Positions 1 to 32,000 of a DNA stretch of 32,000 nt are shown piece after piece. The notes below the pieces were generated by a model. It was given only the letters and a program-made list of their open reading frames with translations, ran no database searches and was not told the DNA's origin. Source of the stretch: Nostoc punctiforme PCC 73102 (GTDB lineage Bacteria > Cyanobacteriota > Cyanobacteriia > Cyanobacteriales > Nostocaceae); the NCBI RefSeq assembly GCF_000020025.1, contig NC_010628.1:2160001-2192000 (forward strand), read 5' to 3'. Positions within the stretch are counted from its first letter, which is position 1. Each line of letters starts with the position of its first letter. A program made the position numbers and the translations under genes.

Positions 1-66
1 AGTAGCCCCTGTCCAGATTCACCCAAGTTTCGTAGCATTTCTTCAATTTTTATCAAGAAAAAATCA

Positions 67-97
67 AAAATCAGAATTCAGAATGAATTCTGATTTT
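67..97. terminator. AT-rich perfect hairpin, possible bidirectional intrinsic terminator
   Basis: aaaatcagaattc (67-79), loop agaat (80-84), gaattctgatttt (85-97). This is a 13-bp perfect stem with an A-run on the left and a T-run on the right. No gene end can be assigned inside the window. Confidence 0.35.
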
Positions 98-104
98 TGA
101 ATAA

Positions 105-166
105 AAGGGTTTTATACACCCGCCAAATAAGGCCCATGTAAAATCAGGTGGTAGTATAAAACCCTT
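105..166. repeat. Long inverted repeat / hairpin of unknown role
   Basis: aagggttttatac (105-117) is the exact reverse complement of gtataaaaccctt (154-166). After a 2-nt internal mismatch, about 5 more pairs are possible (120-124 with 147-151). The loop is about 22 nt. Confidence 0.4.
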
Positions 167-501
167 GTATATATTATCAATCTTAGATTTTGACCAACCT
201 CTCCGGGCAAGGTAGTCCGGCTTGGGGCAGTCTTGTAGATTTATTTACACAGAATAAAGACTACGGCAAATGATGCGCCCTTTGTACTCCCTCAAGGAAG
301 AGCTTGGAAGTTTTTTCTCATACCGCGCGAGTTTTTCGTTTTAAAGCCAATGTTGAAATTGTTTGCAATTGATAGCACTAATAGCGATCGCTAAAATCTA
401 AAATGCTACCAATGCTGTAGCTACATTCACCATGCCATTTCAGGAAAATTATTTTGTTACGAATCTAGCGATCGTTAAGATGCATTCTGTGCAGGTATTA
501 A

Positions 502-1020
502 TCAACACAGTTGATTTACCTTAGCTGCAAGTTCTGCCGGGTTCATTTGCTCGTAGTGTTCAAAAGGTTGATGAATCCAGGGGTTTTCAGGCAAGTAATC
601 AACATAATAATCGGGTGGTATAACTGAACAGGCTTTATACCAAAGAACGGCAGTGCGAATTTCTTCAATGGGAAAACCAGTATTTTGCTTGAGCCAAGGT
701 ATAGTTTGTTGGAGTGTGATCCCAGAGTCTACTAAGTCATCTACTAGGAGAACGCGCGAACCTAACTTTTCGGCAGTCATTGTCAAGTGGCGCGAGAAAA
801 TTAAATTACTTCTTTCTTGCTTACCAGCGCCACTGTAGGATGAGGTTGCTAAAATTGCCAGGGGTTGCTGGTAAATGCGGGAGAGAATATCTCCAACTCG
901 CAGTCCTCCTCTGGCAAGACAGATAATCTGGTTGAATTCCCAACCAGATTGATAAATCTGGATAGCCAGTTGTTCAATTTTTTGGTGATAATCTGACCAA
1001 GAAACATAAAGGTCTGGCAT
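502..1020 (-). CDS. Xanthine-guanine phosphoribosyltransferase-like protein (Gpt / type I PRT family), 172 aa
   Basis: PRPP-binding loop VLLVDDLVDSGITL, ARGGL motif, and C-terminal WIHQPF resembling Gpt WIEQPW. The track ORF starts at a TTG (1104). The ATG at 1020 (MPDLYVSW...) gives a Gpt-like length. Confidence 0.8.
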   Translation of the reverse strand: MPDLYVSWSDYHQKIEQLAIQIYQSGWEFNQIICLARGGLRVGDILSRIYQQPLAILATSSYSGAGKQERSNLIFSRHLTMTAEKLGSRVLLVDDLVDSGITLQQTIPWLKQNTGFPIEEIRTAVLWYKACSVIPPDYYVDYLPENPWIHQPFEHYEQMNPAELAAKVNQLC

Positions 1021-1142
1021 AAGTCTAACGGGAGTGGTAAATAACTGGTATTGAAGGCGATGTCTACGATGGTCACTGAGCTTGCCGAAGTGCGGGCTAC
1101 GCAAACTGCAAACTTTTTATTCTAGTATGAGCGCAAGTTATT

Positions 1143-2597
1143 ATGAAAGATTCTGCTGCTGATGGCGATGCCCAACGAGATATTCTTAGTGAAAAACTCG
1201 ATTTAAAAACAAAGCTGGCTTATGGTGCAGGGGATTTAGGACCAGCAATTACTGCAAATATCTCCGTCTTTTATCTGCTGATTTTCTTTACCAGTGTCGC
1301 TGGTATCCCTGCGGGTTTAGCTGGCACTATTTTGATGATTGGCAAAATCTGGGATGGAGTAAACGATCCTCTTGTCGGGTTTCTGACTGATAAAACGAAA
1401 TCTCGTCGTTGGGGCCGTCGTCTTCCTTGGATGTTTTATGGAGCAATCCCCTTTGGAATTTTCTTTTTCTTGCAGTGGATTGTACCGCAATTTAGTGCAA
1501 ATAAGAGTAATAATATTTGGCCGCTGTTTTGGTACTACGTAGCAATTGGGGTGATATCTCAGGCGTTTTACACGGTTGTGAATTTGCCTTATACGGCGAT
1601 GACTCCAGAACTAACTCAAGATTACGACGAACGCACCAGCCTTAACAGCTATCGCTTTACATTTTCCATTGGTGGCAGCATTTTATCATTGATTTTAACA
1701 GGAATTGTTTTTTCGCAGATTGCCGATCGCCAACAACGATATCTGGTTTTAGCGGGAATTTGTACTGTAATTTCGATTTTAGGATTATATTGCTGCGTTT
1801 TTGGAGTTCGCGATCGCATCTTGGCTTTTGAGGCCAAACGTATCGAAACCGAGGAACCTGAATCTCTCCCCTTCGGCGAACAGCTAAAAATTGTCTTCAG
1901 CAACCGACCTTTTATATTTGTTATTGGTATATATCTTTTTTCTTGGCTAGCTGTGCAGATAACAGCCAGCATTATCCCCTATTTTGTAGTCAATTATATG
2001 GGTCTAAAAGAAGAATCAGATGTGCCCATGATTCTGATTGCAGTGCAAGGAACTGCTCTGCTGATGCTATTTGTCTGGGGAGCGTTGAGTAAAAAAATCG
2101 GGAAAAAAATTGTTTATTTTCTAGGAATGATTTTATGGATAATAGCCGCCGCCGGACTATTTTTCTTACAACCTGGTCAAATAGTTTTGATGTATGTGAT
2201 GGCTGTGATGGCAGGGATTGGTGTCTCCACAGCTTATCTAATTCCCTGGTCGATGATTCCAGATGTGATTGAATTAGATGAACTGCAAACGGGACAGCGC
2301 AGAGAAGGCATTTTTTATGGCTTCATGGTTTTGCTACAAAAATTTGGTTTAGCTTTCGGACTGTTTTTGGTAGGAAATGCTTTGCAAGCATCGGGTTTCA
2401 AAGAATCTGTAGCCGGAAGTCCACTACCTATCCAACCAGAATCTGCACTGTTTGCTATTCGCATTGCGGTTGGCCCTATACCTACAGTTTGTTTGCTTTG
2501 TGGTTTAGTTTTAACGTATTTTTACCCAATTACCCGCGAGATGCACGCAGAAATCATGCTGAAACTCAAAGAACGGCAAGACAAGAGGGGAACTTAA
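1143..2597 (+). CDS. MFS transporter, glycoside-pentoside-hexuronide (GPH, MelB-like) cation symporter family
   Basis: 484 aa and strongly hydrophobic, with about 12 predicted TM segments. GPH-type loop motif DGVNDPLVGFLTDKTKSRRWGRRLPW. ATG start. Confidence 0.85.
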   Translation: MKDSAADGDAQRDILSEKLDLKTKLAYGAGDLGPAITANISVFYLLIFFTSVAGIPAGLAGTILMIGKIWDGVNDPLVGFLTDKTKSRRWGRRLPWMFYGAIPFGIFFFLQWIVPQFSANKSNNIWPLFWYYVAIGVISQAFYTVVNLPYTAMTPELTQDYDERTSLNSYRFTFSIGGSILSLILTGIVFSQIADRQQRYLVLAGICTVISILGLYCCVFGVRDRILAFEAKRIETEEPESLPFGEQLKIVFSNRPFIFVIGIYLFSWLAVQITASIIPYFVVNYMGLKEESDVPMILIAVQGTALLMLFVWGALSKKIGKKIVYFLGMILWIIAAAGLFFLQPGQIVLMYVMAVMAGIGVSTAYLIPWSMIPDVIELDELQTGQRREGIFYGFMVLLQKFGLAFGLFLVGNALQASGFKESVAGSPLPIQPESALFAIRIAVGPIPTVCLLCGLVLTYFYPITREMHAEIMLKLKERQDKRGT

Positions 2598-2630
2598 GGG
2601 AGCGGGGAAAGATTTTTTCGTTTTACAGTT

Positions 2631-3311
2631 TCAAACCCTTAATTGAGTTACCGCAATATTGCCGGAAAAACATACATCCACATCACTACCAGGGGTGCGA
2701 TCGCGTTTGCCATATTCTCCTACATAATAAAAATCATCGCCTTCAATTCGATAGTTGACAGGCAAAGGTTTGCTACAGGCTTGGCAAAACACTATCTCAG
2801 GATGTGGTTCTCCTGGTAGCAGATTCGGCAAGTTCACATTCCAAAAGCTTCCCGGTTCTAGGGGACGCTTGAGTAAGTCCGCTAAAACTTCAGCTGTCAA
2901 TTTGGCAGCCAGATCCCAATCAAAATTCTGCTTGGCTTTGCGATAGTGGGAAATAGCAATTCCGGGAATACCGTGCATTGCGGCTTCCCGCACAGCAGCC
3001 ACTGTGCCAGAAATGTAGACATCGACTCCCAAGTTGCCCCCAGCGTTGATACCTGAAAGCACAAATTTGACATCTGCATTAATTTGTGTTAACGCAATTC
3101 TCACACAATCGGCGGGAGTGCCTGCGATCGCATATTCAGTCTCAGAACGTTGTTGGAGGTTGATGGCGCGAGTGGTAGTAACTTGATGTCCACAGCCAGA
3201 CTGATGATCTACAGGAGCAGCGATAATAACATTTTTGCCATTTACAGCTTTGATTAGAGCTTTTATACCGGGGGCATCAATGCCGTCATCGTTAGTTAAA
3301 ATTATAGTCAT
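2631..3311 (-). CDS. surE: 5'/3'-nucleotidase SurE
   Basis: N-terminus MTIILTNDDGIDAPGIKAL carries the SurE NDDG signature. SGINAGGNLG and ISGTVAAVREA motifs are present. 226 aa. Confidence 0.9.
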   Translation of the reverse strand: MTIILTNDDGIDAPGIKALIKAVNGKNVIIAAPVDHQSGCGHQVTTTRAINLQQRSETEYAIAGTPADCVRIALTQINADVKFVLSGINAGGNLGVDVYISGTVAAVREAAMHGIPGIAISHYRKAKQNFDWDLAAKLTAEVLADLLKRPLEPGSFWNVNLPNLLPGEPHPEIVFCQACSKPLPVNYRIEGDDFYYVGEYGKRDRTPGSDVDVCFSGNIAVTQLRV

Positions 3312-3511
3312 GTATATATTATTAAGGAATTGCTAGCAGTTGCGGTGTTCAAAATGTAACCTAAAGTTGTAATTCCCCAATATTTGCGTGTCTGGTCACT
3401 AAGATAACCGATCCCTAGGCACAAGCCATGACCAATCAAAAATACCAAGCTATGGTTAATTCCATAGTTGGGAAAAATATATCTAGATTTTTCTGGCTGC
3501 GTTGATACTTT

Positions 3512-5035
3512 TTAAATTTGCCAAAAGTTAGCGATCGCTTGCGGTAATGGCAAAATAATTACAATCAACAAAGCCATTGCCAGTAATCCCCAAATATCAC
3601 GTTTGTTATCCAATTCAGTGACATCATTGAGTGCAGGCTCATCAATCAACGGCATAAATAATAAGATAATCGCCCACATCAAAAATTCTTCCCGGATTAA
3701 CGAAAGTAATAGCAAGAGGAGGCGAGCCACTTGACCGATTATAATTGCAACTCGTTGGCCAAACATTGCATGGACAATGTGGCCTCCATCTAGCTGTCCC
3801 ACAGGCATTAAATTTAACGCCGTCACAATTAGTCCGATAAAACCAGCTACTGCAACTGGATGCAAATCAAGGGCTGATTTTGCTGTTAACTGACTTCCCA
3901 AGGCTAGCTTCGACAGTAGCGCTAGTAAGATGGAATATTTGGGATTAAGGGCATCAGGATTCAAAAATCGGGTTTTTTCTTCAATCAGAGGAACCACCTC
4001 AGAATGAGCCAAGCCCCATATTAATAATGGCAAGGTAACAACAAAGCCTGCAAGTGGTCCAGCGATACTAATGTCAAATAATGCTTTGCGGTTGGGAATG
4101 GGACTACGCATCTGAATAAATGCACCAAAAGTTCCCAAAAAGAAAGGCATTGGAATAAAGTAAGGCAACGTCGAGCGAATTTTGTAGAATTTAGCCGTCA
4201 AATAATGCCCAAGTTCGTGAATACCTAAAATAGTCATTAATCCTAAAGCATAAGGTAATCCTTTGAATAGGACATCTGGGTTAGATAGAACTTTGAATAA
4301 AGAGCCAATTTCCCATAGAGGCGGAAGAGAAGCACCAGCAATTTCCACTCCCACTAAGGTAGTAGTTATCAAAGTAGCTACTACTAGTAGAAGTGCTAAT
4401 CCTGGTCGAGTTAAGCGTTCTTGTTCGCGTCGTGGTGTATTTCTGTCTTTAGCAGCCTGAATATTAGGAACCAGCACAAAGAAAGGTTTGTCATTTAAAC
4501 CTTCTTGAAAGATCAACACGAAGCGATCGCCAAATTGTGCTTCAATATTAGTCTTAATCTGTTGGTAAGCGTTGCTGGCTTTAGTTCGCAACTGACCCCG
4601 GCAAATTACGGCTTGTGGTCGATACTCAATATTTTGAACGTAATATACAGACCAAGGAAAACAATTTCGCAGTTGAGTTTCTTCTGTTGGCTCAATGGGA
4701 CGCACTAGTGGTTCTGGGGTAGGCTGGATAATCGGCTGTGATTCTGAGGCTTGGGCTGGAACTTCGGTTTGCGTATCTCTTGGCACTCGCCGGCCTCCTA
4801 GAAACAATATCCAGTACAACACTGTGCAGACAAATAACGACGAAACAATCAGCGCTGGTGGCGGAGGTTGTTTCGTTCCATATATCAGCGTCCATCCACT
4901 TAACAAGAATGCTGGTGTCATTAAAACCAGCCACAACAACCATACTGGCGTTCGAGTGATGTGAGCGACGCTGTGCTGCACCATTAGATAAGTAGCTAGC
5001 CCCAGTAGGAGAATAAACAGAAACCAAAATGCCAT
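3512..5035 (-). CDS. Site-2 protease family (peptidase M50) membrane metalloprotease
   Basis: HELGHY (HExxH) lies in a TM segment, followed by NLMPVGQLDGGH (LDG motif); the protein is polytopic. The track start 5119 is TTG. In-frame ATGs are at 5086 and 5035, and I chose 5035 (MAFWFLF...). The start is uncertain. Confidence 0.85.
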   Translation of the reverse strand: MAFWFLFILLLGLATYLMVQHSVAHITRTPVWLLWLVLMTPAFLLSGWTLIYGTKQPPPPALIVSSLFVCTVLYWILFLGGRRVPRDTQTEVPAQASESQPIIQPTPEPLVRPIEPTEETQLRNCFPWSVYYVQNIEYRPQAVICRGQLRTKASNAYQQIKTNIEAQFGDRFVLIFQEGLNDKPFFVLVPNIQAAKDRNTPRREQERLTRPGLALLLVVATLITTTLVGVEIAGASLPPLWEIGSLFKVLSNPDVLFKGLPYALGLMTILGIHELGHYLTAKFYKIRSTLPYFIPMPFFLGTFGAFIQMRSPIPNRKALFDISIAGPLAGFVVTLPLLIWGLAHSEVVPLIEEKTRFLNPDALNPKYSILLALLSKLALGSQLTAKSALDLHPVAVAGFIGLIVTALNLMPVGQLDGGHIVHAMFGQRVAIIIGQVARLLLLLLSLIREEFLMWAIILLFMPLIDEPALNDVTELDNKRDIWGLLAMALLIVIILPLPQAIANFWQI

Positions 5036-5207
5036 GTTATCTTCAGTAATTTTGACAAAACGGCCTACCAGTAGCTTCAGCACCATAGCATTAACTACGA
5101 GGCAGACCTCAAATCCCAATTTTTTCAGATGGTTTACAGTTCAATTCTTCAGAATTTCTACACTGTAACCAGATTGTCCACAACTCCTCAGTTCCGGTTT
5201 TTTGATT

Positions 5208-5942
5208 ATGTGCCCTTTACCTCAACAGCCAAGTCATACAACTAAGCCACCACGGGCTGTCTTTCCTCAAGAAATTCCTAGCGGAAGTTCCTTGCAATCG
5301 GACTTCGCACAAGATAGCATTTTTGCTTTCCCACCCAATCGGGACACATTAGGAGGAACCTCTTATTTTATTGTAAGAAATGAAGGCAATATCCTTATAG
5401 ATTGCCCTGCCCTGAACCAAACAAATCAAGACTTTTTAGCAGCGCATGGAGGCGTGCGTTGGTTATTTCTCACCTATCGAGGCGCTATTGGCAAAACTGC
5501 TGAAATTCAGAAAGCCTTGGGTTGCGAAGTCCTGATCCAAGAACAAGAAGCTTATTTATTACCAGGCTTACCCGTAACTACCTTTAGTCAAGAATTTACT
5601 CTTGATGCGGCAGTCAAAATTATTTGGACACCAGGTCATTCTCCCGGATCATCTTGCCTATACTACAGTAAGCTTGGAGGTATATTGTTTTCTGGTCGCC
5701 ATTTAGTTCCTAATCAGAAGGGGGAAGCAGTACCATTACGGGTAACTAAAACCTTTCACTGGCCACGACAAATCAACAGTGTTCAGTTATTATTACAAAC
5801 ATTTACACCAGAAACTCTTAAGTACATTTGTCCCGGAGCTAATACAGGTTTTCTTAGGGGCAAGCGTTTTATAGATCGAGCTTATCAACATCTCGCCTCT
5901 CTGGATTTACCAGCTTTGCTGCGGATGCAGCCCCTTCTTTAA
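5208..5942 (+). CDS. MBL-fold metallo-hydrolase
   Basis: The beta-lactamase-fold pattern (NILIDCP ... WTPGHSPGSSC ... LFSGRH) matches the cyanobacterial MBL-fold family. The track start 5202 is TTG and the ATG is at 5208. Confidence 0.7.
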   Translation: MCPLPQQPSHTTKPPRAVFPQEIPSGSSLQSDFAQDSIFAFPPNRDTLGGTSYFIVRNEGNILIDCPALNQTNQDFLAAHGGVRWLFLTYRGAIGKTAEIQKALGCEVLIQEQEAYLLPGLPVTTFSQEFTLDAAVKIIWTPGHSPGSSCLYYSKLGGILFSGRHLVPNQKGEAVPLRVTKTFHWPRQINSVQLLLQTFTPETLKYICPGANTGFLRGKRFIDRAYQHLASLDLPALLRMQPLL

Positions 5943-6093
5943 AATAAAGACTCCTTCACGAGTATCAAAAACTTATCCTAATGCCCAATACCCAATAAAC
6001 TATAGTTCTTTTTGATACTAATGTAAAATATAATTTAAGGAAGATACTGTCTGGGGAATTCTAGCGTTAGACAAGGAATTCTGGTAAAAATTT

Positions 6094-9000
6094 ATGAGTG
6101 CAAAAGTTGATGGAACTGTAAGGATCGCTGGCTACCAAATTATAGAGCAACTCTATTCTGGTTCTCGGACTCAAGTGTATCGGGCAATACGAGAATGCGA
6201 TCGCCAACCAGTCGTCATCAAGCTCTTAAAACGAGAATATCCAAGTTTTAGCGAATTAGTACAGTTTCGCAACCAATATGCGATCGCTAAAAACCTAGAT
6301 ATTCCCAGTATCATTAAACCTTACAGCCTAGAACCCCATCACAATGGCTATGCCCTAGTTATGGAAGACTTTGGTGGCATCTCCTTGCGGCAATTTACCC
6401 AAAGACGACCACTGAGCTTAGAGGAATTCCTACCCATTGCCTTGCAACTAATAGACACTTTACACCAGTTGCATCAACAGCGCGTCATTCACAAAGATGT
6501 CAAGCCAGCTAATATCCTGATTCATCCTGAAACCAAAAAAATTAAGCTAATCGACTTCAGTATTGCCTCGCTGCTACCACGAGAAACCCAGGAAATTCAA
6601 AGTCCCAACGGACTGGAGGGAACCCTAGCGTATTTGTCGCCAGAGCAAACTGGACGGATGAACCGAGGCATTGACTACCGCAGCGACTTTTATTCATTAG
6701 GTGTGACTTTCTTTGAACTACTGAGTGGACAACTGCCTTTTACATCTCACGATCCGATGGAGTTGTTACATTGTCATATCGCCAAACAGCCTGACTCTAT
6801 CTGTAATCTCAACCCGGAAATCCCCTTGATGTTGGGAGAGATTATTTGCAAGTTGATGGCAAAGAATGCCGAAGACCGCTACCAAAGTGCGATGGGACTC
6901 AAGCATGACTTAGTGTTCTGTTTAGAACAATGGCAAGAAACAGGCAAACACACTTGGTTTGATTTAGGACAGCGCGATATCAGCGATCGCTTTCTCATTC
7001 CTGAAAAACTCTACGGACGGGAGCAGGAAATAGAATGCTTACTGGAGGTATTTGGGCGGGTTGCCAATGGTGCAGTGGAACTGATGCTGGTGGCTGGCTT
7101 CTCTGGCATTGGTAAAACTGCCGTGGTGAATGAAGTGCATAAGGTTATCGTTCGCTGGAACGGCTACTTCATCAAAGGAAAGTATGACCAGTTCAACCGC
7201 AATATTCCCCTGTCTGCTTTTGTACAAGCTTTCCGGGATTTGATGGGACAGTTGCTCACTGAAAGCGACACTCAGCTGGAACAGTGGCGAAAAAAAATTC
7301 TGTCTGCAATCTCTGAAAGTGGACAGGTGATAATTGAAGTGATTCCAGAATTAGAACGGATTATTGGCACGCAACCGCCAGTACCAGAATTATCGGGTAG
7401 TGCTGCACAGAACCGCTTCAATCTGCTGTTTGTCAAATTTATTCAGGTATTCGCTACAAGAGAGCATCCGTTAGTAGTGTTCCTCGATGATTTACAGTGG
7501 GCAAATTTGGCATCTCTCAATTTAATAAGGCTGTTAATGGGTGAAACCTTAAAGGGTTATCTGTTAATTATTGGCGCATACCGTGATAATGAAGTGTTTG
7601 CGGCTCATCCGTTAATGGTGGCCCTGGAAGAGATTGAGAAGGGAGCCACCGTCAGCACCATTACATTAGCTCCTTTGAATCAAACAGATGTGAATCGTTT
7701 GATTGCCGATACATTGAGTTATTCAACAGAAGTTGCCCTGCCGTTAACCGAGCTAGTTTATCAAAAAGCCAAAGGTAATCCGTTTTTTACAATCCAGTTT
7801 CTCAAGGCATTACATGAAGATGGACGAATTACCTTTGATTGGGATACAGGTTTGTGGCAGTGCGATCTGGTGCAAGTACCCAGACGCACGGCAGCTTGTC
7901 TTCAGACATCGCTTTCTTTAACGGATGATGTCGTTGAGTTTATGGCAATTCAACTACAAAAGTTGCCGCTCGAAACTCAGGAAATTCTGAAATTGGCAGC
8001 CTGTATCGGTAATCAATTTGATTTGGCGACATTGGCGATCGTTTTTGAACAGTCTCCAACCCAAACAGCAGCAGTTTTGTGGAAAGCGTTGCAAGAAGGG
8101 TTAGTTTTACCACATTGTGATATCTATAAGTTTTATCAAGAGTCAGAAGCAATAAGAGATTCTTCTGACTTGGGGATTCTGGATTCTGGTTCCTGTGTTT
8201 ACACATTTCTGCACGATCGCGTCCAACAAGCAGCATATTCTCTCATCCCAGAGGAGCAAAAACAGGCAACTCATCTAAAAATTGGCCAGTTACTTCTGAG
8301 TAATACCCCCGAAAGCAACCGGGAAGAACGCATTTTTGAAATTGTCAGTCAACTTAACGTTGCGGCTGAATTGATTGCCCAACCCGCAGAACGTCAAGCA
8401 TTAGCGCAATTTAACCTGATGGCAAGCCGCAAAGCCAAGGCAGCGATTGCTTACACTGCCGCCTGCAAATATGCCCAAGTGGGCATTGGGCTACTCGCCC
8501 AAAACAGTTGGCAGCATCAGTATGAGTTAACCCTAGCACTCCATCAAGTTGCCACAGAAGCTGCCTATCTGAGCGGTGATTTAGAACAGATGGCAGCCAA
8601 TGCTCATCTTGTCTTAAATCACGCCAAAACTCCATTAGATAAAATCAGCGTCTATGAGGTGAAGATTGAAGTATTCACTGCTCAGGGTTATTTTGCCGAA
8701 GCGATCGCAGCAGCACTTACCATTTTAAAGCAATTGGGAGTGGAACTACCCACAGTGCCTACCCAGGAAGATGTGGCAGTGGCCTTTAGTACCGTCTTAG
8801 ATGTAATTGGAGAGCGATTCCCTGCCGAGTTGCTCAACCTCAGCGATGCGAGGGATGCAAACATCCTGGCAGCAGCTCGAATTTTGACATCAGTAGCACC
8901 TTGCGCTTATCTGTTCCAGCCACAGTTGTATTTACTGGTGATTTTAAAAAAGGTTTATTTATCTGTCGTCTATGGTAATGAATCAACCTCGACCTTTAGC

Positions 9001-12000
9001 TATGCCTCTTATGGAATATTGATGTGCGGTGTATTCAAAAACGTCGAATTAGGTTATGAATTCGGTCAGTTAGCCCTCGACCTGCGATCGCGCTATCAAA
9101 ATTCCGAATTGAAAGGGAAAACTTTATTACTAGTCTACTTATACACAAGGCATTGGAAAATCCATCTGCGGGAGTTATTACAACCCTTGCAGACAGCCTA
9201 TTGTAGTTGTTTAGATGTAGGCGATTTGGCTTTTGCGGGTTACTCTGCGTATAATTACGGTTTTTACTCCTATTTTTCAGGACAGAATTTAACACAGCTA
9301 GAGCCGGAAGTTGCTGATTATTGTGAAGCGCTCAAGCACCTCAAGCAAAATCTAGCTCTGAACTATTCCCAATTAATTCGACAAATTTTGCTGAATTTAA
9401 TGGGAGAAGCGGATGATGTTGTGGTGTTGAGCGGTACAGCCTACAATGAACAGCATCAACTTCCATTACATGAAGCAGCAGGCGATCGCACCGGATTAGC
9501 ATTGCTGTGGATTAACAAACTGGTTGTATCGTATTTGTTTTCCGAGTTTGAACAAGCCGTAGAACAAGCTAGGCAAGCGAGACAATATTTAGACGCTATT
9601 ATTGCTTTTTTATATGTACCTATCTTTCATTTCTATGATTCTTTAGCTCAACTAGCATGGTTTGAGCAACTCTCAGCCCTAGAACAGCAGCAAATGAAAG
9701 AATGCATTACTGCTAACCAAGAAAAACTTAACTACTGGGCTACCCATGCGCCAATAAATTTTCGACACAAATTTGATTTGGTGGAAGCCGAGCGTTATCG
9801 AGTTTTGGGCAATCGGGCAGAAGCAATTGAATGTTACGATCGCGCCATCATTGGAGCCAAAGAACAAGGCTATATTCAAGAAGAAGCACTAGCCAATGAA
9901 TTAGCCGCCAAATTCTACCTCGACTGGGGCAAAGAGCAGATTGCTCAGTCATACATGACTCAAGCCTACTATGGTTATGCTCGTTGGGGTGCGAAAACCA
10001 AAGTCGTCGATCTAGAAAAACGCTATCCCCAATTACTTGCCCCCATTCTTCAGCAAAGTCCTTCTCCTCTCTCAACTAACGAAACTATCTTTGCCTTGGG
10101 GAGTGTCACCTGCACCAGTTCTGCCAATTCCAGTAGTAGCAGCATTTCTGTTGCTCTAGATTTAGCTAGCATTCTCAAAGCTTCCCAAACCCTATCTGGC
10201 GAAATCGAACTAGAAAAACTGCTTTCAGTATTGCTGCATATCGTCATTGAAAATGCCGGAGCAGATAAGTGTGTGTTCATGCTTTTAGAATCAGGGCGTT
10301 TGCTAATTCAGGCGTTAGCACAGCTTTCTCTTGGTATCGTATCTATAGAGAACAAGGGAATTACCCATATTGATTTTTACCCAAGGTTGCTGAATCCACA
10401 GCCCATTGAAGACTCTCAGGATGTGCCAGTTGGCTTAATTAATACCGTCAAACGCAGCTTAAAACCAACGGTAATTATTGATGCCACAGTGCATCCTCAG
10501 TTCATCAACGATCCTTATATTCAGCAACAGCAGCCCAAAAGCATCTTGTGCAGCCCGATATTACATCAAGGGAAGTTGCTGGGCATATTGTATCTGGAAA
10601 ATAATCTGACAAATGGAGCCTTTACAAGCGATCGCGTCGAACTGCTGAACTTGCTTTGCGCTCAAGCGGCAATTTCTTTGGTGAATGCGCGACTTTATCA
10701 AAATTCCCAAAACTATGCTCAACAGTTGACGCAATCTCTAGCAAAATTACAGGCTAGTGAAATCCGCTTCCAAAATTTGGCGAATAATATTCCTGGTATG
10801 GTATACCAATTCCGTTTGGCGGCCGACGGTTCTATTTCAACACCCTACGTTAGCTCTGGCTGTTTGGACTTGTATGGCTTAGAGCCAGAGTTAGTGATGG
10901 CAGGGATACACAGCCTTTACGCTATGAATCATCCTGACGATCAACCAGCTATTGCAAAAGCGATCGCTTACTCTGCCAAAACTCTGACACCATTTGAGCA
11001 AGAATGGCGCATCATCCTGCCTTCAGGAACCATAAAATGGATTCAATCTGCGGCTCGGCCAGAGCGACAAGCCGATGGCGCAATCTTATGGGATGGGGTG
11101 GTAATTGATATTAGCGATGTCTACGACGAGCTTTGCTTACGCAAACAGGCCGAAGCATCTCTAGCCAAAGAACGAGAGTTCTTGAATGCCATTATTCAAA
11201 ATATTACAGATGGGATTGTTGTTTGTGACCCTAATGGAAATTTGATCTTATTCAATAACGCAACTCGTGAGTTTCATGGCTTACCAGTAGAATCATTGCC
11301 ACCAGAGCAATGGGCAGAACACTTCGATCTCTATCAACCTGACGGTCAAACACCCCTATCAACAACAGAAATTCCTTTGTTTCGCGCCTTGCAAGGGGAA
11401 ATAGTTGAAAATGCAGAAATCGTAATTGCACCGAAGCATGGTTCTAAGAGAATTTTGTTAGCAAGCGGACAAGCGATCGTCGATTTTTTGGGCAACAAAC
11501 TTGGTGCAGTAATTGTGATGCGAGATATTAGCGATGTTTACAACGAGCTTCGCTTACGCAAACAGGCAGAACTTACTTTACAGCAAAAATCACTTGATTT
11601 GCAACAAGCGCTAAATGATTTACAAAACGCCCAATTACAAATAGTTCAAAGTGAAAAGATGTCTGCACTGGGTAACTTAGTTGCTGGTGTCGCTCACGAA
11701 ATGAATAATCCCCTCGGTTTTATTGCTGCCAGTCTCAAACAAGCTAAACCCACTATTGCTGATATTATCGAACACTTGAAACTCTATCAAGAAACTTTAC
11801 CCAACAAGAACGATCAAATCAAAGATCATGCGGTCGAAATTGACTTAGATTATAGCTTAGAAGACTTGCCAAAGATGATTGATTCAATGTCTATGGCGTG
11901 CGACAGGTTAAAAAAAATCAGCACCAGTTTAAGAACTTTCTCTCGTGCAGATCAAGACTACAAAGTGCCTTTCAATATCCACCAAGGTATTGATAGCACA

Positions 12001-12456
12001 ATTTTAATTTTGAAACATCGTCTAAAGGCTAATGAACTACGCCCTGCCATTGAAGTTGTCACCAACTACGGTAATTTACCTCAAATTGAATGTTTCCCAG
12101 GGCAACTCAATCAGGTGTTTATGAATATTTTAGCAAATGCGATTGATGCTTTAGATGAGTCCACTCTTGAGCGGAGTTTGGCAGAGATTCAAGAAATTCC
12201 TAACCAAATTATAATTACAACCTCAGTCGAAAATCATCTAGTTAAAATTGCCATTGCTGATAATGGGAAAGGGATGAGCGAAGAAGTAAAATCAAAGATT
12301 TTCAACCATTTATTTACGACAAAAACTGTCGGTAAAGGTACGGGTTTGGGGTTGGCGATCGCTCGGCAAATTGTTGAAGAAACTCACAACGGTAAATTGA
12401 TTTGTAACTCGGTTCTGGGTCAGGGTACAGAATTCATTATTGAAATTCCAGTATAA
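6094..12456 (+). CDS. Multidomain sensor: Ser/Thr protein kinase, P-loop (STAND-like) NTPase, helical/TPR-like repeats, GAF, PAS, PAS, histidine kinase (no receiver domain)
   Basis: Kinase motifs: HKDVKPANIL (6490-6513), DFS (6553-6561) and GTLAYLSPE. Walker A is GFSGIGKT (7096-7119), with Walker-B-like VVFLDDLQWA. A long helical region spans about 8200-10000. GAF is about 10165-10700, and the two PAS domains are about 10765-11115 and 11165-11535. H-box VAHEMNNPL has its His codon at 11695-11697, with N-box NILANAIDA and G-box GKGTGLGLAI. Single uninterrupted 2120-codon ORF. Confidence 0.9.
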   Translation: MSAKVDGTVRIAGYQIIEQLYSGSRTQVYRAIRECDRQPVVIKLLKREYPSFSELVQFRNQYAIAKNLDIPSIIKPYSLEPHHNGYALVMEDFGGISLRQFTQRRPLSLEEFLPIALQLIDTLHQLHQQRVIHKDVKPANILIHPETKKIKLIDFSIASLLPRETQEIQSPNGLEGTLAYLSPEQTGRMNRGIDYRSDFYSLGVTFFELLSGQLPFTSHDPMELLHCHIAKQPDSICNLNPEIPLMLGEIICKLMAKNAEDRYQSAMGLKHDLVFCLEQWQETGKHTWFDLGQRDISDRFLIPEKLYGREQEIECLLEVFGRVANGAVELMLVAGFSGIGKTAVVNEVHKVIVRWNGYFIKGKYDQFNRNIPLSAFVQAFRDLMGQLLTESDTQLEQWRKKILSAISESGQVIIEVIPELERIIGTQPPVPELSGSAAQNRFNLLFVKFIQVFATREHPLVVFLDDLQWANLASLNLIRLLMGETLKGYLLIIGAYRDNEVFAAHPLMVALEEIEKGATVSTITLAPLNQTDVNRLIADTLSYSTEVALPLTELVYQKAKGNPFFTIQFLKALHEDGRITFDWDTGLWQCDLVQVPRRTAACLQTSLSLTDDVVEFMAIQLQKLPLETQEILKLAACIGNQFDLATLAIVFEQSPTQTAAVLWKALQEGLVLPHCDIYKFYQESEAIRDSSDLGILDSGSCVYTFLHDRVQQAAYSLIPEEQKQATHLKIGQLLLSNTPESNREERIFEIVSQLNVAAELIAQPAERQALAQFNLMASRKAKAAIAYTAACKYAQVGIGLLAQNSWQHQYELTLALHQVATEAAYLSGDLEQMAANAHLVLNHAKTPLDKISVYEVKIEVFTAQGYFAEAIAAALTILKQLGVELPTVPTQEDVAVAFSTVLDVIGERFPAELLNLSDARDANILAAARILTSVAPCAYLFQPQLYLLVILKKVYLSVVYGNESTSTFSYASYGILMCGVFKNVELGYEFGQLALDLRSRYQNSELKGKTLLLVYLYTRHWKIHLRELLQPLQTAYCSCLDVGDLAFAGYSAYNYGFYSYFSGQNLTQLEPEVADYCEALKHLKQNLALNYSQLIRQILLNLMGEADDVVVLSGTAYNEQHQLPLHEAAGDRTGLALLWINKLVVSYLFSEFEQAVEQARQARQYLDAIIAFLYVPIFHFYDSLAQLAWFEQLSALEQQQMKECITANQEKLNYWATHAPINFRHKFDLVEAERYRVLGNRAEAIECYDRAIIGAKEQGYIQEEALANELAAKFYLDWGKEQIAQSYMTQAYYGYARWGAKTKVVDLEKRYPQLLAPILQQSPSPLSTNETIFALGSVTCTSSANSSSSSISVALDLASILKASQTLSGEIELEKLLSVLLHIVIENAGADKCVFMLLESGRLLIQALAQLSLGIVSIENKGITHIDFYPRLLNPQPIEDSQDVPVGLINTVKRSLKPTVIIDATVHPQFINDPYIQQQQPKSILCSPILHQGKLLGILYLENNLTNGAFTSDRVELLNLLCAQAAISLVNARLYQNSQNYAQQLTQSLAKLQASEIRFQNLANNIPGMVYQFRLAADGSISTPYVSSGCLDLYGLEPELVMAGIHSLYAMNHPDDQPAIAKAIAYSAKTLTPFEQEWRIILPSGTIKWIQSAARPERQADGAILWDGVVIDISDVYDELCLRKQAEASLAKEREFLNAIIQNITDGIVVCDPNGNLILFNNATREFHGLPVESLPPEQWAEHFDLYQPDGQTPLSTTEIPLFRALQGEIVENAEIVIAPKHGSKRILLASGQAIVDFLGNKLGAVIVMRDISDVYNELRLRKQAELTLQQKSLDLQQALNDLQNAQLQIVQSEKMSALGNLVAGVAHEMNNPLGFIAASLKQAKPTIADIIEHLKLYQETLPNKNDQIKDHAVEIDLDYSLEDLPKMIDSMSMACDRLKKISTSLRTFSRADQDYKVPFNIHQGIDSTILILKHRLKANELRPAIEVVTNYGNLPQIECFPGQLNQVFMNILANAIDALDESTLERSLAEIQEIPNQIIITTSVENHLVKIAIADNGKGMSEEVKSKIFNHLFTTKTVGKGTGLGLAIARQIVEETHNGKLICNSVLGQGTEFIIEIPV
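8141..8195 (+). repeat. Hairpin plus heptamer tandem repeat embedded in the kinase CDS
   Basis: agtcagaag (8141-8149) pairs with cttctgact (8162-8170) around a 12-nt loop. This is followed by gattctg gattctg gttcctg (8175-8195). Related gagtcagaag / cagaattc strings occur in the intergenic region at 21551-21590. Confidence 0.45.
11116..11142 (+). repeat. 21-nt in-frame element with flanks, copy A (GAT|gtctacgacgagctttgctta|CGC)
   Basis: Encodes VYDELCL inside DISD-RKQAE. Removing 11119-11139 restores GCGATCGC. Confidence 0.65.
11533..11559 (+). repeat. 21-nt in-frame element with flanks, copy B (GAT|gtttacaacgagcttcgctta|CGC)
   Basis: Encodes VYNELRL inside DISD-RKQAE. Matches copy A at 24 of 27 positions. 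Removing 11536-11556 restores GCGATCGC. Confidence 0.65.
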
Positions 12457-12475
12457 TTTTTATTTCCTATACTGT

Positions 12476-13336
12476 ATGAAAAAAACCAAGTTTGTCAATT
12501 TAAGCATCATATCGTTGATATTTTTTATCTTCACTGATGTATTTGTCTCTCATTCATCTCCAGCCTATTCAACAGATAATAGTGCAGAACCAATCAATAC
12601 AGAAAACACAGATTTTAATTGTTATAGACAATACCCTGAAACGAAATACCCTGAAGCAAAATCATACTGCCATGCACTTGCCAATACGAGAAATGCCGAA
12701 TTTCATCAAATATGGAAAGATTTGACAGCAATAATTAAAGATAACAGAAAAATTAAATGGGAAGATGACAAAATTAAGAGCCGTCTATTAGTAGCAACTT
12801 GGACAGGATGGAATGGATATGACGATAAAATCGGTAAAGATTTTGTAACAGCAACACAAGATATTTGGGTAACAGTTGCACCAGAGTTACAAGATTTTTG
12901 TAAACCATTTTCTATGACTGAACGAAAAAAAATAACTATACCTTACAGAATAAATCAATTGTTGGGAATACCTCCAGAAGCTAGTGAAAAAATCAACAAG
13001 CGTAAGGTTGTACAAATATGGGTAGACAAAAAAGATTTATTTATACCTACTCCAGATCCGGAAATTACTGACCATGAAGCAGAAGTAAATTTTCCAGAGT
13101 TAAGTGGATTTATATTAATTACTAATGAATATAAATCTTGGTTTTTAAAGCAATTAATGGCTAATTATTATCCGTGGACTAAACTTGGATACACTTATGA
13201 TTGGGGAAAACACAGCGACTGGGGAAAAATTGATCCAAGCAGACCAGTAAATGTAGGCTTGAGTGAATTTATTATTAGAGAAAATGCTCCTCTAAAAGTT
13301 GAGTCTATATCCTCAGCAGAAAATTATTGCAAGTAA
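12476..13336 (+). CDS. Hypothetical secreted protein (signal peptide, 4 Cys), AT-rich orphan
   Basis: An open frame of 286 aa starts at ATG 12476 (the track start 12440 is TTG and overlaps the kinase stop). N-terminus MKKTKFVNLSIISLIFFIFTDVFVSHSSPA looks like a Sec signal. I recognise no family. Hand-counted 60-nt samples give 37, 32 and 23 percent G+C, against 52 percent for one sampled line of the neighbouring kinase. Confidence 0.5.
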   Translation: MKKTKFVNLSIISLIFFIFTDVFVSHSSPAYSTDNSAEPINTENTDFNCYRQYPETKYPEAKSYCHALANTRNAEFHQIWKDLTAIIKDNRKIKWEDDKIKSRLLVATWTGWNGYDDKIGKDFVTATQDIWVTVAPELQDFCKPFSMTERKKITIPYRINQLLGIPPEASEKINKRKVVQIWVDKKDLFIPTPDPEITDHEAEVNFPELSGFILITNEYKSWFLKQLMANYYPWTKLGYTYDWGKHSDWGKIDPSRPVNVGLSEFIIRENAPLKVESISSAENYCK

Positions 13337-13360
13337 AAGTTATAAATTCTATAGCAATCC

Positions 13361-13454
13361 GATAGCGAAGCGGTAGCGAGTCAGACGCTCCTGCGTCGCT
13401 AACGCTGCGCTATCGAGCGTCTTTGATTTCTGTTCGCGCAGCGTCGCGTAGCCA
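13361..13454. repeat. Cluster of GC-rich small dispersed repeats in a convergent intergenic region
   Basis: gatagcgaagcggtagcgag tcagacgctcctgcgtcgctaacgctgcgctatcgagcgtc ... gcgcagcgtcgcgtagccat. Internal inverted pairs include cgatagcg/cgctatcg and gacgc/gcgtc. The last unit (13436-13454) resembles the reverse complement of the 21-nt in-frame element. Confidence 0.55.
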
Positions 13455-13499
13455 TATAAGGACTCTAAAAAGTTGTTCCAGTTTTATCAAAAACTATCG

Positions 13500-16400
13500 T
13501 TAACTTTTAACTGCTGGCAGATGCTTTTTTTCAGCTTTCTTAGGTTGTATACTAAGCTTTTTCCGCAATGCCTCCATGTAAATGTAAAACACTGGAGTTA
13601 GATAGAGAGTCAATATCTGAGAAAACAGCAATCCACCAACGATCGCAATCCCCAAAGGACGACGCGCTTCTGAACCGACTCCTGTCCCCAGAGCAATGGG
13701 AAGTGTGCCAATTAAAGCTGCCATCGTCGTCATCATAATCGGGCGGAAGCGAATCAAGCAAGCGGCATAGATAGTATCAAAGGAATTTTTCCCTTCCTTT
13801 CTTTGCGCTTCAATAGCAAAATCCACCAACATAATCCCATTTTTCTTGACGATACCCACCAAGAGAATTATGCCGATGAAAGAGTAAAGGTTTAAATCTA
13901 CCTGGAAAATCAGTAGCGTCAATAATGCGCCAAAACCCGCCGAAGGTAAACCGGAAAGAATGGTAATCGGGTGAATGAAATCCTCATAGAGAATACCGAG
14001 AATCAGATAGATTACTAAAATAGACACCAACAACAACACGCCTAAATCATTGAAAGACTGTTGAAAGGTTTGGGCTGAACCCTGAAAGCTGGTGGTAATT
14101 GTTGAGGGTAGTACCTCACTCGCTGCTTGCTTGATAGCATCTGTAGCCTGACTTAGAGACGTTCCTGCGAGGGTGTCAAAAGAGATAGTTGCAGAGGGGA
14201 GTTGAGCAACGTGAGTAACGGTTAGAGGACCGACGTTTTGAGTGATATTAGCGATCGCACTTAGCGGAACAAGTTTCCCAGTACTCGATTGCACATAGAG
14301 CATCGATAGGGCGGTAGAATCTCGTTGAAACTCCGGTTTTACTTCCAAGATTACATAAAATTGGTCATTTGGGGTATAAATAGTTGACACCTGACTGGAA
14401 CCATAAGCGGTACTGAGGGTTTGTTCAACTTGTTGAGCGGTAATGCCAAGGGTTGCAGCTTTGTTGTGGTCAAATTTGACTTGGATTTGAGGAGTGCTGA
14501 GTTGTAAATCACTGTCAACGTTCTGGAGTCCTGGTAGGGTTTTGACTTTATCTACAAGTTTAGGAACGTATTGGCGCAAGTCTTGCAGATTTAAACTCTG
14601 CAAGGTGAACTGATAAGTAGAATTGGTTTGTTGTCCACCGATGGGAATAGCTGGTGGAGAACGGAGGAATGTCTTAACCCCAACTACACGTCTCAACTTG
14701 GGGGTTAACTCTTGAATAATTTCGTCGGCGCTCAATTTACGTTGAGAACGCGGCTTGAGCCGAATTGTAATTCGCCCAGAGTTGACCGACGCATTCGGGC
14801 CACTTGCACCCACAATGGAATCAACTGCTTCAATGTTAGGGTCTTGACGAATGAGATCAACAACCTTTTGCTGGTGATGCCGCATATCATCAAAAGAAAT
14901 ATCTTGCGCTCCTTTGGTGTTCGCCATCAGTTGTCCGGTGTCTTCTGTAGGAATAAATCCTTTGGGAACGATGACGAACAAATAGACGGTCATTACCAGC
15001 AGAATGCCAGAACCAATCAGTGTCATCAAGCGGTATTTTAAGACAGGCTTGAGCGTCCAATCATATCCCCGCAGTAGTAAATCAAATGCCCGTTCTGAAA
15101 CTCGATACAGCCGATTTGGTCTTTGCTGATGAGATGAACTTAAGAAACGACTGCATAACATGGGGGTGAGACTGAGGGAAACAAAACCCGAAACCAAAAT
15201 TGCCACTGCGATCGTCACGGCAAATTCATGAAATAATTTCCCGATTATTCCACTCATGAACATAATCGGGATGAACACCGCCACTAGGGAAAGGGTCATT
15301 GACAAAATGGTGAAGCTGATTTCCCTCGATCCCTTCAATGCCGCATTTAGGGGAGATTCGCCCATTTCTCGATAACGGACGATATTTTCCAACACAACGA
15401 TCGCATCATCCACGACAAAGCCCACGGAGAGGGTCAACGCCATGAGTGAAAGGTTGTCTAGGGAGAAACCCGACAGATACATTACAGCAAAAGTGCCAAT
15501 AATCGCTACAGGTAGCGCCAAACTGGGAATTAGGGTAGCTGTTATATCACGTAAAAATAAGAAAATCACCAAGACAACTAGACAAACCGAAAGAACCAAG
15601 GTAAATTTCACATCGTTGACAGAGGCTCGGATGGTTTGGGAGCGATCGTACATAATCCCCATCTCAATGGATTTGGGAACTTGTTCGCGGAGTGTAGGTA
15701 AAAGTTCCTGGATGGCATCAACAATATTTACCGTGTTAGCACCTGGTTGCGGCTGCACAGCGAGAACAACAGAATGACGGTTTGTCACCTTGCGATCGCT
15801 ATATAAATTCGAGACTTTGACATTTTGTTCGCTGTCAATTATCTGCCCCAAATCTTGGAGCCGCACGGTAGCACCATTCTTGTAAGTTACAATTAGCTGG
15901 CGATAGCTGGCAGCATCGGTGAGTTGACCGTTCGCCTGAATCGTATAACTTTTGTAAGTGCCAGAGAGACTGCCGGTTGGCAAGTTGACATTTCCTTGTT
16001 GAATTGCAGTTTTTACCTGAGTTAGACCAATTCCCCGCGATGCCAACTCTCGCGGGTCAAGCTGGACGCGGACTGCATATTGCTGTTGACCAAAAACCTG
16101 TACCTGAGCAACACCATTAATCATCGAAATTGGCTGACCAACTGTTACCTCTGCGTATTCATCTACTGTCGAGATTGGCTGTGTCTCCGAATACATATAG
16201 AGGTAGAGAACTGGTGAGACAGAGGGGTTGACTTTACGGTAAGTGGGCGGGTGAGGCATTCCGGCTGGTAGTTGTCCGGCGGCGGCTGAGATGGCTGCCT
16301 GTACATCTTTTGCGGCATCTTCCACTCGGCGGCTAAAGTCAAATTGTAGGGAGATGTTAGTGCTGCCTGTGGAACTGGTGGAATTGAATGAATTGAGTCC

Positions 16401-16625
16401 GGCAATTTCGGTAAACTGTCTTTCTAGGGGTGCGGCGACTGAAGATGCCATTGTTTCCGGGGTGGCACCAGGGAGACTAGCGGAGACAGATATAAAAGGA
16501 TATTCAACATTGGGTAGGGCACTAATGGGTAATAGCAGATAACTCATGAGACCGAAGATGAGGATACCCATCATTACCAAAGTGGTCATGACTGGACGAC
16601 GGATGAAGAGTTCTGAAAGGTTCAT
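13500..16625 (-). CDS. RND efflux permease (HAE1, AcrB/MdtC-like), distal paralogue
   Basis: 1041 aa. N-terminus MNLSELFIRRPVMTTLVM, VVDDAIVVLENI motif, and a 12-TM architecture with two large periplasmic loops. Confidence 0.93.
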   Translation of the reverse strand: MNLSELFIRRPVMTTLVMMGILIFGLMSYLLLPISALPNVEYPFISVSASLPGATPETMASSVAAPLERQFTEIAGLNSFNSTSSTGSTNISLQFDFSRRVEDAAKDVQAAISAAAGQLPAGMPHPPTYRKVNPSVSPVLYLYMYSETQPISTVDEYAEVTVGQPISMINGVAQVQVFGQQQYAVRVQLDPRELASRGIGLTQVKTAIQQGNVNLPTGSLSGTYKSYTIQANGQLTDAASYRQLIVTYKNGATVRLQDLGQIIDSEQNVKVSNLYSDRKVTNRHSVVLAVQPQPGANTVNIVDAIQELLPTLREQVPKSIEMGIMYDRSQTIRASVNDVKFTLVLSVCLVVLVIFLFLRDITATLIPSLALPVAIIGTFAVMYLSGFSLDNLSLMALTLSVGFVVDDAIVVLENIVRYREMGESPLNAALKGSREISFTILSMTLSLVAVFIPIMFMSGIIGKLFHEFAVTIAVAILVSGFVSLSLTPMLCSRFLSSSHQQRPNRLYRVSERAFDLLLRGYDWTLKPVLKYRLMTLIGSGILLVMTVYLFVIVPKGFIPTEDTGQLMANTKGAQDISFDDMRHHQQKVVDLIRQDPNIEAVDSIVGASGPNASVNSGRITIRLKPRSQRKLSADEIIQELTPKLRRVVGVKTFLRSPPAIPIGGQQTNSTYQFTLQSLNLQDLRQYVPKLVDKVKTLPGLQNVDSDLQLSTPQIQVKFDHNKAATLGITAQQVEQTLSTAYGSSQVSTIYTPNDQFYVILEVKPEFQRDSTALSMLYVQSSTGKLVPLSAIANITQNVGPLTVTHVAQLPSATISFDTLAGTSLSQATDAIKQAASEVLPSTITTSFQGSAQTFQQSFNDLGVLLLVSILVIYLILGILYEDFIHPITILSGLPSAGFGALLTLLIFQVDLNLYSFIGIILLVGIVKKNGIMLVDFAIEAQRKEGKNSFDTIYAACLIRFRPIMMTTMAALIGTLPIALGTGVGSEARRPLGIAIVGGLLFSQILTLYLTPVFYIYMEALRKKLSIQPKKAEKKHLPAVKS

Positions 16626-16668
16626 GGGTTTTGTTATTGAGTTAAGCCTTAACTCTTTGTCAAAGTCA

Positions 16669-16819
16669 TTTTTTTTAAACGAACCACAGAGGCGCAGAAG
16701 GCACTGAGAGAAGAAAGAAATGCTTAACTCTAAGTTGGCTCATAACACATATAGCTGTAAAAAACTCTCTTGATTCTCGTCTCTGTGTCCTCTGCGTCTC
16801 TGCGGTTCGTCTAAAAAAA
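16669..16819. mobile_element. MITE-like element with about 40-nt imperfect terminal inverted repeats between the two RND genes
   Basis: The left arm is ttttttttaaacgaaccacagaggcgcagaaggcactgagag (16669-16710). It matches the reverse complement of the right arm ctctgtgtcctctgcgtctctgcggttcgtctaaaaaaa (16781-19). A single-arm relative lies at about 21625-21648. Confidence 0.5.
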
Positions 16820-16840
16820 TTGAATATCACGATCGCTCGC

Positions 16841-19800
16841 CTATGAAAATACCCGTCGCAACTTAACTTGATTAAGCTTCTTCCGCCATGATTCCATATA
16901 TATATAGAACACAGGCGTTAAATACAAGGTCAATATCTGAGAAAACACCAGTCCGCCCACAACTGCAATCCCTAGAGGACGGCGGGATTCGGAACCAGCC
17001 CCAAATCCGATCGCTATGGGCAAGGTTCCCATTAATGCTGCCATCGTCGTCATCATAATCGGACGGAAGCGCACTAAGCAGGCTTGATAGATTGCCTCAG
17101 ACGGTTTTTTCAATTCTTCTCGCTGGGCAACAATTGCAAAATCTACCATCATGATGCCGTTTTTCTTCACAATGCCCACTAAGAGAATTATGCCGATAAA
17201 GGAATAAACATTTAGTTCGACATGAAATATTATCAGCGTTAATAATGCCCCAAAACCTGCTGAAGGCAAACCGGAAAGAATCGTAATTGGGTGAATGAAA
17301 TCCTCATAGAGAATACCCAAAATCAGATAAATTACGAGGATGGCGATCGCTAACAATAAACCCAAACTCGGCAGTGAACTTTGAAATACCTGGCTTGCAC
17401 CCTGAAAGCTGGTGCTAATGCTGGCAGGAATTACCCGATCGATCAGTTTTTGAATCTCTTCGTTGGCATTTCCCAAGGACACACCGGGGGCGAGGTTAAA
17501 GGAAATGGTGGCGGCGTTCATCCGACCGTTATGATTGACCATTAACGGGCTGACTCCCTGAGATAGTTTGGCGAATGTCTTCAAAGGAACTGCCACTCCT
17601 GTGCTGGAGTTAATATACAATGTCAAAAGTGCGTTGATATCCTCCTGATACTGCGGTGCTAATTCCAAAATCACTTGATACTCATTGGTCGCTGCATAGA
17701 TGGTTGACACTTGGTAGGAACCGTAAGCACTTCTGAGGGTATTTTCGATTTGCTCGGCGGTAATCCCATAAGTTGAGGCTTTATCGCGGTCAATGTCAAT
17801 TTGAATTTGGGAAGCAAACTGTAAATCGCTGTTGACATCCTGGAGTTCTGTCATATCCTTCATCTTGGTAACAAGTTGGGGAACATACTCCTGTAAGAGT
17901 TTGACATCAGAACTCTGGAGTGCAACTTGATAAAGTCCTGTGCTTTGTTGAGCGCCAATGGGAATCGCTGGGGGATTTTGTAAGAATACTTGGATGCCTG
18001 GAACAGTGGCGAGTTTGGTTCGCAAATTTTGCACAATTTCGTCAGCACCAAGTTGGCGCTGCGATCGCGGTTTTAACCGAATAAACAAACTCCCAGAATT
18101 GGCTGCAACTGCTGCCCCACCGCCACTAGCACTGGCTCCCGCCCCGATATTGGAGTTGACTGCATCTACATTTGGGTCTTGGCGAATCAGGTTAGCAACT
18201 GTCTGCTGATGTTGGACAAGATTATCGAAGGACGCATCTTCGGCTGCTTGGGTAATACCTGTAATTTGTCCGGTATCTTCGCTAGGAATAAAGCCCTTGG
18301 GAACTATCACCAACAACCCAACTGTCACCGCCAATAAAAAGACAGATAAAATCATCGTGGTGCGGTGATATTTTAAGACTTTTTTGAGACTCCAATCGTA
18401 CAAACCGAGGAAGCGATCGAAGACATATTCGGAAGCTTGGTATAACCGACTTTGATTAGCATGATCCACAGGACGCAGAAAACGGCTGCATAACATCGGA
18501 GTCAGAGTCAAAGACACAAAACCAGATACCAGAATTGCAACTGCGATCGTCACAGCAAATTCATGAAATAATCGCCCTAGTACTTCACTCATGAACAACA
18601 TGGGGATGAAGACTGCAACTAAGGAAAGGGTCATTGACAGAATTGTGAAACCAATTTCTCTCGACCCATTCAACGCCGCTTCTAACGGACGTTCCCCCAT
18701 TTCGATATGACGGACGATATTTTCTAGCATGACGATCGCATCATCTACTACGAAACCCACAGAAAGGGTCAACGCCATCAGCGACAGGTTATCTAGTGAG
18801 TAGTGCAGCAAATACATCACTGCAAAAGTGCCAATCAGCGAAACGGGTAATGCCAAACTAGGAATCACTGTGGCCGAGAGGTTCCGCAAAAAGATGAAAA
18901 TTACTAAGATAACTAGAGCGATCGTCAAAATCAAGGTAAATCTGACATCATCCACTGAATCTCGAATTGACTGAGACGCATCATAGAGAATCCCAATTTC
19001 CACGGATGCCGGAATCTGCTCTCGTAACTTTGGCAGCAAATTCTTAATCGTGTCTACAACTTGTACCGTATTGGTTCCTGGCTGTCTTTGAATGGTGAGA
19101 ATAATGGCGCGGGTATTGTTGTACCAGCTTGCTACTTTGTCATTTTCTACACTGTCAATAATCCTGCCCAGTTGATTGAGATAGATGGGCATTCCATCTT
19201 TATAAGAGACAATCAACTGCCGATAAGCAGCCGCATCTTCAAGTTGCCCGTTAGTCTGAACTGTAAAATTCTTATGATTTCCCGAAAGACTGCCAGTAGG
19301 TAAATTGACGTTACCCTGTTGAATTGCCGTCGCCACCTGATCCAGTCCAATTTGCCGTGCTGCCAATTGCTGCGGATCGAGTTGAATTCGAGCCGCATAC
19401 TTTTGGGAACCGTAGACAGCTACCTGTGCTACCCCATTGATTGTAGATAACTTTTGCGCCAGATAAGTCTCGGCATAATTATCTACCTGGGAAAGCGGCA
19501 GTGTGGGAGAGTCTAAGTAAAGGTAAAGAATCGGTTGATCTGCGGGGTTAACCTTACTGTAGGTGGGAGGATTGGGTAAATCCGTGGCAATTTGCCCCGA
19601 TGCTCCTGATATGGCTGCTTCTACATCCTGCGCTGCATCATCAATGTTGCGACTCAAGTTGAATTGCAGTGTAATTTGAGTCTGTCCCAGAGTGCTAGTT
19701 GAATTGAGCGAATCGAGTCCAGCAATACTGGAAAATTGCTTCTCTAAAGGACGAGCAACCGATGCTGCCATTGTTTCCGGGCTAGCTCCCGGTCGGGAGG

Positions 19801-19945
19801 CGCTTACCTGAATTGTGGGATAATCCACACTGGGTAAATCGCTGATTGGCAGCAAGCGATAACTCATAAAACCGAAAATCAAAATTGCCGTCATCACCAG
19901 AGTCGTCATGATCGGACGACGGATAAATGGTTCCGAAAGGTTCAT
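16841..19945 (-). CDS. RND efflux permease (HAE1, AcrB/MdtB-like), proximal paralogue
   Basis: 1034 aa. N-terminus MNLSEPFIRRPIMTTLVM and VVDDAIVMLENI motif. The start ATG overlaps the adaptor stop (ATGA at 19942-19945). Confidence 0.93.
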   Translation of the reverse strand: MNLSEPFIRRPIMTTLVMTAILIFGFMSYRLLPISDLPSVDYPTIQVSASRPGASPETMAASVARPLEKQFSSIAGLDSLNSTSTLGQTQITLQFNLSRNIDDAAQDVEAAISGASGQIATDLPNPPTYSKVNPADQPILYLYLDSPTLPLSQVDNYAETYLAQKLSTINGVAQVAVYGSQKYAARIQLDPQQLAARQIGLDQVATAIQQGNVNLPTGSLSGNHKNFTVQTNGQLEDAAAYRQLIVSYKDGMPIYLNQLGRIIDSVENDKVASWYNNTRAIILTIQRQPGTNTVQVVDTIKNLLPKLREQIPASVEIGILYDASQSIRDSVDDVRFTLILTIALVILVIFIFLRNLSATVIPSLALPVSLIGTFAVMYLLHYSLDNLSLMALTLSVGFVVDDAIVMLENIVRHIEMGERPLEAALNGSREIGFTILSMTLSLVAVFIPMLFMSEVLGRLFHEFAVTIAVAILVSGFVSLTLTPMLCSRFLRPVDHANQSRLYQASEYVFDRFLGLYDWSLKKVLKYHRTTMILSVFLLAVTVGLLVIVPKGFIPSEDTGQITGITQAAEDASFDNLVQHQQTVANLIRQDPNVDAVNSNIGAGASASGGGAAVAANSGSLFIRLKPRSQRQLGADEIVQNLRTKLATVPGIQVFLQNPPAIPIGAQQSTGLYQVALQSSDVKLLQEYVPQLVTKMKDMTELQDVNSDLQFASQIQIDIDRDKASTYGITAEQIENTLRSAYGSYQVSTIYAATNEYQVILELAPQYQEDINALLTLYINSSTGVAVPLKTFAKLSQGVSPLMVNHNGRMNAATISFNLAPGVSLGNANEEIQKLIDRVIPASISTSFQGASQVFQSSLPSLGLLLAIAILVIYLILGILYEDFIHPITILSGLPSAGFGALLTLIIFHVELNVYSFIGIILLVGIVKKNGIMMVDFAIVAQREELKKPSEAIYQACLVRFRPIMMTTMAALMGTLPIAIGFGAGSESRRPLGIAVVGGLVFSQILTLYLTPVFYIYMESWRKKLNQVKLRRVFS

Positions 19946-21519
19946 GATTCACCCCCGCCTGACTTCGGGGATTCTCCCCCTTGCTCCTTGGTCACTGAGC
20001 GCAGTCGAAGTGTGCCCCCTGCCCCTCTTCTTGACTTCGAGGAATTTCCATTTGAGTCATTGCCGCTTGTTTTAATGCGGATTTTGCTACCCGAAATAAG
20101 ATTCGCTTGACCATCGGTGACAATTTTATCGCCTGGTTGCGGCCCTTTTTGAACCACATCTAGTCCATCAATGGTGCTGCTAATTGTAACTGGCACATTT
20201 TCCACCGTCATGTCTGGCTTAACTACAAACACAAACTGGCCATCCGGACCATTCTGCACGGCTTGGCTGGGGACAACCGTTGCATTCGGTTGTTCAGTCA
20301 GCGTTAGCGTTGTGTTCACAAATTGACCAGGAAACAAGTGTCCCTGAGCGTTGTCGAAGTCGCCAATCAGTTGAATTGTCCCTGTGGTGTTATCGACCGT
20401 ATTATTGACAAAAGTCAAAACACCTGGTGCGGGATGAGCTTGATCGTTGGGGAACGTCACATCTACCTTCAGCCTGCCATTCTGCATATACTTTTGTACC
20501 TGGGGCAGATTTGTTTCGGGAATGGAAAAAGCAACTTGAATCGGGCGAATTTGGGTTAGGGTAACAAGCGGAGTCGTACTGTTAGCTTGCACCACATTGC
20601 CCTGAGTCACCAGAATATTGCCAGCGCGGCCATCAATCGGCGCATAAATTTTGGCGTAAGATAATTGCACTTTGGTATTGTCTAATGCTCCCCGATCGGA
20701 ACGGACAACGGCTTGAGCATTCGCGATCGCAGCTCGATCGCCTTGGACAACTGCTCCAGCATTAGTCAGCGCCACGCGATCGCTTTTCAAAACTGCTTCA
20801 GCATTAGCGATCGCTTCTCGATCTGCTTGCAGAGTTGCTGTAGCCGATTTGCTGTTAGAAACGTATTGCTGTGCTTGATCTAAACTAATCGCGCCCTTTT
20901 TGTACAATGCACTATAGCGATCGCTCTGTCCCTGAGCAAATTCTGCTTGCGCTCGATCTTTAGCTAAATTCGCCTGAGCTTGTCGCACCAAAGCTTGGTC
21001 TTTGACTAAAGTGGCTCTAGCTTGGTCTACCTGACCCAAATCTCTAGTTAATGCATCTCTGGCTTGTTGTACCGAGGCTTGGTCTTTTGCTACAGTACCT
21101 TGAGCTTGCTGGATTGCAGCAGTTTGCGATCGGTCATCTAGGGTAAACAAAAGTTGTCCCTTTTTCACATCTTGACCTTTCTTAAAATAAACCCCAATAA
21201 TCCGTCCGCTAGCTTCGGGCGTAATCGATACCGTAGAACCCGATTGCACATTCCCGATCGCCTGCAATTGCACCGGAACCGTTTTTTGTGTCACCATTGC
21301 CACGGTTACAGGTGTAACTTGCTGTTTATTGCGCCCAGATTTTTCAGCTTTGTCTGACTTGGCTGCACCCGCATGGATACCAAAAAAATCCAACCCAGCT
21401 AGCAACAGCACGCCCAAAATTACCAAACGAATCTTTTTCTTTTTTGGCGATCGCGGTAACTTCGGCTCTATACTGTTCTCGTTTTCAGTCAAACTCTCAC
21501 TAGTAATTTCATGGTTCAT
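19942..21519 (-). CDS. RND periplasmic adaptor (membrane fusion protein) with unusually long coiled-coil hairpin
   Basis: Contains an N-terminal TM anchor, a lipoyl/barrel-type segment (GRIIGVYFKKGQDVKKGQLLFTLD ... IYAPIDGRAGN) and C-terminal beta domains. The track start 21531 is GTG. The ATG at 21519 is preceded by GGAGG (21525-21529, minus strand) with a 5-nt spacer. Confidence 0.9.
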   Translation of the reverse strand: MNHEITSESLTENENSIEPKLPRSPKKKKIRLVILGVLLLAGLDFFGIHAGAAKSDKAEKSGRNKQQVTPVTVAMVTQKTVPVQLQAIGNVQSGSTVSITPEASGRIIGVYFKKGQDVKKGQLLFTLDDRSQTAAIQQAQGTVAKDQASVQQARDALTRDLGQVDQARATLVKDQALVRQAQANLAKDRAQAEFAQGQSDRYSALYKKGAISLDQAQQYVSNSKSATATLQADREAIANAEAVLKSDRVALTNAGAVVQGDRAAIANAQAVVRSDRGALDNTKVQLSYAKIYAPIDGRAGNILVTQGNVVQANSTTPLVTLTQIRPIQVAFSIPETNLPQVQKYMQNGRLKVDVTFPNDQAHPAPGVLTFVNNTVDNTTGTIQLIGDFDNAQGHLFPGQFVNTTLTLTEQPNATVVPSQAVQNGPDGQFVFVVKPDMTVENVPVTISSTIDGLDVVQKGPQPGDKIVTDGQANLISGSKIRIKTSGNDSNGNSSKSRRGAGGTLRLRSVTKEQGGESPKSGGGES

Positions 21520-21547
21520 CAGAACCTCCACTGGATTTTAGTTTATT

Positions 21548-21752
21548 AAAAACAGAATTCAGGAGTCAGAAGCCAGAATTCAGTATGATAGGACTTAAGC
21601 AAAATATCTCTCAAACTCCCATTTCTCCGTGTCCTCTGCGCCTCTGCGGTAGCCTGCGGCAAGCCACTTCTCTACGAGACGCTACGCGAACGTGTCTACG
21701 TTATTTCGTAATAATTTATTTTGAATTCTTAATTCTGCCTTCTGAATTCTTT
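21548..21752. repeat. Intergenic region built almost entirely of nested small repeats
   Basis: The outer gaattc-rich arms are cagaattcaggagtcagaagccagaattcag (about 21553-21583) and gaattcttaattctgccttctgaattc (about 21723-21749), in inverse orientation. The inner part has ctccgtgtcctctgcgcctctgcggt (one arm of the 16669 element family) and ctctacgagacgctacgcgaacgtgtctacg. Confidence 0.5.
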
Positions 21753-21760
21753 TTCAATAC

Positions 21761-22726
21761 TTAACTTAACTGCTGCTGTAAAAGTTTAAGAGCTTGTTTT
21801 TCTATCTGCCGGACTCGTTCTCGACTAATACCCAAACGCTGACCAATCTGTTGTAGAGAAAGTTCTTCTCCATCTGTCAATCCAAAGTGCAAATTTAATA
21901 TTTCTTGTTGTTGGCGAGACAAATTTGACAATAAACTGTTAACCTCTTGATTGAGAGATTCCTCTGTGATATAGCTGTTAGAAGAATATTTATAATCTTC
22001 TATTAAATCTTGTAATCTTAAATCTTTTTCTGAGCTAACTCGAATATCAAGAGAGATAGTTCGAGTAGCCAAAAGCAGAAATTCTCGAATCTGACTAGGT
22101 TTTAAAGAAAGTGCATTAGCAATTTCCGTACTGGTGGGAATCCGACCTAGTGTTTGAGATAGCTCTCGCTGAACACGCTTAATTTTGTTTAATTTTTCAT
22201 TGATGTGAATGGGTAATCGAATCGCGCGTCCTTGCTGGGCGATCGCTCTGGTAATTCCTTGACGAATCCACCAGTAAGCGTAGGTTGAAAACCTATATCC
22301 TAGAGCCGGATTGAATTTTTCAACCCCTCTTTCCAAACCTAATGTACCTTCTTGAATTAAGTCCATCAGTTCTAAGTTACGTCTCTGATATTGCTTGGCA
22401 ATTGATACCACCAGCCGGAGATTAGCCGTTATCATTTTATGTTTGGCTTTTTTCCCTTGATTTAGCTGCTGAAGTAGTTCCTGTTCGCTTAACTGCATCT
22501 GGTTAGCCCATTCTGACAGCGTGGGTGTACGCTTTAATTCAATAGTCAGTTTTTCTGATTCAGCAAGTATTGTCATCAGTTGCTGAACTTCTTGGGCAAA
22601 AATAATTTCTTGCTCCTGGGTTAACAGAGGTATCCTGCCAATTTCTTTAAGATAAGCACGGACTGTATCAGTTGTAGCTTTGTTTGTGTTACTAGCTTTA
22701 GTATCTGAGAATGTTAAGTTACTCAT
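21761..22726 (-). CDS. RNA polymerase sigma-70 factor, group 2 (RpoD-like)
   Basis: Contains [21 protein letters not shown] (region 1.2) and [41 protein letters not shown] (region 2). Also has [16 protein letters not shown] (region 3) and the region 4 [28 protein letters not shown]. The track start 22846 is TTG and reads through a dispersed repeat. The ATG at 22726 gives 321 aa. Confidence 0.9.
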
Positions 22727-22786
22727 ATAGCAATCAGATTTGATTTCTAAATTGTTTGCTGAGGCAGGTAATAGGAAAGAAGCAAG

Positions 22787-22849
22787 AGGCAAAAGGCAAT
22801 ATTTAAGAAGGCTCTTTGAGCTATATTGAATATTTTCAAAAATCAAATA
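22787..22849. repeat. 63-nt dispersed repeat, copy 1 (upstream of the sigma factor gene)
   Basis: aggcaaaaggcaatatttaagaaggctctttgagctatattgaatattttcaaaaatcaaata. By hand alignment, 54 of 63 positions are identical to 31044-31106, ungapped and in the same orientation. Confidence 0.7.
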
Positions 22850-23012
22850 AACATGAGTCCAATAGTTAGTCTCTGCCTATTAATTAGGATATTTTTGATT
22901 AGGAAAAAATCGCAGATAGTGACTTGAAGAACCATAAAGATTTTTATAAAAACCTAGGTATCAAGCACTAGTTCCAAAAGAGCAATCAACACCCAAATTG
23001 CTAGAAAAACAA

Positions 23013-23279
23013 TTACAGGTAGGCTGATATCGGGAAACTCCCTTTGTAAATCGATAATGCCAGAAGAAATGACAACTTAACGATCGCGAGAATAAAACGG
23101 CTGATCTCCAGGATGCGATTGTAAAGTCTGGAAAATCCCTCCAGGATTTCTTCCATATTATTGATGACAAGTAAAATTTGTTGTCGGTGCAAATAGGTGG
23201 CTAATGAGCATTCTGGCTGCACTTGCACCCATTCATATTCATTCTTGAAATTATCTAAAAGCTTGTCTACAGGTAGCAT
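23013..23279 (-). CDS. Hypothetical 88-aa ORF, possibly a degenerate gene
   Basis: Supported only by an open frame. I recognise no motif. It overlaps a second ORF (22961-23170) in another frame. Confidence 0.2.
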   Translation of the reverse strand: MLPVDKLLDNFKNEYEWVQVQPECSLATYLHRQQILLVINNMEEILEGFSRLYNRILEISRFILAIVKLSFLLALSIYKGSFPISAYL

Positions 23280-23318
23280 CTGGGAGCATAGTAGATATTG
23301 TCAAAAGTATCCGTGTAC

Positions 23319-24599
23319 TTATTTCTCACCCTGCAAACTCACACGATTGGCCCCAGACTGAATCAATTTGCCCAAGTCAGCAACGGCGCTAGCATACTGA
23401 GGATCGGCTAATGTCCCCAAGGTTCGGTTTTCTACTAATGCTTTCTGTTGTGCCTCGCTTAACTCCACGGTAATATCTGGTGCAATGCCAACATGATTGA
23501 TATCTCGACCTTTTGGTGTGTAGTATTTGGCGATCGTTAGTTTCAACCCCGAACCATCGTCCAGTGGCTCTACAGCTTGAACTAAACCTTTCCCGAAAGT
23601 GCGAGTCCCTACTAACGTGGCGCGATTATCATCTTGCAGCGCTCCTGACAGAATTTCGCTGGCGCTGGCAGATCCTTTATCGACCAGTATCACTAAGGGT
23701 TTGTTGGTGAGAGGATGTCCCGACGCATTGTAACTATCTTTAACTCGATCTCGATTTACCAAAGACACGATTGCTCCTTGTTTTAACCACATACTGGCAA
23801 TTTGCAAACTCGCATCCAGCAGTCCACCTGGATCGGAACGCAGATCCAAAACGTAACCTTGCACCTGTTGTTTTTCTAGTGCTTCAATTGCCCGATGCAT
23901 CTGGGCGGGTGCAGTCTGCGTAAACTCTGGTAAACGAATATAACCAATCTTACCCGCTGCCGTCGTTTGGGTGTTGTAAGTTACAGGGTGGATAGCAATA
24001 TTTGCACGGGTAAGCTTGAAAGTTTGGGATTGGCTACCCCGTTTAATCGTGAGTACTACTTCGGTTCCCACTGGGCCCACAATCCGCTTAACGGCATCCT
24101 CTATTTTCATTCCTTGAGTGATTTGACCGTTAATCTGGACAATTAAATCACCCGGCAAAATACCCGCTTTAAAAGCAGGCGTTCCTTCAATTGGAGCAAC
24201 AACAGTTAAAGCTTTAGTCTTTTCATTTTCTGCCAGTTCCAGCCCTACACCACTGAGGTTGCCAGAAATATCGCTATTTAGGGCTTTAAATTCCTGGGGG
24301 TCGTAAAACTCGGTGTAGCGATCGCCTAATTTAGACACCATTTCTTGAATTGCGCCATAAGCCTCTTTCTTAGAACTATAAGATCGGCTAAGATACTGCT
24401 GTCGAATTGCTTTCCAATCTTGATGGTTAAAATTGCTATCAACATAATTTTTATCTAGGATTTGCCACACCTCATCCACTAGTTTTTGAGGGCTAGCTTG
24501 AGTTTTACCTAGAACTTCAGAAGTGTAGAGACTAGTTCCTGCCAGGATTGCGGCAATAACGGCGAGTTCTATCCTGACGATCGATTTTTGCTTGAACAT
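23319..24599 (-). CDS. Carboxyl-terminal processing protease (peptidase S41, Ctp family) with PDZ domain
   Basis: Has a signal/anchor N-terminus and a PDZ-like segment (GVGLELAENEKTKALTVVAPIEGTPAFKAGILPGDLIVQING). The catalytic-Ser context is GSASASEI and the Lys context is TFGKG. Confidence 0.9.
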   Translation of the reverse strand: MFKQKSIVRIELAVIAAILAGTSLYTSEVLGKTQASPQKLVDEVWQILDKNYVDSNFNHQDWKAIRQQYLSRSYSSKKEAYGAIQEMVSKLGDRYTEFYDPQEFKALNSDISGNLSGVGLELAENEKTKALTVVAPIEGTPAFKAGILPGDLIVQINGQITQGMKIEDAVKRIVGPVGTEVVLTIKRGSQSQTFKLTRANIAIHPVTYNTQTTAAGKIGYIRLPEFTQTAPAQMHRAIEALEKQQVQGYVLDLRSDPGGLLDASLQIASMWLKQGAIVSLVNRDRVKDSYNASGHPLTNKPLVILVDKGSASASEILSGALQDDNRATLVGTRTFGKGLVQAVEPLDDGSGLKLTIAKYYTPKGRDINHVGIAPDITVELSEAQQKALVENRTLGTLADPQYASAVADLGKLIQSGANRVSLQGEK

Positions 24600-24723
24600 A
24601 CTTTAACTATTAAAGAATAATACAGATAGAATTCATTCGGAATTATGGTTCCTGTTAGCGGATAGCTAGGGTTTAGTCCGCCCTGAATTCTGTTTGATAA
24701 AACTACTAGGAATTATCTTGAGA

Positions 24724-25095
24724 TTATCCTTGACGGCGGGGATAGGCAGCTTTAAAAATATCCTGAATTTTAGTCTTTTGTTCAGCCGTGAGATTCAAAC
24801 TGAACACTGCTTTACGCATTTTTTCACCTTGTTGCAATTTTGCTGACAATTCCTTGACCTGATCTGGGGTCAGAACTGCCTCAACTTGCTGGCGAATTGC
24901 TTCGCGCTTCTGGGCGCGTTCTGGCGTATTCGCTCCAGGAGAGCTTGGTGCAGAAGTGTTGGTATCAGATACCTTTGTCCCAGAGTTGTCCCCTTGAGAC
25001 ACATCGGGAGACTTAGAACTGCTGCAACCTGTCATCCCTGTAATGAGGATAGTTGCAAATAAAAGAGTTGGTAAAATTATCTGTTTTTTAATCAT
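24724..25095 (-). CDS. Spy/CpxP-like periplasmic protein (LTxxQ motifs), probable lipoprotein
   Basis: The signal peptide ends in ...ITGMTGC, a lipobox-like Cys. A low-complexity linker follows, then two LTxxQ motifs (LTPDQVKEL and LTAEQKTKIQ) in a short helical domain. 123 aa. Confidence 0.65.
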   Translation of the reverse strand: MIKKQIILPTLLFATILITGMTGCSSSKSPDVSQGDNSGTKVSDTNTSAPSSPGANTPERAQKREAIRQQVEAVLTPDQVKELSAKLQQGEKMRKAVFSLNLTAEQKTKIQDIFKAAYPRRQG

Positions 25096-25301
25096 TTAGT
25101 TTTCTGGTTTTTGTTGTTATGTAATATGAGTGTTCTCAATACAGTTTGGTTGGCTTGTTTATCGAGCGAATATCACCCTTGTCTCTTATTCAAAAGTTTT
25201 TTGACTTACACCAGCTAATCTTAAAAGTTGGGATAAATTTGTGCATGAGCTAGAATTCCTAACCTGACCAGTAAAAAAGTACTTAAGTTATTGTGACTTT
25301 T

Positions 25302-25316
25302 TTCCTAATTTAGGAA
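25302..25316. promoter_or_regulatory. Perfect 7-1-7 palindrome TTCCTAA-T-TTAGGAA in the divergent promoter region (candidate operator)
   Basis: ttcctaa (25302-25308) is the reverse complement of ttaggaa (25310-25316). An extra TTCCTAA half-site lies at 25256-25262. The palindrome is 79 nt upstream of the kinase GTG at 25395. Confidence 0.3.
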
Positions 25317-25394
25317 TGTTTAATCAGTCGGAACGGCTCTATTCATGCTAAAGACAGATTCGTTATATAGGAAGAAGAGTTTCATTCTAAAATT

Positions 25395-26666
25395 GTGAAA
25401 ATACCTATGGTTTTGTTACAAAGACCATTGAGTTGGAACAGTTCTATGGTTCTCTTGACCTACCCATCGTTTCGTCTGTTGCTTTATCTAGAGTGGCTGT
25501 TATTAGCCACGGCATTGTTTATGGAAGTTTTGCTGCCGTTTGAGTTTTCCTGGTCGTTGCTGGTACGAGTTGTCGCGATCGCAACTTTCAGCTTGATGGG
25601 TTTGAGACTACCGATGGTGAAGCTGGAAACGAAATTATTTTATACAGCCCTGGAATTTGTTTTAATTTTGCTGCCAACAACTCAACATAGCTTATCTAGT
25701 CGCTCCGTTTTCTTGCTGTGTCTGGTACTGGTGATGCGGAGTTGTCTAATATTTAAGCGATCGGGACAGTTGCTTGTCTTGGGTTTATCTCTGCTTAGTT
25801 ATGGAACACTGGTTTTATCAAGACCGATTGTAGCTGATAAGTTTATGAGAGAAAAGCTGATCGCCATGTCTTTAGATTGGCGATTAAGTAATATATTATT
25901 GTTTAGCTTAACGTTAGTATTCGCTTTATTGTTAATCAATGCCCTGCTTGCAGAGCGTCAAAGTCGAGAGCAGTTAGAAATTGCCCATCTGCAATTAGAG
26001 ATCACCAATCAACAACTGTGTCAGTATGCGCTACGGATTGAAGATCAGGCAACCTTGCAGGAACGCAACCGAATTGCCCGCGAAATTCATGATGGGTTAG
26101 GACACACTCTAGTTGCCCAAACGATTCAGATTAATAACACCCTGTTGTTCTGGGAATCAAATAATGATAAAGCATTAACATTTCTCAAACAGGCAAAGGA
26201 ATTGGGGGCTGAGGCGCTGCTAGAAATTCGGCGATCGCTTTCTCTTTTACGTTCAAATCCTTTGCAAGGGCAATCTCTCCAATCAGCTATTGAAAAGCTG
26301 CTGACAGATTTTCACCAAACCACAGGTATCGAACCATCCTGTAAAATTGACGTGCCGCACACTTTACCAACAGAAATAAACACGGCCTTATACCGTATTG
26401 TGCAAGAATCGCTGACAAATATTTGCAAACACGCTCAGGCGACAAGTGTCACCGTTCGACTACTGGCTCGCACTGGGATGATTCATCTGTCAATCGAAGA
26501 TAATGGAAAAGGATTTAACCCCACTCAAAATACAACCGGGTTTGGACTACAAGGGATGCGAGAACGCGCGGTTGCACTAGGCGCTCAGTTAAATCTCCAA
26601 AGTCAACTAGGAACAGGTTGCTGTATTTCTGTTTCTTTGCCGCTATCAAAACTATTGGTGTTTTAG
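25395..26666 (+). CDS. Membrane sensor histidine kinase, NarL-partner type (HisKA_3 + HATPase)
   Basis: The N-terminal half has about 5-6 hydrophobic segments and no obvious periplasmic domain. H-box is IAREIHDGLGHTL, with IVQESLTNICKHA, IEDNGKGF and GFGLQGMRERA. GTG start at 25395; the alternative ATG is at 25407. Confidence 0.88.
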   Translation: MKIPMVLLQRPLSWNSSMVLLTYPSFRLLLYLEWLLLATALFMEVLLPFEFSWSLLVRVVAIATFSLMGLRLPMVKLETKLFYTALEFVLILLPTTQHSLSSRSVFLLCLVLVMRSCLIFKRSGQLLVLGLSLLSYGTLVLSRPIVADKFMREKLIAMSLDWRLSNILLFSLTLVFALLLINALLAERQSREQLEIAHLQLEITNQQLCQYALRIEDQATLQERNRIAREIHDGLGHTLVAQTIQINNTLLFWESNNDKALTFLKQAKELGAEALLEIRRSLSLLRSNPLQGQSLQSAIEKLLTDFHQTTGIEPSCKIDVPHTLPTEINTALYRIVQESLTNICKHAQATSVTVRLLARTGMIHLSIEDNGKGFNPTQNTTGFGLQGMRERAVALGAQLNLQSQLGTGCCISVSLPLSKLLVF

Positions 26667-26667
26667 T

Positions 26668-27315
26668 ATGATTCAGATTTTATTAGTTGACGATCAGCAT
26701 CTGATTCGCCAGGGACTTAAGAGTATGCTTGAGTCGAATGCAGAAATTCAGGTAATCGGTGAGGCGGAGAATGGTCAACGGGCACTCGAACAAATTCCCG
26801 CACTGCAACCTGATATCGTGCTTATGGATGTTCGAATGCCTGTAATGGATGGAGTTGCCACAACAAAAGCGATCGCTCAACAATATCCTGACGTTAAGGT
26901 TCTCGTCCTGACCACCTTTGATGATGATGAGTATGTTTTCCAGGCGATGCGGGTGGGTGCAAAGGGCTATTTGCTCAAGGATACCGAACCTGACGAACTA
27001 ATGTTGGCAATTCGATCCGTCTATAAGGGACAAACCCTACTCGGCCCAGGATTGTTTGAGAAAGCACTCATACCGATTCCCGTACCTGTGCCATCTGTGG
27101 AACCCCCTCCAGAATTGGCGCAACTCACACCCAGAGAATTAGATGTGTTGCGGTTAATTGCTTCTGGAGCTAATAACCGTGAAATTGCTGAATCGCTGTT
27201 TCTTTCAGAAAACACTGTTAAAAATTATGTTACCAATATTCTGAGCCGGTTGAGTTTGCGCGATCGCACTCAAGCCGCTTTGTTTGCCCATTCATTGTTT
27301 AGTGGACTGAAATAA
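26668..27315 (+). CDS. Response regulator, NarL/FixJ family (REC + LuxR-type HTH)
   Basis: Motifs ILLVDDQ, IVLMDVRMPVMDG and LVLTTFDD, a Pro-rich linker, and LTPRELDVLRLIASGANNREIAESLFLSENTVKNYVTNILSRL. Starts 1 nt after the kinase stop. Confidence 0.92.
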   Translation: MIQILLVDDQHLIRQGLKSMLESNAEIQVIGEAENGQRALEQIPALQPDIVLMDVRMPVMDGVATTKAIAQQYPDVKVLVLTTFDDDEYVFQAMRVGAKGYLLKDTEPDELMLAIRSVYKGQTLLGPGLFEKALIPIPVPVPSVEPPPELAQLTPRELDVLRLIASGANNREIAESLFLSENTVKNYVTNILSRLSLRDRTQAALFAHSLFSGLK

Positions 27316-27673
27316 GTAAGTGGGCGTAAATAATTATTGTTGGGATAAGGCAATAGGCAATAGGTATAAGGGTTTTAGCCTAATTTATTTTTCTTTACAT
27401 AGTTTTATTTTATTGTGCCAACTTACTTAAATAATTTGGCTTGCTCATAAATGGCTGGCATCAGAAAAAAGACTATTGACTGAATAATTTACAGACAATT
27501 TTCAAGATATACATTTACTATTGCTTACAACTGTACTTTTTATATCCCCCTAAACCCCCCGATAAAATGGGGCACTTTGAGATATTTTTGCCTTTCAATT
27601 TATTGTGGGGATATAAGAGTTTTAAAACACATCCTATTCCTAGAAACATCAAAATATAAAAAATACTCAGCAA

Positions 27674-27702
27674 AAGAGGTGCTCACAAACACCTCTTTTT
27701 TG
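27674..27702 (+). terminator. Rho-independent terminator
   Basis: aagaggtg (27674-27681), loop ctcacaaa, cacctctt (27690-27697), running into a T tract that ends at 27702. It lies about 360 nt downstream of the regulator stop, with no ORF of 60 aa or more in between. Confidence 0.6.
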
Positions 27703-27923
27703 TTAAAAGTTCAAAATATGAATAAAGTCATATTTAACTTATGACTTTATTCCACTGTATCTTCTTATTTAGTATTTTAAACTTAGAGCAATACAGTAAA
27801 CCAAATAAACTGTTTAATAAATATAACTTACTACAATCCTCAAGATTAGTAAGGAAATATGGTTGCAAATTATTGAGGAATACTGTAGAAAAGTCAAGCA
27901 GATTTATTGATGGAGATTTGAAC

Positions 27924-28166
27924 ATGAAACGTATTATCTTAGGTACATTACTTGCTCTACCATTTGCAATTTCCTCCTTACCGTCACAAGCATCAGCAGC
28001 AGAAATTATTGTTAGACCCAACGGCTATAGAGCTGCTGTTGTACATAAACCTATTGTTGCCCGATATCAACGAAAGTTAATTCCTGCACATTGGGAAACA
28101 GTACGACGCGGTAACAGGTGGGTTAAGGTTAGAGTTCCTGCTCGTTATGTAAATGTAAGAGTTTAA
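27924..28166 (+). CDS. Small basic secreted protein, 80 aa, unknown function
   Basis: ATG 27924 is preceded by ggaga (27912-27916). The signal peptide is MKRIILGTLLALPFAISSLPSQASA. The mature part is Arg/Lys/Val-rich (RPNGYRAAVVHKPIVARYQRKLIPAHWETVRRGNRWVKVRVPARYVNVRV). The upstream part of the track ORF (from 27741) looks non-coding. Confidence 0.5.
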   Translation: MKRIILGTLLALPFAISSLPSQASAAEIIVRPNGYRAAVVHKPIVARYQRKLIPAHWETVRRGNRWVKVRVPARYVNVRV

Positions 28167-28169
28167 TAT

Positions 28170-28218
28170 ATCTAAAATAGACTAATAAATTTCCTTAATT
28201 TATTAGTCTATTTTAGAT
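28170..28218 (+). terminator. 22-bp perfect AT-rich hairpin immediately after the small ORF
   Basis: atctaaaatagactaataaatt (28170-28191), loop tcctt, aatttattagtctattttagat (28197-28218). Begins 4 nt after the stop codon. Confidence 0.55.
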
Positions 28219-28413
28219 AAAGATTTGTTTTAAACATGAATTATAAAGTCCCTCAAAATAGATTTTTTGAGTTAATAATTATCACTTTTACAAAAAAGTT
28301 TTTGTGGTTTATGGATCATTCAGTACAAATTAAAATTACGCCAATCAAAAAATTCAAAAGCCGCTTCAGTTGTTGGCTTATTCGTTAAAGTCTCTATCGA
28401 TCAAGAACGTATT

Positions 28414-28507
28414 AGACTTCTTGCAGAAGTGCGGGAAAGGGATGGAATTTTCCCTTTCCCTTTACCCTTTCCCCGACATCTTGCAAAAGTTCCTTTTGCA
28501 AGATGTC
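28414..28507. repeat. Compound palindromic element with a polypyrimidine core
   Basis: gggaaaggga (28433-28442) pairs with tccctttccc (28451-28460). gacatcttgcaaaa (28475-28488) pairs with ttttgcaagatgtc (28494-28507). The flanking agacttcttgcagaagtgcggg resembles the inverse of ccccgacatcttgcaaaagtt. The core is ccctttccctttaccctttcccc. Confidence 0.45.
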
Positions 28508-28720
28508 TATTGATTGTTGCACCTCACTAATGGGTACACCAGGAAGAAGTGCGATCACAGCATAATGAGGAAAGATCGTGCAAAGCAGTGAAATGCTCGA
28601 TTAGTGGGCTGTGTCAGAAGCGGTAGCATCTACCAACGAACAAAAGCAAGCGCCTCTCAACATCTGCGTGATTCCTTAGCTAGTTACAAAATAGAAGCTA
28701 ATGTAGTTAGATAATTCTCT

Positions 28721-30076
28721 TTATATTTTATGAGGAAGTCGAACTGTAAATGTACTGCCCAGCTTTGGTTGACTTTGAACATGAATACTGCCTTTGTGTG
28801 CTTGGACGATCGCAATAGCGATCGCTAATCCCAATCCCGAACCGCCAGAGCTACGAGAGCGTAAGCGCAGCCCGTCGTAGGCATCGCTATCAACTCGGTA
28901 AAAGCGATCAAAAATTCGCTTTTGATGTTCTAGAGCAATACCAATTCCTGTATCTTGAACTTTAATAACTGCGTAGCGTTCGCTATCTTCTAAAAAAACT
29001 GTAACTTTTCCCCCGCTAGGCGTTGCTTGAATTGCATTAACAATTAAATTTGAAATTAAACGATAAAGCTGTTCTTCATTTCCCATAACGTACAGTTTTT
29101 TGGCAAAGAGCGCTTGCTTTGAGAGGCTTACCTTCGTCTCAATTGCTAAAAATGCTAGTTCCTCAACTAAGTCGCTAATTAAATCGTTCAAACAGCAAGG
29201 ATGATATTCTTCTGTTAGTTGTTTTTGATCTATCTTCGTTAAAAGCAACAAATCTCCTACTAATTGTGAAAGACGGCGATTTTGGCGTTTGAGAACATCC
29301 AAAATTCCGTTACTTGATTTTGGTTCTTGTTGTAACTTGATAGCAGCTTCAATCGTAGAGTGCATCGCTGCTAAAGGTGTACGAAACTCATGGGCCGCAT
29401 CAGCAGTAAATTGTTGCATTTGTTGGTAAGAATAATATACAGGTTGCATTGCCCTTCCTGCCAACCACCAACTAGACAAAGCAACAAAAATCATTGAAAT
29501 TGGCAACCCCAACACCAAAGTTAATCTCAAATAAGCAAGATGTTGGTCTAAATCAGTAAGGCTTCGCGCCACTTGTAGATAACCCGAAAGCTGATTTTGA
29601 GTATACACAGGTAAAGTGATTTGGCGGTATCGAGTGCCAGAAGAATCTGTTATAATTTGCCAATGTTGTGATAATGAAATAATCGGTAATTTATCAAATT
29701 GTATACCTGTACTTGCAAATACTTTTCCCGAACTATCCAATAACCTTATATAGTAATTAACTTGATTACTCGCCTCTTTTATTGATTGTTTAATGACTGC
29801 TGTTTTAGGCAAACAGTTTTTTTGATCTACACATAATTCTAAAGAAAATTCTTTAGCAAGGCTTTGTAATTGTCCCGGTTGCTGCCAAGCCGATTCAATA
29901 CCTTTATGAAGTGCGTTTGCTACTGATTGTAATCCCTGATCTATGGTTTCATGATAGGCATGAGCAACAACACTATAAACACCAAGACCAGATAGCCCTA
30001 AAATCCCACCCATTACTAGGCTATACCAAACTGCTAGGCGGAACCGAGTTTGGTGGAAAATTGGATTGCGTTCCAT
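28721..30076 (-). CDS. Sensor histidine kinase, OmpR-partner type (2 TM, HAMP, HisKA, HATPase)
   Basis: H-box AAHEFRTPL, N-box LISNLIVNAIQAT, G1 VQDTGIGI, G2 GGSGLGLAIA. Two hydrophobic segments flank a periplasmic region of about 150 aa. Confidence 0.9.
   Translation of the reverse strand: MERNPIFHQTRFRLAVWYSLVMGGILGLSGLGVYSVVAHAYHETIDQGLQSVANALHKGIESAWQQPGQLQSLAKEFSLELCVDQKNCLPKTAVIKQSIKEASNQVNYYIRLLDSSGKVFASTGIQFDKLPIISLSQHWQIITDSSGTRYRQITLPVYTQNQLSGYLQVARSLTDLDQHLAYLRLTLVLGLPISMIFVALSSWWLAGRAMQPVYYSYQQMQQFTADAAHEFRTPLAAMHSTIEAAIKLQQEPKSSNGILDVLKRQNRRLSQLVGDLLLLTKIDQKQLTEEYHPCCLNDLISDLVEELAFLAIETKVSLSKQALFAKKLYVMGNEEQLYRLISNLIVNAIQATPSGGKVTVFLEDSERYAVIKVQDTGIGIALEHQKRIFDRFYRVDSDAYDGLRLRSRSSGGSGLGLAIAIAIVQAHKGSIHVQSQPKLGSTFTVRLPHKI
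28859..28885 (-). repeat. 21-nt in-frame element with flanks, copy C (GAT|gcctacgacgggctgcgctta|CGC on the minus strand)
   Basis: Encodes AYDGLRL between FYRVDSD and RSRSSGGSGLGL. Matches copy A at 23 of 27 positions. Removing 28862-28882 restores GCGATCGC. Confidence 0.65.
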
Positions 30077-30122
30077 ATTTCTAGAACCTTACTTGTTTTA
30101 ATTTTCGCTAAGTTAGCAAAAA

Positions 30123-30863
30123 TTAGCAGCCTGTTTCCGCGCTATGAATATTTAGGCGATAACCCACACCATAGATAGTTTCAATCAAAGATTCGCTATC
30201 TTCTTCGCCTAATTTGCGTCTCAATAAGCGAATTTGCGCTGCTACTACATTGCTAACTGGTTCTGCACCAATTTCCCAAAGTTGATTAATAATCTGGTCG
30301 CGGCTGATAATATGGTTAGGATGCCTCATGAAATATTCTAGCAATTGAAATTCCTTGACAGTTAACGAGAATACTCGCTTTTCTCTATGCGAATACTGAC
30401 GAGTAAGTTCATGAGTACTGTAATTGAGTATCAGGCAACCTACTTGTAAGCGCCGGGGTTGGACTTGAGGTGTAAGGGTTGCTCCTACGTAAGAGGCTCG
30501 CCTTTGTAATGCCCGCAATCTTGCCAGTAACTCGGCCATTCCAAATGGTTTAATTAAATAATCATCTGCACCGCTATCTAGACCAATAATCTTTTCTTCC
30601 ATCCGGTCTTTAGCTGTTAGCATCAATACAGGTAGAGTTAAATGGCGCGATCGCAACCATTTACACAACTCCACACCCGAAACTCCTGGCAGCATCCAAT
30701 CAAAAATCGCTAGCGTGTACTCAGTCCAGCCTGTTTCTAAATACTGCCATGCCTGACTACCATCTAGAAACCAGTCAACCACATACGCCTCATGACTCAA
30801 GACTTGTTTAATTGCTGCACCTAAATCTGCCTCATCTTCAACTAATAGAAGTCGCATAGTCAA
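30123..30863 (-). CDS. Response regulator, OmpR/PhoB family (REC + winged helix)
   Basis: Motifs LLLVEDE, AIFDWMLPGVSG, LMLTAKD and GADDYLIKPF, with C-terminal LTVKEFQLLEYFMRHPNHIISRDQI ... VGYRL. Lies 46 nt upstream of its kinase. Confidence 0.92.
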   Translation of the reverse strand: MTMRLLLVEDEADLGAAIKQVLSHEAYVVDWFLDGSQAWQYLETGWTEYTLAIFDWMLPGVSGVELCKWLRSRHLTLPVLMLTAKDRMEEKIIGLDSGADDYLIKPFGMAELLARLRALQRRASYVGATLTPQVQPRRLQVGCLILNYSTHELTRQYSHREKRVFSLTVKEFQLLEYFMRHPNHIISRDQIINQLWEIGAEPVSNVVAAQIRLLRRKLGEEDSESLIETIYGVGYRLNIHSAETGC

Positions 30864-31043
30864 CCCAGTCTTAAAAGCCTTCTTTAATTACCCTTTCATA
30901 AAAAAGTGAAATAATTATGAAATTTTTATTTTACTTAAAGTAAAAATAATGCTATTTTAAAAAACTAATTAATAAAGTACATTTAATTGATGATTGTCTA
31001 AAATAACTTTAATTTTAAATATTAAATTTAAGTGCAAAAATAA

Positions 31044-31106
31044 AGGCAACAGGCAATGGTCAAGAAGCCTCTTTGAGCTATACTAAATTTTTTCAATAAT
31101 CAAATA
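31044..31106. repeat. 63-nt dispersed repeat, copy 2 (upstream of the OmpR-type regulator gene)
   Basis: aggcaacaggcaatggtcaagaagcctctttgagctatactaaattttttcaataatcaaata. See copy 1 at 22787-22849. Confidence 0.7.
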
Positions 31107-31563
31107 TGATTCCTATATTAGCTAAGTACATGGAAATACTTTATTAAGTCTAAAGAAAAATATATCCTAGCTCAGATTAAAACTTTAATTACCATATCGC
31201 TTCTGTCTAATGGCTTAATATTTATTTATCTCTAAAGATAGGCTTTGATTTCATTTTAATTTCATTTTTATATATTGATAATGTGATTGGTATATATTTT
31301 ATCTAGTCTTACAACCTTCATGAAACATGAATATATATCTACAGATTGAGGTAAATAAAAACCGAATATACTAAAGTTTAGTGTTCCATTATCTATAGAT
31401 TTATATTTAATAACAAGTGAGTAAATTAAACCATAATATATCTGCAATATTTAAATTTAGACTTTTACAAAAAATATTAACCCCAGTTTTATAGGAATGA
31501 ATTAGTGTGAAATGGAAGCTGTAATTCTTTGCCAAAAACAGAGTTAATTGACAGGAGATTTCC

Positions 31564-32000
31564 ATGTCTGAAATCATCGAAATATATGACGATCGCCTGC
31601 GTGCCATTGTATCTCCAGATGCTTCACTTCAAAAGCTAGCCAACGGTGCAGTCCATAGTGAGGGGCCTGTTTACTTTCACGAAGACAATAGTGTTGTGTG
31701 GAGTGATGCTCATGGCAACCGTTTGTTACGTTGGAGTCCTACTGATGATGTGAGTGTCCTACGTGACCCATCTGATTATCAAAGTGGTAATTACCGCGAC
31801 TTGGAAGGCCGTCTTGTTGCGTGTTCATCTGGTTTGCGTGCCATAATTCGACGCGAAGACAATGGTGAGTGGAAGGTTTTAGTCGATCGCTACCAAGGCA
31901 AACGCCTGAACAGTCCAAATGATTTGGTAGTGAAAAGCGACGGCACAATTTGGTTCACCGATCCGCCTTATGGGATCACTGAGCCAAATCAAGGTTACGG
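31564..32000 (+). CDS. SMP-30/gluconolactonase/LRE-family protein, 5' partial (runs off the window)
   Basis: Not in the ORF track because no stop is reached. ATG 31564 is preceded by aggag (31553-31557). Translation: MSEIIEIYDDRLRAIVSPDASLQKLANGAVHSEGPVYFHEDNSVVWSDAHGNRLLRWSP...GKRLNSPNDLVVKSDGTIWFTDPPYGI. This matches the family hallmarks (EGPVW/Y, WSD, RxNSPND, DGxIWFTDP). Confidence 0.85.
   Translation, partial: MSEIIEIYDDRLRAIVSPDASLQKLANGAVHSEGPVYFHEDNSVVWSDAHGNRLLRWSPTDDVSVLRDPSDYQSGNYRDLEGRLVACSSGLRAIIRREDNGEWKVLVDRYQGKRLNSPNDLVVKSDGTIWFTDPPYGITEPNQGY

Follow-up and report, generated by a model that had tools for sequence, protein, structure and literature searches.

According to the published descriptions, SDR5 is a small dispersed repeat of 21 nt that occurs in Nostoc and related heterocystous cyanobacteria and lies inside the HIP1 octamer, GCGATCGC, where the insertion bond falls between nucleotides 3 and 4 when the complementary strand is read; they credit it to Elhai, Kato, Cousins, Lindblad and Costa (2008, Genome Res 18:1484). 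One paper states that SDRs were not found outside Nostocaceae, and another describes the analysis of REPINs in RAYT-containing genomes, including that of N. punctiforme. The 21-nt element and its targeting of HIP1 have been known since 2008, when a HIP1-splitting 21-nt SDR5 was published, and as far as the splitting itself is concerned this answers the question, left open in the first-pass annotation, of whether such an arrangement had been described. Elhai and co-workers reportedly surveyed heterocystous cyanobacteria including N. punctiforme PCC 73102, and their 2008 abstract is said to favour an RNA intermediate and to report a hairpin common to SDR4, SDR5 and SDR6, backed by compensatory changes. 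On the side of the host proteins, the linkers that join LOV or PAS domains to DHp domains are coiled coils, in which lengths of 7n residues keep the response and lengths of 7n+1 invert it (YF1 work, PMC6798134).

The window (the whole stretch of DNA analysed, 32,000 nt) holds three 21-nt copies that can be identified with high confidence as SDR5, exactly inserted into HIP1 in two kinase genes of N. punctiforme PCC 73102 (Table 1). They have the length of SDR5, its location in HIP1, its insertion point between nucleotides 3 and 4 and its type of host (Nostocaceae, heterocystous); the identification would therefore rest on length, target, insertion point and host, not on a comparison of consensus sequences. 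The first-pass annotation had read GCGAT, 21 nt and CGC at two PAS linkers, which is exact and in frame at both, and the third copy, on the opposite strand, had gone unnoticed. Each copy is an insertion of exactly 21 nt at GCGAT^CGC, which corresponds to GCG^ATCGC on the opposite strand (between nucleotides 3 and 4), and removal of the 21 nt yields GCGATCGC at the split sites. The complementary strand reads GCG|TAAGC...GTAGAC|ATCGC, with junctions free of base ambiguity at both ends. The consensus of the 21-mer is GTCTACGACG(G/A)GCT(A/T)CGCTTA, and copies 1 and 2 differ at 3 of 21 positions. A scan with the degenerate 29-mer (at most 3 mismatches) found three matches in the window versus 0.00 expected from shuffles, which rejects a chance origin of the split-HIP1 29-mers; intact HIP1 occurs 32 times in the window versus 0.28 expected.

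Table 1. Positions in the window of the host genes, the split HIP1 sites and the 21-nt copies, the latter very probably SDR5.
Feature	Position	Strand	Remarks
Host gene 1, 2120-aa multi-domain sensor kinase	6094-12456	+	ORF and Pfam
48-nt direct repeat, arms 1 / 2	11107-11154 / 11524-11571	+	44/48 identical
Split HIP1, site 1	GCGAT 11114-11118 and CGC 11140-11142 (span 11114-11142)	+	letters read directly
21-nt copy 1, gtctacgacgagctttgctta / GTCTACGACGAGCTTTGCTTA	11119-11139	+	peptide VYDELCL, aa 1676-1682
Split HIP1, site 2	GCGAT 11531-11535 and CGC 11557-11559 (span 11531-11559)	+	letters read directly
21-nt copy 2, gtttacaacgagcttcgctta / GTTTACAACGAGCTTCGCTTA	11536-11556	+	peptide VYNELRL, aa 1815-1821
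Host gene 2, 451-aa histidine kinase RppB	28721-30076	-	
Split HIP1 of copy 3	28859-28887	-	degenerate 29-mer scan
21-nt copy 3, GCCTACGACGGGCTGCGCTTA	28862-28882	-	peptide AYDGLRL, GGG subtype, in frame

The larger host protein combines Ser/Thr kinase, AAA_16, GAF, PAS_3, PAS, HisKA and HATPase_c domains (Pfam). Its two inserts read DISD-VYDELCL-RKQAE at site 1 and DISD-VYNELRL-RKQAE at site 2, both in frame, and are placed at the C-terminal boundaries of PAS domains because of the Pfam domain limits (PAS_3, aa 1585-1668; PAS, aa 1696-1812). Copy 1 directly follows the D-I-S-D that trails PAS_3 and precedes the next PAS domain, copy 2 lies where the second PAS domain passes into the long helix toward DHp/HisKA, and copy 3 falls in the ATP-lid loop of RppB (FYRVDSD|AYDGLRL|RSRSSGGSGLGL), whose sequence matches the Nostoc punctiforme protein with 100% identity. 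The two PAS domains had been described as diverged except for some 48 nt around the inserts, and they have indeed no similarity detectable by BLASTP (E = 0.67), with near-identity confined to the arms of the direct repeat, each of which consists of the element and the PAS-linker codons GAT ATT AGC GAT / CGC AAA CAG GCN GAA. In an AlphaFold2 model the site-2 insert opens a helix (residues 271-328) that continues into DHp, with a block-mean pLDDT of 73 for residues 271-280, then 81 and 88 in the next two blocks; the PAS1 region has a pLDDT below 50, and therefore the site-2 helix alone was used.

At least 120 other loci carry the same 21-mer in split-HIP1 context, nearly all in Nostoc or other Nostocales (genome scan), and the scan and plasmid matches come mainly from Nostoc, Trichormus, Calothrix and Tolypothrix. 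Within 987 kb, GCGAT-N21-CGC occurs 178 times versus 34-78 for other spacer lengths, and 136 of the 178 lie within 6 mismatches of the consensus. All 136 copies analysed (136/136) have the form GCGAT|N21|CGC, which is no test of exclusivity because the scan pattern and the regular expression of the census both included the GCGAT/CGC flank. Clustering by flanks gave 87 distinct sites, of which 42 are coding and 45 non-coding; the flanks of filled sites are unrelated even immediately next to HIP1 and have the same base profile as those of empty sites. The search for the 21-mer elsewhere that the first-pass annotation had suggested is answered by this census, about half of the distinct sites being non-coding. 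Exact-consensus copies are also found at PAS linkers in contigs that probably do not belong to Nostocales but to Coleofasciculaceae. Two further matches, non-cyanobacterial or 'Chroococcales' (L075 and L057), were treated as misbinned, being 90-92% identical to Nostoc contigs. One locus, L085, resembles a recombinant with its junction in a linker copy.

Nearly all coding copies belong to the GAG subtype (VYDELRL), have the same frame and orientation, and lie at the C-terminal helical linker of PAS domains. The sense xDR frame is used by 81 of the 90 copies located in long ORFs, and D[IVLM][ST]D|RK junctions hold 55 copies; intact HIP1 in the same DNA is found mostly in other frames and contexts (373 AIA, 274 xDR, of which 16 are D[IVLM][ST]DRK, and 85 RS). 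The GAG subtype accounts for 37 of 42 distinct coding sites versus 14 of the 45 non-coding ones (Fisher p = 7e-8), enrichment statistics of this kind being inflated because the loci were chosen for containing the element and include many orthologous sites. It is the Glu subtype (GAG, VYDELRL) that appears in helices; the Gly subtype (GGG, VYDGLRL) is found in non-coding DNA and in loops, among them the ATP lid of RppB. A count of bystander sites, less biased but small, gave 3 filled versus 16-17 empty HIP1 sites at PAS linkers, and 6 filled versus 199 empty in non-coding DNA.

It is unlikely that the coding GAG form is a selected peptide module, kept or even gained by preference for altering signalling through a PAS output helix longer by two turns or through a VYDELRL surface. 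Such a module would fit the higher bystander occupancy of PAS linkers (3 of about 19, above 6 of about 205 for non-coding HIP1), the filling of one orthologous site at least five times (see below) and the exact-consensus copies in contigs probably not of Nostocales. The peptide drifts in orthologous copies, however (VYDELCL, VYNELRL, VYEELHL, VYDDLRL), which suggests no constraint on its sequence; the numbers are small and come from an ascertainment-biased sample, and non-coding copies decay undetectably, raising the apparent occupancy of coding sites.

The alleles of orthologous loci bear on the age of each copy. Site 2 is empty, AGCGAT|CGCAAA, with intact HIP1 GCGATCGC (DISDRKQAE) and exactly 21 nt less, in Nostoc sp. 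LEGE 12447 (L042, the closest orthologue, about 5% diverged) and in five other orthologous loci, which include two near-identical Aetokthonos assemblies (L126/L127). The product that had been predicted for clean deletion, octamer and peptide alike, thus exists in nature, and the empty sites sought in the first-pass annotation were found both here and at copy 3, where the 7 residues are absent from 98 of 100 RppB relatives and present in 2, among the matches listed in which the segment was found; copy 3 is lineage-specific. In a neighbour-joining tree built without bootstrap from 889 ungapped columns of 12 loci, the Aetokthonos outgroup and most ingroup loci are empty at site 2 with a perfect HIP1, and filled alleles are scattered. 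This same HIP1 has received an insert on at least five separate occasions, and three different 21-mers are involved; L122 and L123 carry two unrelated 21-mers there, of which the collected DNA of the loci studied contains no further copies. Of 10 orthologues, 8 carry the insert at site 1, and the two alleles without it (L117, L122) are not HIP1, resembling a 21-nt deletion shifted by a single base (AATG|GCAAA).

In the 2120-aa kinase, the two copies go back to separate insertions that differ in age. The insertion at site 1 is older because it is present in 8 of 10 orthologues, and predates the divergence of most Nostoc orthologues; that at site 2 is young because L042 and the five other loci carry the intact octamer, and is younger than the split of about 5% from Nostoc sp. 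LEGE 12447. Gain and precise excision would not be separable by sequence alone. The first-pass proposal of two insertions, not a domain duplication, is upheld by the empty alleles and by the copies elsewhere.

The same annotation had raised gene conversion. In a fuller form of this reading, a 7-codon cassette would spread among PAS linkers by conversion or short-homology recombination through the flanks GATATTAGCGAT / CGCAAACARGCNGAA, and site 2 may have received it from site 1. In its favour are the conservation of the flanks (44/48 identity), the location of the great majority of coding copies at PAS linkers with even a synonymous CTT codon in common, the CAG that site 2 of the window shares with site 1, in contrast to CAA in the empty L042 allele, and the recombinant look of L085. 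The reading as a whole is nevertheless improbable. The boundaries are exactly GCGAT|CGC at at least 40 distinct coding sites while the adjacent codons vary (GAT/GAC, ATT/ATC/ATA, AAA/AAG, then CAA, CTT, CGA, CAC or GTT), and the 45 distinct non-coding sites have unrelated flanks. Site 1 is an old, shared insertion and site 2 a young one; the sequences of copies 1 and 2 differ at 3 of 21 positions even though copy 2 postdates the 5% split, the polymorphisms 10-20 nt to either side of site 2 are L042-like, unlike those of the filled L117, and site 2 has also received the two unrelated 21-mers of L122 and L123. In a small sample, moreover, filled PAS-linker sites share flanking synonymous variants beyond HIP1 no more than empty ones do. 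An ancestral PAS-linker feature, derived from an old domain duplication or motif and lost by deletion or precise excision, is barely credible: the prevalence of filled site 1 with its two deletion-like exceptions would agree with it, and precise excision is possible for any single empty site, but the two PAS domains lack detectable similarity, the outgroup and most of the ingroup are empty at site 2 with filled alleles scattered (which, with the empty HIP1 of orthologues, rejects old domain duplication), the homologues listed from non-cyanobacterial phyla and from other orders of cyanobacteria read D-I-[ST]-[DE]-R-K, with no insert, in every case in which the motif was located, the same 21-mer lies in non-coding DNA, and 98 of the 100 RppB relatives listed lack the 7 residues.

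Insertion of SDR5 into HIP1, the preferred reading, leaves no target-site duplication (GCGAT|G...A|CGC versus GCGAT|CGC), and the element ends, GTCTAC and GCTTA, are not inverted repeats; MITE-type transposition is rejected on both counts. The fold (((..((((.....))))..))) is paired in 91.8% of cells versus 32-58% for slid partners, with 2 pairs changed on both sides, a modest covariation for a structure derived from one of the sequences. The case for a hairpin is not rested on energy because the fold energies of the 29-mers are indistinguishable from those of shuffles except in one variant; the GAG subtype disrupts one pair. The element, too small for any coding, would be non-autonomous. It may form a small hairpin, with a stem of 4 bp and a loop of 5 nt, which is closed where the left half of HIP1 pairs with an internal CGC, and a putative trans-acting activity may recognise or cut HIP1 at the CGAT^CG bond and place the element there. 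Within genes, selection would retain only harmless copies: 21 nt make 7 codons, and the frame xGC GAT|...|CGC would stay open. At D-I-S-D|R-K-x-x-E, following the PAS core, the insert would make up the opening two turns of the linker helix, and the linker would be longer by one heptad, so that the coiled-coil register toward the next domain should persist.

By analogy with the linkers of engineered kinases, then, the insert would lengthen the linker by one heptad and keep its coiled-coil register; judged by eye, its own residues do not match the hydrophobic pattern seen in the helix downstream. A broader proposal is tentative, and somewhat doubtful: the GAG form of SDR5 may be a mobile in-frame heptad cassette, preferentially gained or retained at D-I-S-D|R-K HIP1 sites, where it extends the helix by two turns, with repeated hits on the same linker, a range beyond Nostocales, and paired copies that serve as homology for deletion or swapping of PAS domains. 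If this is true and undescribed, the heptad cassette would be a natural source of variation in linker length and domain number in cyanobacterial sensor kinases.

The copies in the window are a clean natural case of a 21-nt repeat that enters, and possibly leaves, a defined octamer inside genes. With filled and empty alleles about 5% apart, the questions of what cuts or recognises HIP1, and of whether a register-preserving 7-residue extension of a PAS helix affects signalling, become approachable. Outside the primary SDR5 paper, the literature on VYDELRL and its variants and on HIP1 together with PAS and in-frame insertion yielded nothing relevant, and contained no report of the bias toward PAS linkers, GAG and one frame, of repeated filling by three 21-mers, or of copies in probable Coleofasciculaceae.

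Compared with SDR5 as described, the elements studied here agree in being 21 nt long, dispersed in many copies, inserted in HIP1 between nucleotides 3 and 4 of the complementary strand and found in heterocystous hosts; one paper reports that none was found outside Nostocaceae, in contrast to the exact copies seen here in contigs of probable Coleofasciculaceae. The Rickettsia palindromic elements, reportedly presented by Ogata et al. in 2000 as selfish repeats lying in frame within protein-coding genes, are alike in that a small repeat survives as an in-frame peptide at tolerant places and its presence or absence varies among orthologues, but they are about 100-150 bp long, palindromic throughout, without an octamer target and confined to Rickettsia, whereas SDR5 is 21 nt long and strictly HIP1-targeted. 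Hairpin elements of the REP/RAYT and IS200/IS605 types move by a single-strand transposition mechanism, and SDR5 appears to work similarly in being a very small repeat with a putative hairpin, a fixed short target, no duplication and clean empty sites that would fit precise excision; REPs, in contrast, are typically extragenic and act as doublets, whereas SDR5 has one weak putative hairpin. The heptad-dependent linkers between PAS or LOV domains and DHp resemble the present case in that the insert stands at the start of the helix from the PAS core to DHp (site 2), or between PAS domains (site 1), and adds exactly 7 residues, the polarity-keeping length class of engineered kinases; variants of the YF1 type were engineered, whereas the length variant found here is natural and stems from a mobile repeat.

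In the 2120-aa kinase of N. punctiforme PCC 73102, two in-frame 21-nt inserts each split a HIP1 octamer, and re-reading of the sequence confirmed to the base the positions and sequences assigned to both inserts by the first-pass annotation. The domain order of the ORF (Pfam) is Pkinase, AAA_16, GAF, PAS_3 (aa 1585-1668), PAS (aa 1696-1812), HisKA and HATPase_c, and each insert borders a PAS domain on its C-terminal side, with D-I-S-D before it and R-K-Q-A-E after it. The 48-nt repeat arms (11107-11154 and 11524-11571) are identical at 44/48 positions, in agreement with the four differences counted previously, and BLASTP detects no similarity between the two PAS domains (E = 0.67). A degenerate 29-mer (three mismatches at most) occurs three times in the window versus 0.00 expected in shuffled sequence, and intact HIP1 octamers occur 32 times versus 0.28 expected. 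A 42-nt-period repeat at 20703-20823 (2.9 copies, 73% matching), inside the ORF 19942..21531 (-), also has HIP1 in its consensus unit (GCGATCGC), intact in two of three copies, with the CGATCG core present in every unit.

Split HIP1 sites of the window and their host ORF
Feature	Position	Strand	Remarks
Site 1, left HIP1 half GCGAT	11114-11118	+	sequence reading
Site 1, 21-nt insert gtctacgacgagctttgctta	11119-11139	+	aa 1676-1682, peptide VYDELCL
Site 1, right HIP1 half CGC	11140-11142	+	sequence reading
Site 2, left HIP1 half GCGAT	11531-11535	+	sequence reading
Site 2, 21-nt insert gtttacaacgagcttcgctta	11536-11556	+	aa 1815-1821, peptide VYNELRL
Site 2, right HIP1 half CGC	11557-11559	+	sequence reading
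Host ORF of sites 1 and 2	6094..12456	+	2120 aa; both inserts in frame
Third split HIP1	28859-28887	-	21-nt element 28862-28882; absent from the first-pass annotation

The inserts are copies of the known small dispersed repeat SDR5, matched by description rather than by published consensus: they agree in length, target, insertion bond and host group, and on the complementary strand they read GCG-TAAGC...GTAGAC-ATCGC, between HIP1 nucleotides 3 and 4. In later papers, HIP1 is described as "an insertion site for SDR5 in the Nostocaceae lineage", citing Elhai et al. 2008, and the SDR5 descriptions of three such papers all cite the same source. The phenomenon is thus the published SDR5/HIP1 association, in N. 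punctiforme PCC 73102; the splitting of HIP1, whose novelty had been left in question, is already in print, and no mention was found of the fixed frame and orientation.

Orthologues of the PAS-PAS-kinase part were gathered and their DNA aligned. At site 2, the closest relative at this locus, Nostoc sp. LEGE 12447 (L042, ~5% diverged over 889 ungapped columns), reads ATTAGCGAT joined directly to CGCAAACAA, the intact HIP1, shorter by exactly 21 nt, that a clean deletion had been said to restore. The site is likewise empty in L094, L013, L121, L125 and the Aetokthonos outgroup (L126/L127), and L124 reads GCGAGCGC. At least one 21-nt insertion or loss event at GCGAT^CGC was recent. An SDR5-like 21-mer occupies site 2 in the window, in N. 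punctiforme NIES-2108 (L117) and, in degraded form, in L062; other 21-mers orthologous to window 11536-11556 are found in L123 (1545-1565, GCTTATCGACAAGCTACACAA, peptide AYRQATQ) and L122 (881-901, AGGGCGCGGCTTGAAGCCGAA, peptide RARLEAE, including a CGGCTT/AAGCCG hairpin), with no further copies of either in the collected locus DNA. Filled alleles are spread over a neighbour-joining tree (no bootstrap) with an empty outgroup, which implies five or more gains of a 21-nt insert at one orthologous HIP1, or an even larger number of precise losses.

Site 1 is filled in 8/10 orthologues, which points to an older insertion. Its alleles without insert (L117, L122; cf. window 11114-11142) read AATG(G/C)CAAA rather than HIP1, resembling a 21-nt deletion one base off the insertion boundaries, which would be an imprecise loss with one element base retained. 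A related multi-kinase (L085, ~3230-3270) has the order GAF-PAS1-one SDR5-DHp, with PAS2 absent, the left flank of window site 1 and the right flank of window site 2; two linker copies could have recombined and so deleted PAS2, or PAS2 may be ancestrally absent. L123, L124, L125 and L126/L127 carry the kinase counterpart as a set of shorter annotated genes (Pkinase / AAA_16 / PAS-HK), and the Aetokthonos locus has an ISL3 transposase immediately upstream of a PAS-HK remnant; this suggests a locus liable to break up, unless the splits are assembly or frameshift artefacts.

The third copy, of GGG subtype, keeps the reading frame of RppB, a 451-aa histidine kinase (100% identity to a Nostoc punctiforme protein), and lies within the ATP-lid segment FYRVDSD-AYDGLRL-RSRSSGGSGLGL. 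This segment was located in 100 of 120 listed relatives, and among these only N. punctiforme and one other cluster have the seven extra residues; the remaining 98 have none, the majority reading FYRVDRDRSRTSGGSGLGL.

A genome scan for GCGATGYYTACRACGRGCTNYGCTTACGC (one genome per species) yielded at least 120 loci, coding and non-coding, with almost all matches listed in Nostoc, others in Calothrix, Fortiea, Scytonema, Heteroscytonema, Aulosira, Brunnivagina and Goleter, and a few in metagenome bins (MAGs) carrying other labels. GCGAT-N21-CGC occurs 178 times in 987 kb of collected DNA, versus 34-78 times for other spacer lengths, and 136 of these occurrences are within six mismatches of GTCTACGACGAGCTTCGCTTA. 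Spread by flank-homology conversion is disfavoured, since the sequences flanking filled sites are unrelated even where they meet the HIP1 halves, and those at PAS linkers have the same base profile as empty sites. Filled and empty orthologous alleles reveal neither target-site duplication nor terminal inverted repeats. Empty alleles and dispersed copies together support the earlier reading of tiny-element insertions into HIP1.

Exact-consensus GAG-type copies are present at PAS linkers of seven MAG contigs (L020, L080, L105, L022, L027, L078 and L108) labelled Coleofasciculus, Allocoleopsis, Planktothrix, Leptolyngbyaceae or unclassified. In the first three the GC content is 46-50% and none of the collected Nostoc loci matches closely, so their copies are probably genuine, i.e. 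outside Nostocales; SDRs have been stated not to be found outside Nostocaceae. Two others, L057 under the label Chroococcales and L075 under Acetobacteraceae, share 90-92% identity with Nostoc contigs and are probably misbinned.

Of the 87 distinct sites resolved by flank clustering, 42 are coding and 45 non-coding. GAG CTT (VYDELRL) is found in 73 of 90 coding copies, and with GAG CTG at 37 of the 42 coding sites, whereas non-coding copies are mostly GGG CTA (VYDGLRL if translated), with a non-GAG codon at 31/45 sites (Fisher p = 7e-8, a contrast that ascertainment and shared ancestry inflate). GGG-type copies in coding DNA are few and likely sit in loops: one in the ATP lid of RppB, others in a WD40-like protein (L068) and a Ser/Thr kinase (L055). 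The L055 copy (3812-3840) is the variant GCCTCCGGCGGGCTACGCCTA, an in-frame insertion a few residues ahead of HRDIKPQN, the catalytic-loop motif, in an ORF resembling a Ser/Thr kinase. At one orthologous site of L025 and L038, a reverse-orientation copy provides the TAA ending a 1.7-kb ORF. The tally of frames proposed previously gives one sense frame, xGC GAT...CGC, for 81/90 copies in long ORFs, and D[IVLM][ST]D-RK junctions host 55 copies (both counts inflated by ascertainment and shared ancestry); inspected by eye, the element has four of its six frames open. For intact HIP1 across the same DNA, the counts are 373 in the AIA frame, 274 in xDR (only 16 in D[IVLM][ST]DRK context), 85 in RS and 199 non-coding. 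Bystander copies, a less biased sample, number 3 filled versus 16-17 empty at PAS linkers, 6 versus 199 in non-coding DNA, 2 versus ~257 at other xDR sites and 0 versus 458 in AIA or RS frames.

In an AlphaFold2 model (mean pLDDT 52, PAS1 poor), the site-2 insert starts a helix (model residues 271-328) running into DHp, with block-mean pLDDT of 73 (271-280), then 81 and 88 in the next two blocks. Linkers from PAS/LOV to DHp form coiled coils, where a length of 7n keeps the response and one of 7n+1 inverts it (PMC6798134); thus, a seven-codon insert would fall in the only length class for which tolerance is expected there. Peptides of orthologous copies have drifted (VYDELCL, VYNELRL, VYEELHL, VYDDLRL), and it seems that the length of the insert, not its sequence, matters.

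On the strand shown, the GGG type is predicted to fold as (((..((((.....))))..))), the left HIP1 half pairing with an internal CGC, and the stem is kept in variants GCCTGCGGCGGGC, GCCAGCCTTTGGC and GCCTGGGTTAGGC. Pair 8-16 is lost in the GAG type but regained when element position 3 is T, as it is in window copy 2. Among 33 distinct 29-mers, 91.8% of cells pair versus 32-58% with slid partners, and two pairs show changes on both sides, modest support for the predicted hairpin; fold energies by themselves are not significant.

The residual interest lies in the PAS-linker/heptad/subtype pattern, the multiply hit orthologous site and the probable copies outside Nostocales, none of which was found mentioned in the later literature. 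The original SDR5 authors reportedly favoured an RNA-mediated route. Exact, duplication-free presence or absence of 21 nt at GCGAT^CGC may reflect a non-autonomous element placed by a putative trans-acting activity recognising HIP1. In genes, purifying selection would leave copies mainly where seven added residues are harmless: at the helix start after the PAS core (Glu subtype) or in flexible loops (Gly subtype). PvuI-type enzymes (CGAT^CG) cleave this same GCGAT^CGC bond. Directed cutting at HIP1 has also been suggested by Elhai (2015). A single-strand, hairpin-guided route of the kind used by IS200/IS605 or REP/RAYT elements would fit the lack of target duplication and the clean empty sites of SDR5.

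What the first reader, a model, noticed from the sequence alone, without database searches (positions are those of the whole stretch)
28854..28890. Third copy of the same 21-nt element in the ATP-lid of an unrelated histidine kinase, again splitting HIP1
In the OmpR-type kinase, the segment between the F-box and G2 box reads FYRVDSD-AYDGLRL-RSRSSGGSGLGL. Typical members go from RVD..(K/A) straight to RSR..GGSGLGL.

- **DNA reading.** The minus strand reads aGCGAT|gcctacgacgggctgcgctta|CGCtct, which matches copy A at 23 of 27 positions. Deleting the 21 nt restores GCGATCGC.
- **Shared frame and orientation.** All three copies have the same orientation relative to the coding strand and the same frame, giving x-Y-D/N-x-L-x-L.
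- **Why the orientation is fixed.** In the opposite orientation the element would begin with TAA in this frame (gat taa gcg ...). Only this orientation can survive inside a GAT|CGC-phased HIP1 codon pair.

This suggests a HIP1-targeted micro-element that is filtered by selection into tolerated loops.
Basis: partly seen in the sequence, partly recalled or inferred. Interest (0 to 1): 0.7.

Follow-up and report, generated by a model that had tools for sequence, protein, structure and literature searches.

The report
Known 21-nt HIP1-splitting repeat in kinase
A 21-base mobile DNA snippet that always lands inside the cyanobacterial GCGATCGC palindrome has added seven amino acids to a flexible loop of a Nostoc punctiforme sensor kinase.

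Summary
At 28859-28887 (minus strand) the rppB histidine-kinase gene reads GCGAT|GCCTACGACGGGCTGCGCTTA|CGC. This is an in-frame 21-nt insert, AYDGLRL at residues 398-404, that splits a HIP1 site between the F box and the G2 box.

Of 119 full-length orthologues, 117 lack the insert. Solved kinase structures align with a 7-residue gap exactly there.

A scan with the element core alone, without HIP1 flanks, found 101 cyanobacterial copies. Of these, 52 have perfect GCGAT...CGC flanks, and each flank position is 82-97% conserved. None of 20 chance hits in other phyla has such flanks.

The window is Nostoc punctiforme PCC 73102. Elhai et al. (2008) defined "small dispersed repeats" in this organism, and their SDR5 inserts between nucleotides 3 and 4 of HIP1. 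That is the same junction read on the other strand. The kind is therefore already known.

The orientation bias itself is real.

- Filled and empty rppB alleles differ only by the 21 nt at 98% DNA identity.
- Filled alleles are scattered among empty ones.
- Two thirds of in-frame copies sit at PAS-domain ends.

The parts
28862..28882 (-). 21-nt small dispersed repeat, copy C (GCCTACGACGGGCTGCGCTTA). It encodes AYDGLRL, residues 398-404 of RppB.
   Evidence: Absent from 117 of 119 orthologues.
28883..28887 (-). Left half of the split HIP1 (GCGAT).
   Evidence: In the flank profile of 101 copies each position is 88-97% conserved.
28859..28861 (-). Right half of the split HIP1 (CGC).
28721..30076 (-). 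Host gene rppB, a sensor histidine kinase (ArlS_N, HisKA and HATPase_c domains).
   Evidence: Pfam scan. 100% identical to N. punctiforme RppB, WP_012408458.
30123..30863 (-). Cognate OmpR-type response regulator (Response_reg plus Trans_reg_C).
   Evidence: The same gene pair is seen in orthologous loci.
11119..11139 (+). Copy A of the same element (GTCTACGACGAGCTTTGCTTA, VYDELCL). It sits at the end of a PAS_3 domain, in DISD|RKQAE.
11536..11556 (+). Copy B (GTTTACAACGAGCTTCGCTTA, VYNELRL). It sits at the end of the second PAS domain. Close orthologues have an empty site here.
6094..12456 (+). Host of copies A and B: a 2120-aa protein with Ser/Thr kinase, AAA_16, GAF, two PAS domains and a histidine kinase module.

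Best explanation
Copy C is one member of a family of 21-nt, non-coding, non-palindromic dispersed repeats of heterocystous cyanobacteria. The family is almost certainly SDR5 of Elhai et al. 2008.

**How the element behaves.**
- It is always joined the same way to a HIP1 site: its GTC/GCC end to GCGAT and its TTA end to CGC. This is between nt 5 and 6 on its own strand, or nt 3 and 4 on the other strand.
- There is no target duplication and no loss of target bases.
- It is exactly seven codons long and is open in four of six frames, so an insertion into a gene does not break the reading frame.
- Selection then keeps only copies in segments that tolerate seven extra residues.

**Copy C.** In rppB the HIP1 site was the (A/C)GC GAT CGC codon triplet encoding (S/R)-D-R between the F and G2 boxes. 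The insert lengthens the flexible ATP lid, and the gene stays intact.

**Shown here.**
- The junction geometry.
- Lineage-specific presence of the insert.
- Filled and empty alleles that differ only by the 21 nt.
- The frame and orientation bias of in-gene copies.

**Inferred.** The element is put in and taken out precisely by a trans-acting activity that cuts HIP1 asymmetrically. That enzyme is unidentified. In RppB the insert is a tolerated passenger rather than an adaptation.
For: **Dispersed element tied to HIP1.**
- The core pattern TACRACGRGCTNYGCTTA carries no HIP1 bases.
- Of 101 cyanobacterial copies, 52 have perfect GCGAT...CGC flanks, and every flank position is 82-97% conserved. 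None of 20 hits in other phyla has them.
- Upstream flanks beyond about 12 nt are unrelated between copies.

**Lineage-specific insert in RppB.**
- Only P0001 (N. punctiforme) and P0004 carry it among 119 full-length orthologues.
- Empty orthologous sites include intact CGCGATCGC in P0009 and P0006.

**Recent gain or loss.**
- Within one cluster at 90% identity or more, filled (451 aa) and empty (444 aa) alleles coexist, and the filled ones are not each other's nearest relatives.
- L131 (filled) and L132 (empty) are 98.0% identical across the gene. Their only indel in the gene is the 21 nt.

**Location in the ATP lid.**
- VicK 4i5s and WalK 5c93/4u7n align as FDRFYRVD-------KARSRAQGGTGLGL.
- In the AlphaFold model residues 398-404 are coil. 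Mean pLDDT is 53 and 58 for the two 10-residue blocks that cover the insert, against 72-90 for most blocks in the rest of the catalytic domain.

**Identity with the published element.**
- The window is N. punctiforme PCC 73102.
- SDR5 is reported to insert precisely between the 3rd and 4th nt of HIP1 (PMC4390886) and to be confined to Nostocaceae (PMC5861425).
- A blastn search of 72,556 plasmids hit only Nostocales.
Against: - I could not read Elhai et al. 2008. Identity with the published SDR5 consensus therefore rests on length, host, target junction and taxonomic range, not on a sequence comparison.
- No enzyme or transposition intermediate was identified, and the element has no hairpin for a known ssDNA transposase to bind.
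- Filled and empty alleles could also arise by recombination between strains rather than by excision.
- A few copies lie in MAGs labelled as non-Nostocales. This is either mis-binning or a wider range than published.
Confidence: 0.85

Rival explanations
1. The seven residues are an ancestral or functional feature of this kinase family, not an insertion.
For: The insert is in frame and the gene is intact. Two lineages carry it.
Against: - 117 of 119 orthologues go directly from D to RSR, and solved homologues show a 7-residue gap.
- The same 21 nt occurs in non-coding DNA and in unrelated genes.
- The insert peptide drifts: AYDGLRL, AYGGLCL, AYGGLRL.
- Alleles 98% identical differ by its presence.
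Confidence: 0.02
2. There is no dedicated mobility mechanism. The 21 nt spreads and disappears by short-patch gene conversion or homologous recombination between HIP1-flanked sites, including allelic exchange between co-occurring Nostoc strains.
For: - 44 of 66 in-frame copies sit in the conserved PAS-end context ATT AGC GAT|CGC AAA CA, which offers about 10-12 nt of homology on each side.
- Filled and empty rppB alleles are scattered among near-identical sequences, as recombination would produce.
- The L131/L132 pair has no differences within 28 nt upstream of the insert or anywhere downstream of it in the gene.
Against: - Non-coding copies and the rppB copy share only the 5+3 (at most 6+3) HIP1 bases with other copies. 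That is too little for RecA-type exchange.
- There is no local drop in Npun-P0004 divergence around the insert.
- The junction is invariant to the nucleotide.
Confidence: 0.2
3. The rppB insert arose twice independently at the same HIP1 site, once in the N. punctiforme lineage and once in the N. commune / lichen-cyanobiont lineage. This is a target hot spot, rather than one ancestral insertion followed by precise losses.
For: A codon-based neighbour-joining tree puts N. punctiforme with the empty P0002/P0007, and P0004 with the empty P0009/P0025, in about all bootstrap replicates. In the protein tree P0001 and P0004 are never sisters, 0 of 200. Site B of the large protein shows the same patchiness.
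Against: - Both rppB copies share the rare variants GCC at the start (3/101 copies) and G at position 15 (9/101).
- They differ at 3/21 positions, about the divergence of the flanking gene, 0.13-0.17. This fits one old insertion.
- L131 and L132 share the flank mutation GAT to GAC. The empty allele is therefore more simply a precise loss than the filled one a re-insertion into a non-HIP1 site.
Confidence: 0.25
4. The insert has been co-opted. A seven-residue module, one heptad long, tunes the ATP lid here and the helical linkers after PAS domains.
For: - In-frame copies are heavily enriched at PAS ends: 44/66, against 13/170 for intact HIP1 sites in the same phase.
- They are almost all in one frame and orientation, 63 F0 against 1 R2.
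- 21 nt equals 7 residues. The heptad periodicity of PAS-kinase linkers is established knowledge and was not tested here.
Against: - For rppB, presence or absence varies among near-identical alleles and the insert peptide drifts with non-synonymous changes. This is the behaviour of a neutral passenger.
- Enrichment can equally come from purifying selection removing copies elsewhere.
- Counts include orthologous copies from many species and are not independent events.
Confidence: 0.1

Closest known systems
SDR5, one of the small dispersed repeats (21-27 nt) of Nostoc punctiforme and relatives (Elhai, Kato, Cousins, Lindblad, Costa 2008, Genome Res 18:1484)
   Same: - Same organism: the window is N. 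punctiforme PCC 73102.
- Same size class (21 nt).
- Same target and junction: between nt 3 and 4 of HIP1, which is nt 5/6 read on the element strand.
- No coding capacity.
- Confined essentially to heterocystous cyanobacteria.
- Presence/absence differences between close relatives.
   Different: No tested feature differs. The published consensus could not be compared because the paper is not in the held library. Two points may or may not be in that paper: the concentration of in-frame copies at PAS-domain ends, and the filled/empty rppB allele pairs.
Rickettsia palindromic elements (RPE) inserted in frame into protein-coding genes (Ogata et al. 2000; from my own knowledge)
   Same: Selfish repeats that survive inside ORFs because they keep the frame and land in tolerated surface segments, adding a peptide to the host protein.
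   Different: RPEs are about 100-150 bp, palindromic, and have no HIP1-like fixed target. This element is 21 nt and has no hairpin.
REP/REPIN elements mobilised by RAYT transposases (Bertels and Rainey 2011, PMC3116915)
   Same: Very short, non-autonomous, highly repeated DNA. N. punctiforme also carries REPINs and RAYTs.
   Different: REPs are extragenic palindromes that fold into hairpins. This element does not fold better than shuffled controls (z from -0.16 to +1.67), and in this sample about three quarters of copies lie inside long open reading frames.
IS200/IS605-family elements and their miniature derivatives (ssDNA 'peel and paste'; from my own knowledge)
   Same: Insertion immediately 3' of a specific penta- or tetranucleotide (here GCGAT), no target duplication, fixed orientation relative to the target, and seamless excision.
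   Different: Those elements need subterminal hairpins at both ends and are at least 100 nt long. The 21-mer has none, and no associated TnpA was examined.
MITEs such as Nezha in cyanobacteria
   Same: Non-autonomous dispersed repeats in the same genomes.
   Different: MITEs have terminal inverted repeats, make target-site duplications and exceed 100 bp. Comparison of filled and empty sites here shows no duplication and no inverted repeats.

Membership tests
SDR5 (small dispersed repeat 5, Elhai et al. 2008) | Very short (21-27 nt) non-coding repeat dispersed in N. punctiforme and its relatives | tested here: met
   The element is 21 nt. There are three copies in this 32-kb window and 101 cyanobacterial copies in the capped genome scan, mostly Nostoc. 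The size range is from my recollection of the abstract.
SDR5 (small dispersed repeat 5, Elhai et al. 2008) | Precise insertion between the 3rd and 4th nucleotides of HIP1 (GCG|ATCGC) | tested here: met
   GCGAT|element|CGC on the element strand is GCG|element'|ATCGC on the complementary strand. Empty orthologous sites are intact GCGATCGC, with no duplication or loss. The feature is as quoted in PMC4390886.
SDR5 (small dispersed repeat 5, Elhai et al. 2008) | Restricted to the Nostocaceae lineage | tested here: inconclusive
   All 39 plasmid hits are Nostocales, and the genome scan is dominated by Nostoc. A few hits lie in MAGs labelled Coleofasciculus, Planktothrix, Pseudanabaena, Stenomitos, Microcoleus, Leptolyngbyaceae and Gloeobacterales. 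Mis-binning was not excluded.
SDR5 (small dispersed repeat 5, Elhai et al. 2008) | Sequence matches the published SDR5 consensus | not testable with these tools
   The paper (PMC2527708) is not held, and no held paper quotes the sequence.
SDR5 (small dispersed repeat 5, Elhai et al. 2008) | Evidence of mobility: presence/absence between close relatives | tested here: met
   rppB is filled or empty at 98% DNA identity. Site B of the large sensor protein is filled in the window and in P0124, and empty in P0121/122/123/125-127.
Class I sensor histidine kinase (HisKA + HATPase_c; RppB) | HisKA and HATPase_c domains above the Pfam gathering scores, next to an OmpR-type regulator | tested here: met
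   HATPase_c scores 98.7 bits (cut-off 26.4) and HisKA 52.4 bits (cut-off 26.9). The neighbouring gene has Response_reg plus Trans_reg_C. NCBI names the protein RppB.
Class I sensor histidine kinase (HisKA + HATPase_c; RppB) | The insert lies in the ATP lid, the segment between the F box and the G2 box | tested here: met
   F388-R393 (FDRFYR) is followed by the insert at 398-404 and then G410-L416 (GGSGLGL). There is a 7-residue gap against 4i5s, 5c93 and 4u7n. The model shows coil with pLDDT 53-58. That this segment is the ATP lid is established knowledge.
REP / REPIN | Imperfect palindrome that forms a stable hairpin; extragenic | tested here: not met
   DNA folding energies of both strands are no better than shuffles. 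73 of 96 flanked copies lie in ORFs of at least 150 codons.
IS200/IS605-derived miniature element | Insertion 3' of a fixed short target without target duplication | tested here: met
   The element always follows GCGAT, and comparison of filled and empty sites shows no duplication.
IS200/IS605-derived miniature element | Subterminal hairpins at both ends recognised by TnpA | tested here: not met
   There is no significant secondary structure in 29 nt on either strand.
MITE | Terminal inverted repeats and a target-site duplication | tested here: not met
   The ends GTCTAC... and ...GCTTA are not inverted repeats. Empty sites show no duplication.

The most novel reading that the evidence does not exclude
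The element is still active in present-day Nostoc populations and moves by seamless insertion and seamless excision at HIP1. It would do so through an unidentified HIP1-specific strand-transfer activity that needs no hairpin, which would be a mechanism unlike any characterised transposition system.

Its seven-codon length would have let it become a recurrent one-heptad spacer at PAS-domain linkers and in kinase loops. On this reading, part of the diversity of Nostoc sensor proteins is generated by a 21-nt parasite.

The rppB alleles would be the first clean excision footprint. They share rare element variants, are scattered among empty alleles, and include a filled/empty pair at 98% identity that shares a mutated flank.
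Probability: 0.15. Interest if true: 0.65.

Novelty: already known. Interest (0 to 1): 0.3.

Why it matters
How a 21-nt sequence with no coding capacity, no inverted repeats and no hairpin can be inserted to the nucleotide into a palindromic octamer has been unexplained since it was reported in 2008. It also bears on what HIP1 itself is for.

This particular copy adds nothing new in kind. It does give a concrete, easily assayed case:
- An essential-looking catalytic domain tolerates the insert.
- Natural alleles exist that differ only by the 21 nt.
- A population of lichen and soil Nostoc still segregates the filled and empty states.

For genome annotation, such 7-residue lineage-specific segments in Nostoc sensor proteins should be read as repeat insertions, not as functional motifs.

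Tried and rejected
- **Reading the primary paper.** Look-ups by DOI, two PMC ids and the PubMed id all failed. Four literature searches found no held paper that quotes the SDR5 sequence.
- **Hairpin or REP-like structure.** Rejected. DNA folds of both strands of three variants are no better than shuffles.
- **Slipped-strand deletion or duplication as the source of filled and empty alleles.** Rejected. There is no microhomology at either junction: C versus A on the left, G versus C on the right. The 6-nt GCCTAC repeat in the L131 variant is 16 nt apart, not 21 (by inspection).
- **Local allele transfer between the two filled rppB lineages.** No dip in divergence appears around the insert in 150-nt windows.
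- **Ligation into a PvuI- or AsiSI-type staggered cut.** This would leave an AT duplication at the element's end. The element ends in TTA, so simple ligation is rejected (inference from the sequence).
- **Copies A and B as a tandem domain duplication.** Rejected. They follow different PAS subfamilies (PAS_3 and PAS), and orthologues carry A without B.
- **First bootstrap script.** It timed out and was redone with a faster script.
Rejected on geometry (and direct translation).
Full report
**What is in the sequence**

On the minus strand, window 28887..28859 reads GCGAT GCCTACGACGGGCTGCGCTTA CGC. It lies in frame in ORF 28721..30076(-), which translates ...RIFDRFYRVDSD-AYDGLRL-RSRSSGGSGLGLAIA.... 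Deleting the 21 nt restores GCGATCGC.

The pattern GCGAT-N21-CGC occurs three times in the window (0.45 expected; 0 of 100 shuffles reach three). The other two copies are at 11114..11142(+) and 11531..11559(+). Within the 21 nt the copies are 16-18/21 identical to each other. A scan allowing up to 6 mismatches found no further convincing copy. HIP1 itself occurs 32 times, against 0.28 expected.

**The host genes**

- The ORF carrying copy C has ArlS_N, HisKA and HATPase_c domains. The gene just upstream of it on the coding (minus) strand, at 30123-30863, is an OmpR-type response regulator.
- The kinase is 100% identical to RppB of Nostoc punctiforme ATCC 29133 / PCC 73102, on an 8,234,322-bp contig. 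This identifies the source of the window.
- Copies A and B lie in a 2120-aa multidomain sensor protein. Each sits immediately after a PAS domain, in the junction DISD|RKQAE.

**Is the 7-residue segment lineage-specific and in the ATP lid?**

Yes to both.

- In a MAFFT alignment of the 120 best RppB homologues, only N. punctiforme (AYDGLRL) and P0004 (Nostoc sp. ChiQUE02, AYGGLCL) have the segment. One of the 120 is a fragment that does not cover the site. The other 117 go directly from D (or N/A/V) to RSR.
- phmmer against PDB sequences aligns VicK (4i5s) and WalK (5c93, 4u7n) as FDRFYRVD-------KARSRAQGGTGLGL. The 7-residue gap falls exactly at the insert.
- In an AlphaFold2 model built on 34 orthologues, residues 398-404 are coil. 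Mean pLDDT for the two 10-residue blocks covering the insert is 53 and 58. Most blocks in the rest of the catalytic domain score 72-90.
- The segment between the F box (F388-R393) and the G2 box (G410-L416) is the ATP lid of GHKL kinases. This is established knowledge.

**Is it a dispersed element tied to split HIP1?**

I scanned one genome per species (GTDB) with the element core only, TACRACGRGCTNYGCTTA, which contains no HIP1 bases.

- 101 copies are in cyanobacterial records, mostly Nostoc.
- Of these, 52 have perfect GCGAT...CGC flanks. Each of the eight flank positions is 82-97% conserved, and the three element bases outside my pattern are GTC in 88 copies.
- None of the 20 hits in other phyla (Streptomyces, Vibrio, Bacteroidota and others) has these flanks. 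They serve as a chance control.
- Flanks beyond about 12 nt are unrelated between copies.
- A blastn search of a 31-mer (element plus flanks) against 72,556 plasmids hit 39 records, all Nostocales.

**Two subfamilies**

- ...GAGCT(T)CGC... has 72 copies and is mostly in genes, encoding VYDELRL.
- ...GGGCT(A)CGC... has 24 copies and is mostly outside long ORFs.
- Copy C belongs to the second subfamily and is one of its rarer in-frame coding members.

**Already known**

Elhai (2015, PMC4390886) cites Elhai et al. [quoted passage not shown] Xu et al. (2018, PMC5861425) state that HIP1 is an insertion site for SDR5 in the Nostocaceae and that no SDR was found outside that lineage.

GCGAT|X|CGC on the element strand is GCG|X'|ATCGC on the complement, so the junction is the same. 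The 2008 survey was done on N. punctiforme, the genome of this window. I recall the size range 21-27 nt from its abstract.

I could not open the paper, and no held paper gives the consensus. The label SDR5 is therefore inferred from host, size, target junction and range, not from a sequence match.

**Frame and orientation**

Among 96 copies with at least 6 of 8 HIP1 flank bases, the distribution was as follows:

| Location | Copies |
|---|---|
TTA\|CGC (F0), in an ORF of at least 150 codons | 63 |
| Frame F1, same ORF criterion | 8 |
| Frame F2, same ORF criterion | 1 |
| Reverse orientation (R2), same ORF criterion | 1 |
| Not in such an ORF | 23 |

- HIP1 is palindromic and the junction is asymmetric. 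A reverse copy would therefore lie at GCG|TAAGCG...GTAGAC|ATCGC.
- In the xGC GAT CGC phase this reads V-S-(E/A)-A-R-R-R-H and is open. My frame R2 is the only reverse frame without stops.
- The TAA and TAG stops block only the other two phases.
- Intact HIP1 sites in long ORFs of the same loci are distributed 250: 170: 58 over the three phases. Phase alone therefore does not explain 63: 8: 1.

What remains is selection on the peptide (an amphipathic VYDELRL against a basic RRRH), a mechanistic strand bias, or both. The counts include orthologous copies from many species and are not independent events. From inspection of the upstream flanks, I estimate at least 30 distinct PAS-end sites.

**Where in-frame copies sit**

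- Of 66 F0 copies, 44 are at PAS-end junctions of the type x-I-(S/T)-D|R-K.
- Another 16 are at one orthologous ALRD|REQELR linker, and 6 are elsewhere.
- Only 13 of 170 intact HIP1 sites in the same phase have the PAS-end context.
- Copies A and B are typical of the majority. The RppB copy belongs to the small "elsewhere" class.

**Evidence for gain and loss**

*Two clades.*
- DNA at the rppB site is AGCGAT|GCCTACGACGGGCTGCGCTTA|CGC in N. punctiforme and CGCGAT|GCCTACGGCGGGCTGTGCCTA|CGC in P0004.
- Empty sites read CGCGATCGC (P0009, P0006), AGCGTTCGC (P0002), CGCAACCGC (P0007) and CGTGACCGC (P0025).
- A codon-based neighbour-joining tree places N. punctiforme with the empty P0002 and P0007, and P0004 with the empty P0009 and P0025, in essentially all bootstrap replicates. 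In the protein tree P0001 and P0004 are never sisters, 0 of 200.
- Yet both filled copies share the rare variants GCC (3/101 copies) and G at position 15 (9/101). They differ at 3/21 positions, about the divergence of the flanking gene.

*Polymorphism within one cluster.*
- Inside the cluster of P0004 (90% identity or more), four alleles are filled (451 aa, AYGGL[R/C]L) and at least ten are empty (444 aa).
- The filled ones are not each other's nearest relatives. P0254 is 1.6% from the empty P0253 but 7-9% from the other filled alleles.

*A clean filled/empty pair.*
- L131 (Nostoc sp. 'Peltigera membranacea cyanobiont' 210A, filled) and L132 (empty) are 98.0% identical over the gene.
- Their only indel in the gene is exactly the 21 nt: GATCGCGAC|GCCTACGGCGGGCTGCGCCTA|CGCTCT against GATCGCGAC|CGCTCT.
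- Both share the flank change GAT to GAC.
- The simplest reading is one old insertion followed by several seamless losses.
- Allelic recombination between strains, or repeated insertion, cannot be excluded.
- No junction microhomology exists that could produce the deletion by slippage.

*Site B of the large sensor protein shows the same patchiness.*
- It is filled in the window and in P0124.
- It is empty in P0121/122/123/125-127. P0121 reads AGC GAG CGC there.
- In P0128 the site is occupied by a different 21-nt insert, GCTTATCGACAAGCTACACAA.

**Mechanism**

*Shown:*
- Insertion exact to the nucleotide, 3' of GCGAT.
- No target duplication.
- Fixed polarity relative to the asymmetric junction.
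- Seamless presence/absence differences between alleles.
- No hairpin.

*Inferred:* a trans-acting activity cuts or transfers strands at HIP1. The behaviour most resembles IS200/IS605-type "peel and paste" in target use, lack of duplication and clean excision. The element lacks the hairpins that family requires, so I do not file it there. Simple ligation into a PvuI/AsiSI-type staggered cut would leave an AT duplication, which is not seen.

For RppB, I judge the insert to be a tolerated passenger in a loop of naturally variable length. The gene is intact in both states, the insert peptide drifts, and both states segregate among near-identical alleles.

**Verdict**

It restates a result published in 2008 for this genome. 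The stop-codon explanation for orientation is wrong for the phase concerned.

The interest lies in three by-products:
- The clean filled/empty allele pairs.
- The scatter of filled alleles among empty ones.
- The strong concentration of in-frame copies at PAS-domain ends.

Noticed in passing
Loci L001-L120, e.g. L006, L013, L030, L096; window 11114-11142 and 11531-11559: Two thirds (44/66) of in-frame copies sit at the C-terminal end of PAS domains, in D-I-(S/T)-D|R-K, giving DISD-VYDELRL-RKQAE. Only 13 of 170 intact HIP1 sites in the same codon phase have that context. Seven residues is one heptad of the helical linker that follows PAS domains.
   Followed up: partly
L129 (encodes P0128), gene 1086-1700, codons about 149-164: At the site orthologous to copy B, a metagenomic Nostoc-like gene carries a different 21-nt insert in the same split HIP1: GCGAT|GCTTATCGACAAGCTACACAA|CGC (AYRQATQ). 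It shares CGAC and CTAC blocks with the element. It may be a diverged copy or a sister repeat family.
   Followed up: partly
L131 vs L132 (rppB of two lichen-associated Nostoc): The filled and empty alleles are 98.0% identical and both carry GCGAC instead of GCGAT on the left flank. The empty allele is GCGACCGC, which is no longer a HIP1 site. This fits seamless loss of the element after the flank mutated.
   Followed up: yes
L043, L049, L051, L067, L079, L087, L097, L100, L107, L119: Copies with HIP1 flanks occur in MAGs labelled Coleofasciculus, Allocoleopsis, Planktothrix, Leptolyngbyaceae, Pseudanabaena, Stenomitos, Coleofasciculaceae, Microcoleus, Sericytochromatia and Gloeobacterales. 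Published statements confine SDRs to Nostocaceae. Some of these flanks are nearly identical to Scytonema or Tolypothrix DNA, so mis-binning is likely.
   Followed up: no
L008, L035, L056, L075, L079, L083, L097, L100, L109, L119 and others: One orthologous site, ...EAALRD-VYDELRL-REQELRLITDALP..., lies in ORFs of up to about 2000 codons where the 8-kb locus does not cut them short. It carries the element in many genera, with a right flank CGA instead of CGC. It looks like an old, fixed insertion.
   Followed up: no
window 21670-21690 (+): CTCTACGAGACGCTACGCGAA matches the element consensus at 15/21 but has no HIP1 flanks (CACTT...CGT). It lies between ORFs 19942-21531 and 21761-22846. It is either chance or a decayed relic.
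   Followed up: no
L091, minus strand of the locus, element 1054-1074 in reverse-complement coordinates: This is the only copy found in the reverse, open frame of a long ORF (406 codons). Its flanks are weak (AAGAT...CGC). It would show what a reverse in-frame insertion looks like as a peptide.
   Followed up: no
window, whole: There are 32 intact HIP1 octamers in 32 kb (0.28 expected). Two more lie within 45 nt downstream of copy C, in the codons for LAIAIAIV of the G2-box helix.
   Followed up: partly
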